DNA of 37,922 bases from Selenomonadaceae bacterium (GTDB lineage: Bacteria > Bacillota > Negativicutes > Selenomonadales > Selenomonadaceae), in the NCBI GenBank assembly GCA_017484235.1, contig JAFUTM010000040.1, positions 1-37,922 on the forward strand. Reading direction: 5' to 3'. The notes beneath the pieces are model-generated. The model worked only from the letters and a program-made list of their open reading frames with translations, was not told the origin of the DNA and searched no databases. Below are positions 1-37,922 of this stretch, in pieces. How positions within the stretch are numbered: position 1 is the stretch's first letter; every line of letters starts with the position of its first letter. A program made the position numbers and the translations under genes.

Positions 1-152
1 AACGCGCAAATGCTTAGCCCAACGGCGAAACAGTACCTAACGGCGAACCGACGGCGTACGCCGGAGGTAAGCCAATGATGTAAGCCCGACGGTGTAAACC
101 GGAGGTAACATCTAAAGGTGGGCGTCGAGCCTAACGGTAGCACAAAAAGAAA
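1..152 (+). ncRNA. Possible 3' part of a structured RNA or 3' UTR, cut by the window edge
   Basis: All three plus frames close within about 75 nt. Two tandem related hairpins, CGGC-GTAC-GCCG-GAGGTAA and CGGT-GTAA-ACCG-GAGGTAA, show a compensatory C/T:G/A change. The motif AACGGCGAA is repeated, and a strong terminator follows directly. No known RNA family recognised. Confidence 0.2.
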
Positions 153-184
153 CCACGTGTATGGAAACATATGCGTGGTTTTTT
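153..184 (+). terminator. Rho-independent terminator (potentially bidirectional)
   Basis: 11-bp stem ccacgtgtatg/catatgcgtgg with a gaaa loop, followed by TTTTTT and preceded by an A-run. Confidence 0.75.
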
Positions 185-297
185 AATTAGGAATTATGAA
201 TTATGAATAAAAAGCGTTACTCCAATTCAACATTCCTCATTTCTCATTCCTCATTAGAAAATATTCCTCATTCCTCATTCGTCATTCCTAATTGAAT
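185..297. repeat. Heptamer-period array 1 (AATTAGG/AATTATG arm, spacer, then ATTCCTC/ATTCGTC/ATTCCTA arm)
   Basis: Read directly: aattagg aattatg aattatg at 185-205, and attcaac attcctc atttctc attcctc ... attcctc attcctc attcgtc attccta at 225-290. The two arms are in inverted orientation. Confidence 0.85.
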
Positions 298-426
298 AAA
301 TCGCCGAACAGGACGTGAGGCGCTCCCTCGAACGCGTCGTACGTGATGTACGACAGTGAGAGGTGACTTTCTGCTTCTCTTTGGTCACTCAAAGAGAAGT
401 CTGTAATTAAAAAACTTTGACTAAGC
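298..426. repeat. GC-rich dispersed repeat, copy A (joined to heptamer array 1)
   Basis: Shares with 6798-6961 the blocks AAATCGCCGAA, CGA(A/G)CGCGTCG(T/A)ACGTGA, TTTCTGCTTCTCTTTG-loop-CAAAGAGAAGTCT and A-rich-(A)CTTAGC. Contains hairpins gtcgtac/gtacgac and cttctcttt/aaagagaag (374-399). Confidence 0.6.
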
Positions 427-526
427 CTCTACCTACACCTTTAGAAGAAGTTGTGTATATGGGCAAAAAAATAAGCCGCACACATAAACGAAAAATATGC
501 ATGGACTAAGAATAAATTAACGATAA

Positions 527-976
527 TTAACGATTACGAAGGGACTTGGGCTTGTTGAAGATTTCTGACAAAATCATAGCGTCTAAGGCGTCAGCTTGCG
601 ACAAGTTTAAAACAGACGGAGACAAACACTCCTCTTTGTGCTGAGGCTCCGAGTGCGCCGAATAATCAACAGCCTGATTAACGGAATTAACAGAAGAGCG
701 CGACTGAATCAAATTCTGACGCTTGGCGTATAACTCAGCAACATCATTAACGCGATCAAGCTGAATGACCTCAGCAGACGGGTCGGACGCCGACAGCGAT
801 TTAGGCTTAGACATATCAGGATCATTGGCGAGAGTTGGAATCTCAAAAGGAGCCGGCGCACCTGAAGAGTGAGACAAATCGGGCGGCGGCAGAGGCGGTT
901 TATGTCTGCGGGCGAACGCCTCAAACAGAGCGATTGCCATCCACAATAAAAATACAAATGAAAAGATGTCGTCCAT
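527..976 (-). CDS. Hypothetical membrane-anchored protein (N-terminal TM helix, Pro-rich linker), last gene of the nfeD-floA operon
   Basis: ORF 527..988. The ATG at 976 follows AGGTGG with 8-nt spacing. It starts 26 nt after the floA stop. No family recognised. Confidence 0.55.
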   Translation of the reverse strand: MDDIFSFVFLLWMAIALFEAFARRHKPPLPPPDLSHSSGAPAPFEIPTLANDPDMSKPKSLSASDPSAEVIQLDRVNDVAELYAKRQNLIQSRSSVNSVNQAVDYSAHSEPQHKEECLSPSVLNLSQADALDAMILSEIFNKPKSLRNR

Positions 977-1001
977 AAAAAACACCACCTGTCAATCCGA
1001 A

Positions 1002-1991
1002 TCAAATAATCTTGCTGTCACTGCCGCGAATTTTGTCGGACTTGCCGGCGTGAGAGATAGCGTTGCGCATCTCCGTGTCGGACTGCACATTCATCATGTT
1101 GTAGTAGTCCATAACGCCGAGCTTACCTTCACGTAAAGCGGCGGCCATAGCGTGAGGCACCTCCGCCTGCGCCTCGACAACTTTAGCTTCCATTTCCTGA
1201 GTGTAGGCCTTCATCTCCTGCTCTTGAGCGATAGCCATAGCGCGGCGTTCTTCCGCCTTCGCCTGAGCAATCTTCTTGTCAGCCTCCGCCTGGTCAGTCT
1301 GGAGCTGCGCCCCGATGTTTCTACCGACGTCAACATCAGCAATATCAATCGACAAAATCTCAAAGGCAGTGCCGGCGTCGAGACCTTTGCCCAAAACAAC
1401 TTTAGAAATCTCGTCTGGACTTTCCAAAACATCAGTATGCTTCTCCGCGCTGCCAACGGTCGTTACAATGCCTTCACCAACGCGGGCAATGACCGTCGGC
1501 TCACCGGCACCACCGACGAGGCGGTCAATATTAGCGCGAACCGTGACACGCGCCTTGATTCTAAGCTCGATACCATTCTTAGCGACAGCGGATACAATCG
1601 GAGTTTCAATGACCTTTGGATTGACGCTCATCTGCACAGCCTCAAGGACATCACGACCGGCCAAGTCAATAGCCGCCGCCCTTTCAAACGGTAGACCGAT
1701 TTCAGCACGCTGCGAGGCAATGAGGGCGTCAACAACCTTGTCAACGTTTCCGCCGGCGAGGTAGTGAGCTTCGAGCTGATTAACGTTGACGCTGAGGCCG
1801 GCCTTATTGGCCTTGATGAGCGGCATAATAATTTTGGACGGCGGCACACGACGCATACGCATACCGACGAGAGTAAATATGCCGACGTGTACATCAGCGG
1901 CGAGAGCGGAAATCCACAGCCCGATTGGTACAAAGTGTAAGAACACTGAGGACATAACGATAATAAACAACAAAGTGAAAATAAATTCCAT
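1002..1991 (-). CDS. floA: Flotillin-like protein FloA (YqfA/UPF0365 family)
   Basis: Near-colinear match to my recollection of B. subtilis FloA ([86 protein letters not shown]). The ATG at 1991 is preferred because GGAG lies inside the longer ORF start at 2006. Confidence 0.93.
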
Positions 1992-2009
1992 ACTAAAACA
2001 CTCCAAACT

Positions 2010-2089
2010 AATGAGGAATGTTGAATGAGGAATGCTGAATTATTGTAAATGTTTATTCCTAATTCACAATTCCTAATTCCTAATTAAAT
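2010..2089. repeat. Heptamer-period array 2 (fills the nfeD-floA intercistronic spacer)
   Basis: aatgagg aatgttg aatgagg aatgctg aattatt, a spacer, then attccta attcaca attccta attccta. The last unit overlaps the nfeD stop codon. Confidence 0.85.
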
Positions 2090-2464
2090 TCGTCGTACGA
2101 GGACGCGGCTGCTGTCGACTTTGATGATTTTGACGATGTCGCCTTTTTTAACGAAGTCGCCTTCCGTAACAACGTCCACCGGATCGCCCTCAACGGTCAC
2201 AGTGCCGGCCGGCCTCAAGTCAGTGGCACAAACGGCAATTGCGCCGAGCAGCTCCGCCTTATTCTTAGTGCCGGTGTAGCCGTCGCGATTGCGCTGCTTT
2301 TCGTCAAGAACCAGCCCGTCCATAAGGTTATCCTTTTTACCGGAGCCATAGTTTTCAATCAGAGCGAACATAAAGATGCCGACGAGAAAGACCGCCGTCA
2401 TCGTGTAAAAGCCAACAGACAGAATCATTGCGCTGATGCTTGCTCCGAGATTAATGTCTAACAT
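2084..2464 (-). CDS. NfeD-family membrane protein (TM region + C-terminal OB-fold)
   Basis: Hydrophobic N-terminus and a C-terminal motif G.V.V.G....V.......G..V.I..V......V typical of the NfeD C-domain. It sits immediately upstream of floA, the canonical NfeD-flotillin pairing. Confidence 0.75.
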   Translation of the reverse strand: MLDINLGASISAMILSVGFYTMTAVFLVGIFMFALIENYGSGKKDNLMDGLVLDEKQRNRDGYTGTKNKAELLGAIAVCATDLRPAGTVTVEGDPVDVVTEGDFVKKGDIVKIIKVDSSRVLVRRI

Positions 2465-2510
2465 AATTAACCCGCCTTTCCGAGAAGGGCAGCGTTGTCA
2501 CCCTTCACTT

Positions 2511-3884
2511 TTATATATTTTTATTATGTTTTTGATAATGATAAGCGGCGAATATGGCCGCCAGCCAGAGTGGCAAGATGATAACCGCGAGCCTCATTTC
2601 GTCAATCGTGGTCATAAGTGCCAATATACCAATCAGAGCGGCCAGGCACAGGTAGTTGGCGAATGGATAAAGCAGCGCTGGGAATTTGGTCACGTGTCCG
2701 GTTGAGGTGCAGTGTGCACGGAACTTTAAATGAGTTATAACAATCATTGCCCAGCTGAGGACGACGGCGCCGGTGACGATGGACATCAGATACATAAAAA
2801 TCTGACCAGGAAAGAAGAAGTTGAGCGCGACGACCAGCAGAGTTATACCGGACGAAAGTAATATACCGTTGACCGGAACGCGACGGCTTGACAATTTGGC
2901 TAAAAACTTAGGCGCGTTATTACTTTGAGCCAGGCCGTAGAGCATACGTGAGTTGCTGTAGATTGCCGAGTTGTAGACGCTGGCGGCGGCAGTCAGCACG
3001 ACAAAGTTTAAGATGTTGGCGGCGGCCGGTATACCGACGTTGTCGAAGATTTGAACAAACGGGCTTGCCTCCGTGCCGACTTCCTTCCAGGACCACAGCG
3101 ACATAAGGACAAGCATTGTGCCGACGTAGAATATTAGGATACGGTAGATGACCTGGTGGATTGCACGCGGAATGGTCTTGTCAGGATTCTCAGCTTCGCC
3201 GGCGGTGATGCCGATGAGTTCAATGCCGCCAAAGCTGAACATAACAGGCACGATTGACAGCATTGTGCTCCACGCGCCGTTCGGAAAGAAACCGCCGTTT
3301 GCCCAGAGGTTGCTAAAGTTCTCTGGGAAAGGCCTTGCGTCTGTGAAGATGAGGTACAGGCCAAGCACAATCATAAATATAATTGCGGAAATCTTAATCA
3401 GTGCCATCCAAAATTCGACTTCGCCGTAGACGCTGACGGTTATGAGGTTTATGGCGGTTATGATGATGAGGCAGACCAACGCGCTAATCCACTGCGGCAA
3501 GTCCGGCAGCCAATACGCAACGTAGATACTGACAGCGGCAAGCTCAGCCATACTGACGAAGATGTATAAAAACCAATAGTTCCAGCCGGCCAGAAAGCCT
3601 GGAAACTCGCCCCAATACTTAGTGGCGTAGTAGCTGAAGGAGCCGGACACCGGTTCATCGACTGACATCTCACCGAGCATTCTCACTATTAGAAATACGA
3701 TAATGCCGCCGACCAGGTAACTCAGCGAGACCGCAGGGCCGGCCAGCGCGATTGTTGAAGTGGAGCCGTAAAAGAGGCCGGTGCCGACGGCCGTGCCAAG
3801 TGCAATCATCTGCAGGTGGCGGTTCTTAAGCCCACGATTCATTTCGTTATTGTTTTCAGATTTAATTTCAGATATTTTAATCAC
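2511..3884 (-). CDS. Amino-acid permease, APC superfamily (AroP/CycA/GabP-like)
   Basis: N-terminal signature L.NRHLQMIALGTAVGTGLF.GS and about 12 hydrophobic segments over 457 aa. GTG start. Substrate cannot be called. Confidence 0.88.
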   Translation of the reverse strand: MIKISEIKSENNNEMNRGLKNRHLQMIALGTAVGTGLFYGSTSTIALAGPAVSLSYLVGGIIVFLIVRMLGEMSVDEPVSGSFSYYATKYWGEFPGFLAGWNYWFLYIFVSMAELAAVSIYVAYWLPDLPQWISALVCLIIITAINLITVSVYGEVEFWMALIKISAIIFMIVLGLYLIFTDARPFPENFSNLWANGGFFPNGAWSTMLSIVPVMFSFGGIELIGITAGEAENPDKTIPRAIHQVIYRILIFYVGTMLVLMSLWSWKEVGTEASPFVQIFDNVGIPAAANILNFVVLTAAASVYNSAIYSNSRMLYGLAQSNNAPKFLAKLSSRRVPVNGILLSSGITLLVVALNFFFPGQIFMYLMSIVTGAVVLSWAMIVITHLKFRAHCTSTGHVTKFPALLYPFANYLCLAALIGILALMTTIDEMRLAVIILPLWLAAIFAAYHYQKHNKNI

Positions 3885-3922
3885 CCTTGTATATTATAAC
3901 ATAAGTATTCTTAGATAAACAA

Positions 3923-3960
3923 TATCTCCAGACAGAATTTTTACGCCCTGCCTGGAGATA
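3923..3960 (-). terminator. Hairpin downstream of the LDH-like gene (putative terminator)
   Basis: 9-bp stem tatctccag/ctggagata with a 20-nt loop. On the minus strand it is followed by uuguuuauc. Confidence 0.4.
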
Positions 3961-4007
3961 CTTTTAGTTATTGTAGTTATTTATTCAAATTATTTAGTTC
4001 CGAGTTA

Positions 4008-4964
4008 TTATTTGATGCCTGCGCCAGTGAGAGCACCACGAACTGACTGAGCGGCCTTGTTCATCTTCTCAAGTTCGTCATCGGTAAGATGAACTTCAAA
4101 TACACGCATAATACCGTCAGCGCAAATCATACGCGGCATTGAGAGAGCGACGTCCTTAATGCCATACTCGCCATTCATAACGGCAGAAGCTGGGAGAATG
4201 GTGTGCTCATCATAAAGTACGCTCTTAACGAAGCGGCAAGCTGCCATTGCGACACCAGTGTTTGTGTAGCCTTTGCGATTGATAACATCGTAAGCGACCT
4301 GAACGAGTTCCTGTTCAACAGCGGCTTTATCGAGAGGAGTTGTGTGGTGGAAGTACTCGTCGAGTTTCTCAAGTGGGAAGCCCGCGCAGCCTGTGGTTGA
4401 CCAAGCAACGAAAGCTGCATTGCCGTGCTCACCGAGAACATAACCGTTGATGTTCTTCGGGTCGACTTCGTATTTGTTAGCAAGAATACGGCGGAAACGA
4501 TAAGTTTCAAGCATAGTGCCTGTGCCGAGAATCTTCTCACGTGGATAATCAAACTGAGTGCTGACAACATAAGTTGCAACGTCAAGCGGATTGGTAATAA
4601 GAATAATGACAGCATCTTTCGTGCGTTCCTGAACCTGTCCAAAGACGGAGTTCATGATTTTAGCATTAGTGCCAGCGAGTTTAAGTCTGTCTGGAGTTTC
4701 GCCTGGACGAATTGACGGACCAGCACAAATGATTACGATGTTGGCATCTTTACAATCATCATAATCACCTTGATGTATTTTAATGTTGGTGCTGTAGATA
4801 CAAGCGGTTGCGTGGCTTGAATCGGTTGCTTCGCCCCAAGCTTTGTCGGTGTTGAGGTCGATAAGGACTATTTCGGACGCGAGCTGGAAGTCAGCAATCT
4901 TATTGACAACAGCTGAACCAACATTTGATGTACCAATGACGACGATCTTTCTGCGATTATTCAT
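4008..4964 (-). CDS. L-2-hydroxyacid dehydrogenase of the LDH/MDH family (L-lactate or L-2-hydroxyisocaproate dehydrogenase-like)
   Basis: Rossmann motif KIVVIGTSNVGS. Also IVIICAGPSIRPGETPDRLKL, ITNPLDV, GTGT.LET.R.R and GEHGN motifs. 318 aa. Confidence 0.85.
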   Translation of the reverse strand: MNNRRKIVVIGTSNVGSAVVNKIADFQLASEIVLIDLNTDKAWGEATDSSHATACIYSTNIKIHQGDYDDCKDANIVIICAGPSIRPGETPDRLKLAGTNAKIMNSVFGQVQERTKDAVIILITNPLDVATYVVSTQFDYPREKILGTGTMLETYRFRRILANKYEVDPKNINGYVLGEHGNAAFVAWSTTGCAGFPLEKLDEYFHHTTPLDKAAVEQELVQVAYDVINRKGYTNTGVAMAACRFVKSVLYDEHTILPASAVMNGEYGIKDVALSMPRMICADGIMRVFEVHLTDDELEKMNKAAQSVRGALTGAGIK

Positions 4965-5094
4965 TACAAAATCCTCCTAACAAACAATCAAATTTTACAA
5001 AATTTTAAAGTTAAAATTAACTTTTACACTAGTATTAGTTTAAACCTTTTAAGGCTAAATTGTCAAGATATTTCTGAAAATTTTTTTGTCACAT

Positions 5095-5129
5095 AAAAAG
5101 CGTCCAACTTGTTTAAGAGTTGAAACGCT
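5095..5129 (-). terminator. Rho-independent terminator after serA
   Basis: Stem agcgtccaact/agttgaaacgct (includes wobble pairs). The minus-strand U-run corresponds to the plus-strand A-run at 5095-5099. Confidence 0.55.
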
Positions 5130-5151
5130 TCTTTATTATGCTTGTTGATTA

Positions 5152-6738
5152 TTAGACGGCGTAGAAGTTTACTAACTTAGCGTCGAAGATAACGTCGAGT
5201 GATTTAAACTCATTGAAGACGTCAAGTGGTATGTCATTGTCAATGGTCAGCACCATGAGGTTTTGGCCTTTGATGTCGGTTTTGCCGACGGCCATACTTG
5301 AGATGTTGATGCCGTGCCTGCCCATAAGCGAGCCGGCAGCACCTATAACGCCAGGCTTGTTGATGTGGAGGCAGATTAAAATGCGGGCGTGAGGGTCAAC
5401 GTCGACGCGGAACTTATTTATCTCAACGATACGGCCTTCATTGCCGAAGAGAGTTCCTTTAACGGAGCAAGTCTTATCGCCGGCCTGCGCCTTAACCGTG
5501 ATGAGGTTGGCGAAGTCCTCAACGTCCTTGCGCTTGACTTCGGTAATCTTAATGCCGCGTTCTTTGGCGAGCATAGGCGCATTGACGTAGTTCACTTCTT
5601 TTTCAAGCACCGGATTGAGCATACCTTTGATTACAGCGGTCGTCAGCAGTCCGGTGTTCACGGAAGTGATGTCGCCGTTGTAGGTGACTTCAACCTTTTT
5701 AATAGGACCTTCGGCGATTGAACAAATGGTGCAGCCTAAGCGTTCGGCGAGTGTGAGATATGGCGCAATGACTTTCATCACCTGCTGAGAGACCGGCGCC
5801 ATATTGACCGCCGTTGTGACCGGCTCGCCGTTGAGTGCGGCGCGGATACCTTTTGAGACGTCAAGAGATACACCAATCTGCGCTTCGACGGTTGAGGCTC
5901 CAAGATGAGGCGTCAATACAACATTCTTTAAGCCGATTAACGGGTGGTCTTTAGCAATCGGTTCATCAACGAACACGTCAATGGCGGCACCGGCAACGAT
6001 TCCGTCTTTAACCGCCTGCGCTAAATCCGCTTCGTTAATAATACCACCGCGAGCACAGTTGATTAGACGAACGCCGGTCTTCATCTGCTTCATCTGAGGC
6101 ATAGAAATCATATTTTTAGTGTCCGGCGTAAGCGGCATATGAACGGTGATGAAGTCCGAATTTTTAATGAGGTCCTCAAGCGGCACGACTTTAATGCCAA
6201 GCTCACTGGCGCGTTCTTCGTTGACGTAAGGGTCATAGCCGATAACATTCATCTCAAAACCGAGCGCACGCTTAGCAACGCCCATACCAATGCGGCCGAG
6301 ACCGATTACACCGAGAGTCTTGCCTTTGAGTTCAACGCCGATGTATTCTTTACGGTTCCATTCGCCGCGCTGCATAGTCTCGTTGGCAACCGGAATCTTG
6401 CGGCTCATCGCCAACATCATTGCCATTGTGTGCTCAGTTGCCGCAATCGTATTGCCGCCTGGCGAATTGATGACAATGATACCTTTGGCCGTCGCAGCCG
6501 GAATATCAATATTGTCAACACCGACACCGGCACGACCAATGATTTTAAGTTTGCTGGCGCGTTCGATAACCTCAGCAGTAACTTTAGAGGCAGAGCGAAC
6601 CATAAGGGCGTCATAGTCGCCAATTATGTCTAAGAGCTCCTCAGCAGAAAGTTTATCGCGAACGTCAACTTCAAATTCGTCGCGTAAAAGTTCAATACCC
6701 TTTTCAGAAATGCCGTCAGCGGCCAAAATCTTTTTCAT
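5152..6738 (-). CDS. serA: D-3-phosphoglycerate dehydrogenase (long form with C-terminal ASB/ACT domains)
   Basis: 528 aa. NAD motif GVIGLGRIGMGVAKRA, catalytic region CARGG...L..A, TPHLGAST, and a C-terminal ACT-like region. AGGAGA RBS. Confidence 0.92.
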   Translation of the reverse strand: MKKILAADGISEKGIELLRDEFEVDVRDKLSAEELLDIIGDYDALMVRSASKVTAEVIERASKLKIIGRAGVGVDNIDIPAATAKGIIVINSPGGNTIAATEHTMAMMLAMSRKIPVANETMQRGEWNRKEYIGVELKGKTLGVIGLGRIGMGVAKRALGFEMNVIGYDPYVNEERASELGIKVVPLEDLIKNSDFITVHMPLTPDTKNMISMPQMKQMKTGVRLINCARGGIINEADLAQAVKDGIVAGAAIDVFVDEPIAKDHPLIGLKNVVLTPHLGASTVEAQIGVSLDVSKGIRAALNGEPVTTAVNMAPVSQQVMKVIAPYLTLAERLGCTICSIAEGPIKKVEVTYNGDITSVNTGLLTTAVIKGMLNPVLEKEVNYVNAPMLAKERGIKITEVKRKDVEDFANLITVKAQAGDKTCSVKGTLFGNEGRIVEINKFRVDVDPHARILICLHINKPGVIGAAGSLMGRHGINISSMAVGKTDIKGQNLMVLTIDNDIPLDVFNEFKSLDVIFDAKLVNFYAV

Positions 6739-6755
6739 CGTTAAAAATCTCTCCT

Positions 6756-6797
6756 ATTCAATGCATAATTCGTAATTCATAATGTAATTCGTAATGA
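6756..6797. repeat. Heptamer-period array 3 (ATTCGTA/ATTCATA variants)
   Basis: attcaat..attcgta attcata..attcgta atgaaaa, immediately abutting the AAATCGCCGAAG start of GC-rich repeat copy B. Lies between the serA start and the upstream gene's stop. Confidence 0.7.
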
Positions 6798-6961
6798 AAA
6801 TCGCCGAAGCGTGATACTTCAACTTAACTTTTGAAAAATCCGCGAGCTGGATGCGAGCGGTCTCCGAGCGCGTCGAACGTGACGTGAGACCAGCGAGGCG
6901 GTTTTCTGCTTCTCTTTGTCCGCACAAAGAGAAGTCTCTATTTTAAAAAATTTAACTTAGC
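6798..6961. repeat. GC-rich dispersed repeat, copy B (joined to heptamer array 3)
   Basis: Same conserved blocks as 298-426. Hairpins ggtctc/gagacc and cttctctttg/caaagagaag (6909-6934). Carries about 35 extra nt relative to copy A. Confidence 0.6.
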
Positions 6962-7002
6962 AACTAATATAAACTTTAAAAATAATCACTTTAACTCAGC
7001 CC

Positions 7003-10000
7003 TCAGCCGAATTTTAATAGAGGAACATTTTGGTTAAGCCTCTCTTTAGCAACGGCAAGCATAAGCTTAATACGGTTGAGCTGATTAACCTCACTGGAAC
7101 CAGCATCACAGTCAATCGCCACAATGTTCGCACCTTCATAATAAGAACGTAACTCGTGCATAACGCCTTTTCCGGTAATGTGATTGGGCAGACAACCAAA
7201 CGGCTGGAGACAAACAACATTGTTAATGCCTTCCTCAATCAGCTTAACCATTTCGCCAGTCAAGAACCAACCTTCACCAGCCATATTGCCGCAACTCACG
7301 TGCCGCGAAGCTAACTTAGCCGTATCCTTAATCGAATAAGGCGCACGGAAATGTTTGCTCTTTTCAAGCGCTTTCTTCATCGGACGACGGAAAAACTCTA
7401 TCAACTGAATAAAAATTTCAGCAAATATCCTGTCCTTACGACTGCCGTCAAGCAGCTTACGCTTGACGACCGCATCATAAGCAGTATATAAGAAGAAGTC
7501 GATAAAATCAGGCATAACCACTTCGGCACCTTCGGCCATTAAAACATTTTCCAGGTGATTGTTCGCGACAGGGTGGTATTTAACTAAAATTTCTCCGACA
7601 ATGCCAACTTTCGGCTTGATAAGCGATTCGTCAATCTCAATGGCATCAAACTGCTTGACGATAGATTTAATATTACGCCTAAAGGACAAGAAGTTGCCGT
7701 TAATTAAATCTTGCTTCGCCACGACCATACACTCATCAAACAGTCTTTGCGTTTCGCCGCGCCGGATTTCATAAGGTGCCATACGGTTTTTAACATTCAT
7801 CAAAAGGTCGCCGTAAACCGCCGCCTTAATCGCGTCCATTAGGCAGTCACGGCTCATTTCAAATTCGTCCGTCTCATCAGGCAGGCCGTAGCAGGCAAAG
7901 ACCGGAACCTGTGGGAAGCCGGCACTTTTAACGGCTTTACGCAGAACGCTGATATAATTAGTTGCACGGCACGCGCCGCACGTCTGGAATAAAATTATAG
8001 ACGTATGCTCAGGGTCACATTCACCAGATTTTAAGGCCGCAATCAACTGACCTATGACGACGATAGCCGGATAGCACATATCATTATTGACGTAGCGAAG
8101 ACCTAAATCAATCGCCGCCTTATCCGGCATCTTCGGTACAACGACTTTATAATTATATTTATTGAGCACAGCCTTTAGTAGGTCAAAGTGAATCGGCGCC
8201 ATTTGTGGTGCCAGAATGGTATGCGTCTTCTTGCAGTCTTGAGTGAATCGCGGACGCTCAATAACTTCAGGTTCGTGATATGCAACTTTTGAACGTCGAT
8301 TTAAAGCGGCAAGCAGTGAACGCAGACGGATACGCGCGGCACCGAGATTAGACACTTCGTCCAGCTTAATCATCGTGTATATGCGCTTATGATTTTCAAG
8401 TATTTCTTTAACCTGGTCCGTCGTCAGCGCGTCCAATCCACAGCCAAAGGAGCTGAGCTGAATCAACGTCAAATTTGGATTCTCACAGGCAAACTGCGCC
8501 GCGTGATATAACCTTGAGTGATAAGACCATTGGTTGACGACGGACAACTTAGGCGACTTGACGGGCAGATGATAAATTGCATCTTCGGATATAATGGGCA
8601 GATTATATGATTGAATCATTTCCGGTATTCCGTGATTAATTTCCGGATCAATGTGATATGGACGGCCAACGAGTAAAATTGCGTGCTCGCCGGTTCTTTT
8701 AATGCGTTCGATGATTTGCTCACCATAATGATTTACGTCCTGGCGATAGTTATCAAGCTCAGCAGCGGCGTGCTCAACTGCGGAGGCAATTTCAGATTTA
8801 GTTATGCCCTCAGATTTAAATTCCTCAGCAAGCCGGTCAATCAGTTTATCTTTATTGTTGACGGGCAGGAAGGGCTGGATAAATTTAATATTCTTTTCGC
8901 GTAAGACGTCCATATTGCCGCGAATATTTTCAGCGTACGAGGCGACAATTGGGCAGTTATAATAATTATCGGAGCGCGTATCAAAATTGTAAGGCTCGCA
9001 CGGATAAAATATTTTAGTAAGGCCGCGCTCGACTAAATCCATAATGTGGCCGTGTGCAAGTTTCGCCGGATAACAGAGCGAGTCACTTGGCACGGTCGCC
9101 ATACCTTTATAATAAAGATTAGCCGTTGACTTGCCGCTGATTATTACGCGGTATTTAAGCTCGGTGAAAAAGGTGAACCAGAATGGATAATCCTCGTAGA
9201 TGTTGAGCGTACGCGGAATACCGATTGTGCCGCGCATTGCAGATTGTTCATCGAGCGGCACATAATCAAAGACGCGCTTATATTTATAAGCGTAAATATT
9301 CGGCACATCACTTTCGGTCGGGCGTTTGCCGCCGACGCCGCGCTCACAGCGGTTGCCGGTATAATACTTGCCGCCGTCAGGGAATTTCTGCATTGTTATC
9401 AGACACTTATTGCCGCAGCCACCACACCTATAGGACTTAGTCTCAACGTTAAATACTTTTAAATCCTCAGCAGATAATACCGTCGACTTTTCATTCCTAA
9501 TTCCTAATTCCTCATTCCTCATTGATAAAATCGCGACGCCATACGCGCCCATAAGTCCGGCAATGTCCGGCCTAATCACTTCACGATTTAACAATTTCTC
9601 AATAGAACGCAGCACCGCATCATTATAAAACGTGCCACCCTGCACGACAATATTTTTGCCCAACGTCTCAACGTCTTTGAGCTGCATAACTTTAAACAGC
9701 GCGTTCTTAATGACTGAAAGTGAAATGCCCGCCGAAATATCACTGACATCGGCACCGTCCTTCTGCGCCTGCTTAACCTTAGAGTTCATAAATACCGTGC
9801 AGCGCGTACCTAAATCAACCGGCGCCTTTGAGGTTAGTGCCTTCTTTGAAAATTCAGCCGCCGTCATATGCAAGCCCTGTGCAAAATTTTCAATAAACGA
9901 GCCACAGCCCGCCGAGCACGCCTCATTTAACGTGATGTTTCCAATCGTTCCGTCATCAACAAAGAAGCATTTCATATCCTGGCCGCCAATGTCCAGGACA

Positions 10001-11274
10001 AAGCTCACCTCTGGACAAAATTCCTGCGCCGCCCTAAGATGAGCAAAGGTCTCGACCTCAGAGCCGTCCGCGTGAAGTGCGGCTTTGACGATAGCTTCAC
10101 CGTAACCGGTTGTAAACACTCCGCCAATTTGCACAGTCGAGGGCATTGCCGCATATAAACTCCGCATTTCGGAAACAACTGTTTTGAGCGGTGAACCTTG
10201 ATTGCTGCCGTAGGAAGTGTAGAGAATTTCCTTATCGCGTCCAATCGCAACGAGCTTAGTCGTCGTGGAGCCGGCGTCAATGCCAACGAAAATTTTGCCG
10301 GCATATTTTGATAAATCACCGCGCTTAACTTTATGGGCGTCGTGACGCTGTTTAAATTTTTCATAATCCGCCGCATCTTCAAATAATACAAAATCGGCCT
10401 GTTTCGTCTCGTTGACTTCAGTCTCGTTTGCCTTGTCGATAGCGGCCTCAAGCCTTGAAACGTCAATTTCCTGTGCTTCGTCAGAGAGAGCCGCGCCCAT
10501 TGCAACGAAATAATTGCCGTCTTCAACTTTAACCACGTGCTCATCATCAAGTTTAAGCGTTTCAATAAACCTGCGCTTCAGCTCAGACAAAAAGTGGAGT
10601 GGTCCGCCCAAAAATGCAACGTTGCCAGTAATAGGTCTGCCCTGTGCCAGATTGCCAATAGTTTGATTTACTACCGCCTGAAAAATGGAGAGAGCAATGT
10701 CGGCTTTCTTGGCACCGTCGTTCATTAGTGCCTGAATATCAGTTTTAGCGAACACGCCGCACCGCGAGGCAATAGTGTAAATCTGTTTGCCTTTCTCCGC
10801 CAATGTATTGAGTCCGGCTGCGTCCGTTGAGAGCAGGCTTGCCATATGGTCGATAAATGAACCTGTGCCGCCCGCGCAGACACCGTTCATACGCTGTTCC
10901 GGTGCCGCGCCAAAGTAAGTTATCTTAGCGTCCTCGCCGCCAAGCTCAACGACCGTATCAGTCTGTGGAATGAACGACTTGACCGCTGTGCTGCAGGCAA
11001 TGACTTCCTGTACAAACGGCAGAGCAAGTTTCTTTGCAATGCCCATACCTGCCGAGCCGGTCAGCGCAAACTTAAAAGTATTTTTGCCAACAAAATCCTT
11101 GAGCGTTGACAGTTCGCTTAAAAGTGCAGTACCAATCTCTGAAAAGTGCCGCGAATAATTTTTACAGACGATTGTTTTGTTAATGGTATTAACTGGATTA
11201 ACCAGGTTACTATTATTATCGTCCAGAACAACGAGCTTGATTGTCGTCGAGCCGATGTCTATTCCGACGTTCAT
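7003..11274 (-). CDS. Fusion of two BcrAD/BadFG-type ATPase (acyl-CoA dehydratase activase-like) modules with a 2-hydroxyacyl-CoA dehydratase-like / DUF2229-type C-terminal region
   Basis: Two copies of the GID.GST..K actin-fold ATPase start (MNVGIDIGSTTIKLVV and FVGIDAGSTTTKLVA). A Cys cluster YRCGGCGNKCLIT is followed by a long dehydratase-component-like region. 1423 aa, GAAGGGTGA RBS. Substrate unknown. Confidence 0.85.
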   Translation of the reverse strand: MNVGIDIGSTTIKLVVLDDNNSNLVNPVNTINKTIVCKNYSRHFSEIGTALLSELSTLKDFVGKNTFKFALTGSAGMGIAKKLALPFVQEVIACSTAVKSFIPQTDTVVELGGEDAKITYFGAAPEQRMNGVCAGGTGSFIDHMASLLSTDAAGLNTLAEKGKQIYTIASRCGVFAKTDIQALMNDGAKKADIALSIFQAVVNQTIGNLAQGRPITGNVAFLGGPLHFLSELKRRFIETLKLDDEHVVKVEDGNYFVAMGAALSDEAQEIDVSRLEAAIDKANETEVNETKQADFVLFEDAADYEKFKQRHDAHKVKRGDLSKYAGKIFVGIDAGSTTTKLVAIGRDKEILYTSYGSNQGSPLKTVVSEMRSLYAAMPSTVQIGGVFTTGYGEAIVKAALHADGSEVETFAHLRAAQEFCPEVSFVLDIGGQDMKCFFVDDGTIGNITLNEACSAGCGSFIENFAQGLHMTAAEFSKKALTSKAPVDLGTRCTVFMNSKVKQAQKDGADVSDISAGISLSVIKNALFKVMQLKDVETLGKNIVVQGGTFYNDAVLRSIEKLLNREVIRPDIAGLMGAYGVAILSMRNEELGIRNEKSTVLSAEDLKVFNVETKSYRCGGCGNKCLITMQKFPDGGKYYTGNRCERGVGGKRPTESDVPNIYAYKYKRVFDYVPLDEQSAMRGTIGIPRTLNIYEDYPFWFTFFTELKYRVIISGKSTANLYYKGMATVPSDSLCYPAKLAHGHIMDLVERGLTKIFYPCEPYNFDTRSDNYYNCPIVASYAENIRGNMDVLREKNIKFIQPFLPVNNKDKLIDRLAEEFKSEGITKSEIASAVEHAAAELDNYRQDVNHYGEQIIERIKRTGEHAILLVGRPYHIDPEINHGIPEMIQSYNLPIISEDAIYHLPVKSPKLSVVNQWSYHSRLYHAAQFACENPNLTLIQLSSFGCGLDALTTDQVKEILENHKRIYTMIKLDEVSNLGAARIRLRSLLAALNRRSKVAYHEPEVIERPRFTQDCKKTHTILAPQMAPIHFDLLKAVLNKYNYKVVVPKMPDKAAIDLGLRYVNNDMCYPAIVVIGQLIAALKSGECDPEHTSIILFQTCGACRATNYISVLRKAVKSAGFPQVPVFACYGLPDETDEFEMSRDCLMDAIKAAVYGDLLMNVKNRMAPYEIRRGETQRLFDECMVVAKQDLINGNFLSFRRNIKSIVKQFDAIEIDESLIKPKVGIVGEILVKYHPVANNHLENVLMAEGAEVVMPDFIDFFLYTAYDAVVKRKLLDGSRKDRIFAEIFIQLIEFFRRPMKKALEKSKHFRAPYSIKDTAKLASRHVSCGNMAGEGWFLTGEMVKLIEEGINNVVCLQPFGCLPNHITGKGVMHELRSYYEGANIVAIDCDAGSSEVNQLNRIKLMLAVAKERLNQNVPLLKFG
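9493..9527. repeat. Heptamer-period array 4, in frame inside the 1423-aa CDS
   Basis: attccta attccta attcctc attcctc attgata. On the coding strand it reads tca atg agg aat gag gaa tta gga att agg aat gaa, giving SMRNEELGIRNE, at the junction between the second ATPase module and the Cys cluster. Confidence 0.85.
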
Positions 11275-11293
11275 AATTAAATCACCCTTCGTT

Positions 11294-11454
11294 AATTAGG
11301 AATGTCGAATGAGGAATGAGGAATTAAATAATTGGTAATGCGTAATGCGAAATGCGTAATTGAAAATGCTCAATGCGCAATCCGTAATCGTAATTCATCA
11401 TTCCTAATTCGTCATTCATCATTAAATTAATTTTCTCATTCATAATTCATAAAT
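11294..11454. repeat. Heptamer-period array 5 (longest, about 22 units, many variants)
   Basis: aattagg aatgtcg aatgagg aatgagg aattaaa taattgg taatgcg taatgcg aaatgcg taattga aaatgct caatgcg caatccg ... tcattcc taattcg tcattca. Lies in the divergent promoter region between the 1423-aa gene and the decarboxylase gamma gene. Confidence 0.85.
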
Positions 11455-11642
11455 GATATTTTACCACGTTTTTTGTCAATAAGCAAAACTTTTTAAATTA
11501 AAAATCATCATTTAAATTTTCAATCATTAATAAATATAATTAAACATAATGATTGCAATAAAAATAAAGTATTTCCTTTTTAAGAAGTGCAAGACTATAA
11601 TATATAGTATTGTTTTTTTTAATTATACGAGGTGATTTATTA

Positions 11643-11993
11643 ATGGGACATCCAGTAACAACGAATCCGATTATAATAATGCTCATAAATATGACGGTTG
11701 TATTTATCGTCTTAGTTTCGTTGAGCTATTTAATTCGATTGATTCATTATGTTGATCCGACTGCAAAGAAGGAAGAAAAGAAAACAGAAGCTCCAGCCGT
11801 CGCTTCTCCGCCGCCAGCTCCTGTAGCTGCTCCGGCTCCGGTCATTGACGAAGGCATACCAGAGGAGACGATTGCAGTTATATTTGCGGCAATCGCCAGT
11901 TACGGCTATTCGGCCAGCAGTATTCACGCGATACATCCAGTTTATAATAGGACTTGGGAACATTCCGGTCGTTATGGGCATCAAAATTATTGA
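11643..11993 (+). CDS. OadG-like small subunit of a Na+-translocating decarboxylase (gamma/delta subunit)
   Basis: N-terminal TM helix, an Ala/Pro-rich linker (APAVASPPPAPVAAPAPV) and the motif EE..AVI.AAI. It sits directly upstream of the beta subunit. The ATG at 11643 follows GAGGTGA. Confidence 0.75.
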   Translation: MGHPVTTNPIIIMLINMTVVFIVLVSLSYLIRLIHYVDPTAKKEEKKTEAPAVASPPPAPVAAPAPVIDEGIPEETIAVIFAAIASYGYSASSIHAIHPVYNRTWEHSGRYGHQNY

Positions 11994-12030
11994 AATGGTC
12001 AATCATCTGCTAAGAATTGAGGTTTAATTT

Positions 12031-13161
12031 ATGGAACTGTTAAATGCATTTGTGGTATCGCTGCAATCCGTGTGGTATGACAGTGGATTTTCGGCGTTTA
12101 CAATGGGTCACGGCATAATGATTGCCGTTGGACTTCTATTATTATATATGGCCTTTGTCAAAGAGTTTGAACCGCTCCTGCTCGGACCAATCGCGTTTGG
12201 CTGCATCTTGGCAAATTTTCCGCGCACGGGCTTCTTTGATGAAATGGGCTTAATGCTTGCAATTAATTACGGAATAACTAACGAAATCTTTCCACCGTTA
12301 ATCTTTTTAGGAATCGGTGCAATGACCGACTTTAGCCCGCTGCTGGCTCGTCCGTCAACTTTATTGCTGGGCGCAGCGGCGCAGATCGGTGTATTTGTTG
12401 CTCTTGCCGGTGCAATGATTGTCGGCTTTGACGTAAAGGAAGCTGCGGCAATTGGTATAATCGGCGGCGCGGACGGTCCTACGTCGATTTATCTGTCAAT
12501 GAAATTGGCACCTCATCTTTTAGGCGCGATCGCCGTTGCGGCTTATTCTTATATGTCACTCGTGCCACTTATTCAGCCGCCAATTATGAAACTTTTGACG
12601 ACTAAAGAAGAGCGTGAAATCGTAATGACCGAACTCAGACCGGTAACTAAGTTTGAGCGCGTAATGTTCCCAATCGTTGCAACGATCTTCATCAGTTTAT
12701 TACTTCCGCCAATTGCGGCCTTGCTCGGCTGCTTAATGCTCGGCAATCTGTTCCGTGAATCCGGTGTCACTGACAGATTATCTGACACGGCTCAAAATTC
12801 ACTTTGTAATATAGTAACGATCTTCCTTGCGACCGGTACTGGTATGACGATGAGTGCTGAAAGTTTCTTGAGAGCGGACACAATTTTAATCATCTGCTTA
12901 GGTCTGGTTGCATTTATGGGCGGCACCGCTGGCGGCCTTATTTTTGGTAAGATTATGTGCAGAATGACCGGCGGCAAAGTCAATCCGCTTATCGGTTCAG
13001 CCGGCGTTTCTGCCGTTCCAATGGCAGCGCGTGTCAGTCAGGTTGTCGGCAGTCAGGCTAAACCAGGCAACTATTTGTTAATGCACGCAATGGGTCCAAA
13101 TGTCGCTGGCGTTATCGGTACGGCAGTTGCAGCTGGCACTATGCTTGCAATGCTCAAGTAA
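12031..13161 (+). CDS. Na+-translocating decarboxylase beta subunit (OadB/GcdB/MmdB family)
   Basis: 376-aa polytopic membrane protein with family motifs EP.LL.PI.FG, IGAMTDF.PLL, GGADGPT.IY and GSAGVSAVPM.AR. Confidence 0.92.
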   Translation: MELLNAFVVSLQSVWYDSGFSAFTMGHGIMIAVGLLLLYMAFVKEFEPLLLGPIAFGCILANFPRTGFFDEMGLMLAINYGITNEIFPPLIFLGIGAMTDFSPLLARPSTLLLGAAAQIGVFVALAGAMIVGFDVKEAAAIGIIGGADGPTSIYLSMKLAPHLLGAIAVAAYSYMSLVPLIQPPIMKLLTTKEEREIVMTELRPVTKFERVMFPIVATIFISLLLPPIAALLGCLMLGNLFRESGVTDRLSDTAQNSLCNIVTIFLATGTGMTMSAESFLRADTILIICLGLVAFMGGTAGGLIFGKIMCRMTGGKVNPLIGSAGVSAVPMAARVSQVVGSQAKPGNYLLMHAMGPNVAGVIGTAVAAGTMLAMLK

Positions 13162-13241
13162 TATATATTTAAAAACATTTTGGTTTTTCAGGGTGGGCGG
13201 ATGGGAAAAATCAAAATTTTTATATTTTTGTCAATTTATAC

Positions 13242-13270
13242 TTGACAAGGCAGATATTATATCGTATAAT
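13242..13270 (+). promoter_or_regulatory. Consensus sigma-70 promoter for tRNA-Pro
   Basis: TTGACA (13242-13247), a 17-nt spacer, then TATAAT (13265-13270), ending 11 nt upstream of the tRNA 5' end. Confidence 0.8.
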
Positions 13271-13281
13271 ACTAATGTTTT

Positions 13282-13358
13282 CGGGGCATAGCGCAGTTTG
13301 GTAGCGCACTTCGCTTGGGACGAAGGGGTCGAGTGTTCAAATCACTCTGCTCCGACCA
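13282..13358 (+). tRNA. tRNA-Pro (anticodon UGG)
   Basis: Hand-folded cloverleaf. Acceptor cggggca/tgctccg, D arm gcgc...gcgc, anticodon stem cttcg/cgaag with loop cTTGGga, T arm gagtg-ttcaaat-cactc, encoded CCA. 77 nt. Confidence 0.93.
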
Positions 13359-13395
13359 TTTTTTTTTATGAGGGTATTTTTTAAGAGGTCAAAAA

Positions 13396-14226
13396 ATGAA
13401 TCAAAAACGAATTGCTTTAATTAACGATATTACAGGATTTGGGCGCTGCTCCATTACAGTAGAGCTGCCAATTATCTCTGCATTAAAAATTCAGGCCTGC
13501 CCATTGCCAACGGCAATTTTATCAGTGCATACTGGATTTGAAAGTTATTTTTTAGATGACTATACTGATAATATGCAGTTGTACATTGACAGTTGGAATG
13601 TGAATCATCTAAATTTTGATGGTATTGCAACTGGATTTTTAGGCTCTGAAACTCAGATTGAAATCGTTAATAAATTCATTGAAGCAAACCAAGAATCTTT
13701 CGTGATGATTGATCCGGTTATGGGCGATCACGGAAGATTATATGCCTCTTATAATAAACAAATGTGTAGAAAAATGCGTGAACTTTTGATATATGCAGAC
13801 CTCGTGACGCCTAATTTGACTGAGGCCTGTGAACTCTTAGGCGTTGCTTATCCAAGTAATGGCAAGCTGTCCGACTCCAAACTTGCGACTATGGCAGCTA
13901 ACATTGCCTCCAAAACGCGCGGCCACAAGGTCGTGATAACTGGTGTTACGCTTGATACGGACGATGGAAGCAACATTACAAATTTTGTATTTGACAATGG
14001 AAATATAAATCTTATAACGGCAAAGAAGCTTGGTTTTGACCGGTCTGGTACTGGCGATGTTTTCTTTGCTGTGCTTGCCGGTTCCATAATCAATGGTGAA
14101 AGTATCATTAATTCCACTAAAAAAGCAGCGGACTTTGTCACTCGCTGCATTGAATATGCTGAAAAATTAAATTTATCGTGGAATTACGGCTTACCTTTTG
14201 AAGAGTTTTTAGTTGATTTAAAATAA
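13396..14226 (+). CDS. pdxK: Pyridoxal/pyridoxamine kinase (PdxK/PdxY ribokinase-like family)
   Basis: Motifs I.D..G.G.CS......P...A......CP.PTA.LS.HTG, GFLGS, DPVMGD.G.LY, TPNLTE and SGTGD.F. 276 aa, AAGAGG RBS. Confidence 0.85.
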   Translation: MNQKRIALINDITGFGRCSITVELPIISALKIQACPLPTAILSVHTGFESYFLDDYTDNMQLYIDSWNVNHLNFDGIATGFLGSETQIEIVNKFIEANQESFVMIDPVMGDHGRLYASYNKQMCRKMRELLIYADLVTPNLTEACELLGVAYPSNGKLSDSKLATMAANIASKTRGHKVVITGVTLDTDDGSNITNFVFDNGNINLITAKKLGFDRSGTGDVFFAVLAGSIINGESIINSTKKAADFVTRCIEYAEKLNLSWNYGLPFEEFLVDLK

Positions 14227-14245
14227 TAAATTTTTTATTAATTTT

Positions 14246-14268
14246 GCGCCCTGAAGGCGCATTTTTTG
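14246..14268 (+). terminator. Rho-independent terminator after pdxK
   Basis: Stem tgcgcc/ggcgca, loop ctgaa, then TTTTTT. Confidence 0.75.
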
Positions 14269-14278
14269 TAACTTCACT

Positions 14279-14307
14279 TGACAATAGTATGCATTTTGTT
14301 TAATAAT
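14279..14307 (+). promoter_or_regulatory. Putative sigma-70 promoter for the GGDEF-EAL gene
   Basis: TTGACA at 14279-14284, a 17-nt spacer, then TAATAA (TAATAT a few nt further). About 100 nt upstream of the ATG at 14405. Confidence 0.4.
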
Positions 14308-14404
14308 ATGTGTGTAAAAATCAAATATTTCTGACTCATAAAATTATTGTAAATTTTTTGATTAGTCTTATATATGGCGGTCAAATTGGCAGGTGATTGA
14401 TATT

Positions 14405-16174
14405 ATGTCAACGAAAAAATCCTCGCGAGCAACAATAACACCAACTTTAAGTCAATTTAAGTTCTTATTTGATGTCATAAAGTCTTTAACAGATTCCTAT
14501 ATGTTTATTGTTGATTTGAAAACGAGTACGGCTCTGCTGTCGCCTAATTTAGTATTGGATTTTAATCTGCCAAGTGAAATATTAAACAACATAAGTGAGT
14601 ATTGGTTTCCTCTAATTCATCAAGAAGAACAGCCGGAGTATATAATTAATTTTGAAAATACAATGTTAAATCATACGCCGACTGAATTTGTAACTGAAAA
14701 CAGAATAAAAAATCGTAAAAATGAATTTATATGGATACGTACGCGGGCAAAACTCGGCTTTGACAGCTCTGGCAATGCGATTATCTTTGCCGGCGTTATG
14801 ACCAAAATGGCCGAAAAAAATTCTGCTGACGAAATTACAGGGCTTTTAAATAAATATCAATTTGAGAAGGAAGTCAACAATGCAATTATAGATTTTCGGG
14901 AACACGGAATTGGTGGAGCGGTATTTATTTTTGGAATTGATAATTTTAAACTTTATAATGAGGCCTTTAACCGTGCAATCGGCGATTTGATTCTGCGTCA
15001 CGTTGCGGACAATGTTTCAAATATTTTGCCTTATGGTCTCAAATTGTTTAAACTCGACGGCGATACTTTTGGAATAGTTTTTCCAGGTGCCATTGAAGCT
15101 GATATTGAAGAATTGTTTTCAAATATTCAAAAAGCGCTGTTTAGTCCCAAAATAATAAATGGTCGCTCCTTCTTTTTTACAGTTTCTTCTGGCACAGTTT
15201 TTTATCCACAATCCGGTAAAGATTATCTTGTATTGCATAAACACGCTGAGGCGGCGATGGACGTTGCCAAGCGTGAAGGTAAGAATCGAAATGTTATCTT
15301 TACCAAAGAGCAGTACAATCGTTGGTTGCGGTCGTTGTATATTCGTGAATATCTTAGAAAAAATGTACAGAATGGTTGTACTAATTTTGAGCTTTATTTT
15401 CAACCTCAAGTCTCTTCCAATAGCCAGCGTATAATTGGTGCAGAAGCTCTTCTCCGTTGGCGCAATCCAAAAGGCAAGATGGTTGCGCCACAAGAATTTG
15501 TTCCCATTTTAGAAGAGACTAAATTAATCTTGCCCGTTGGTAGATGGATATTGGAAGAAGCTATAAAAACCGTTAAAAAATGGCGTAAAATCATATCTAA
15601 TTTTAGAGTCAGTGTTAATTTAAGTTATGAACAGCTCAAAGATTTGACTTTTCAAAACTTTGTATATGATTGTCTAAAAAAACACGACGTACCACCTTCT
15701 GCGTTGGTTCTTGAGTTGACTGAAAGTAAAATTGTTTCGGATTGGACTTTTGTAAATCGACAATTTGATAATTTTAGAAGATTCGGCGTTAAAATTGCGA
15801 TTGACGATTTTGGCACGGGCAATTCTTCGCTCGCATCTTTAAAATATCTGAGCTGCGATATTGTGAAGATTGATCGTGCTTTTGTTGAAGATATTCTTAC
15901 TTCCGAATTCGACTGCCGTCTCGTTCGATATGTCATTATGCTTTGTCACTCGATTGGAATAAAAACCTGCATTGAAGGTGTAGAAATTATCTCTGAGTAT
16001 GAAGTATTAAAAAGTAAATGTCACGTAGATGTTATACAGGGCTTTCTATTTGGACGACCGGAATCTGCGCTGGCTTTTGAAAATAAATATCTTAAACCAT
16101 ATATTGAAGAAAAATTATCTCTTGAAGAAGATGTGTACACACTTTCTAATGATCTCATTGAATTTGAATGTTAA
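14405..16174 (+). CDS. Signalling protein with PAS-like N-terminus, degenerate GGDEF domain and intact EAL domain (probable c-di-GMP phosphodiesterase)
   Basis: The GGDEF position reads DGDTF. EAL-domain motifs are present: EALLRW, ELTES, DDFGTG, KIDR.F, EGVE and QG.LFGRP. The ATG at 14405 follows AGGTGA with 8-nt spacing. Confidence 0.85.
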   Translation: MSTKKSSRATITPTLSQFKFLFDVIKSLTDSYMFIVDLKTSTALLSPNLVLDFNLPSEILNNISEYWFPLIHQEEQPEYIINFENTMLNHTPTEFVTENRIKNRKNEFIWIRTRAKLGFDSSGNAIIFAGVMTKMAEKNSADEITGLLNKYQFEKEVNNAIIDFREHGIGGAVFIFGIDNFKLYNEAFNRAIGDLILRHVADNVSNILPYGLKLFKLDGDTFGIVFPGAIEADIEELFSNIQKALFSPKIINGRSFFFTVSSGTVFYPQSGKDYLVLHKHAEAAMDVAKREGKNRNVIFTKEQYNRWLRSLYIREYLRKNVQNGCTNFELYFQPQVSSNSQRIIGAEALLRWRNPKGKMVAPQEFVPILEETKLILPVGRWILEEAIKTVKKWRKIISNFRVSVNLSYEQLKDLTFQNFVYDCLKKHDVPPSALVLELTESKIVSDWTFVNRQFDNFRRFGVKIAIDDFGTGNSSLASLKYLSCDIVKIDRAFVEDILTSEFDCRLVRYVIMLCHSIGIKTCIEGVEIISEYEVLKSKCHVDVIQGFLFGRPESALAFENKYLKPYIEEKLSLEEDVYTLSNDLIEFEC

Positions 16175-16241
16175 TTAAATTTTCTGATAAATTACTTGCA
16201 ACAAGTATAAGCACTGTGATAAAATAAACAAAAATTATTGA

Positions 16242-16907
16242 TGCGATCTGTGCCTGCTAAATTTCAGCGGCATTCAAGATGCAATCGACCATATGGTTGA
16301 GGATTGCAAAAATTCTCCAAGTGGTACATACTTTCTAATGAAATATTGTGGAATTAATCTTTATAACGAGGACACTGGTGCAATCAGCGGCTATGATGCA
16401 GGCAACTCTACAATCAAAACAACTGAATCCGTAGTTCCTGAGTCTGGCGAAGCAGAATATCCGAGTGAAAACTCATTCACTAAACGCGGCTTGACAGTTA
16501 TTGTGCCGGATAAGTCCACGCTCACTGAATCGGAGCAGATTATCGTTAAAGGTCTCTACTCTTGGTGGATTGAAGAGTCTCTCAAACTTATTGAGGAATC
16601 TTACGGCTCAAATTATAGTTTTGTCAATAATCCATATACAATTACTGTAAAATTTAATAATGGTGATTATTGGGCTTCGACTAATGGTAGTACATTATAC
16701 ATAAACACTAATTTCTGGAAAAATATAATGAATGGCGATGAAAATGGATATATGTATACTTCTACTGGGGCAAAAAATACTGCAGCCATTCTAGATCAAA
16801 CAATAGCTCACGAATTGACACACGTTATAATGAGTAGCAATATAAACCCATTTTGGGATCTTCCTTCATCAGGAAATAGCGGCGGATACTCGCGACTTCA
16901 GTCGTGA
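16242..16907 (+). pseudogene. 5' fragment of a disrupted exoprotein gene: HExxH (AHELTHVIM) metalloprotease-like N-terminal domain
   Basis: The frame is open from the stop at 16239-16241 with coding-like sequence (FSGIQDAIDH) before the first ATG at 16293 and no RBS. It ends at a TGA (16905-16907) inside a 20-bp quasi-palindromic site. It continues only if 16900-17221 is inverted and one frameshift is allowed. Confidence 0.6.
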
Positions 16908-17221
16908 GAGGAGCCGCTTTTTGGTTGACTTTGCCTCTGTCGTTTGTTAAAATAAATCAGAGGTGGTGGTTGAATTGAAAGTTTGAAATTAGATCCTACG
17001 TCAATGAAACAGGCAGCATTGACGTTGACCACGTTGACTGGCGACGCTCTGTTTAAAAGCACAGTTCTAGCGCCCTCAACTATATCGTAATATCGCCTGA
17101 AATCAGTCGGAACGTAATCGACAAACAATGTTAAAAGTAAACCGATAGACTTTGGTCTTACGGCATAGAAGTTGCGTAAACCAGCTCGTGCGAACAAATT
17201 GTTCTCACAAAGCTCTCGTCT
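16900..17221 (-). other. 322-bp coding segment in inverted orientation relative to the flanking gene halves
   Basis: All plus frames are closed, while the minus frame is open for exactly 107 codons between stops lying in the two boundary sites. The sites are CTCGCGACT-TC-AGTCGTGAG (16889-16908) and CTCTCGTCT-TT-AGTCGTGAG (17213-17232). Reverse-complementing the segment gives ...cac gac ttt agt cgt gag ttg..., in frame with the RTX ORF. Confidence 0.7.
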
Positions 17222-18831
17222 TTAGTCGTGAGTTGTTTACAGGAACTAACTATGATGATAATATGCGCTACTTTGGATCAAATGTAACCATAGATGCCGG
17301 CAACGGCAATGACAGCATATTAAGCGGTGCTTCTGACATGGATTATTCAGCAAATAGTGTAGGTTTTGTTACTGGCGGCGATGGTAATGATTCCATTAAT
17401 AATCTGGATTTTTCTGATAACGTCAGTATAAATGGCGGCGCGGGCAATGATAATATCTCCAATCGTTATAGCAATAAAGTCAGCATAATTGGTGGAAATG
17501 GCAATGATTTTATCGAAAATTCCAATAGCAGTGACACTAGCATAAGTGGCGGCGGCGGTAATGATACTATTCTCAATTGGAACGAGAGTGATAATGCAAC
17601 GATAAATGGTGATACGGGCGATGATTCTATCACAAGTTATGCTAATAACACAAGCATAAACGGCGGTTCCGGTGATGATATTATCAACAATCGCGTCTAC
17701 TCTAATGCAAGTATAATGGGTGGAACAGGCGATGATACAATTTATGCTTCTGGAAAGAAACAATTTATTCAATATGCCAATGGCGATGGACACGATATCA
17801 TTTATTATTATCAGGAAGATGACACCATTCAAATAGCCGGTAGCTCTTATTCAACAATGATTAGTGGTGAAGACCTAATTATTAACGTTGGTGACGGCAC
17901 TATGACGCTGAAAGATGCAGCAAATCAAACTATTAATATCATTAGCAGTAATACAGTTGAGCCGATTGACGATAACGACGATTCTGATACTGATAACGAA
18001 ATTGTTTCGCCAATTGACCTTACTTCCAAAAAAGGCATTAAATTCAACAATGCCGAGACAAAAATTGCAATTGATAAAAAATTTGAAGATTCCGCAGTTG
18101 ATTTGTCCAGCTATTCTAAACTCAGAACGATTGACGCCTCTAAGGTCAATAAAAATTTTGAAATCACAGCTAATGACAAAAACAACACCATTAAAGGCGG
18201 CAAGCAATCTGATATTATCAATGGCGATGACGGCAATGATATTATCAGAGGCAACACCGGTAATGATGAACTTAATGGCGAGGACGGTAACGATAAACTG
18301 CTTGGTGGTAATGGCAATGACACGCTTAACGGTGGAGACGGTAACGATACCTTGACCGGCGGCAAGGGCAATGATACTTTTGTTTTTGAAAGTGACAGCG
18401 GTGCCGATATTATTACAGATTATGAATCCGGTAAAGATGCAATTATGCTTGATGACGATATTGAAGCGGTGACCGTCAAAGGCAAAAACGTTATCCTGAT
18501 TGTTGGCGATAATAGCCTCACGATAAAGAAAGCCAAAGGTAAACAGATTGCATTTGTCGATGACGACGGCGAGTATACGTATCAAACGTTTATGAAGTCT
18601 GTCACATTTAATGATGACGACGACGATGATGAGCGCAACTTTGTTGAATCAGATTACTGGTTTGCGGCAGATGACAATTTTATTAATGATGATCTCCATT
18701 CTATTGTTAAAGTTGACAGTATTAATTGTTCTATCAATAATCTGGACACTGTTAATGCATATGACTTCACCGACCTTACGAACAGCACGCAAAAATCTAC
18801 TGCTGTTACATATTCTGAACTCGATAAATGA
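17152..18831 (+). CDS. RTX / hemolysin-type calcium-binding repeat exoprotein, C-terminal part of the disrupted gene (true start uncertain)
   Basis: About 20-aa repeats of I.GG.GND.I.N (17.3-17.75 kb). Classical nonapeptide run GDDGNDIIRGNTGNDELNGEDGNDKLLGGNGNDTLNGGDGNDTLTGGKGNDTF (about 18.22-18.38 kb). Poly-Asp tract. The ORF-track start is a TTG with no RBS, and the first ATG (17266) also lacks an RBS. Confidence 0.7.
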   Translation: MVLRHRSCVNQLVRTNCSHKALVFSRELFTGTNYDDNMRYFGSNVTIDAGNGNDSILSGASDMDYSANSVGFVTGGDGNDSINNLDFSDNVSINGGAGNDNISNRYSNKVSIIGGNGNDFIENSNSSDTSISGGGGNDTILNWNESDNATINGDTGDDSITSYANNTSINGGSGDDIINNRVYSNASIMGGTGDDTIYASGKKQFIQYANGDGHDIIYYYQEDDTIQIAGSSYSTMISGEDLIINVGDGTMTLKDAANQTINIISSNTVEPIDDNDDSDTDNEIVSPIDLTSKKGIKFNNAETKIAIDKKFEDSAVDLSSYSKLRTIDASKVNKNFEITANDKNNTIKGGKQSDIINGDDGNDIIRGNTGNDELNGEDGNDKLLGGNGNDTLNGGDGNDTLTGGKGNDTFVFESDSGADIITDYESGKDAIMLDDDIEAVTVKGKNVILIVGDNSLTIKKAKGKQIAFVDDDGEYTYQTFMKSVTFNDDDDDDERNFVESDYWFAADDNFINDDLHSIVKVDSINCSINNLDTVNAYDFTDLTNSTQKSTAVTYSELDK

Positions 18832-18860
18832 GTTTAATCTACAAAACGTGATAAAATTAC

Positions 18861-18889
18861 TTGACAAAAATGAAAAGATAATATATACT
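18861..18889 (+). promoter_or_regulatory. Sigma-70 promoter for tRNA-Ala
   Basis: TTGACA (18861-18866), a 17-nt spacer, then TATACT (18884-18889), ending 10 nt upstream of the tRNA. Confidence 0.75.
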
Positions 18890-18899
18890 TAAAAGTGTT

Positions 18900-18975
18900 G
18901 GGGACGTAGCTCAGCTGGGAGAGCATCAGGTTCGCAATCTGGGGGTCGAGAGTTCAATCCTCTTCGTCTCCACCA
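18900..18975 (+). tRNA. tRNA-Ala (anticodon CGC)
   Basis: Hand-folded cloverleaf. Acceptor ggggacg/cgtctcc with the G3:U70 alanine identity pair, TAGCTCAGCTGGGAGAGC D arm, anticodon loop ttCGCaa, T arm gagag-ttcaatc-ctctt, encoded CCA. 76 nt. Confidence 0.92.
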
Positions 18976-19026
18976 ACGACGCACACAATTGTATACAAGA
19001 TGGTTGTATGCAAATATATAGATTTT

Positions 19027-19057
19027 AAGTCAGCTATAAGAAGCTGGCTTATTTTTT
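19027..19057 (+). terminator. Rho-independent terminator after tRNA-Ala
   Basis: 9-bp stem aagtcagct/agctggctt (one G:U pair), a 6-nt loop, then ATTTTTT. Confidence 0.7.
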
Positions 19058-19372
19058 GAAAATTATCGAACTACTAAAACTATTGTTCTGTAAACATTCC
19101 AATAAGAATTATAAACTGAGCCTTCTCAATTTAAAAGATACTAATAAACCGAAAAAAAGTAAATCATAAACTTTCTTCAAATAAAAAAAGCTCAAAACTA
19201 TATGAAGAAATCCAACCAATGTTATTGTGAGTGCGAATCACATTATAATAAGTCTCGATATATCGGAAAATAGTAATTCTTTAAGTATTCATCACTTGAT
19301 GAGAGCAAGTGATGAGAGCAAGTTCAATATCCATTCCATTCACATTAAGGTTTAAAAAATCATAACATAAAT

Positions 19373-19420
19373 GAGACTATCCTTCAAAATTAATTGAATT
19401 GATAGTCTCCATTTTTATTT
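19373..19420. terminator. Bidirectional hairpin terminator downstream of the ula-operon distal gene
   Basis: 9-bp perfect stem gagactatc/gatagtctc. The plus strand continues cattttta, and the minus-strand side is also U-rich. Confidence 0.5.
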
Positions 19421-19447
19421 CTATTATTTGATTTAACGATGTATAAA

Positions 19448-20497
19448 TTATTCGGTCAGCTCATACATTGCAATTTCATTGACTTCACGATTAGTAGCCA
19501 CAATATAATCTTTACCGTCTTTGACGAAATGCATAACATTTGCCGCGCCGCAGCCTTTGTCCATCTCCTGTGCAACGTAGCCTTTCTCCTTGTCATAAGT
19601 AAACGCAAGCAGATAGCGTTCGCCTTTGCGATGACCAAGAATCCAGGTTGGCTTGCCACAGATTTTGCCGCCAAATATCGCGTGCAGGAAGTCAAGTTTT
19701 TCTGGATAAGTATAATCCAGCTCATATTTGCCGTTCTTCTTTTGATAAATTTTAATTGTGTCACCGTGAAACGGCGTAATAACGCAGAGTTCTTCTTCGC
19801 CATCTTGATTGATGTCAAGAAGCAGTCCGTCACTTGCCGGATCATTAATGAGTTCTTCAACGCGCCATTCACCACCTGGCGTTTGAGGTGGGAAGAATTG
19901 ATAAACGCCATTGTCACAGGATACGATACTGCTGGTTGAGCCGTCCTTTTCAACGTGACGATAATAGCCGTGATTCTTCAACATACCGTCTTTGATAGTT
20001 TTCATCTCAAGCTGATGATCATAAGTATAAGTTGAAAGATCGTCTGGCAGTTCAGCAACGCAGACCTTACCTGGAAAACGCCAATCATCTTTGTATTCGT
20101 GATCAGTCTTGAGGCAGCAAGCGATCAAATAATTTTTGCCGCCGGCCTGAAGAATATCAAAACGATGTACAAATGGCAGTTTAACTAAAACGCGAACTTC
20201 CCAATCGTCCTTGCCCATTGGTGTGACAACGACGATTGATGCATTTTTACTGTCGTTAGGCGAATAGAATTTACGTGTTGACAGAAACTGACCATTGCTG
20301 CCAGGAACCTGCTGCATCGTCATAATTCCGCCTGGTTCGCTCCAGAGTACTTCTTCTTGATTGCCATCAAGATCATAGAGACGGCACTCGTTGACTTTTT
20401 CAGCTGCAACGAGAAAATGATCTTTACCATTATAGTGCAGCATTGTCATCGCATAGCATTTTTCCAACTCGCCAATTACTTTTTTGTTGACTTTCAT
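19448..20497 (-). CDS. Hypothetical beta-propeller-like protein (FG-GAP/VCBS-like DxDxDG motif), distal gene of the ula operon
   Basis: 349-aa ORF. The ATG at 20497 follows GGAGG with 8-nt spacing. Strand-rich repetitive pattern and the motif DINQDGEEELCVITPFHGD. It lies 49 nt downstream of ulaE on the same strand. Family not recognised with certainty. Confidence 0.6.
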   Translation of the reverse strand: MKVNKKVIGELEKCYAMTMLHYNGKDHFLVAAEKVNECRLYDLDGNQEEVLWSEPGGIMTMQQVPGSNGQFLSTRKFYSPNDSKNASIVVVTPMGKDDWEVRVLVKLPFVHRFDILQAGGKNYLIACCLKTDHEYKDDWRFPGKVCVAELPDDLSTYTYDHQLEMKTIKDGMLKNHGYYRHVEKDGSTSSIVSCDNGVYQFFPPQTPGGEWRVEELINDPASDGLLLDINQDGEEELCVITPFHGDTIKIYQKKNGKYELDYTYPEKLDFLHAIFGGKICGKPTWILGHRKGERYLLAFTYDKEKGYVAQEMDKGCGAANVMHFVKDGKDYIVATNREVNEIAMYELTE

Positions 20498-20546
20498 GAA
20501 AGTTGCCTCCATATTTTCATTAAATTATCATTAATCATTATCAAAT

Positions 20547-21401
20547 TTAGTTAGCAATTTTATCGAAATAGGCACGAATAAATTTGTTAGCCTTGTCAAG
20601 TTCAGCTTTCCAGTCGGTGGTAACACCTTTGACATACCAGAACTCCGTTACGTAGCGGCGAACGCCCAATTCCCAAGAAGTTTTGATAACTTTCTCAAAA
20701 TCAACGTGACCGGTGCCATATGGAATCTCACGATATTTGCCAGGTACAGTTTCTTTCAAATGGACAGCGACTATATGACCTGCGCCAATTTGTAAATCTT
20801 CTGAAACATCATCACCATACAATAATGATGCGTTAGTGATATTTCCAACATCTGGATAAACGCCCAAATATGGTGAATTTACAAGATCAACGTAATACAT
20901 AGCTTTTTTTACGTTATCCATAAACGGCGTCTCCATTGTCTCAAAGCCGAGCTGCACGCCTTCTTTAGCCGCCATTAATGTTGACTTTTTGAGATTGGTT
21001 AAAAAGTCTGCACGAGTTTGTTCGGTGCCTTCTTCATAATAAACGTCGTAGCCAGCGAGCTGAATTGTTCTGATGCCCAGTCTGGCAGCAAGTTTAACAG
21101 CTTTTTCCATAATTTCAAGACTGCGTGCCTGTTTTTGTGGATCTGGGCAGCCGAGTGGATATTTACGATGACCACTGAGACAAATTGAACGGAACGGCAA
21201 ATTAACTGCACGCATTGCTGCAATAATTTCGTCAACTTCGCCGTCAGTCATATCGAGACGCGCTAATTTTTCATCAGTCTCATCAATACTCATCTCAACA
21301 TAATCGAATCCGGCATTTTTTGCTGCCTGCAGTTTTTCAGCCCAAGTCAGATTTCCAGGCATAGCCTTTTCATACAAACCCAAAAGATAGTTCTTCATCA
21401 T
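20547..21401 (-). CDS. ulaE: L-ribulose-5-phosphate 3-epimerase / L-xylulose-5-P 3-epimerase (UlaE/SgbU, TIM-barrel)
   Basis: N-terminus LG.YEKA.P....W.EKL..AK.AGFD.VEMS.DE.DE.L.RLD, typical of UlaE/SgbU. 284 aa, in ula operon context. Confidence 0.88.
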   Translation of the reverse strand: MMKNYLLGLYEKAMPGNLTWAEKLQAAKNAGFDYVEMSIDETDEKLARLDMTDGEVDEIIAAMRAVNLPFRSICLSGHRKYPLGCPDPQKQARSLEIMEKAVKLAARLGIRTIQLAGYDVYYEEGTEQTRADFLTNLKKSTLMAAKEGVQLGFETMETPFMDNVKKAMYYVDLVNSPYLGVYPDVGNITNASLLYGDDVSEDLQIGAGHIVAVHLKETVPGKYREIPYGTGHVDFEKVIKTSWELGVRRYVTEFWYVKGVTTDWKAELDKANKFIRAYFDKIAN

Positions 21402-21461
21402 AACACCTCACATTTAAAATTTATGAAACCGATGTCTATCATAAATTACAACACGCAAAAT

Positions 21462-22157
21462 TTATGCTTGACCATAATAAGCATTTGGTCCGTGTTTACG
21501 CATAAAATGTTTATCTTGAATGTGTTGTGGAGCACGCTCAACTTTAGGATTGTTAATCTCAGTGAAAGTTGCCATACGCGAAACTTCTTCCAGAACGACG
21601 GAATGATAAACTGCCTGCGCCGCATCTTTGCCCCAAGTGAAAGGTCCGTGATTAGCACAAATAACTGCTGGAACGTACACTGGATTGATATTGCGAGTTT
21701 TGAAGGTTTCGACGATTACATTGCCGGTGTTAAGTTCGTAAGCTTCTTCGATTTCAGCTTTCGTCAAGCTGCGAGTGCAGGGAATATCGCCATAAAAATA
21801 ATCGGCGTGCGTCGTGCCATAGGCCGGAATATCACGAGCCGCTTGTGCCCAAGATACAGCGTGCGGACTATGGGTATGAACGATACCGCCGATTTCTGGA
21901 AATGCTTTATACAAAATGCGATGTGTTTCAGTGTCAGAAGACGGTCTGAGTTTACCCTCAACTTTGTTGCCGTCAAGGTCAACCACAACCAGATCTTCCG
22001 GTTTCAACTCTTCATATTCAACTCCGGACGGTTTAATTACAAAAAGACCGCTTGCACGATCAATACCGCTGACATTGCCCCAAGTGTATGTTACGAGATG
22101 ACGTTTTGGCAGTTCCATATTTGCCTCATATACTGCTTTTTTGAGTTCTTCAAGCAT
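21462..22157 (-). CDS. ulaF: L-ribulose-5-phosphate 4-epimerase (UlaF/AraD class II aldolase fold)
   Basis: Motifs L.....AN..L......V..T.GNVS..DR, V.KPSGV.Y, D.........PSSDT.TH and HTHS..A. 231 aa, GGAGGG RBS. Confidence 0.9.
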   Translation of the reverse strand: MLEELKKAVYEANMELPKRHLVTYTWGNVSGIDRASGLFVIKPSGVEYEELKPEDLVVVDLDGNKVEGKLRPSSDTETHRILYKAFPEIGGIVHTHSPHAVSWAQAARDIPAYGTTHADYFYGDIPCTRSLTKAEIEEAYELNTGNVIVETFKTRNINPVYVPAVICANHGPFTWGKDAAQAVYHSVVLEEVSRMATFTEINNPKVERAPQHIQDKHFMRKHGPNAYYGQA

Positions 22158-22235
22158 CGATAGCCCTCCAATACAAATTAATGATTTTTACTTAATACAC
22201 GGAAAATTCAGAAATTATTATTGTTTAATTAAAAA

Positions 22236-22341
22236 TGCAGAATCAAATTTTTAATCAAATTTGTAAAAAAAAATTTTTATGTCGTACCCACCAACAGGCT
22301 GTGCCTGCGCCCACCCTGACATAAAAACTTTTAATTCTGCA
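22236..22341 (-). promoter_or_regulatory. Nested palindromic intercistronic element between ulaB and ulaF with G-tracts on the transcribed strand
   Basis: Outer inverted repeat tgcagaatcaaa/tttaattctgca, inner stem tttttatgtc/gacataaaaa, central hairpin caggc-tgt-gcctg. The hairpin is flanked on the plus strand by acccacc and cgcccaccc, which read GGGTGGGCG...GGTGGGT on the mRNA. Confidence 0.5.
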
Positions 22342-22361
22342 CTTTAATTGTAAATTGGTAA

Positions 22362-22652
22362 TTATTTCTTATCGATAAGTTTTTCTTGAATCTTGTCGGT
22401 CATTTCTTTTTCCGAGAGGAGATTCTTCAAACCGATAACTGTAGCAGTCGTGTTGTTGAAGGTGCCGAGCAGTGATTCGGAGCAGAAAACGACATCATAG
22501 TTGTTAGCCTGAGATTTTGCATCGCCAACGTTGGTATGATAGATGTCAGCTTCGAGACCAAGCTTTTTGAAAACTTTTTCGAGTTTCATCTTGATGATCT
22601 GTGAAGAACCCATTCCACTGCCGCAAGCTGCGATAACTTTCAATTTTGCCAT
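22362..22652 (-). CDS. ulaB: PTS ascorbate-family EIIB component
   Basis: 96 aa. N-terminal K....CG.GMGSS phospho-cysteine motif, in ula context. Confidence 0.88.
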   Translation of the reverse strand: MAKLKVIAACGSGMGSSQIIKMKLEKVFKKLGLEADIYHTNVGDAKSQANNYDVVFCSESLLGTFNNTTATVIGLKNLLSEKEMTDKIQEKLIDKK

Positions 22653-22793
22653 TAAAAATTTCCCCTTCCAATTATAAAATTAATTTGTATTATTAATTTG
22701 AACTGCTATGAATTAATTATATCACAATATCCCTGAAAATTCTATGGAATACTGCTAATTTACAACTAAATTTAAGTTATAATCTGTTGACCG

Positions 22794-24281
22794 TCAGTCA
22801 ATAACTACTTCATCAACGGATACGCCCTGCTTTTTAGCCATAACTTCTTTATATTGATCGAAGTCTTCAGCTATCAAGAAATAAGTATCCTTGTTTTTGT
22901 AGTAAATAATCTGCGGAATTGCAAGCAAGCAGATAACAACTAAACCTACACCAACAAATTGCAGATTATTCATTATAACACCGATTAATGGCCACAAAGT
23001 ATCCCAGTCGAAGTTGCCGTGCCAGCCACCGAAGTTACCTGTTGTGAAGTAATAAGCTGCAAAGGCACCGCCGAGAACTTGGATCATACCACTGAAGAAT
23101 GGAATAATTGCCGCTGCACGAATACCACCGAGACGGTTGGCAAATACTGCGAAAGTTGCGTTATCAAAGAACAGCGGAACGAAGCCGGAGATTATAAGTA
23201 TTGGACTGTTAAAGACGATAAGACCGATAATGGCGAGGAACTGACCTACAGCACCGAACAAGAAGCCGATGGTTACTGCGTTAGGATGACCAAAGCCATA
23301 AGTTGCGGCGCAGTCGACAGCCGGAAGTGAGCCAGGAAGGAGTTTTTCCGAAATACCTTGGAAAGAGTTCGTGAGTTCCGAGACGAACATACGAACACCA
23401 AGCTGCAGTATGGTCAAGTAAACTGCGAAATAGAAAGATTTTTCAACGATGTAGAATACAAAGTTTTGTTTTGGTGAAAAACTCTTATCAATACTGTGCA
23501 TAAGGTCTGGACCCAAAACAGTAATGATTGCGCCGAAGAATATGGTCATCAATACGCCTGTTGCAACGACGTTTTCATTAAAGATTGAAAGGAATCCTGG
23601 AAGTTTTAATGTATCAAGATTCTTTTTCGGATCGCCGATCTTTTTGGCAAGTTTTGATACCAAGAAAATACCGACCATCTGTTGGTGACCTGTTGCAAAG
23701 CCGCCGCCCTCAGTGAGTTTAGCGACAGGCTCAACTGTGAGGTTAGAAGCGACTGACCAATAAGTTCCCAAAAGTACACCCAGCATCATGACAACCTGTG
23801 GATCCTGGAGCTGCGGGAAGCAGAACAGAACGAGCCACAAAGCTGTTGAGGATTGCTGAACCATGACGTGACCGGTGATGAATAAGGTTCTGATCTTCGT
23901 ATATTTGCGGAAGAAAACGAGGAGCATGTTCATAAAGAAAGCGATGAGAAGAACCATCATCATCATTGAGAAAGAACGTCCAACATTTTCGACGGACATT
24001 TGTGCTGCCGTCTGTCCAAAATATGGGTCAATAACTGCTGCTGAAAGTTCAAAACGATCTTTCAGACCGGCAAGCACTGGACGGAAGTTTCCAACCAAGC
24101 CGCCTGATGCAACGCCCAGAATCATATAACCGACCGTTGCCTTAATGAATCCAGCTATACATTCGTAAATTGGTTTACCCAAAAGTGTATATCCGACAAA
24201 GACTATAAATCCAATGAAAAATTGCGGTTTTGTCAGAATATTGTTTTGGAAGAATTCCCAAATACCAAGCAAGATTTCCAT
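22794..24281 (-). CDS. ulaA: PTS ascorbate-family EIIC permease (UlaA/SgaT)
   Basis: 495-aa polytopic protein with N-terminus F....IL..P.F..G..V..GY.LL, characteristic of UlaA/SgaT. AAGGAGG RBS. Confidence 0.88.
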   Translation of the reverse strand: MEILLGIWEFFQNNILTKPQFFIGFIVFVGYTLLGKPIYECIAGFIKATVGYMILGVASGGLVGNFRPVLAGLKDRFELSAAVIDPYFGQTAAQMSVENVGRSFSMMMMVLLIAFFMNMLLVFFRKYTKIRTLFITGHVMVQQSSTALWLVLFCFPQLQDPQVVMMLGVLLGTYWSVASNLTVEPVAKLTEGGGFATGHQQMVGIFLVSKLAKKIGDPKKNLDTLKLPGFLSIFNENVVATGVLMTIFFGAIITVLGPDLMHSIDKSFSPKQNFVFYIVEKSFYFAVYLTILQLGVRMFVSELTNSFQGISEKLLPGSLPAVDCAATYGFGHPNAVTIGFLFGAVGQFLAIIGLIVFNSPILIISGFVPLFFDNATFAVFANRLGGIRAAAIIPFFSGMIQVLGGAFAAYYFTTGNFGGWHGNFDWDTLWPLIGVIMNNLQFVGVGLVVICLLAIPQIIYYKNKDTYFLIAEDFDQYKEVMAKKQGVSVDEVVID

Positions 24282-24371
24282 AAATATCCTCCTTTATTTA
24301 AAGATTTTTATTAACATCGGCGAAATCCTCCACCTATATTGTCGATGGAGGAACCGCCGTTGATGTTTAGT

Positions 24372-24812
24372 TTATTCCTCGATTTTAACCAAATCTTCTG
24401 GAGTTTTAGCTTCGAGAACTTTTGCAACAATATCCTCATCTGAAAGCGTTTCGGACAATGCGCTGAGATTTTCGAGATGTACATTATTATTTGTTGATGC
24501 AAGAACAACAAAAATACGTGCATCTTTTTCCGGATCATTTGGATCAAAATGCACTGGTTTTTCAGTCTTCATAAAGCACATAGCAGTATCGTTGACGCCG
24601 ACGCCTTCCTGTGCGTGTGGAATGCAGATATTTGGTGCAATAACAATATAAGGTCCAAGTTCTTCAACTTTTTTGATGATTTCATCTGGATAAATAGGAG
24701 TGATTGTGCCATCATCAAGAAGTGGCTGGCAAGCTGCACGAACAGCATCACGCCAATCATCAAAGCCTTCATGGAAAGAATATCTTTTTTTAGCAACAAG
24801 TTCTTTAAACAT
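24372..24812 (-). CDS. ulaC: PTS EIIA component (UlaC/SgaA, mannitol/fructose-type IIA fold)
   Basis: 146 aa containing the active-site region IAPNICIPHA. The ATG at 24812 follows GGAGG with 8-nt spacing; the ORF-track start is an upstream TTG. Confidence 0.85.
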   Translation of the reverse strand: MFKELVAKKRYSFHEGFDDWRDAVRAACQPLLDDGTITPIYPDEIIKKVEELGPYIVIAPNICIPHAQEGVGVNDTAMCFMKTEKPVHFDPNDPEKDARIFVVLASTNNNVHLENLSALSETLSDEDIVAKVLEAKTPEDLVKIEE

Positions 24813-24875
24813 AGACAATGCCTCCAATTAAACATAAGATAAACTTAATGCAAGTACATTTAAAAACTATAAACT

Positions 24876-25655
24876 TTATTTTAAAGGTACAATAACAATC
24901 TCCATACCGCTCTGACGGAGCTTTTCTATCATCGTCGGATCCGTTTTTTCATCTGTAATCAAAACAATTTGCCGTTCATAAGTCGTGCTGCCATAAAGAT
25001 TTTTATTATTTTCACGTTGTTGAAACTTACTATGATCTGCCAAAACATAAATCTTATGATTATTCCGACTGATCATCGACTCGTTTATACCAATTTCTGT
25101 AGGAATGTCATACCTAAACTCACCATCATCATAAACCGCAGCACAACCAATGAAAATTTTATCTACCGTAATGGACAATAAATATCTCATAACGTACTCA
25201 CCGACCATGACGTGATTTCTCACTTCACCACCAGTAAGACACACAGTTACACCTTCAGGATATTTTTCATTGATTGCCCAGCCATTATTGGTGTGTACTA
25301 AAACTTTTTTATTATTGATGTACTTGAGCATATTTAAAGCGGTTCTACTGCCATTAATAAATAAAGAATCTCCATCTTGAACATATTTTGATGCATATGC
25401 TGATATACGATTTCTGCACAAGTTGACATTTTCCCCAAAACGTTTCACTTCATCGACTCTTTCCAACGAACTGGCTCCACCGTGAATTCGATAGAGTAAT
25501 TTTCGATCTTCCATAATTTGGAGGTCACGACGTACCGTCATTTCCGATATATTACAATTTTTTGCAATGTCTCCAACAGTGATTTCGCCTTTTTCAATGA
25601 CCATTTGTAATATATTTTGACGGCGTTTCTGCACAGCCTTTTGATTATTTTTCAT
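24876..25655 (-). CDS. ulaR: DeoR-family transcriptional repressor (UlaR-like)
   Basis: N-terminal HTH (RRQNILQMVIEKGEITVGDIAKNCNISEMTVRRDLQIMEDRKLL.R.HGGA) plus a DeoR C-terminal sugar-phosphate sensor domain. 259 aa. Confidence 0.85.
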   Translation of the reverse strand: MKNNQKAVQKRRQNILQMVIEKGEITVGDIAKNCNISEMTVRRDLQIMEDRKLLYRIHGGASSLERVDEVKRFGENVNLCRNRISAYASKYVQDGDSLFINGSRTALNMLKYINNKKVLVHTNNGWAINEKYPEGVTVCLTGGEVRNHVMVGEYVMRYLLSITVDKIFIGCAAVYDDGEFRYDIPTEIGINESMISRNNHKIYVLADHSKFQQRENNKNLYGSTTYERQIVLITDEKTDPTMIEKLRQSGMEIVIVPLK

Positions 25656-25813
25656 GCACCTGACTCCTTTAAGACGCTACTTTACCAAATATTTAGTATA
25701 AATATTTATATTATACAATGTCAGGAGCATTTTTTGTAGTCTTATTCCAAAAATATTTATAAAATAGCGTCTTTCAAAGAGTACAGATTTATAATTAAGC
25801 GGCGTTTCTTAAA

Positions 25814-26914
25814 TTACAAACAAGATCTGAATGGAATATTCTGTGGATGCTCGAAGCAATCTTCGAAGCCTCTCTGGTGGTGATAGTAAAGTTTATCTTT
25901 ATCTTGTGGATAGACATACTTGCCACCGACCTGCCAGAAGAACGGATGGAATTTATATTCATTGCGATCTTTCTTGAAGTCGTACAATAATTTAATTTCT
26001 TCACAGTCTGCCTGGAAGTTAGTCCAAACGTCCCAATGAATAGGAACGACGACTTTACACTGAAGGTTCTCAGCCATACGGAGAACATCAATTGAAGTCA
26101 TCTTATCCTGCATACCAATTGGGTTTTCACCAAATGAACCAAATGCAACATCAATATCATAATCTTTGCCGTGTTTTGCAAAGTAGATTGAGAAGTGTGA
26201 ATCGCCAGAATGATAGATGTTGCCGCCTGGAGTTTTGAGCAGATAATTAACGGCTTTCTCGTCCATATCGGTTGGGCATTTGCCAGTCAATTCTTCACGA
26301 TCTGGTCCAGTTGAATCTGTTGTAACAATACAAGTACGATCGAAACTGTCAAGACAGACAATTTCAATGTCCTTAATTTTGAAAGTGTCACCAGGTTTTA
26401 CCTCACGGCAGCGTTCTTGAGGAACGCCCCATTTAACCCAAGTTTCAACGGATTTTTTAGGTCCGATAAACGGAACTGGAATTTCTTTGCCATTTTCAAT
26501 GGTAGTCATTCCACTGTTAATCACGTGTGCTGCCCATTCTGCTGACATATGATCCTGATGATAATGCGTTGCAAGTACAGCGTCCACTTGCTTAAATGCA
26601 AACGGATCAATTACAAACGGAACATTACGAAGATTAGGCTGCATATTGCGGCAGCCGCACATATTGGCCATTTGATGACCAACCTTCATTTTGCCGTCAC
26701 CGTGTGTGCGTTTTCCGTTTCCACACCACAGATCAATCGTGATGTTTGCGCCACCTGGTGTTTTAAACCAAATTCCGGTGCAACCCAGCCACCACATTGC
26801 CACTTGACCTTCAGGAACTACTGCTGATTCAATGTCCTCAACCAGCCACGTTCCCCATTCTGGAAATGTACTCATTATCCATTTGTCGCGAGTCATCTCA
26901 GAAATTTTGCTCAT
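25814..26914 (-). CDS. ulaG: L-ascorbate-6-phosphate lactonase (metallo-beta-lactamase fold)
   Basis: Colinear with my recollection of E. coli UlaG: MSK...TR..WI.STFPEWG.WL, WWLGCTGIW.K, ATH.H.DH, YHSGDSH.S.Y.AKHG, DKMTS.D.LRM, WQVGGK and ending PF.S.L. Confidence 0.93.
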   Translation of the reverse strand: MSKISEMTRDKWIMSTFPEWGTWLVEDIESAVVPEGQVAMWWLGCTGIWFKTPGGANITIDLWCGNGKRTHGDGKMKVGHQMANMCGCRNMQPNLRNVPFVIDPFAFKQVDAVLATHYHQDHMSAEWAAHVINSGMTTIENGKEIPVPFIGPKKSVETWVKWGVPQERCREVKPGDTFKIKDIEIVCLDSFDRTCIVTTDSTGPDREELTGKCPTDMDEKAVNYLLKTPGGNIYHSGDSHFSIYFAKHGKDYDIDVAFGSFGENPIGMQDKMTSIDVLRMAENLQCKVVVPIHWDVWTNFQADCEEIKLLYDFKKDRNEYKFHPFFWQVGGKYVYPQDKDKLYYHHQRGFEDCFEHPQNIPFRSCL

Positions 26915-27266
26915 TTAAAAATCGCCTGCCTTTCCGTTATGGTAAACTTGGATCGTTCCGTCTTTCCAGTCTGCCAACTCTCCATTGATCGTCCTGATCT
27001 ATGTATTAAATTATAAAACTAATTAAACATAAAAGTCAATACAATTTATGTTTGTTTTATGTTAATTTTAACTTTTTTTTAATTTTATTTAACATAATGA
27101 TTACGATTATCAATTAGCGTAAAAAAAATATAAAATTTATATTGAAATTTTTTTAGATAGTTGCTATAATTTATTTATTAAAGTGCAAAAGTTCAAATAA
27201 ATTCATTTGTTGTTTCGATTTGTTTTTATGTTCATTTTATGTTTATAGTTATTTGTTCAATTTATG

Positions 27267-27295
27267 TTGACTTGCACTTTTTATGAATATATAAT
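27267..27295 (+). promoter_or_regulatory. Sigma-70 promoter for the SLH-porin gene
   Basis: TTGACT (27267-27272), a 17-nt spacer, then TATAAT (27290-27295). About 57 nt upstream of the ATG. Confidence 0.65.
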
Positions 27296-27352
27296 ATAAT
27301 TAATGTGACGTAAATGAATGAATTTACGTCAAAATGATTAGGAGGAATTTTT

Positions 27353-28684
27353 ATGAACAAGAAAATTGTTTCAGCAATGACGACCGCATTAGTCGTTGGT
27401 GTGGCGTCAACAACATTTGCAGCGGCAAGTCCTTTTAGTGATTTAGATCCAGACCATTGGGCGTATCAGTCCGTAATGCAGCTTTACAATACGTACACTG
27501 CTGACGGCAAGCGCGTTATCGATGGTATGGGCGATGGTACTTTCCAAGGCAAACGTCCTATCACTCGTTACGAAGTTGCTCAGATGGTTGCGAAGGCTCT
27601 TGCAAGAACCGACATCAGCGGCACTGATAAAGCTGCTCTTGATCGTCTTGCGGCTGAGTTCAGCGAAGAGCTTCAAAGTCTCGGCGTTCGCGTTGCTGAA
27701 CTTGAAAAATATGCTGATAAAGTACAGTGGCACGGTGAAATGCGTTACACTTATCAGAGTAACCGTTTTGACAAAGCTTATGGTCAAAAACAGCATAGAA
27801 ATAATGTCAATGAAAACCTTCTCCGTTTGGAACCAGTAATGGAAGTTAATAATCATTGGAAACTCAAAGCACGTATTGATGCTTCTGATGAAATGTCTAC
27901 AAATACCAGCGGAGATTTAAAGATGCAGCGCGGTTGGGCTGAAGGTCAGTATGGCAGTCTCAATCTTAAAGTTGGTTTGTTTGACGATCTTACGAACTAT
28001 GACCGCAATATGATGTTCTTCAATGAAATGAGCGGTGCTGAAGTTAATTTCGGTAAAGTTTTAAGAACACAAATTCGTGTCGGTCGTCTTAATACAAGTG
28101 ATAACTTGAGGTATGATGATTCTGTCAATCATTTAATAAATTATAATGGTGGTCTTAATACTGGTAGCAAATATAAAAGCAATGATCCGCTCAACGTGCA
28201 AAGTATCGCTTTAACTTATAAGCCAGGAAAAGTCTTATCCTTGACAGGTGCGTATTATCACTTCCAGTCAGACATCTTCCGCAATTCTGCTTATACCGAT
28301 AATATGAGCGAAGATGATGCAAACATTTGGGAAGTTGCACCAACTTTCCGTTTTGGTAAATTCGGTGTTGTAGGCGCATATCTCCGCAATACCAAAGCTG
28401 ATTACTATAAACATTCTCACGTAGTTGAGCTCAATTATGGTCAGGCAAAGAGAGACAGACCAGGTACTTGGATGGCTTATGCATCATATCGTTATCAAGG
28501 TATGAACGTCTCAATGGACGGCGCAAACGATGGCGCAATGTACAACACCAAAGGCTGGGAATTTGGCACACAAATTACTATTATGAAAAATATCCAGCTC
28601 AAGGGCATTTATTTCAAAGGTGAACAGCTCCATAACGGTCAAGATGCTGAAAAACTCTTCGGTCGTTGTGAATGGTTCTTCTAA
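27353..28684 (+). CDS. SLH-domain outer-membrane porin (Negativicutes OM-tethering type)
   Basis: Signal peptide (..TTFAAASPF), an SLH motif (FSDLDPDHWAYQSVMQL...G..DGTFQG.RP.TRYE.AQMVAKAL), a coiled-coil linker, then a beta-barrel-like alternating region ending in aromatic WFF. AGGAGG RBS. Confidence 0.85.
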   Translation: MNKKIVSAMTTALVVGVASTTFAAASPFSDLDPDHWAYQSVMQLYNTYTADGKRVIDGMGDGTFQGKRPITRYEVAQMVAKALARTDISGTDKAALDRLAAEFSEELQSLGVRVAELEKYADKVQWHGEMRYTYQSNRFDKAYGQKQHRNNVNENLLRLEPVMEVNNHWKLKARIDASDEMSTNTSGDLKMQRGWAEGQYGSLNLKVGLFDDLTNYDRNMMFFNEMSGAEVNFGKVLRTQIRVGRLNTSDNLRYDDSVNHLINYNGGLNTGSKYKSNDPLNVQSIALTYKPGKVLSLTGAYYHFQSDIFRNSAYTDNMSEDDANIWEVAPTFRFGKFGVVGAYLRNTKADYYKHSHVVELNYGQAKRDRPGTWMAYASYRYQGMNVSMDGANDGAMYNTKGWEFGTQITIMKNIQLKGIYFKGEQLHNGQDAEKLFGRCEWFF

Positions 28685-28744
28685 GCCGATTGTTTAATTA
28701 GGTCGTTTGATTAAATTGAAATTATTATAAGTTTATAAAAAATT

Positions 28745-28786
28745 AGCGAAACACTTCGTAATTAACAATGAGTGTTTCGCTTTTTT
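28745..28786. terminator. Bidirectional Rho-independent terminator between the convergent porin and ligase genes
   Basis: 10-bp stem gcgaaacact/agtgtttcgc with TTTTTT on the plus side and an A-run giving U's on the minus side. Confidence 0.8.
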
Positions 28787-28810
28787 ATTGATTATATTAT
28801 AATATTTGTA

Positions 28811-30448
28811 TTAACTTCTGTTTTCGAGCGTGACCAGCTTATCGGCGCCATAGCGTTTACGTAAAGCTGGTTTTTCAATTTTACCAGTGGCGTTGCGCGG
28901 AATATCAGCGAAGATGATTTTACGCGGGCGTTTATATCGTGGCAGCTCCATACAGAACTTATTAATCTCATCTTCAGTACAGGACATACCTTCTTTAATT
29001 TCGACAATCGCCGCGCTGATTTCTCCTAAACGTCTATCCGGCAGACCGATGACAGCAACATCTTTGACTTTATCAAATTTATGCAAAAAATCTTCAATCT
29101 GAACAGGATAAATATTTTCACCGCCACAGACGATAACATCTTTTTTGCGATCGACAAGAAAATAAAATCCGTCTTCGTCTTGCATTGCCATATCACCAGT
29201 TAAAAGCCAGCCGTCAATTAAAACTTCAGATGTGGCTTTATCGTCGTTATAATAACAGGTCATCACGCCAGGCCCTTTGACGCAAAGTTCGCCGACTTCA
29301 CCGTGTTGAACTTCTGCACCGTTTTCGTCAATTATCTTGCATTGCCAACGATAACCTGGAACGCCAATGGCACCGACTTTGCTTATATTCTCCAGACCGA
29401 GATGTACGCAGCCCGGACCAGTTGATTCAGATAAACCATAATTTGTATCATAATCGTGATGTGGAAAATACTTTTTCCAGCGGCGAATTAAACTTGGCGG
29501 CACTGGCTGTGCTCCAATGTGCATAAGGCGCCATTGATCCAGATTATAATCCGAAAGTTTTAAATCTCCTCTGTCGAGTGCATCAACTATATCCTGCGCC
29601 CAAGGCACAAGCAACCAGACTATTGTGCATTGTTCTTTTGATACCGTGTCGAGAATGATTTCCGGCTTAGTGCCCTTGAGAAGGGCAGCTCGACTGCCGG
29701 CAACCAGACTGCCCATCCAGTGAAATTTAGCACCGGTATGATACAACGGCGGTATACATAAGAAACAATCCTCACGCGAAGTCCTATGGTGTTTCTGTTC
29801 CATTTGTGCCGCCTGCGTCAAAGATTGATGCTTATGTAATATCGCTTTTGGAAATCCGGTTGTACCAGATGAAAAATAAATTGCACCAAAGTCGTCGTCC
29901 GTTATCTCTGGCACGTCCGGCTTATGACTTGAACAGTCAGCAACGAGCATATGATAACTCTCGGCAAAACTTGGGCAGTTGTCACCGACGTAAATTAAAA
30001 GTCTGCCGTGTGACAGACGTTCCGCATTGACTTCAATTCTGCCGATAAACTCACTGCCAAAGATAATTACATCAACTTCTGCCAGTTCCGCGCAGTATAG
30101 AATTTCAGCGGCGTCATAACGAAAGTTAAAAGGCACGGCAATTGCTCCGGTCTTTAAAATTCCAAAATAAATAGGCAGCCACTCAAGACAGTTGTACATT
30201 ATAATTGCAACTTTGTCACCCTTGCGAACGCCGCGTTCCAACAGCAGATTGGCACAGCGATTGGCCTTCTCGTCAAAAATACTCCAGGTTATTTCACGGC
30301 GATAAGGTTCAAAACGATTCGATTCAATAAGGCTGTATTCCTTCCAGCTCATACGCCGACTGTCCGGCTCAGCTGGATTCACTTCAACAAGTGCAACCTC
30401 ATCGCCATACAACTCAGCGTTGCGTTCCAAATATTCCATTACAGGCAT
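28811..30448 (-). CDS. AMP-dependent synthetase/ligase (acyl-CoA synthetase family, ANL superfamily)
   Basis: AMP-binding motif YFSSGTTGFPKA, TGD......DG.......RKKD.I..GGENIYP motif and C-terminal PR...GKI.K..LR. 545 aa. Substrate not callable. Confidence 0.9.
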   Translation of the reverse strand: MPVMEYLERNAELYGDEVALVEVNPAEPDSRRMSWKEYSLIESNRFEPYRREITWSIFDEKANRCANLLLERGVRKGDKVAIIMYNCLEWLPIYFGILKTGAIAVPFNFRYDAAEILYCAELAEVDVIIFGSEFIGRIEVNAERLSHGRLLIYVGDNCPSFAESYHMLVADCSSHKPDVPEITDDDFGAIYFSSGTTGFPKAILHKHQSLTQAAQMEQKHHRTSREDCFLCIPPLYHTGAKFHWMGSLVAGSRAALLKGTKPEIILDTVSKEQCTIVWLLVPWAQDIVDALDRGDLKLSDYNLDQWRLMHIGAQPVPPSLIRRWKKYFPHHDYDTNYGLSESTGPGCVHLGLENISKVGAIGVPGYRWQCKIIDENGAEVQHGEVGELCVKGPGVMTCYYNDDKATSEVLIDGWLLTGDMAMQDEDGFYFLVDRKKDVIVCGGENIYPVQIEDFLHKFDKVKDVAVIGLPDRRLGEISAAIVEIKEGMSCTEDEINKFCMELPRYKRPRKIIFADIPRNATGKIEKPALRKRYGADKLVTLENRS

Positions 30449-30619
30449 AAAAATGATTTCTCCTTATATAGTATTTATTGTTACATCAATTAAAAAATTT
30501 TATCACAAAACATCTCATATGTCTATAATTTTTGCAACCATACATTATTTTCAAATACTTGTATTTTATTTAAGCATATTATATAATAAATTAAATACAT
30601 TAATGAGAGGACGAAATTG

Positions 30620-32422
30620 GTGAATAATAAAATCAGAAACTTTTCAATCATTGCTCACATTGATCACGGCAAATCCACTTTAGCTGATCGGCTTATTGAG
30701 ACGACTGGCACCGTCGAGAAACGCGATATGGCAGATCAGCTTTTAGACAATATGGAACTGGAACGCGAACGCGGCATTACGATTAAGGCGCAGACCGTTC
30801 GTTTAAAATATACTGCAAATGACGGAAACGAATATATATTGAATTTAATTGACACGCCTGGTCACGTCGATTTTACTTATGAGGTTTCGCGGAGTCTTGC
30901 GGCGTGCGAAGGTGCCTTATTAGTCGTCGACGCATCGCAGGGCGTTGAAGCTCAAACACTTTCAAATGTCTACCTTGCGCTTGACAATGATTTAGAAATT
31001 ATTCCGGTTATAAACAAAATTGACCTGCCGAGTGCTGAACCGGAACGCGTCAAAGAAGAAATTGAAGAGGCGATTGGACTTGATGCCTCTGAAGCAATTC
31101 ATTGCAGTGCCAAAACCGGTGAAGGCATCAACGATATCTTAGAAGCCATTGTCAAAAAAATTCCACCACCTGACGGAGAAGCGACTAAACCGCTGCAGGC
31201 GTTGATTTTCGACTCTTATTTTGATTCGTACAAAGGTGCGGTTGCCCACGTTCGTATATTCGACGGTTCTGTAAAAAAGGGCGACAAACTCAAGTTGATT
31301 GCAACCGGAAAAGAATTTGAAGCAACGGAAATTGGATATTTTGCGCCGTCGATGATCGAATCCGGCAAACTTTCCGCCGGTGAAGTCGGATATATATGCG
31401 GCTCGCTTAAAGATGTACGTGACGTTCGAGTCGGTGACACAATTACAAGTATCGAAAAACCGGCACAGGCACTCTCTGGTTATCGTGCGCCGGTGCCAAT
31501 GGTTTTCTGTGGTCTCTATCCAACTGATAGTGCCGACTACGATAACTTAAAGGACGCTCTTGAAAAATTGCAGTTAAATGATGCAGCCTTAGTGTTTGAA
31601 CCGGAAACGTCGGCGGCATTAGGATTCGGCTTCCGATGCGGCTTTTTAGGTTTATTGCATATGGACGTTATACAGGAACGACTGGAACGAGAATATAAAT
31701 TAAAACTTGTGACGACGGCACCGTCAGTTGTCTACAAAGTCACCAAAACTAACGGCGAGAAATTGACCATTGACAATCCGGCTGCACTGCCACCTGCAAC
31801 TGAAATTAAATTTATTGAAGAACCAGTCGTTAAGGCAACGGTTATTGTTCCGTCTGATTATATTGGTGCCGTTATGGAACTCAGCCAGGAAAAGCGCGGC
31901 ACTTATAAATCAATGGACTATATTGATAAGACGCGTGTTATGATAACTTATGAGATTCCGCTCAATGAGATAATTTACGACTTTTTTGATAAATTAAAGT
32001 CTATGACACGTGGCTATGCCAGTCTGGATTATGAACTTAGCGGTTACAATGAGTCAGAATTGGTTAAGTTAGATATTTTGCTCAATGGTGAAATGGTCGA
32101 TGCATTGTCAGCAATTGTGCATAAGACACGCGCCGCACGAGTTGGTCGGGCATTGGCGCTGAAGCTTAAGCGGTTGATACCGGAACAATTGTTTGATATA
32201 CCGGTACAGGCGGCAATCGGCGGGCGTATCATTGCTCGTGAAACGGTTAAAGCTCGTCGCAAAGATGTTTTAGCTAAGTGTTACGGCGGTGATGTTTCAC
32301 GTAAACGCAAACTACTTGAGAAACAAAAAGAAGGCAAGAAACGCATGAAAGCCGTAGGAAGTGTCGACTTGCCGCAGGAGGCCTTTATGGCCGTACTCAA
32401 AGTCGACGACGAAACCAACTAA
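30620..32422 (+). CDS. lepA: Elongation factor 4 (LepA)
   Basis: [35 protein letters not shown] and a C-terminal LepA-specific region (..[29 protein letters not shown]). GTG at 30620 is preferred over TTG at 30617, based on spacing to GAGAGGA. Confidence 0.95.
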
Positions 32423-32426
32423 TAAT

Positions 32427-32515
32427 AATGAGGAATTGTAAATTAGGAATGAGGAATTAAAATAATGCACAATTGAAATAATTCAGCATTCCTCATTCCT
32501 AATTCCTAATTAAAA
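32427..32515. repeat. Heptamer-period array 6 with a perfect 17-bp inverted repeat
   Basis: aatgagg aattgta aattagg aatgagg aattaaa, spacer, then attcagc attcctc attccta attccta. AATTAGGAATGAGGAAT (32441-32457) is the exact reverse complement of 32488-32504. Lies between lepA and the alpha-galactosidase gene. Confidence 0.85.
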
Positions 32516-32532
32516 TATATGAGGTGATAGAT

Positions 32533-34773
32533 ATGGGTATTACTTATAATGCTGAGACGCAACAGTTTCATCTGTTTAACGACAGAATCAGCTATTTGAT
32601 GAAAGTTTTGCGTAACAATCAGATTGGCCAGCTCTATTTTGGACAGCGCGTACCAGACAATGAAGATTACAGCTACCTCGTTGAAGAAAGCAAACGCCCA
32701 ATGTCGTCATATGTTTTTGAAGGCGAATATGGCTTTTCACTTGAACATATGAAACAGGAATATCCGTCGCACGGCTCAACCGATTTCAGAATTCCGGCAT
32801 TTGAAATCCTTCAGCCGAATGGCAGCCGCATCACCAATTTTATTTATAAATCACATCAAATTTATTCCGGTAAAAGCAAACTCGCCGGCCTGCCTGCAAC
32901 TTACGTTGAGAACGACGACGAAGCCGATACGCTGGAGATTGTATTATGCGATGAGTTGATTAACGTTGAAATTATTTTAAAGTATACGATTTTTAAAAAT
33001 TTTGATGCCATAGCCCGCAGTGTGGAATTTAAAAATTGCAGTGATAATACATATCATATAATGCGTGCTATGAGTTTGTCGCTGGACTTGCCGGACGCCG
33101 ATTATGATTTTGTTCAGTTCTCCGGCTGGTGGAGTCGTGAACGTTATCGCAAAGATCATCGACTTGCACAGGGTATTCAATCAATTGGCAGTCTCAGAGG
33201 CCATTCCAGTCACGTGCATAATCCATTTATCATTTTAAAACGTCCGAATACTGATGAAGCTCAGGGCGAAGCAGTCGGCTGTTCGCTTATCTACAGCGGC
33301 AACTTTTTAGCGCAGGCTGAGGTTGATACATTTAACGTCACACGCTTGACTATGGGTATCAATCCATTTCAATTTGACTGGCAGCTTAAATCCGGTGAAA
33401 CATTCCAAACGCCGGAAGCAGTTTTAGTTTATTCAAGCAGTGGACTCAATGCACTTAGCCAGACTTATCATAAACTTTATCGGACGAGACTGGCGCACGG
33501 CATATGGCGTGATCGTGAACGTCCGATTCTTATTAATAACTGGGAAGCCACTTATTTTGACTTTACTGAGGATAAGTTGATTAACATTGCTAAGACGGCA
33601 AAAGATGTCGGCGTGGAAATGTTTGTGCTGGACGACGGCTGGTTCGGCACGCGAACAAGTGACACCAGCGGTCTTGGCGATTGGTGGGCAAACAAAGACC
33701 GTCTGCCAAACGACGTTAAGGGCATTGCCGAAAAGATTAATGCACTTGATTTAAAATTTGGTCTGTGGTTTGAACTTGAAATGGCTAACAAAGACAGTGA
33801 GCTTTACCGCAATCACCCAGACTGGATTCTGCACGTGCCGAATCGCAGGACCTCGCACGGTCGTAATCAGTACGTTTTGGATTTCTCACGCATTGAAGTC
33901 GTCGATTATATTTATGATTTAGTTGCCAAGATTCTGCGTTCTGCTAATATTGAGTATATAAAATGGGATATGAATCGCTCAATAACTGAGTGTTACTCCG
34001 TCGCTTATCCGGCAGAGCAGCAGGGCGAAATCTTCCACCGTTATATTTTAGGTGTTTATGATCTTTATGAGCGTCTGACAAATGAATTTCCGCATATTTT
34101 ATTTGAGTCCTGCGCGTCGGGTGGCGGGCGTTTTGATCCAGGTATGCTTTATTATGCACCGCAGGCGTGGACGAGTGATGATTCCGACGGCGTGGAACGT
34201 ATCAAAATTCAGTATGGCACATCTTACGTCTATCCGGTCAGTTCAATGGGCGCACACGTTTCAGTAACTCCTAATCATCAATTGTTCCGTAATACGCCGT
34301 TAAAGCTGCGCGGTGACGTTGCTTATTTTGGAACATTCGGCTATGAACTCGATCTGTCTAAGCTCAGTGATGAGGAGCTTGCCGAAGTCAAAGAACAGAT
34401 TAACTTTATGAAACGCTATCGCAACATCATTCAGCACGGCACATTCTATCGCTTAAAGAGTCCATTTGACGGTAATATTGCGGCGTGGCTTGTGGTTTCT
34501 GAAAAGAAGAAGACCGCTATTGTCGGTTACTATAAAGTTCTTAACGATATTTGCAGCGAATATCGCCGGATTAAACTATTTGGTCTTGATGAAAGTCGCC
34601 GTTATGAAGTCAGTATAGATGATAAAACTGTTTTGGGCACTTTCTCTGGCAGTGAACTGATGAATATTGGCCTTATAACAACGGATTTCTCCGCTGGCGA
34701 ATCAAGCCGCGAAGAAGGACAGCACTGCACTGACTTCTGGTCAAGAATTTATGTTATAAAAATGGCAGAATGA
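32533..34773 (+). CDS. Alpha-galactosidase, glycoside hydrolase family 36
   Basis: About 745 aa. Motifs P.L.N.WEA.YFD, FVLDDGWFG.R..D...LGDW, KFGLW.E.EM, YIKWDMNR and ESC.SGGGRFD, typical of GH36 AgaA/MelA-type enzymes. The ATG at 32533 follows GAGGTG. Confidence 0.9.
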   Translation: MGITYNAETQQFHLFNDRISYLMKVLRNNQIGQLYFGQRVPDNEDYSYLVEESKRPMSSYVFEGEYGFSLEHMKQEYPSHGSTDFRIPAFEILQPNGSRITNFIYKSHQIYSGKSKLAGLPATYVENDDEADTLEIVLCDELINVEIILKYTIFKNFDAIARSVEFKNCSDNTYHIMRAMSLSLDLPDADYDFVQFSGWWSRERYRKDHRLAQGIQSIGSLRGHSSHVHNPFIILKRPNTDEAQGEAVGCSLIYSGNFLAQAEVDTFNVTRLTMGINPFQFDWQLKSGETFQTPEAVLVYSSSGLNALSQTYHKLYRTRLAHGIWRDRERPILINNWEATYFDFTEDKLINIAKTAKDVGVEMFVLDDGWFGTRTSDTSGLGDWWANKDRLPNDVKGIAEKINALDLKFGLWFELEMANKDSELYRNHPDWILHVPNRRTSHGRNQYVLDFSRIEVVDYIYDLVAKILRSANIEYIKWDMNRSITECYSVAYPAEQQGEIFHRYILGVYDLYERLTNEFPHILFESCASGGGRFDPGMLYYAPQAWTSDDSDGVERIKIQYGTSYVYPVSSMGAHVSVTPNHQLFRNTPLKLRGDVAYFGTFGYELDLSKLSDEELAEVKEQINFMKRYRNIIQHGTFYRLKSPFDGNIAAWLVVSEKKKTAIVGYYKVLNDICSEYRRIKLFGLDESRRYEVSIDDKTVLGTFSGSELMNIGLITTDFSAGESSREEGQHCTDFWSRIYVIKMAE

Positions 34774-34774
34774 T

Positions 34775-35407
34775 ATGAGCGAAAAAAAATTAAGAATTAT
34801 AATGGCGCTGGTTGGCGTAATCCTAACCGGTGTATGTGTCGGCATATTCCAAACGGTTTTGCTTGGCGCGGATCCGTTTACTTGTTTTGTCACAGGCATT
34901 GCTAACATCTTCAATTCAACTTACAGTACCTGGTACGTGATTATAATTGGACTTCTCCTTGTCGTCGTCTTTATTTTGCAGAGGCGATACATAGGAATTG
35001 CAACGATTATTAACTTGTTTGGCATTGGCTTTATGGCGGATTTTACTCATTGGATTATGAGTAATTTAATTGTTAATCCGAGTATGACTTTCCGTCTCAT
35101 ATTGTTGATAGTCAACATCATAATTTTAAGTGCCGCTGCTTCACTATATTTTACAGCTGATCTTGGCGTTTCCGCTTATGATGCAATAGCATTGATGGCA
35201 GCAAATGATTATAAAGTTGCGGCTTTCAGAGTATGCAGAATAACTACGGATTTAATTTGCGTGATTGTTGGCTGGATTTATGCAGCGGATATTGGACTTG
35301 GAACCGTAATAACAGCTTTTATGATGGGGCCAATAATCCAATGGTTTAACGAAAATGTATCTGAGCCACTGTTAAAATCAAAACGACGTACACGGCAATT
35401 AAGATAG
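34775..35407 (+). CDS. YitT/YczE-like integral membrane protein
   Basis: 210 aa with 5-6 TM helices and an N-terminal pattern (....G....G......LG..PF) resembling the YczE/YitT family. Its start overlaps the stop of the alpha-galactosidase gene (TGATATG). Confidence 0.6.
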   Translation: MSEKKLRIIMALVGVILTGVCVGIFQTVLLGADPFTCFVTGIANIFNSTYSTWYVIIIGLLLVVVFILQRRYIGIATIINLFGIGFMADFTHWIMSNLIVNPSMTFRLILLIVNIIILSAAASLYFTADLGVSAYDAIALMAANDYKVAAFRVCRITTDLICVIVGWIYAADIGLGTVITAFMMGPIIQWFNENVSEPLLKSKRRTRQLR

Positions 35408-35450
35408 TTGTAACAATATGGTGTAGACTGATTAATTTGGTGATACTAAT

Positions 35451-36140
35451 ATGGCAAACATTGCATTTAAGATGAACTATTGCGACGGCGGAATAACTAA
35501 TCAAAGTGTTGGCTTCAATGGAATTTGCAGTGATGAGATGATTGAATATAACATTGAGCTGCAGAAAAATGCCTGGTGTTCAAATGAAATCTGCCTTTGC
35601 AAACAGTATTGGGATTTTGAGATAACGCGCACGGAGTTGGAAGATAATTGGCAGCCAGAATATAATGGACCATTTGTATGTTATGAGAGCTGCGCTCTGC
35701 GAGATTGGATCGCCTCCGCCGGCATCAATTCAATTGGTCGCATCAGACATTTTAATTTTTCTGAAGAATTGCCTAATCACCTTTGTGTACTAACTACGGT
35801 TAATCCAGAGGATAAACGCGGCAATCGTGTTATATTTGCAATGTTTTTGATTGATAAGGTCGTCATCAATAAGTATGATTACTCTCATTGTGTGACGGCC
35901 GATAAAAAATATCGTTTACAATTTTTTCCTAAAGAGATGAAGAAAGCAAAGTTCTGGTCAGTTTACAGAAATGCCGTCCGCCCTTCAAAAAAACGCTGGG
36001 TGAGTGGTCTGTATCGTTACTTTGAAGATGAAGACGCCGTTCAATTTTTAAAGATGGCAGCTGAAATAAAACGCGGTACACCTGAAGAAAGTCTTGCCAT
36101 TGAATTTTTAAATCATTATTGTAAAATCCATAACATTTAG
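35451..36140 (+). CDS. Hypothetical Cys-rich cytoplasmic protein (orphan)
   Basis: 229-aa ORF with a GGTGA RBS. The N-terminal half has 9 Cys (YCDGG, GICSD, WCSNEICLC, FVCYESC). No family recognised. AT-rich. Confidence 0.6.
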   Translation: MANIAFKMNYCDGGITNQSVGFNGICSDEMIEYNIELQKNAWCSNEICLCKQYWDFEITRTELEDNWQPEYNGPFVCYESCALRDWIASAGINSIGRIRHFNFSEELPNHLCVLTTVNPEDKRGNRVIFAMFLIDKVVINKYDYSHCVTADKKYRLQFFPKEMKKAKFWSVYRNAVRPSKKRWVSGLYRYFEDEDAVQFLKMAAEIKRGTPEESLAIEFLNHYCKIHNI

Positions 36141-36150
36141 AAAAATGCAC

Positions 36151-36191
36151 AAAAAAGCGGCTTGTCATATTTGGATAGAAGCCGCTTTTTT
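36151..36191 (+). terminator. Rho-independent terminator (bidirectional form) after the Cys-rich ORF
   Basis: 9-bp stem aagcggctt/aagccgctt, flanked by AAAAAA upstream and TTTTTT downstream. Confidence 0.8.
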
Positions 36192-36212
36192 ATTTCGTAA
36201 AATTTTTCATAC

Positions 36213-36233
36213 AAAAAAGCAGGTTTCCCTGCT
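36213..36233 (-). terminator. Rho-independent terminator after the small secreted-protein gene
   Basis: Stem agcagg/cctgct, loop tttc. The minus strand is followed by UUUUUU (plus-strand A-run 36213-36218). Confidence 0.65.
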
Positions 36234-36242
36234 CAAAAATTT

Positions 36243-36575
36243 TTACCAATATTTACTGGCTTCACTCCAGATACGCCAAGCAATAGGAGTTTTATATTGA
36301 TCGCATTCTCCACTAAATCCTTGAGAATTTGAATACCAAATTCCTCTTCCAGGTGAAAATTTATAATTAATATAGAATAGATTTCTACCCTTTACTGCCT
36401 TAACTGTACAATACAGTTCAGAATCATTAGTTCTAATTGTCTCGGTCATTAAATATGCTTCGTTTCCGTCTCGATAAGTTCCACAGTAAACATCTCTTGC
36501 TTCCGCATTATTATTTTGACCGGCAGTCATAAAAACAACTGCCACCATCATAAAGGCCACTACAATTTTTTTCAT
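36243..36575 (-). CDS. Small secreted protein (signal peptide, 4 Cys), orphan
   Basis: The ATG at 36575 follows GGAGGTG with 8-nt spacing. MKKIVVAFMMVAVVFMTAG...AEA signal-like N-terminus. No family recognised. Confidence 0.6.
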   Translation of the reverse strand: MKKIVVAFMMVAVVFMTAGQNNNAEARDVYCGTYRDGNEAYLMTETIRTNDSELYCTVKAVKGRNLFYINYKFSPGRGIWYSNSQGFSGECDQYKTPIAWRIWSEASKYW

Positions 36576-36985
36576 ACAAAACACCTCCGAACACTAAAAA
36601 ATAACACATAAAAATCTTTTAAACTTTTTATATTAATCGGCTGACTGAATAGAAGCAGAATTAAATTGCTTTCTCCAATTTGTCATCGACATCAAGAGCG
36701 GCACGAGCACCTGAGTATACTCTAATGTTTTTGACAGATAGAATTAATCAGCTTGCGGAACCGTGTGTTTGTTATTTGGAATTAACAATATAACGTACAT
36801 TTGTAATGATGTAATCTGGAAATTAAGAAGTATTGAAACGAATTAACAGATCATCATTTGATCTAACAATTAATATTGATTTTTCACATCAATTAATATT
36901 TGTTGTGCAGCCTCGTAGTTCATCTGCACCTGAACCGAAGAAAGCAACGTCGTCTGCTCCTATTCAAGCAGCCGCTTATTTTTAC

Positions 36986-37627
36986 TTATGATTTATGATT
37001 CAAATTAATATAATCTTCGATTATAGAATCATTGTCGCCGTGAGTATCAAATGGAAATACATAATCAACTTGAGTGTGAATCAGTGCGGCATCTATATCG
37101 TTAGAAATTTTATCAGCTTTTAAATATAAGTCCTTAATCCGTTTACGCAGCTTATTGCGGTCAAAATCAATAGTCTGTATGCGCTCAATATCATAACGAT
37201 ACTCAGTTTGATTGCCTTCTTTATTAAAGACATATCCACGACCAAGATTTTTATGTATAGTATGCGTACTCTGGAGACGCGCCATCCAATCCAACGCCTC
37301 AGCTAATGAGTGGCGCTTTTTATTTGAATCAACTGCCGCGTCGAGATCGAAGTCCATATTGGACTTTGCAGACCGGATCGCGTGTGCAAGCTTTTCACGT
37401 TCATCTATTAATCTTATAATAAACTCAATAACATATTCAGCTGGAAATTTTTTAGAATTAAAATCTGTCACATCTATTTCTTCATCGGGCTGCCCGTCAA
37501 CAGCCTTGCTGCGAAAATGCTTTTCTTTAACAGTCACGACATTGTTAGTTTCCATTAAGTAAGACTTTGCGTGATCGAAAAGGTCATTGATTATATTTTG
37601 CACTTGAAATGCTTCTTTTAAATTCAT
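36986..37627 (-). CDS. Hypothetical acidic, predominantly helical protein (orphan)
   Basis: 213-aa ORF with a strong GGAAGGAG RBS 8 nt upstream of the ATG. No motif recognised. Confidence 0.65.
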   Translation of the reverse strand: MNLKEAFQVQNIINDLFDHAKSYLMETNNVVTVKEKHFRSKAVDGQPDEEIDVTDFNSKKFPAEYVIEFIIRLIDEREKLAHAIRSAKSNMDFDLDAAVDSNKKRHSLAEALDWMARLQSTHTIHKNLGRGYVFNKEGNQTEYRYDIERIQTIDFDRNKLRKRIKDLYLKADKISNDIDAALIHTQVDYVFPFDTHGDNDSIIEDYINLNHKS

Positions 37628-37922
37628 AATTAATCGCTCCTTCCACGATAAATACTATACACTATTATTCAGGTCATAGTCAATCTGAACCTCCCACGAC
37701 TAAAGTCGCAGGGTTCTAGGAGACGAGTAGTTTTTCAGTGTCTCCATTTAAGAAGTTTGCAGGCACAGCCTGTTAGTTAGCCTTGCCTCTCAGCTTCGTT
37801 AAGCCTATGCAGCTTGACCAACAAACACGCTATGCGTGCCTTATTCTTACAGGCGTGTCCAGTTCGCCTCTATTGTATAGCCCCTCTAGGGACACAACTT
37901 TACTTTTACTAAGTATATTCAA
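37628..37922 (-). ncRNA. Hairpin-dense leader or possible structured RNA upstream of the 213-aa ORF, truncated by the window edge
   Basis: No ORF of 60 aa or more. Successive hairpins: gaacc..cgac-taaa-gtcg..ggttc (37687-37716), ggagac/gtctcc (37719-37745), caggc-aca-gcctg (37760-37772), cacgc-tat-gcgtg (37826-37838), gtgtcc/ggacac (37855-37894). GC content is higher than in the flanking genes. Confidence 0.3.

Follow-up and report, generated by a model that had tools for sequence, protein, structure and literature searches.

The window, meaning the whole stretch of DNA analysed here (37,922 nt, contig JAFUTM010000040.1 of a rumen Selenomonadaceae genome, assembly GCA_017484235.1), carries six loci at which a short AT-rich unit is repeated every 7 nt. 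An earlier note, written from the sequence alone, had treated these loci as one family in strict 7-nt phase, and sequence reads, TRF (period 7 at every locus), a phase scan and shuffled controls all agree with it. The varied contexts that it reported (an entire intercistronic spacer, a divergent promoter region, positions after operons and a coding sequence) also stand. Its boundaries and arm assignments required some refinement: locus 1 has three arms, locus 3 runs from 6760 to 6797, locus 4 from 9489 to 9523, and locus 5 contains an inner array and an additional degenerate arm. The features are as follows.

150-185: locus 1, hairpin plus T-run directly before the arm at 185..212
185..212, + strand: locus 1, purine-strand (F) arm, AATTAGG AATTATG AATTATG AATAAAA
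221..255, - strand: locus 1, second arm, AATGAGG AATGAGA AATGAGG AATGTTG AATTGGA (four units and one closing unit)
259..293, - strand: locus 1, third arm, AATTAGG AATGACG AATGAGG AATGAGG AATATTT; its outer flank is GGCGATTTATTC, the start of the 150-nt repeat A
2010..2044, + strand: locus 2, arm whose end lies 18 nt before the floA ATG
2051..2085, - strand (mRNA sense): locus 2, arm sharing its first AA with the nfeD stop codon TAA (2084-2086)
6760..6797, + strand: locus 3, single variant arm, AATGCAT AATTCGT AATTCAT AATGT AATTCGT AATG, with one 5-nt unit; outer end 21 nt upstream of the serA start (6738, - strand)
9489..9523, - strand (mRNA sense): locus 4, arm within the activase CDS (7003-11274, - strand; 1423 aa)
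11294..11328, + strand: locus 5, left arm, AATTAGG AATGTCG AATGAGG AATGAGG AATTAAA; outer end 19 nt upstream of the activase start codon (11274, - strand)
11330..11392, + strand: locus 5, inner variant array of nine AATGCGT-type units, flanked by the two canonical arms
11389..11423, - strand: locus 5, right arm, AATGATG AATGACG AATTAGG AATGATG AATTACG
11430..11454, - strand: locus 5, degenerate extra arm, ATTTATG AATTATG AATGAGA
32427..32461, + strand: locus 6, purine arm beginning 4 nt past the lepA stop codon (32420-32422)
32477..32511, - strand: locus 6, second arm, outer end 21 nt before the ATG at 32533

The two arms of locus 2 fill the nfeD-floA intercistronic spacer entirely (both genes are on the - strand), while the locus 3 arm appears on the serA mRNA in the pyrimidine form, NNNNATT. 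In total there are 13 heptad arms in the 38 kb, 12 of them intergenic. The exception, at locus 4, encodes MRNEELGIRN in a variable linker of the activase.

Counting both strands of the window, there are 27 cases of four AATs spaced exactly 7 nt apart, against 0.06 expected and a highest count of 2 in 100 dinucleotide shuffles, and AATKAGGAATKAGG is present 16 times with at most one mismatch (0.03 expected). The invariant part of the unit is G-AAT-K, where K is G or T; the remaining positions, 5 to 7, are variable and diverge strongly among arrays (AATGCGT, AATTCGG, AATTATG). Arms built from AATGCGT and AATTCGT contain no GG whatever. In 10 of 12 arms in the window, four AATKNNG units are followed by a closing AAT unit, giving a length of approximately 35 nt. 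The same size recurs elsewhere: in other genomes, five AATs in phase is the commonest size (237 arrays), numbers fall sharply at six, and counts of pure units are 139 arrays with three, 93 with four and 15 with five. The consensus module is thus (AATKAGG)4 plus a closing AAT(TA), approximately 31-35 nt. We saw no decay gradient along the arrays that would indicate polar growth, the sole asymmetry being the closing AATK unit on the inner side. A free-running microsatellite was rejected on the fixed arm size in the window and the identical mode elsewhere. Slippage-type changes in copy number, for which the earlier note had proposed a test, were not seen: a strain at 99.46% identity has the same arrays with no indel, in what was the one clean strain comparison available, as metagenome contigs end in arrays. 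Both arms of locus 6 are likewise identical in a second assembly (L121).

Confinement to this window, which the earlier note had named as one finding that would undo its proposal, is not what we observe; the family is genome-, community- and phylum-wide. Three consecutive AATKAGG units are found in more than 120 species genomes from at least 15 phyla (approximately 2 expected) and in 103 phage contigs, although close relatives of this genome mostly lack the family. A control of the same composition, ATAKGAGx3, was found in 15 viral stretches compared to the 103 for AATKAGGx3. The second control, AGTKAAGx3, turned out to be another abundant heptad in its own right (ARTKARG-like) and therefore gives no clean comparison. 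The unit is abundant in genomes whose record titles name Bacteroidales, and carriers in the scan include Hymenobacter rubidus DG7B, Phocaeicola faecicola AGMB03916, Calothrix parasitica NIES-267 and Chitinophagaceae 26-R-25, all four of which are cultivable. Among related Negativicutes, 4 of 85 loci (approx. 570 kb scanned) had a period-7 array; they hold 10 arrays, five of them in a single locus (L123), and the window alone holds seven. In genomes with AATKAGG arrays, the other heptamer arrays contain AATT and GAAT more often than expected (23 compared to 5.4, and 19 compared to 7.4), a result that speaks for a common class with known heptamer repeats.

High copy number is apparent from metagenome contigs, in which array bins have 5-100 times the depth of their flanks and which break at arrays and then run into many different flanks. 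Phage structural operons, including a portal-scaffold-capsid operon, carry several elements, and one phage contig contains near-identical composite elements. Array-bearing contigs are also found in four metatranscriptomes; they stem from other loci, the coverage of this genome being very thin. We conclude that the loci are very probably members of a family of intergenic heptanucleotide repeats that is dispersed and high in copy number.

Arrays are placed with a strict polarity with respect to genes, with the outer AAT end adjoining the ORF boundary. Sense (purine) arrays lie a median of 6 nt from the upstream stop codon, which they often include; antisense (pyrimidine) arrays lie a median of 29 nt before the downstream start, ending just short of the ribosome-binding site. 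Where arms are paired, the order 5'-AATKAGG…CCTMATT-3' (purine then pyrimidine) outnumbers the reverse by 27:1. A pyrimidine arm is found within 250 nt downstream of a purine arm in 25% of cases and upstream in 3%, with a background of approximately 5%, and about three-quarters of arrays have no partner arm. The spacers of paired elements range from 10 to approximately 300 nt (295 being the longest given), are unrelated between loci and have no conserved core. Of 218 classifiable arrays (from 223 other loci), 29 are inside ORFs. Both orientations are tolerated within coding sequence, and a divergent promoter region also harbours arms.

To our knowledge, bacterial heptanucleotide repeats have been recognised since 1990, and nobody has accounted for the period of seven or for their role. 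The earlier note had assigned the arrays to no repeat class that it recognised, yet heptameric intergenic simple sequence repeats (SSRs) match them feature by feature (PMC4692102, PMC4679880). Rehm et al. (2015; PMC4692102) described GGGAATC repeats in Xanthomonas and GGGGA(C/T)T repeats in Nostoc PCC 7120 as dispersed, transcribed, of unknown function and without linkage to IS elements. The majority of those arrays have four units, there are 70-75 convergent pairs, coding-strand arrays lie within 0-50 bp downstream of an ORF and sometimes overlap its stop codon, and upstream of ORFs the G-rich strand is the non-coding strand. The arrays studied here match them in being dispersed, transcribed and not tied to IS elements. 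They also share the intergenic bias, the preference for four units, the convergent pairs and the G-rich arm on the coding strand at the stop side, as well as a G-A-A-T core within 7-nt tandems (GGGAATC rotates to AATCGGG). They differ in being AT-rich, with GG at most or no G-run, in occurring in many phyla and in phages, and in forming copies in CDS linkers by replacement.

The absence of longer G-runs has consequences for what sets the array size. With ViennaRNA and G-quadruplex (G4) energies, no G4 was predicted for AAUKAGGx4, whereas the GGGAAUCx4 control gave -8.4 kcal/mol with a G4. The four-unit rule therefore does not derive from G4 formation in this family, and since both this rule and the polarity to ORF ends recur in an AT-rich unit incapable of forming one, a G4 account of them is unlikely to be general. 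This member of the class separates two features that had until now been confounded.

Two further sets of repeats belong to the same class. STRR (Mazel 1990) and LSSR5-11 (Mrazek 2007), as summarised in PMC4679880 and PMC4692102, are likewise sporadic among lineages and mostly intergenic, with the heptanucleotide as the commonest long-unit SSR and no phase variation. According to those summaries the arrays can run to tens of units and are prone to slippage, whereas ours have four plus a closing unit and are unchanged between two strains. The TAACTGA repeats (MacGregor 2015, PMC4679880) are a precedent for one heptamer in distant phyla (marine Beggiatoaceae, cyanobacteria and some Bacteroidetes), between which no means of transfer is apparent; they form sets of 2-6 copies near start codons, with mixed heptamers and occasional ORF copies. 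Their unit is different and they lie mostly in forward orientation just upstream of starts and are almost never inverted (one indirect repeat in 170 sets), while AATKAGG arrays are commonly inverted pairs with the purine arm after stop codons. A literature search for tandem 14-mers returned no bacterial paper, and one for single heptamers was swamped by primers. We assign the AATKAGG family, with high confidence, to the STRR / GGGAATC / GGGGAYT / TAACTGA (LSSR5-11) class as an AT-rich member.

Copies within coding sequence are informative as to how arrays arise. Rickettsia palindromic elements, selfish palindromic repeats of 100-150 bp, are inserted in-frame in protein genes. The heptad copies resemble them in being tolerated, with a surface or linker peptide added or replaced and the protein not destroyed; they differ in that a heptad module of 21-35 nt takes the place of about as much variable linker. 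At two sites in the activase CDS of a related genome (L123), a full 35-nt module with the closing AATTATT stands in place of native codons, and each site is on balance only 6 nt longer. Judging by these alignments, the module in coding sequence replaces native sequence rather than simply inserting, so that linkers are overwritten with little change in length. At locus 4 the linker is longer than in array-free activase homologues by exactly 21 nt (three units), beside a native AATGCAGAATGAA proto-repeat, and heptad flavours at this linker site differ among homologues. The activase genes of the window and L123 are 77% identical (50% at third positions), and their longest identical run is the 33-nt array: an array can thus remain identical across genes that have diverged by 23%. 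The L124 genome, which is poor in arrays, retains only a decayed array at a site that it shares. Both findings fit concerted maintenance of arrays. Relatives at 87-88% are not syntenic around the activase gene, and we therefore turned to the nfeD-floA junction. The closest relatives have a spacer of 10-20 nt there and no arrays, while two other lineages have different periodic two-arm elements starting at the same stop codon.

We tentatively favour, at somewhat below even probability, a family that is self-propagating and largely selfish, spread by templated copying; the mechanism is inferred. A new copy would start from a sequence already close to one or two units, candidates being a stop-codon/Shine-Dalgarno junction or a linker reading A-ATG-MRG-AAT-G. 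Such a seed would be patched from another array by a homology- or microhomology-templated process (ectopic conversion or template switching) and local duplication of units would homogenise the variable positions inside one array; on this reading cut-and-paste transposition is not involved. Copying would keep arrays canonical where the family is active, with decay where it is inactive. Selection would then restrict modules to positions immediately flanking ORFs and to protein linkers that tolerate them. It may also set the polarity, with the purine strand, which carries TAG or TGA in all three frames, placed after stops, and the G-poor strand, which lacks ATG, placed before ribosome-binding sites. 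In the transcript, paired arms would make the base of the intergenic spacer an imperfect hairpin, and side effects of a REP/REPIN-like kind, whether on the 3' ends of mRNAs or on termination close to a stop codon, are possible. The model is built on three CDS sites and one intergenic junction, which would be the outcome of copying. Some observations fit it less well. The occurrence of several elements in phage structural operons argues for a function or for an active mobilising mechanism. Stop-codon selection cannot explain the equal polarity of the GGGAATC repeats, and as a general rule this explanation of polarity was discarded because those repeats contain no stop in any frame. The four-unit strictness, the unit shared across phyla and the invariant GAAT are explained more naturally by recognition by a factor than by neutral copying.

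Such a factor, an oligomeric protein that reads G-AAT-K once every 7 nt with the module as its platform, is possible if on balance unlikely. It could bind single-stranded RNA or DNA, as at the (G/U)AG sites of TRAP or the UAG-N4 sites of HutP, or duplex DNA, as at the 7-bp heptads of the omega ribbon-helix-helix repressor. The omega repressor of inc18 plasmids binds contiguous 7-bp WATCACW units, one dimer per heptad, and its operators share with our arrays the spacer-free heptads and the direct and convergent or divergent arrangements; they are confined to a few plasmid promoters and centromeres, compared to hundreds of chromosomal gene-end sites for AATKAGG. Bound arrays would mark gene boundaries and affect termination, translation or nucleoid structure, and the sporadic phylogeny would follow horizontal transfer of the factor gene. 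This reading is favoured by a four-unit size that is fixed in the window, across phyla and in Xanthomonas even though G4 potential is absent here, by the invariant GAAT core with a free keto (G/T) position uncorrelated between arms, by the strict polarity to ORF ends, by the presence of the unit in at least 15 phyla and phages, and by the array unchanged between 77%-identical genes. The earlier note had thought a protein bound along one face of the array possible; the fixed size and tolerated G/T are compatible with a heptad-reading protein. However, no candidate has been found and none recurs beside arrays at 120 loci, positions 5-7 diverge widely between arrays, the orthologous sites of the nearest relatives lack arrays, and tolerance of arrays in coding sequence in either orientation argues against a strong roadblock or regulatory effect.

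Broadening the idea, the modules might be the footprint of a horizontally transferred trans-acting system, either a heptad-reading protein or an enzyme that writes or copies heptad patches of about 31-35 nt, which we consider unlikely. If so, it would act at gene boundaries in many bacterial phyla and phages; STRR, GGGAATC, TAACTGA and AATKAGG would be variants of one 'gene-boundary punctuation' mechanism, which would explain the four-unit rule, the ORF-end polarity, the replacement copies and the lineage-restricted canonical arrays. Together, the spread across phyla, the overwriting of coding sequence and the identity of arrays make the question of a factor that writes or reads heptads a concrete one.

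The inverted arms also raise the question of RNA structure. E. coli REP elements are reported to cause ribosome stalling when within approximately 15 nt of a stop codon. By analogy, arms selected to pair in the transcript would form a cis-acting hairpin that shields the upstream cistron from 3' exonucleases, attenuates read-through or stalls the terminating ribosome, a reading that we regard as rather unlikely. The earlier note had described inverted, only partly complementary arms, with 17 bp matching perfectly at locus 6 and less complete pairing at locus 2, and this description is correct. It had also suggested folding the two-arm loci: the predicted hairpins are indeed more stable than shuffles (z = -2.5, -4.9, -6.0 and about -3, that of about -6 being the pairing of 11389-11423 with 11294-11328 at locus 5), the part of the result that speaks for pairing. 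The purine arm at or within a few nucleotides of the stop codon, the elements inside operons, including the phage portal-scaffold-capsid operon, and the array sequences in metatranscriptome contigs point in the same direction. So does the region between the arms in Clostridia and phages, which contains GC-rich inner extensions (AATGGCGG...CCGCCATT) and hairpins that resemble terminators. Between the two arms, however, there is no covariation at the variable position. G/T at the K position agrees between the two arms in 47-56% of units compared to 50% by chance, the arms of a pair are no more alike there than random arms, and one locus (L090) even has GGGG facing TTTT. The hairpin does not appear to be the selected feature, because these positions match at chance level. 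Also against it are the unpartnered three-quarters of arrays, the arms located within genes or in a divergent promoter region, the lack of a U-tract, and orthologous junctions that do not keep their arrays.

The stems are imperfect and AU-rich, with periodic mismatches and no U-run, and a consensus scan called no intrinsic terminator at any array, in keeping with the view of the earlier note that these are neither simple terminators nor CRISPR or REP sequences. Contiguous 7-mers with inverted rather than direct arms are not a CRISPR arrangement, and the arms are direct heptad tandems, not self-complementary and without GTAG, unlike REP. Searches of the window and 15 related loci against Rfam 15 at the gathering threshold recovered two tRNAs only, and at E<=1 the window and two phage contigs (L130 and L151) gave no match at the arrays.

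A mobile element of the MITE or REPIN kind is distinctly improbable. Here the convergent pair would be the replicating entity, the heptad arms its terminal inverted repeats and single arms its decayed remnants, mobilised in trans by a transposase encoded elsewhere. Its attractions are the single polarity of the arms (27:1), their discrete size, the high copy number with lineage-sporadic distribution, and the elements in phage genomes with near-identical composites in one contig. REPINs (Bertels and Rainey 2011, PMC3116915) offer a close parallel as inverted doublets of approximately 35-nt extragenic units with variable spacers, which form hairpins in single-stranded DNA or mRNA, reach hundreds of copies per genome, belong to lineage-specific families and occur alongside singlets. 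REP units, however, are imperfect palindromes with a conserved GTAG and a link to the RAYT transposase, and REPIN stems carry compensatory changes (PMC3116915). The arms here are non-palindromic tandems of four heptads in which no compensation is seen at the K position, and no RAYT was seen in the 38-kb window, the stretch that could be inspected for such a gene. No target-site duplications or other direct repeats flank 28 paired elements, and their spacers, of 10 to approximately 300 nt, are unrelated, without a conserved core. A transposase is absent from the window, and all-against-all BLASTP of the ORFs of 120 loci revealed no transposase or nuclease that recurs near arrays, the only recurrent neighbour (16 loci) being a generic protein family, presumably ABC ATPases. 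Copies in coding sequence replace native codons, with +6 nt net, rather than adding a full element, and paired arms are no closer to each other at the K position than random arms.

Finally, a CsrA/RsmA-titrating RNA, which the earlier note had raised on the resemblance of AGGAAUG units to multi-GGA sponge sites, can hardly account for the arrays: AATKAGG units do present one GGA per 7 nt, but it sits in stems rather than loops, variant arms (AATGCGT, AATTCGT) have none, half of the arms appear on the transcript as the GGA-free complement, no discrete sRNA unit from promoter to terminator or Rfam match even at E<=1 is evident, and the family is abundant in genomes titled Bacteroidales, an order in which CsrA is not known.

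There is also a practical side to these repeats. Arrays break short-read assemblies and, lying at stop codons, can extend or truncate ORF calls. At locus 6 the ATG at 32533 follows a GAGGTGA Shine-Dalgarno sequence, while a mechanical ORF call starts instead at the GTG at 32524.

Direct reading of the window found tandem 7-nt units at all six loci, AATGAGG/AATTAGG on one strand and CCTCATT/CCTAATT on the other; TRF and a phase scan were concordant with this, and the anatomy described in the earlier note is correct. In-phase runs of four AATs, spaced exactly 7 nt apart, number 27 against 0.06 expected (the highest count in 100 dinucleotide-preserving shuffles of the window was 2), and the two-unit consensus, allowing for one mismatch, is present 16 times where 0.03 would be expected. 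Ten of the 12 arms consist, from the outer end inwards, of four variable units and a closing AAT unit (AATTATT, AATTAAA, AATAAAC and similar), approximately 35 nt in all. G-AAT-K is constant in the arms and the remaining unit positions vary. The outer AAT end of each arm adjoins a gene boundary or structural element.

Locus 1, 185-297: three arms.
Locus 2, 2010-2089: a pair occupying the entire nfeD-floA spacer, one arm overlapping the nfeD TAA and the other stopping 18 nt before the floA ATG.
Locus 3, 6756-6797: variant units AATTCGT/AATTCAT, ending 21 nt before the serA start.
Locus 4, 9493-9527: in-frame within the activase gene (7003-11274, minus strand), encoding MRNEELGIRN.
Locus 5, 11294-11454: a nine-unit AATGCGT array between two canonical arms, the left arm ending 19 nt before the activase start.
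Locus 6, 32427-32515: extends from 4 nt past the lepA stop to 21 nt before the next start.

Outside the window, exact (AATKAGG)3 matches were found at at least 120 loci, taking one genome per species, where 596 Gb of uniform composition would give about 2. By record title, the matches listed include Bacteroidota, Clostridia, Negativicutes, Acidobacteriota, Verrucomicrobiota, Chloroflexota, Cyanobacteria, Patescibacteria, Planctomycetota, Campylobacterota, Actinomycetota, Spirochaetota, Fibrobacterota, Myxococcota and others, and comprise isolates and closed long-read assemblies as well. IMG/VR contains 103 such stretches versus 15 for a control heptad of the same composition; a second heptad chosen as a control proved to be abundant in its own right. 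In one phage contig, heptad elements sit between the portal, scaffold and capsid genes. Across the fetched DNA, arrays of period 7 numbered 263, against 43, 12 and 9 for periods 6, 8 and 9; those outside the ascertainment set use many other units, with enrichment of AATT (23 versus 5.4 expected) and GAAT (19 versus 7.4).

A 100 kb viral contig, IMG/VR 3300021256_000006 (comparison loci L133, L136, L148, L161, L162, L169 and L199), carries at least eight separate (AATKAGG)3 arrays, a density similar to the window's. In rumen Clostridia and phage contigs, heptad arms flank back-to-back terminator-like hairpins (GAAATCC-N3-4-GGATTTC, then T-runs), for example at 338-569, 968-1131 and 2208-2357 of L130 and also in L151, L141, L156, L104 and L013. 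Several of these elements share a TTCCGACCGAAGGGAGGAA Shine-Dalgarno module followed by the next ATG, and the combination of arms, hairpins and module resembles an intercistronic cassette that recurs between the genes for phage portal, scaffold and capsid.

Most close relatives lack arrays: period-7 arrays were found in just 4 of 85 scanned related Negativicutes loci (10 arrays in total), and the relatives L122 and L125 have none. Another rumen Selenomonadaceae contig, L123, has ten arms within 20 kb. In gut and rumen metagenomes containing the source genome, contig depth over array bins is 5-100 times that of the flanks, and contigs terminate in arrays and then run on into many different flanks.

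In array-free activase homologues the linker reads ...A ATG CAG AAT GAA..., already one and a half units, and in the window and L123 it is exactly 21 nt (three units) longer. Heptad-derived peptides occupy this linker in other homologues (MQNAECRMQN, MRNAQCVMRN, IRNYELGIRN and MQNYELRIKN). The L123 activase has two more arrays, in which a full 35-nt module including the closing AATTATT replaces native codons for a net gain of only 6 nt each, with native unit-like sequence at both borders. Its antisense modules encode ...SAFRIPHSEL... and ...NSEFRIPHSEL..., and the activase family evidently tolerates heptad modules in three surface linkers. In the four closest relatives nfeD and floA are separated by an array-free spacer of 10-20 nt, while two other lineages (L359 and L368) have different periodic two-arm elements starting at the same stop codon.

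L123, 7586-7620, 8298-8332 and 8829-8863: modules in the activase coding sequence, one sense and two antisense.
L359, approximately 2340-2440: nfeD-floA element with two arms, 8-nt period, GATGGAAA-type.
L368, approximately 2880-2985: nfeD-floA element, a TAGGTKT/CCTAANN heptad pair.

The L368 unit TAGGTKT is similar to the native ...AAATTTAG followed by G, and this single stop-codon/Shine-Dalgarno junction looks like a site of recurrent independent colonisation. With regard to persistence, the activase genes of the window and L123 share 77% overall identity (50% at third positions), and their longest identical stretch is the 33-nt linker array. The array-poor L124 has a decayed array at a site that it shares with L123. 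Between the window and a second assembly, GCA_017479245.1, the lepA region is 99.46% identical and the locus 6 arrays are the same, with no indel.

The explanation that we rank first, tentatively, is a self-propagating repeat whose hairpin is incidental. New copies would arise by templated patching from other arrays, with concerted maintenance where the family is active in a genome; both steps are inferred, no copying event having been observed. Transposase-type insertion and free slippage were considered and not adopted as the copying route.

Array size and orientation follow rules across phyla, and a factor that reads the heptad is a possible though rather doubtful alternative. Phased AATs per array peak at five (35, 64, 87 and 21 arrays with three, four, five and six), and runs of pure units number 93 with four units but only 15 with five. 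Pairs run from purine arm (AATKAGG) to pyrimidine arm (CCTMATT) in a ratio of 27:1 over the reverse; a pyrimidine arm lies within 250 nt of a purine arm on the 3' side in 25% of cases and on the 5' side in 3%, against a background of about 5%. Between co-directional genes, the upstream stop is a median of 6 nt away from sense purine arms, many of which themselves provide it (offsets -6 and -13), and antisense arms lie a median of 29 nt ahead of the downstream start. No recurrent gene family was found beside the arrays.

Paired loci are predicted to form long imperfect hairpins, stabler than shuffles (z-scores of about -3, -2.5, about -6 and -4.9 for loci 1, 2, 5 and 6). GAAU/AUUC cores hold the predicted stems, and most units carry a mismatch or bulge. 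The G/T position is uncorrelated between paired arms (47-56% of units match versus 50% expected). A REP-like function of the RNA hairpin seems unlikely. REP/REPIN elements are the closest functional analogue of the paired arms, but we reject them as the family because the arms are non-palindromic, lack GTAG and show no compensation between arms at the G/T position; the earlier note rightly excluded REP, as it did CRISPR. Its exclusion of terminators also holds, since U-tracts are absent after the array stems and a terminator scan made no call at the arrays.

By Pfam annotation the window is a housekeeping stretch of a diderm Firmicute, encoding FloA/NfeD, an amino-acid permease, Ldh, SerA, the 1423-aa BcrAD/DUF2229 acyl-CoA dehydratase activase, OAD gamma and beta, LepA, a melibiase, an SLH-porin and PTS genes; its proteins' nearest matches are from rumen and gut Selenomonadaceae. 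The annotation contains no transposase, and no target-site duplication was seen around the elements; a transposase-mobilised miniature element is improbable. The proposal that the arrays act as a CsrA sponge was not supported, and we consider it very improbable indeed.

Rehm et al. (2015; PMC4692102) described GGGAATC repeats in Xanthomonas and GGGGA(C/T)T in Nostoc, with the consensus (GGGANTN)n. Most of those arrays have four units; each genome has 70-75 pairs in convergent plus/minus orientation, and 89-93% of the repeats are intergenic, with coding-strand arrays placed 0-50 bp past the stop codon or overlapping it. The repeats are not linked to IS elements, there is evidence of transcription, and their function 'remains to be elucidated'. 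The arrays described here share each feature reported there, and the GGGAATC unit, rotated to AATCGGG, has the GAAT core in common with AATKAGG. The earlier view that no known class fits was therefore mistaken, and we file the arrays within this known, unexplained kind. The wider kind to which they belong comprises LSSR5-11, STRR and TAACTGA repeats; in Mrazek's LSSR5-11, as summarised in PMC4679880 and PMC4692102, heptanucleotides are the most abundant class, and MacGregor's TAACTGA repeats span phyla (PMC4679880). Tandem AATKAGG in a bacterial context appeared in no paper of the literature searched, and no Rfam family matches the arrays. What is new is the AATKAGG unit itself, its distribution across phyla and phages, the replacement-type copies within coding linkers, and four-unit and polarity rules that hold without G4 potential: no G-quadruplex is predicted for (AAUKAGG)4, whereas (GGGAAUC)4 gives one at -8.4 kcal/mol.

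Several other features of the window were noted. A second repeat of about 150 nt, without an Rfam match, has two copies (292-445 and 6832-6985; 76% identical), each directly adjoining a heptad arm and one lying between the activase stop and the serA leader; parts of it are GC-rich, and at 6908-6935 it contains a hairpin whose stem is 12 bp. Positions 1-150 have stops in all three plus-strand frames, a hairpin and T-run follow at 150-185, and metagenome contig depth over approximately 59-143 is 5-10 times that of neighbouring genes. An Rfam search of 1-185 gave no match; an unannotated RNA, conserved or multicopy, may have its 3' end here. Two tRNA genes (13282-13355 and 18900-18972, plus strand) are the sole Rfam hits at the gathering threshold, and a weak AsrC match inside lepA (30629-30696; 29 bits versus a gathering score of 111) is probably chance. 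The ORF at 17152-18831 has many GGxGxD-type RTX calcium-binding nonapeptide repeats, the largest direct-repeat family of the window (D1, D8, D16). Two T-rich arrays of 11-nt period (TTTATGTTTAT-like; 27045-27090 and 27224-27268) are found upstream of the SLH/porin gene (27353-28684), within a long intergenic region; as this period is close to one helical turn, they might bend DNA upstream of the promoter.
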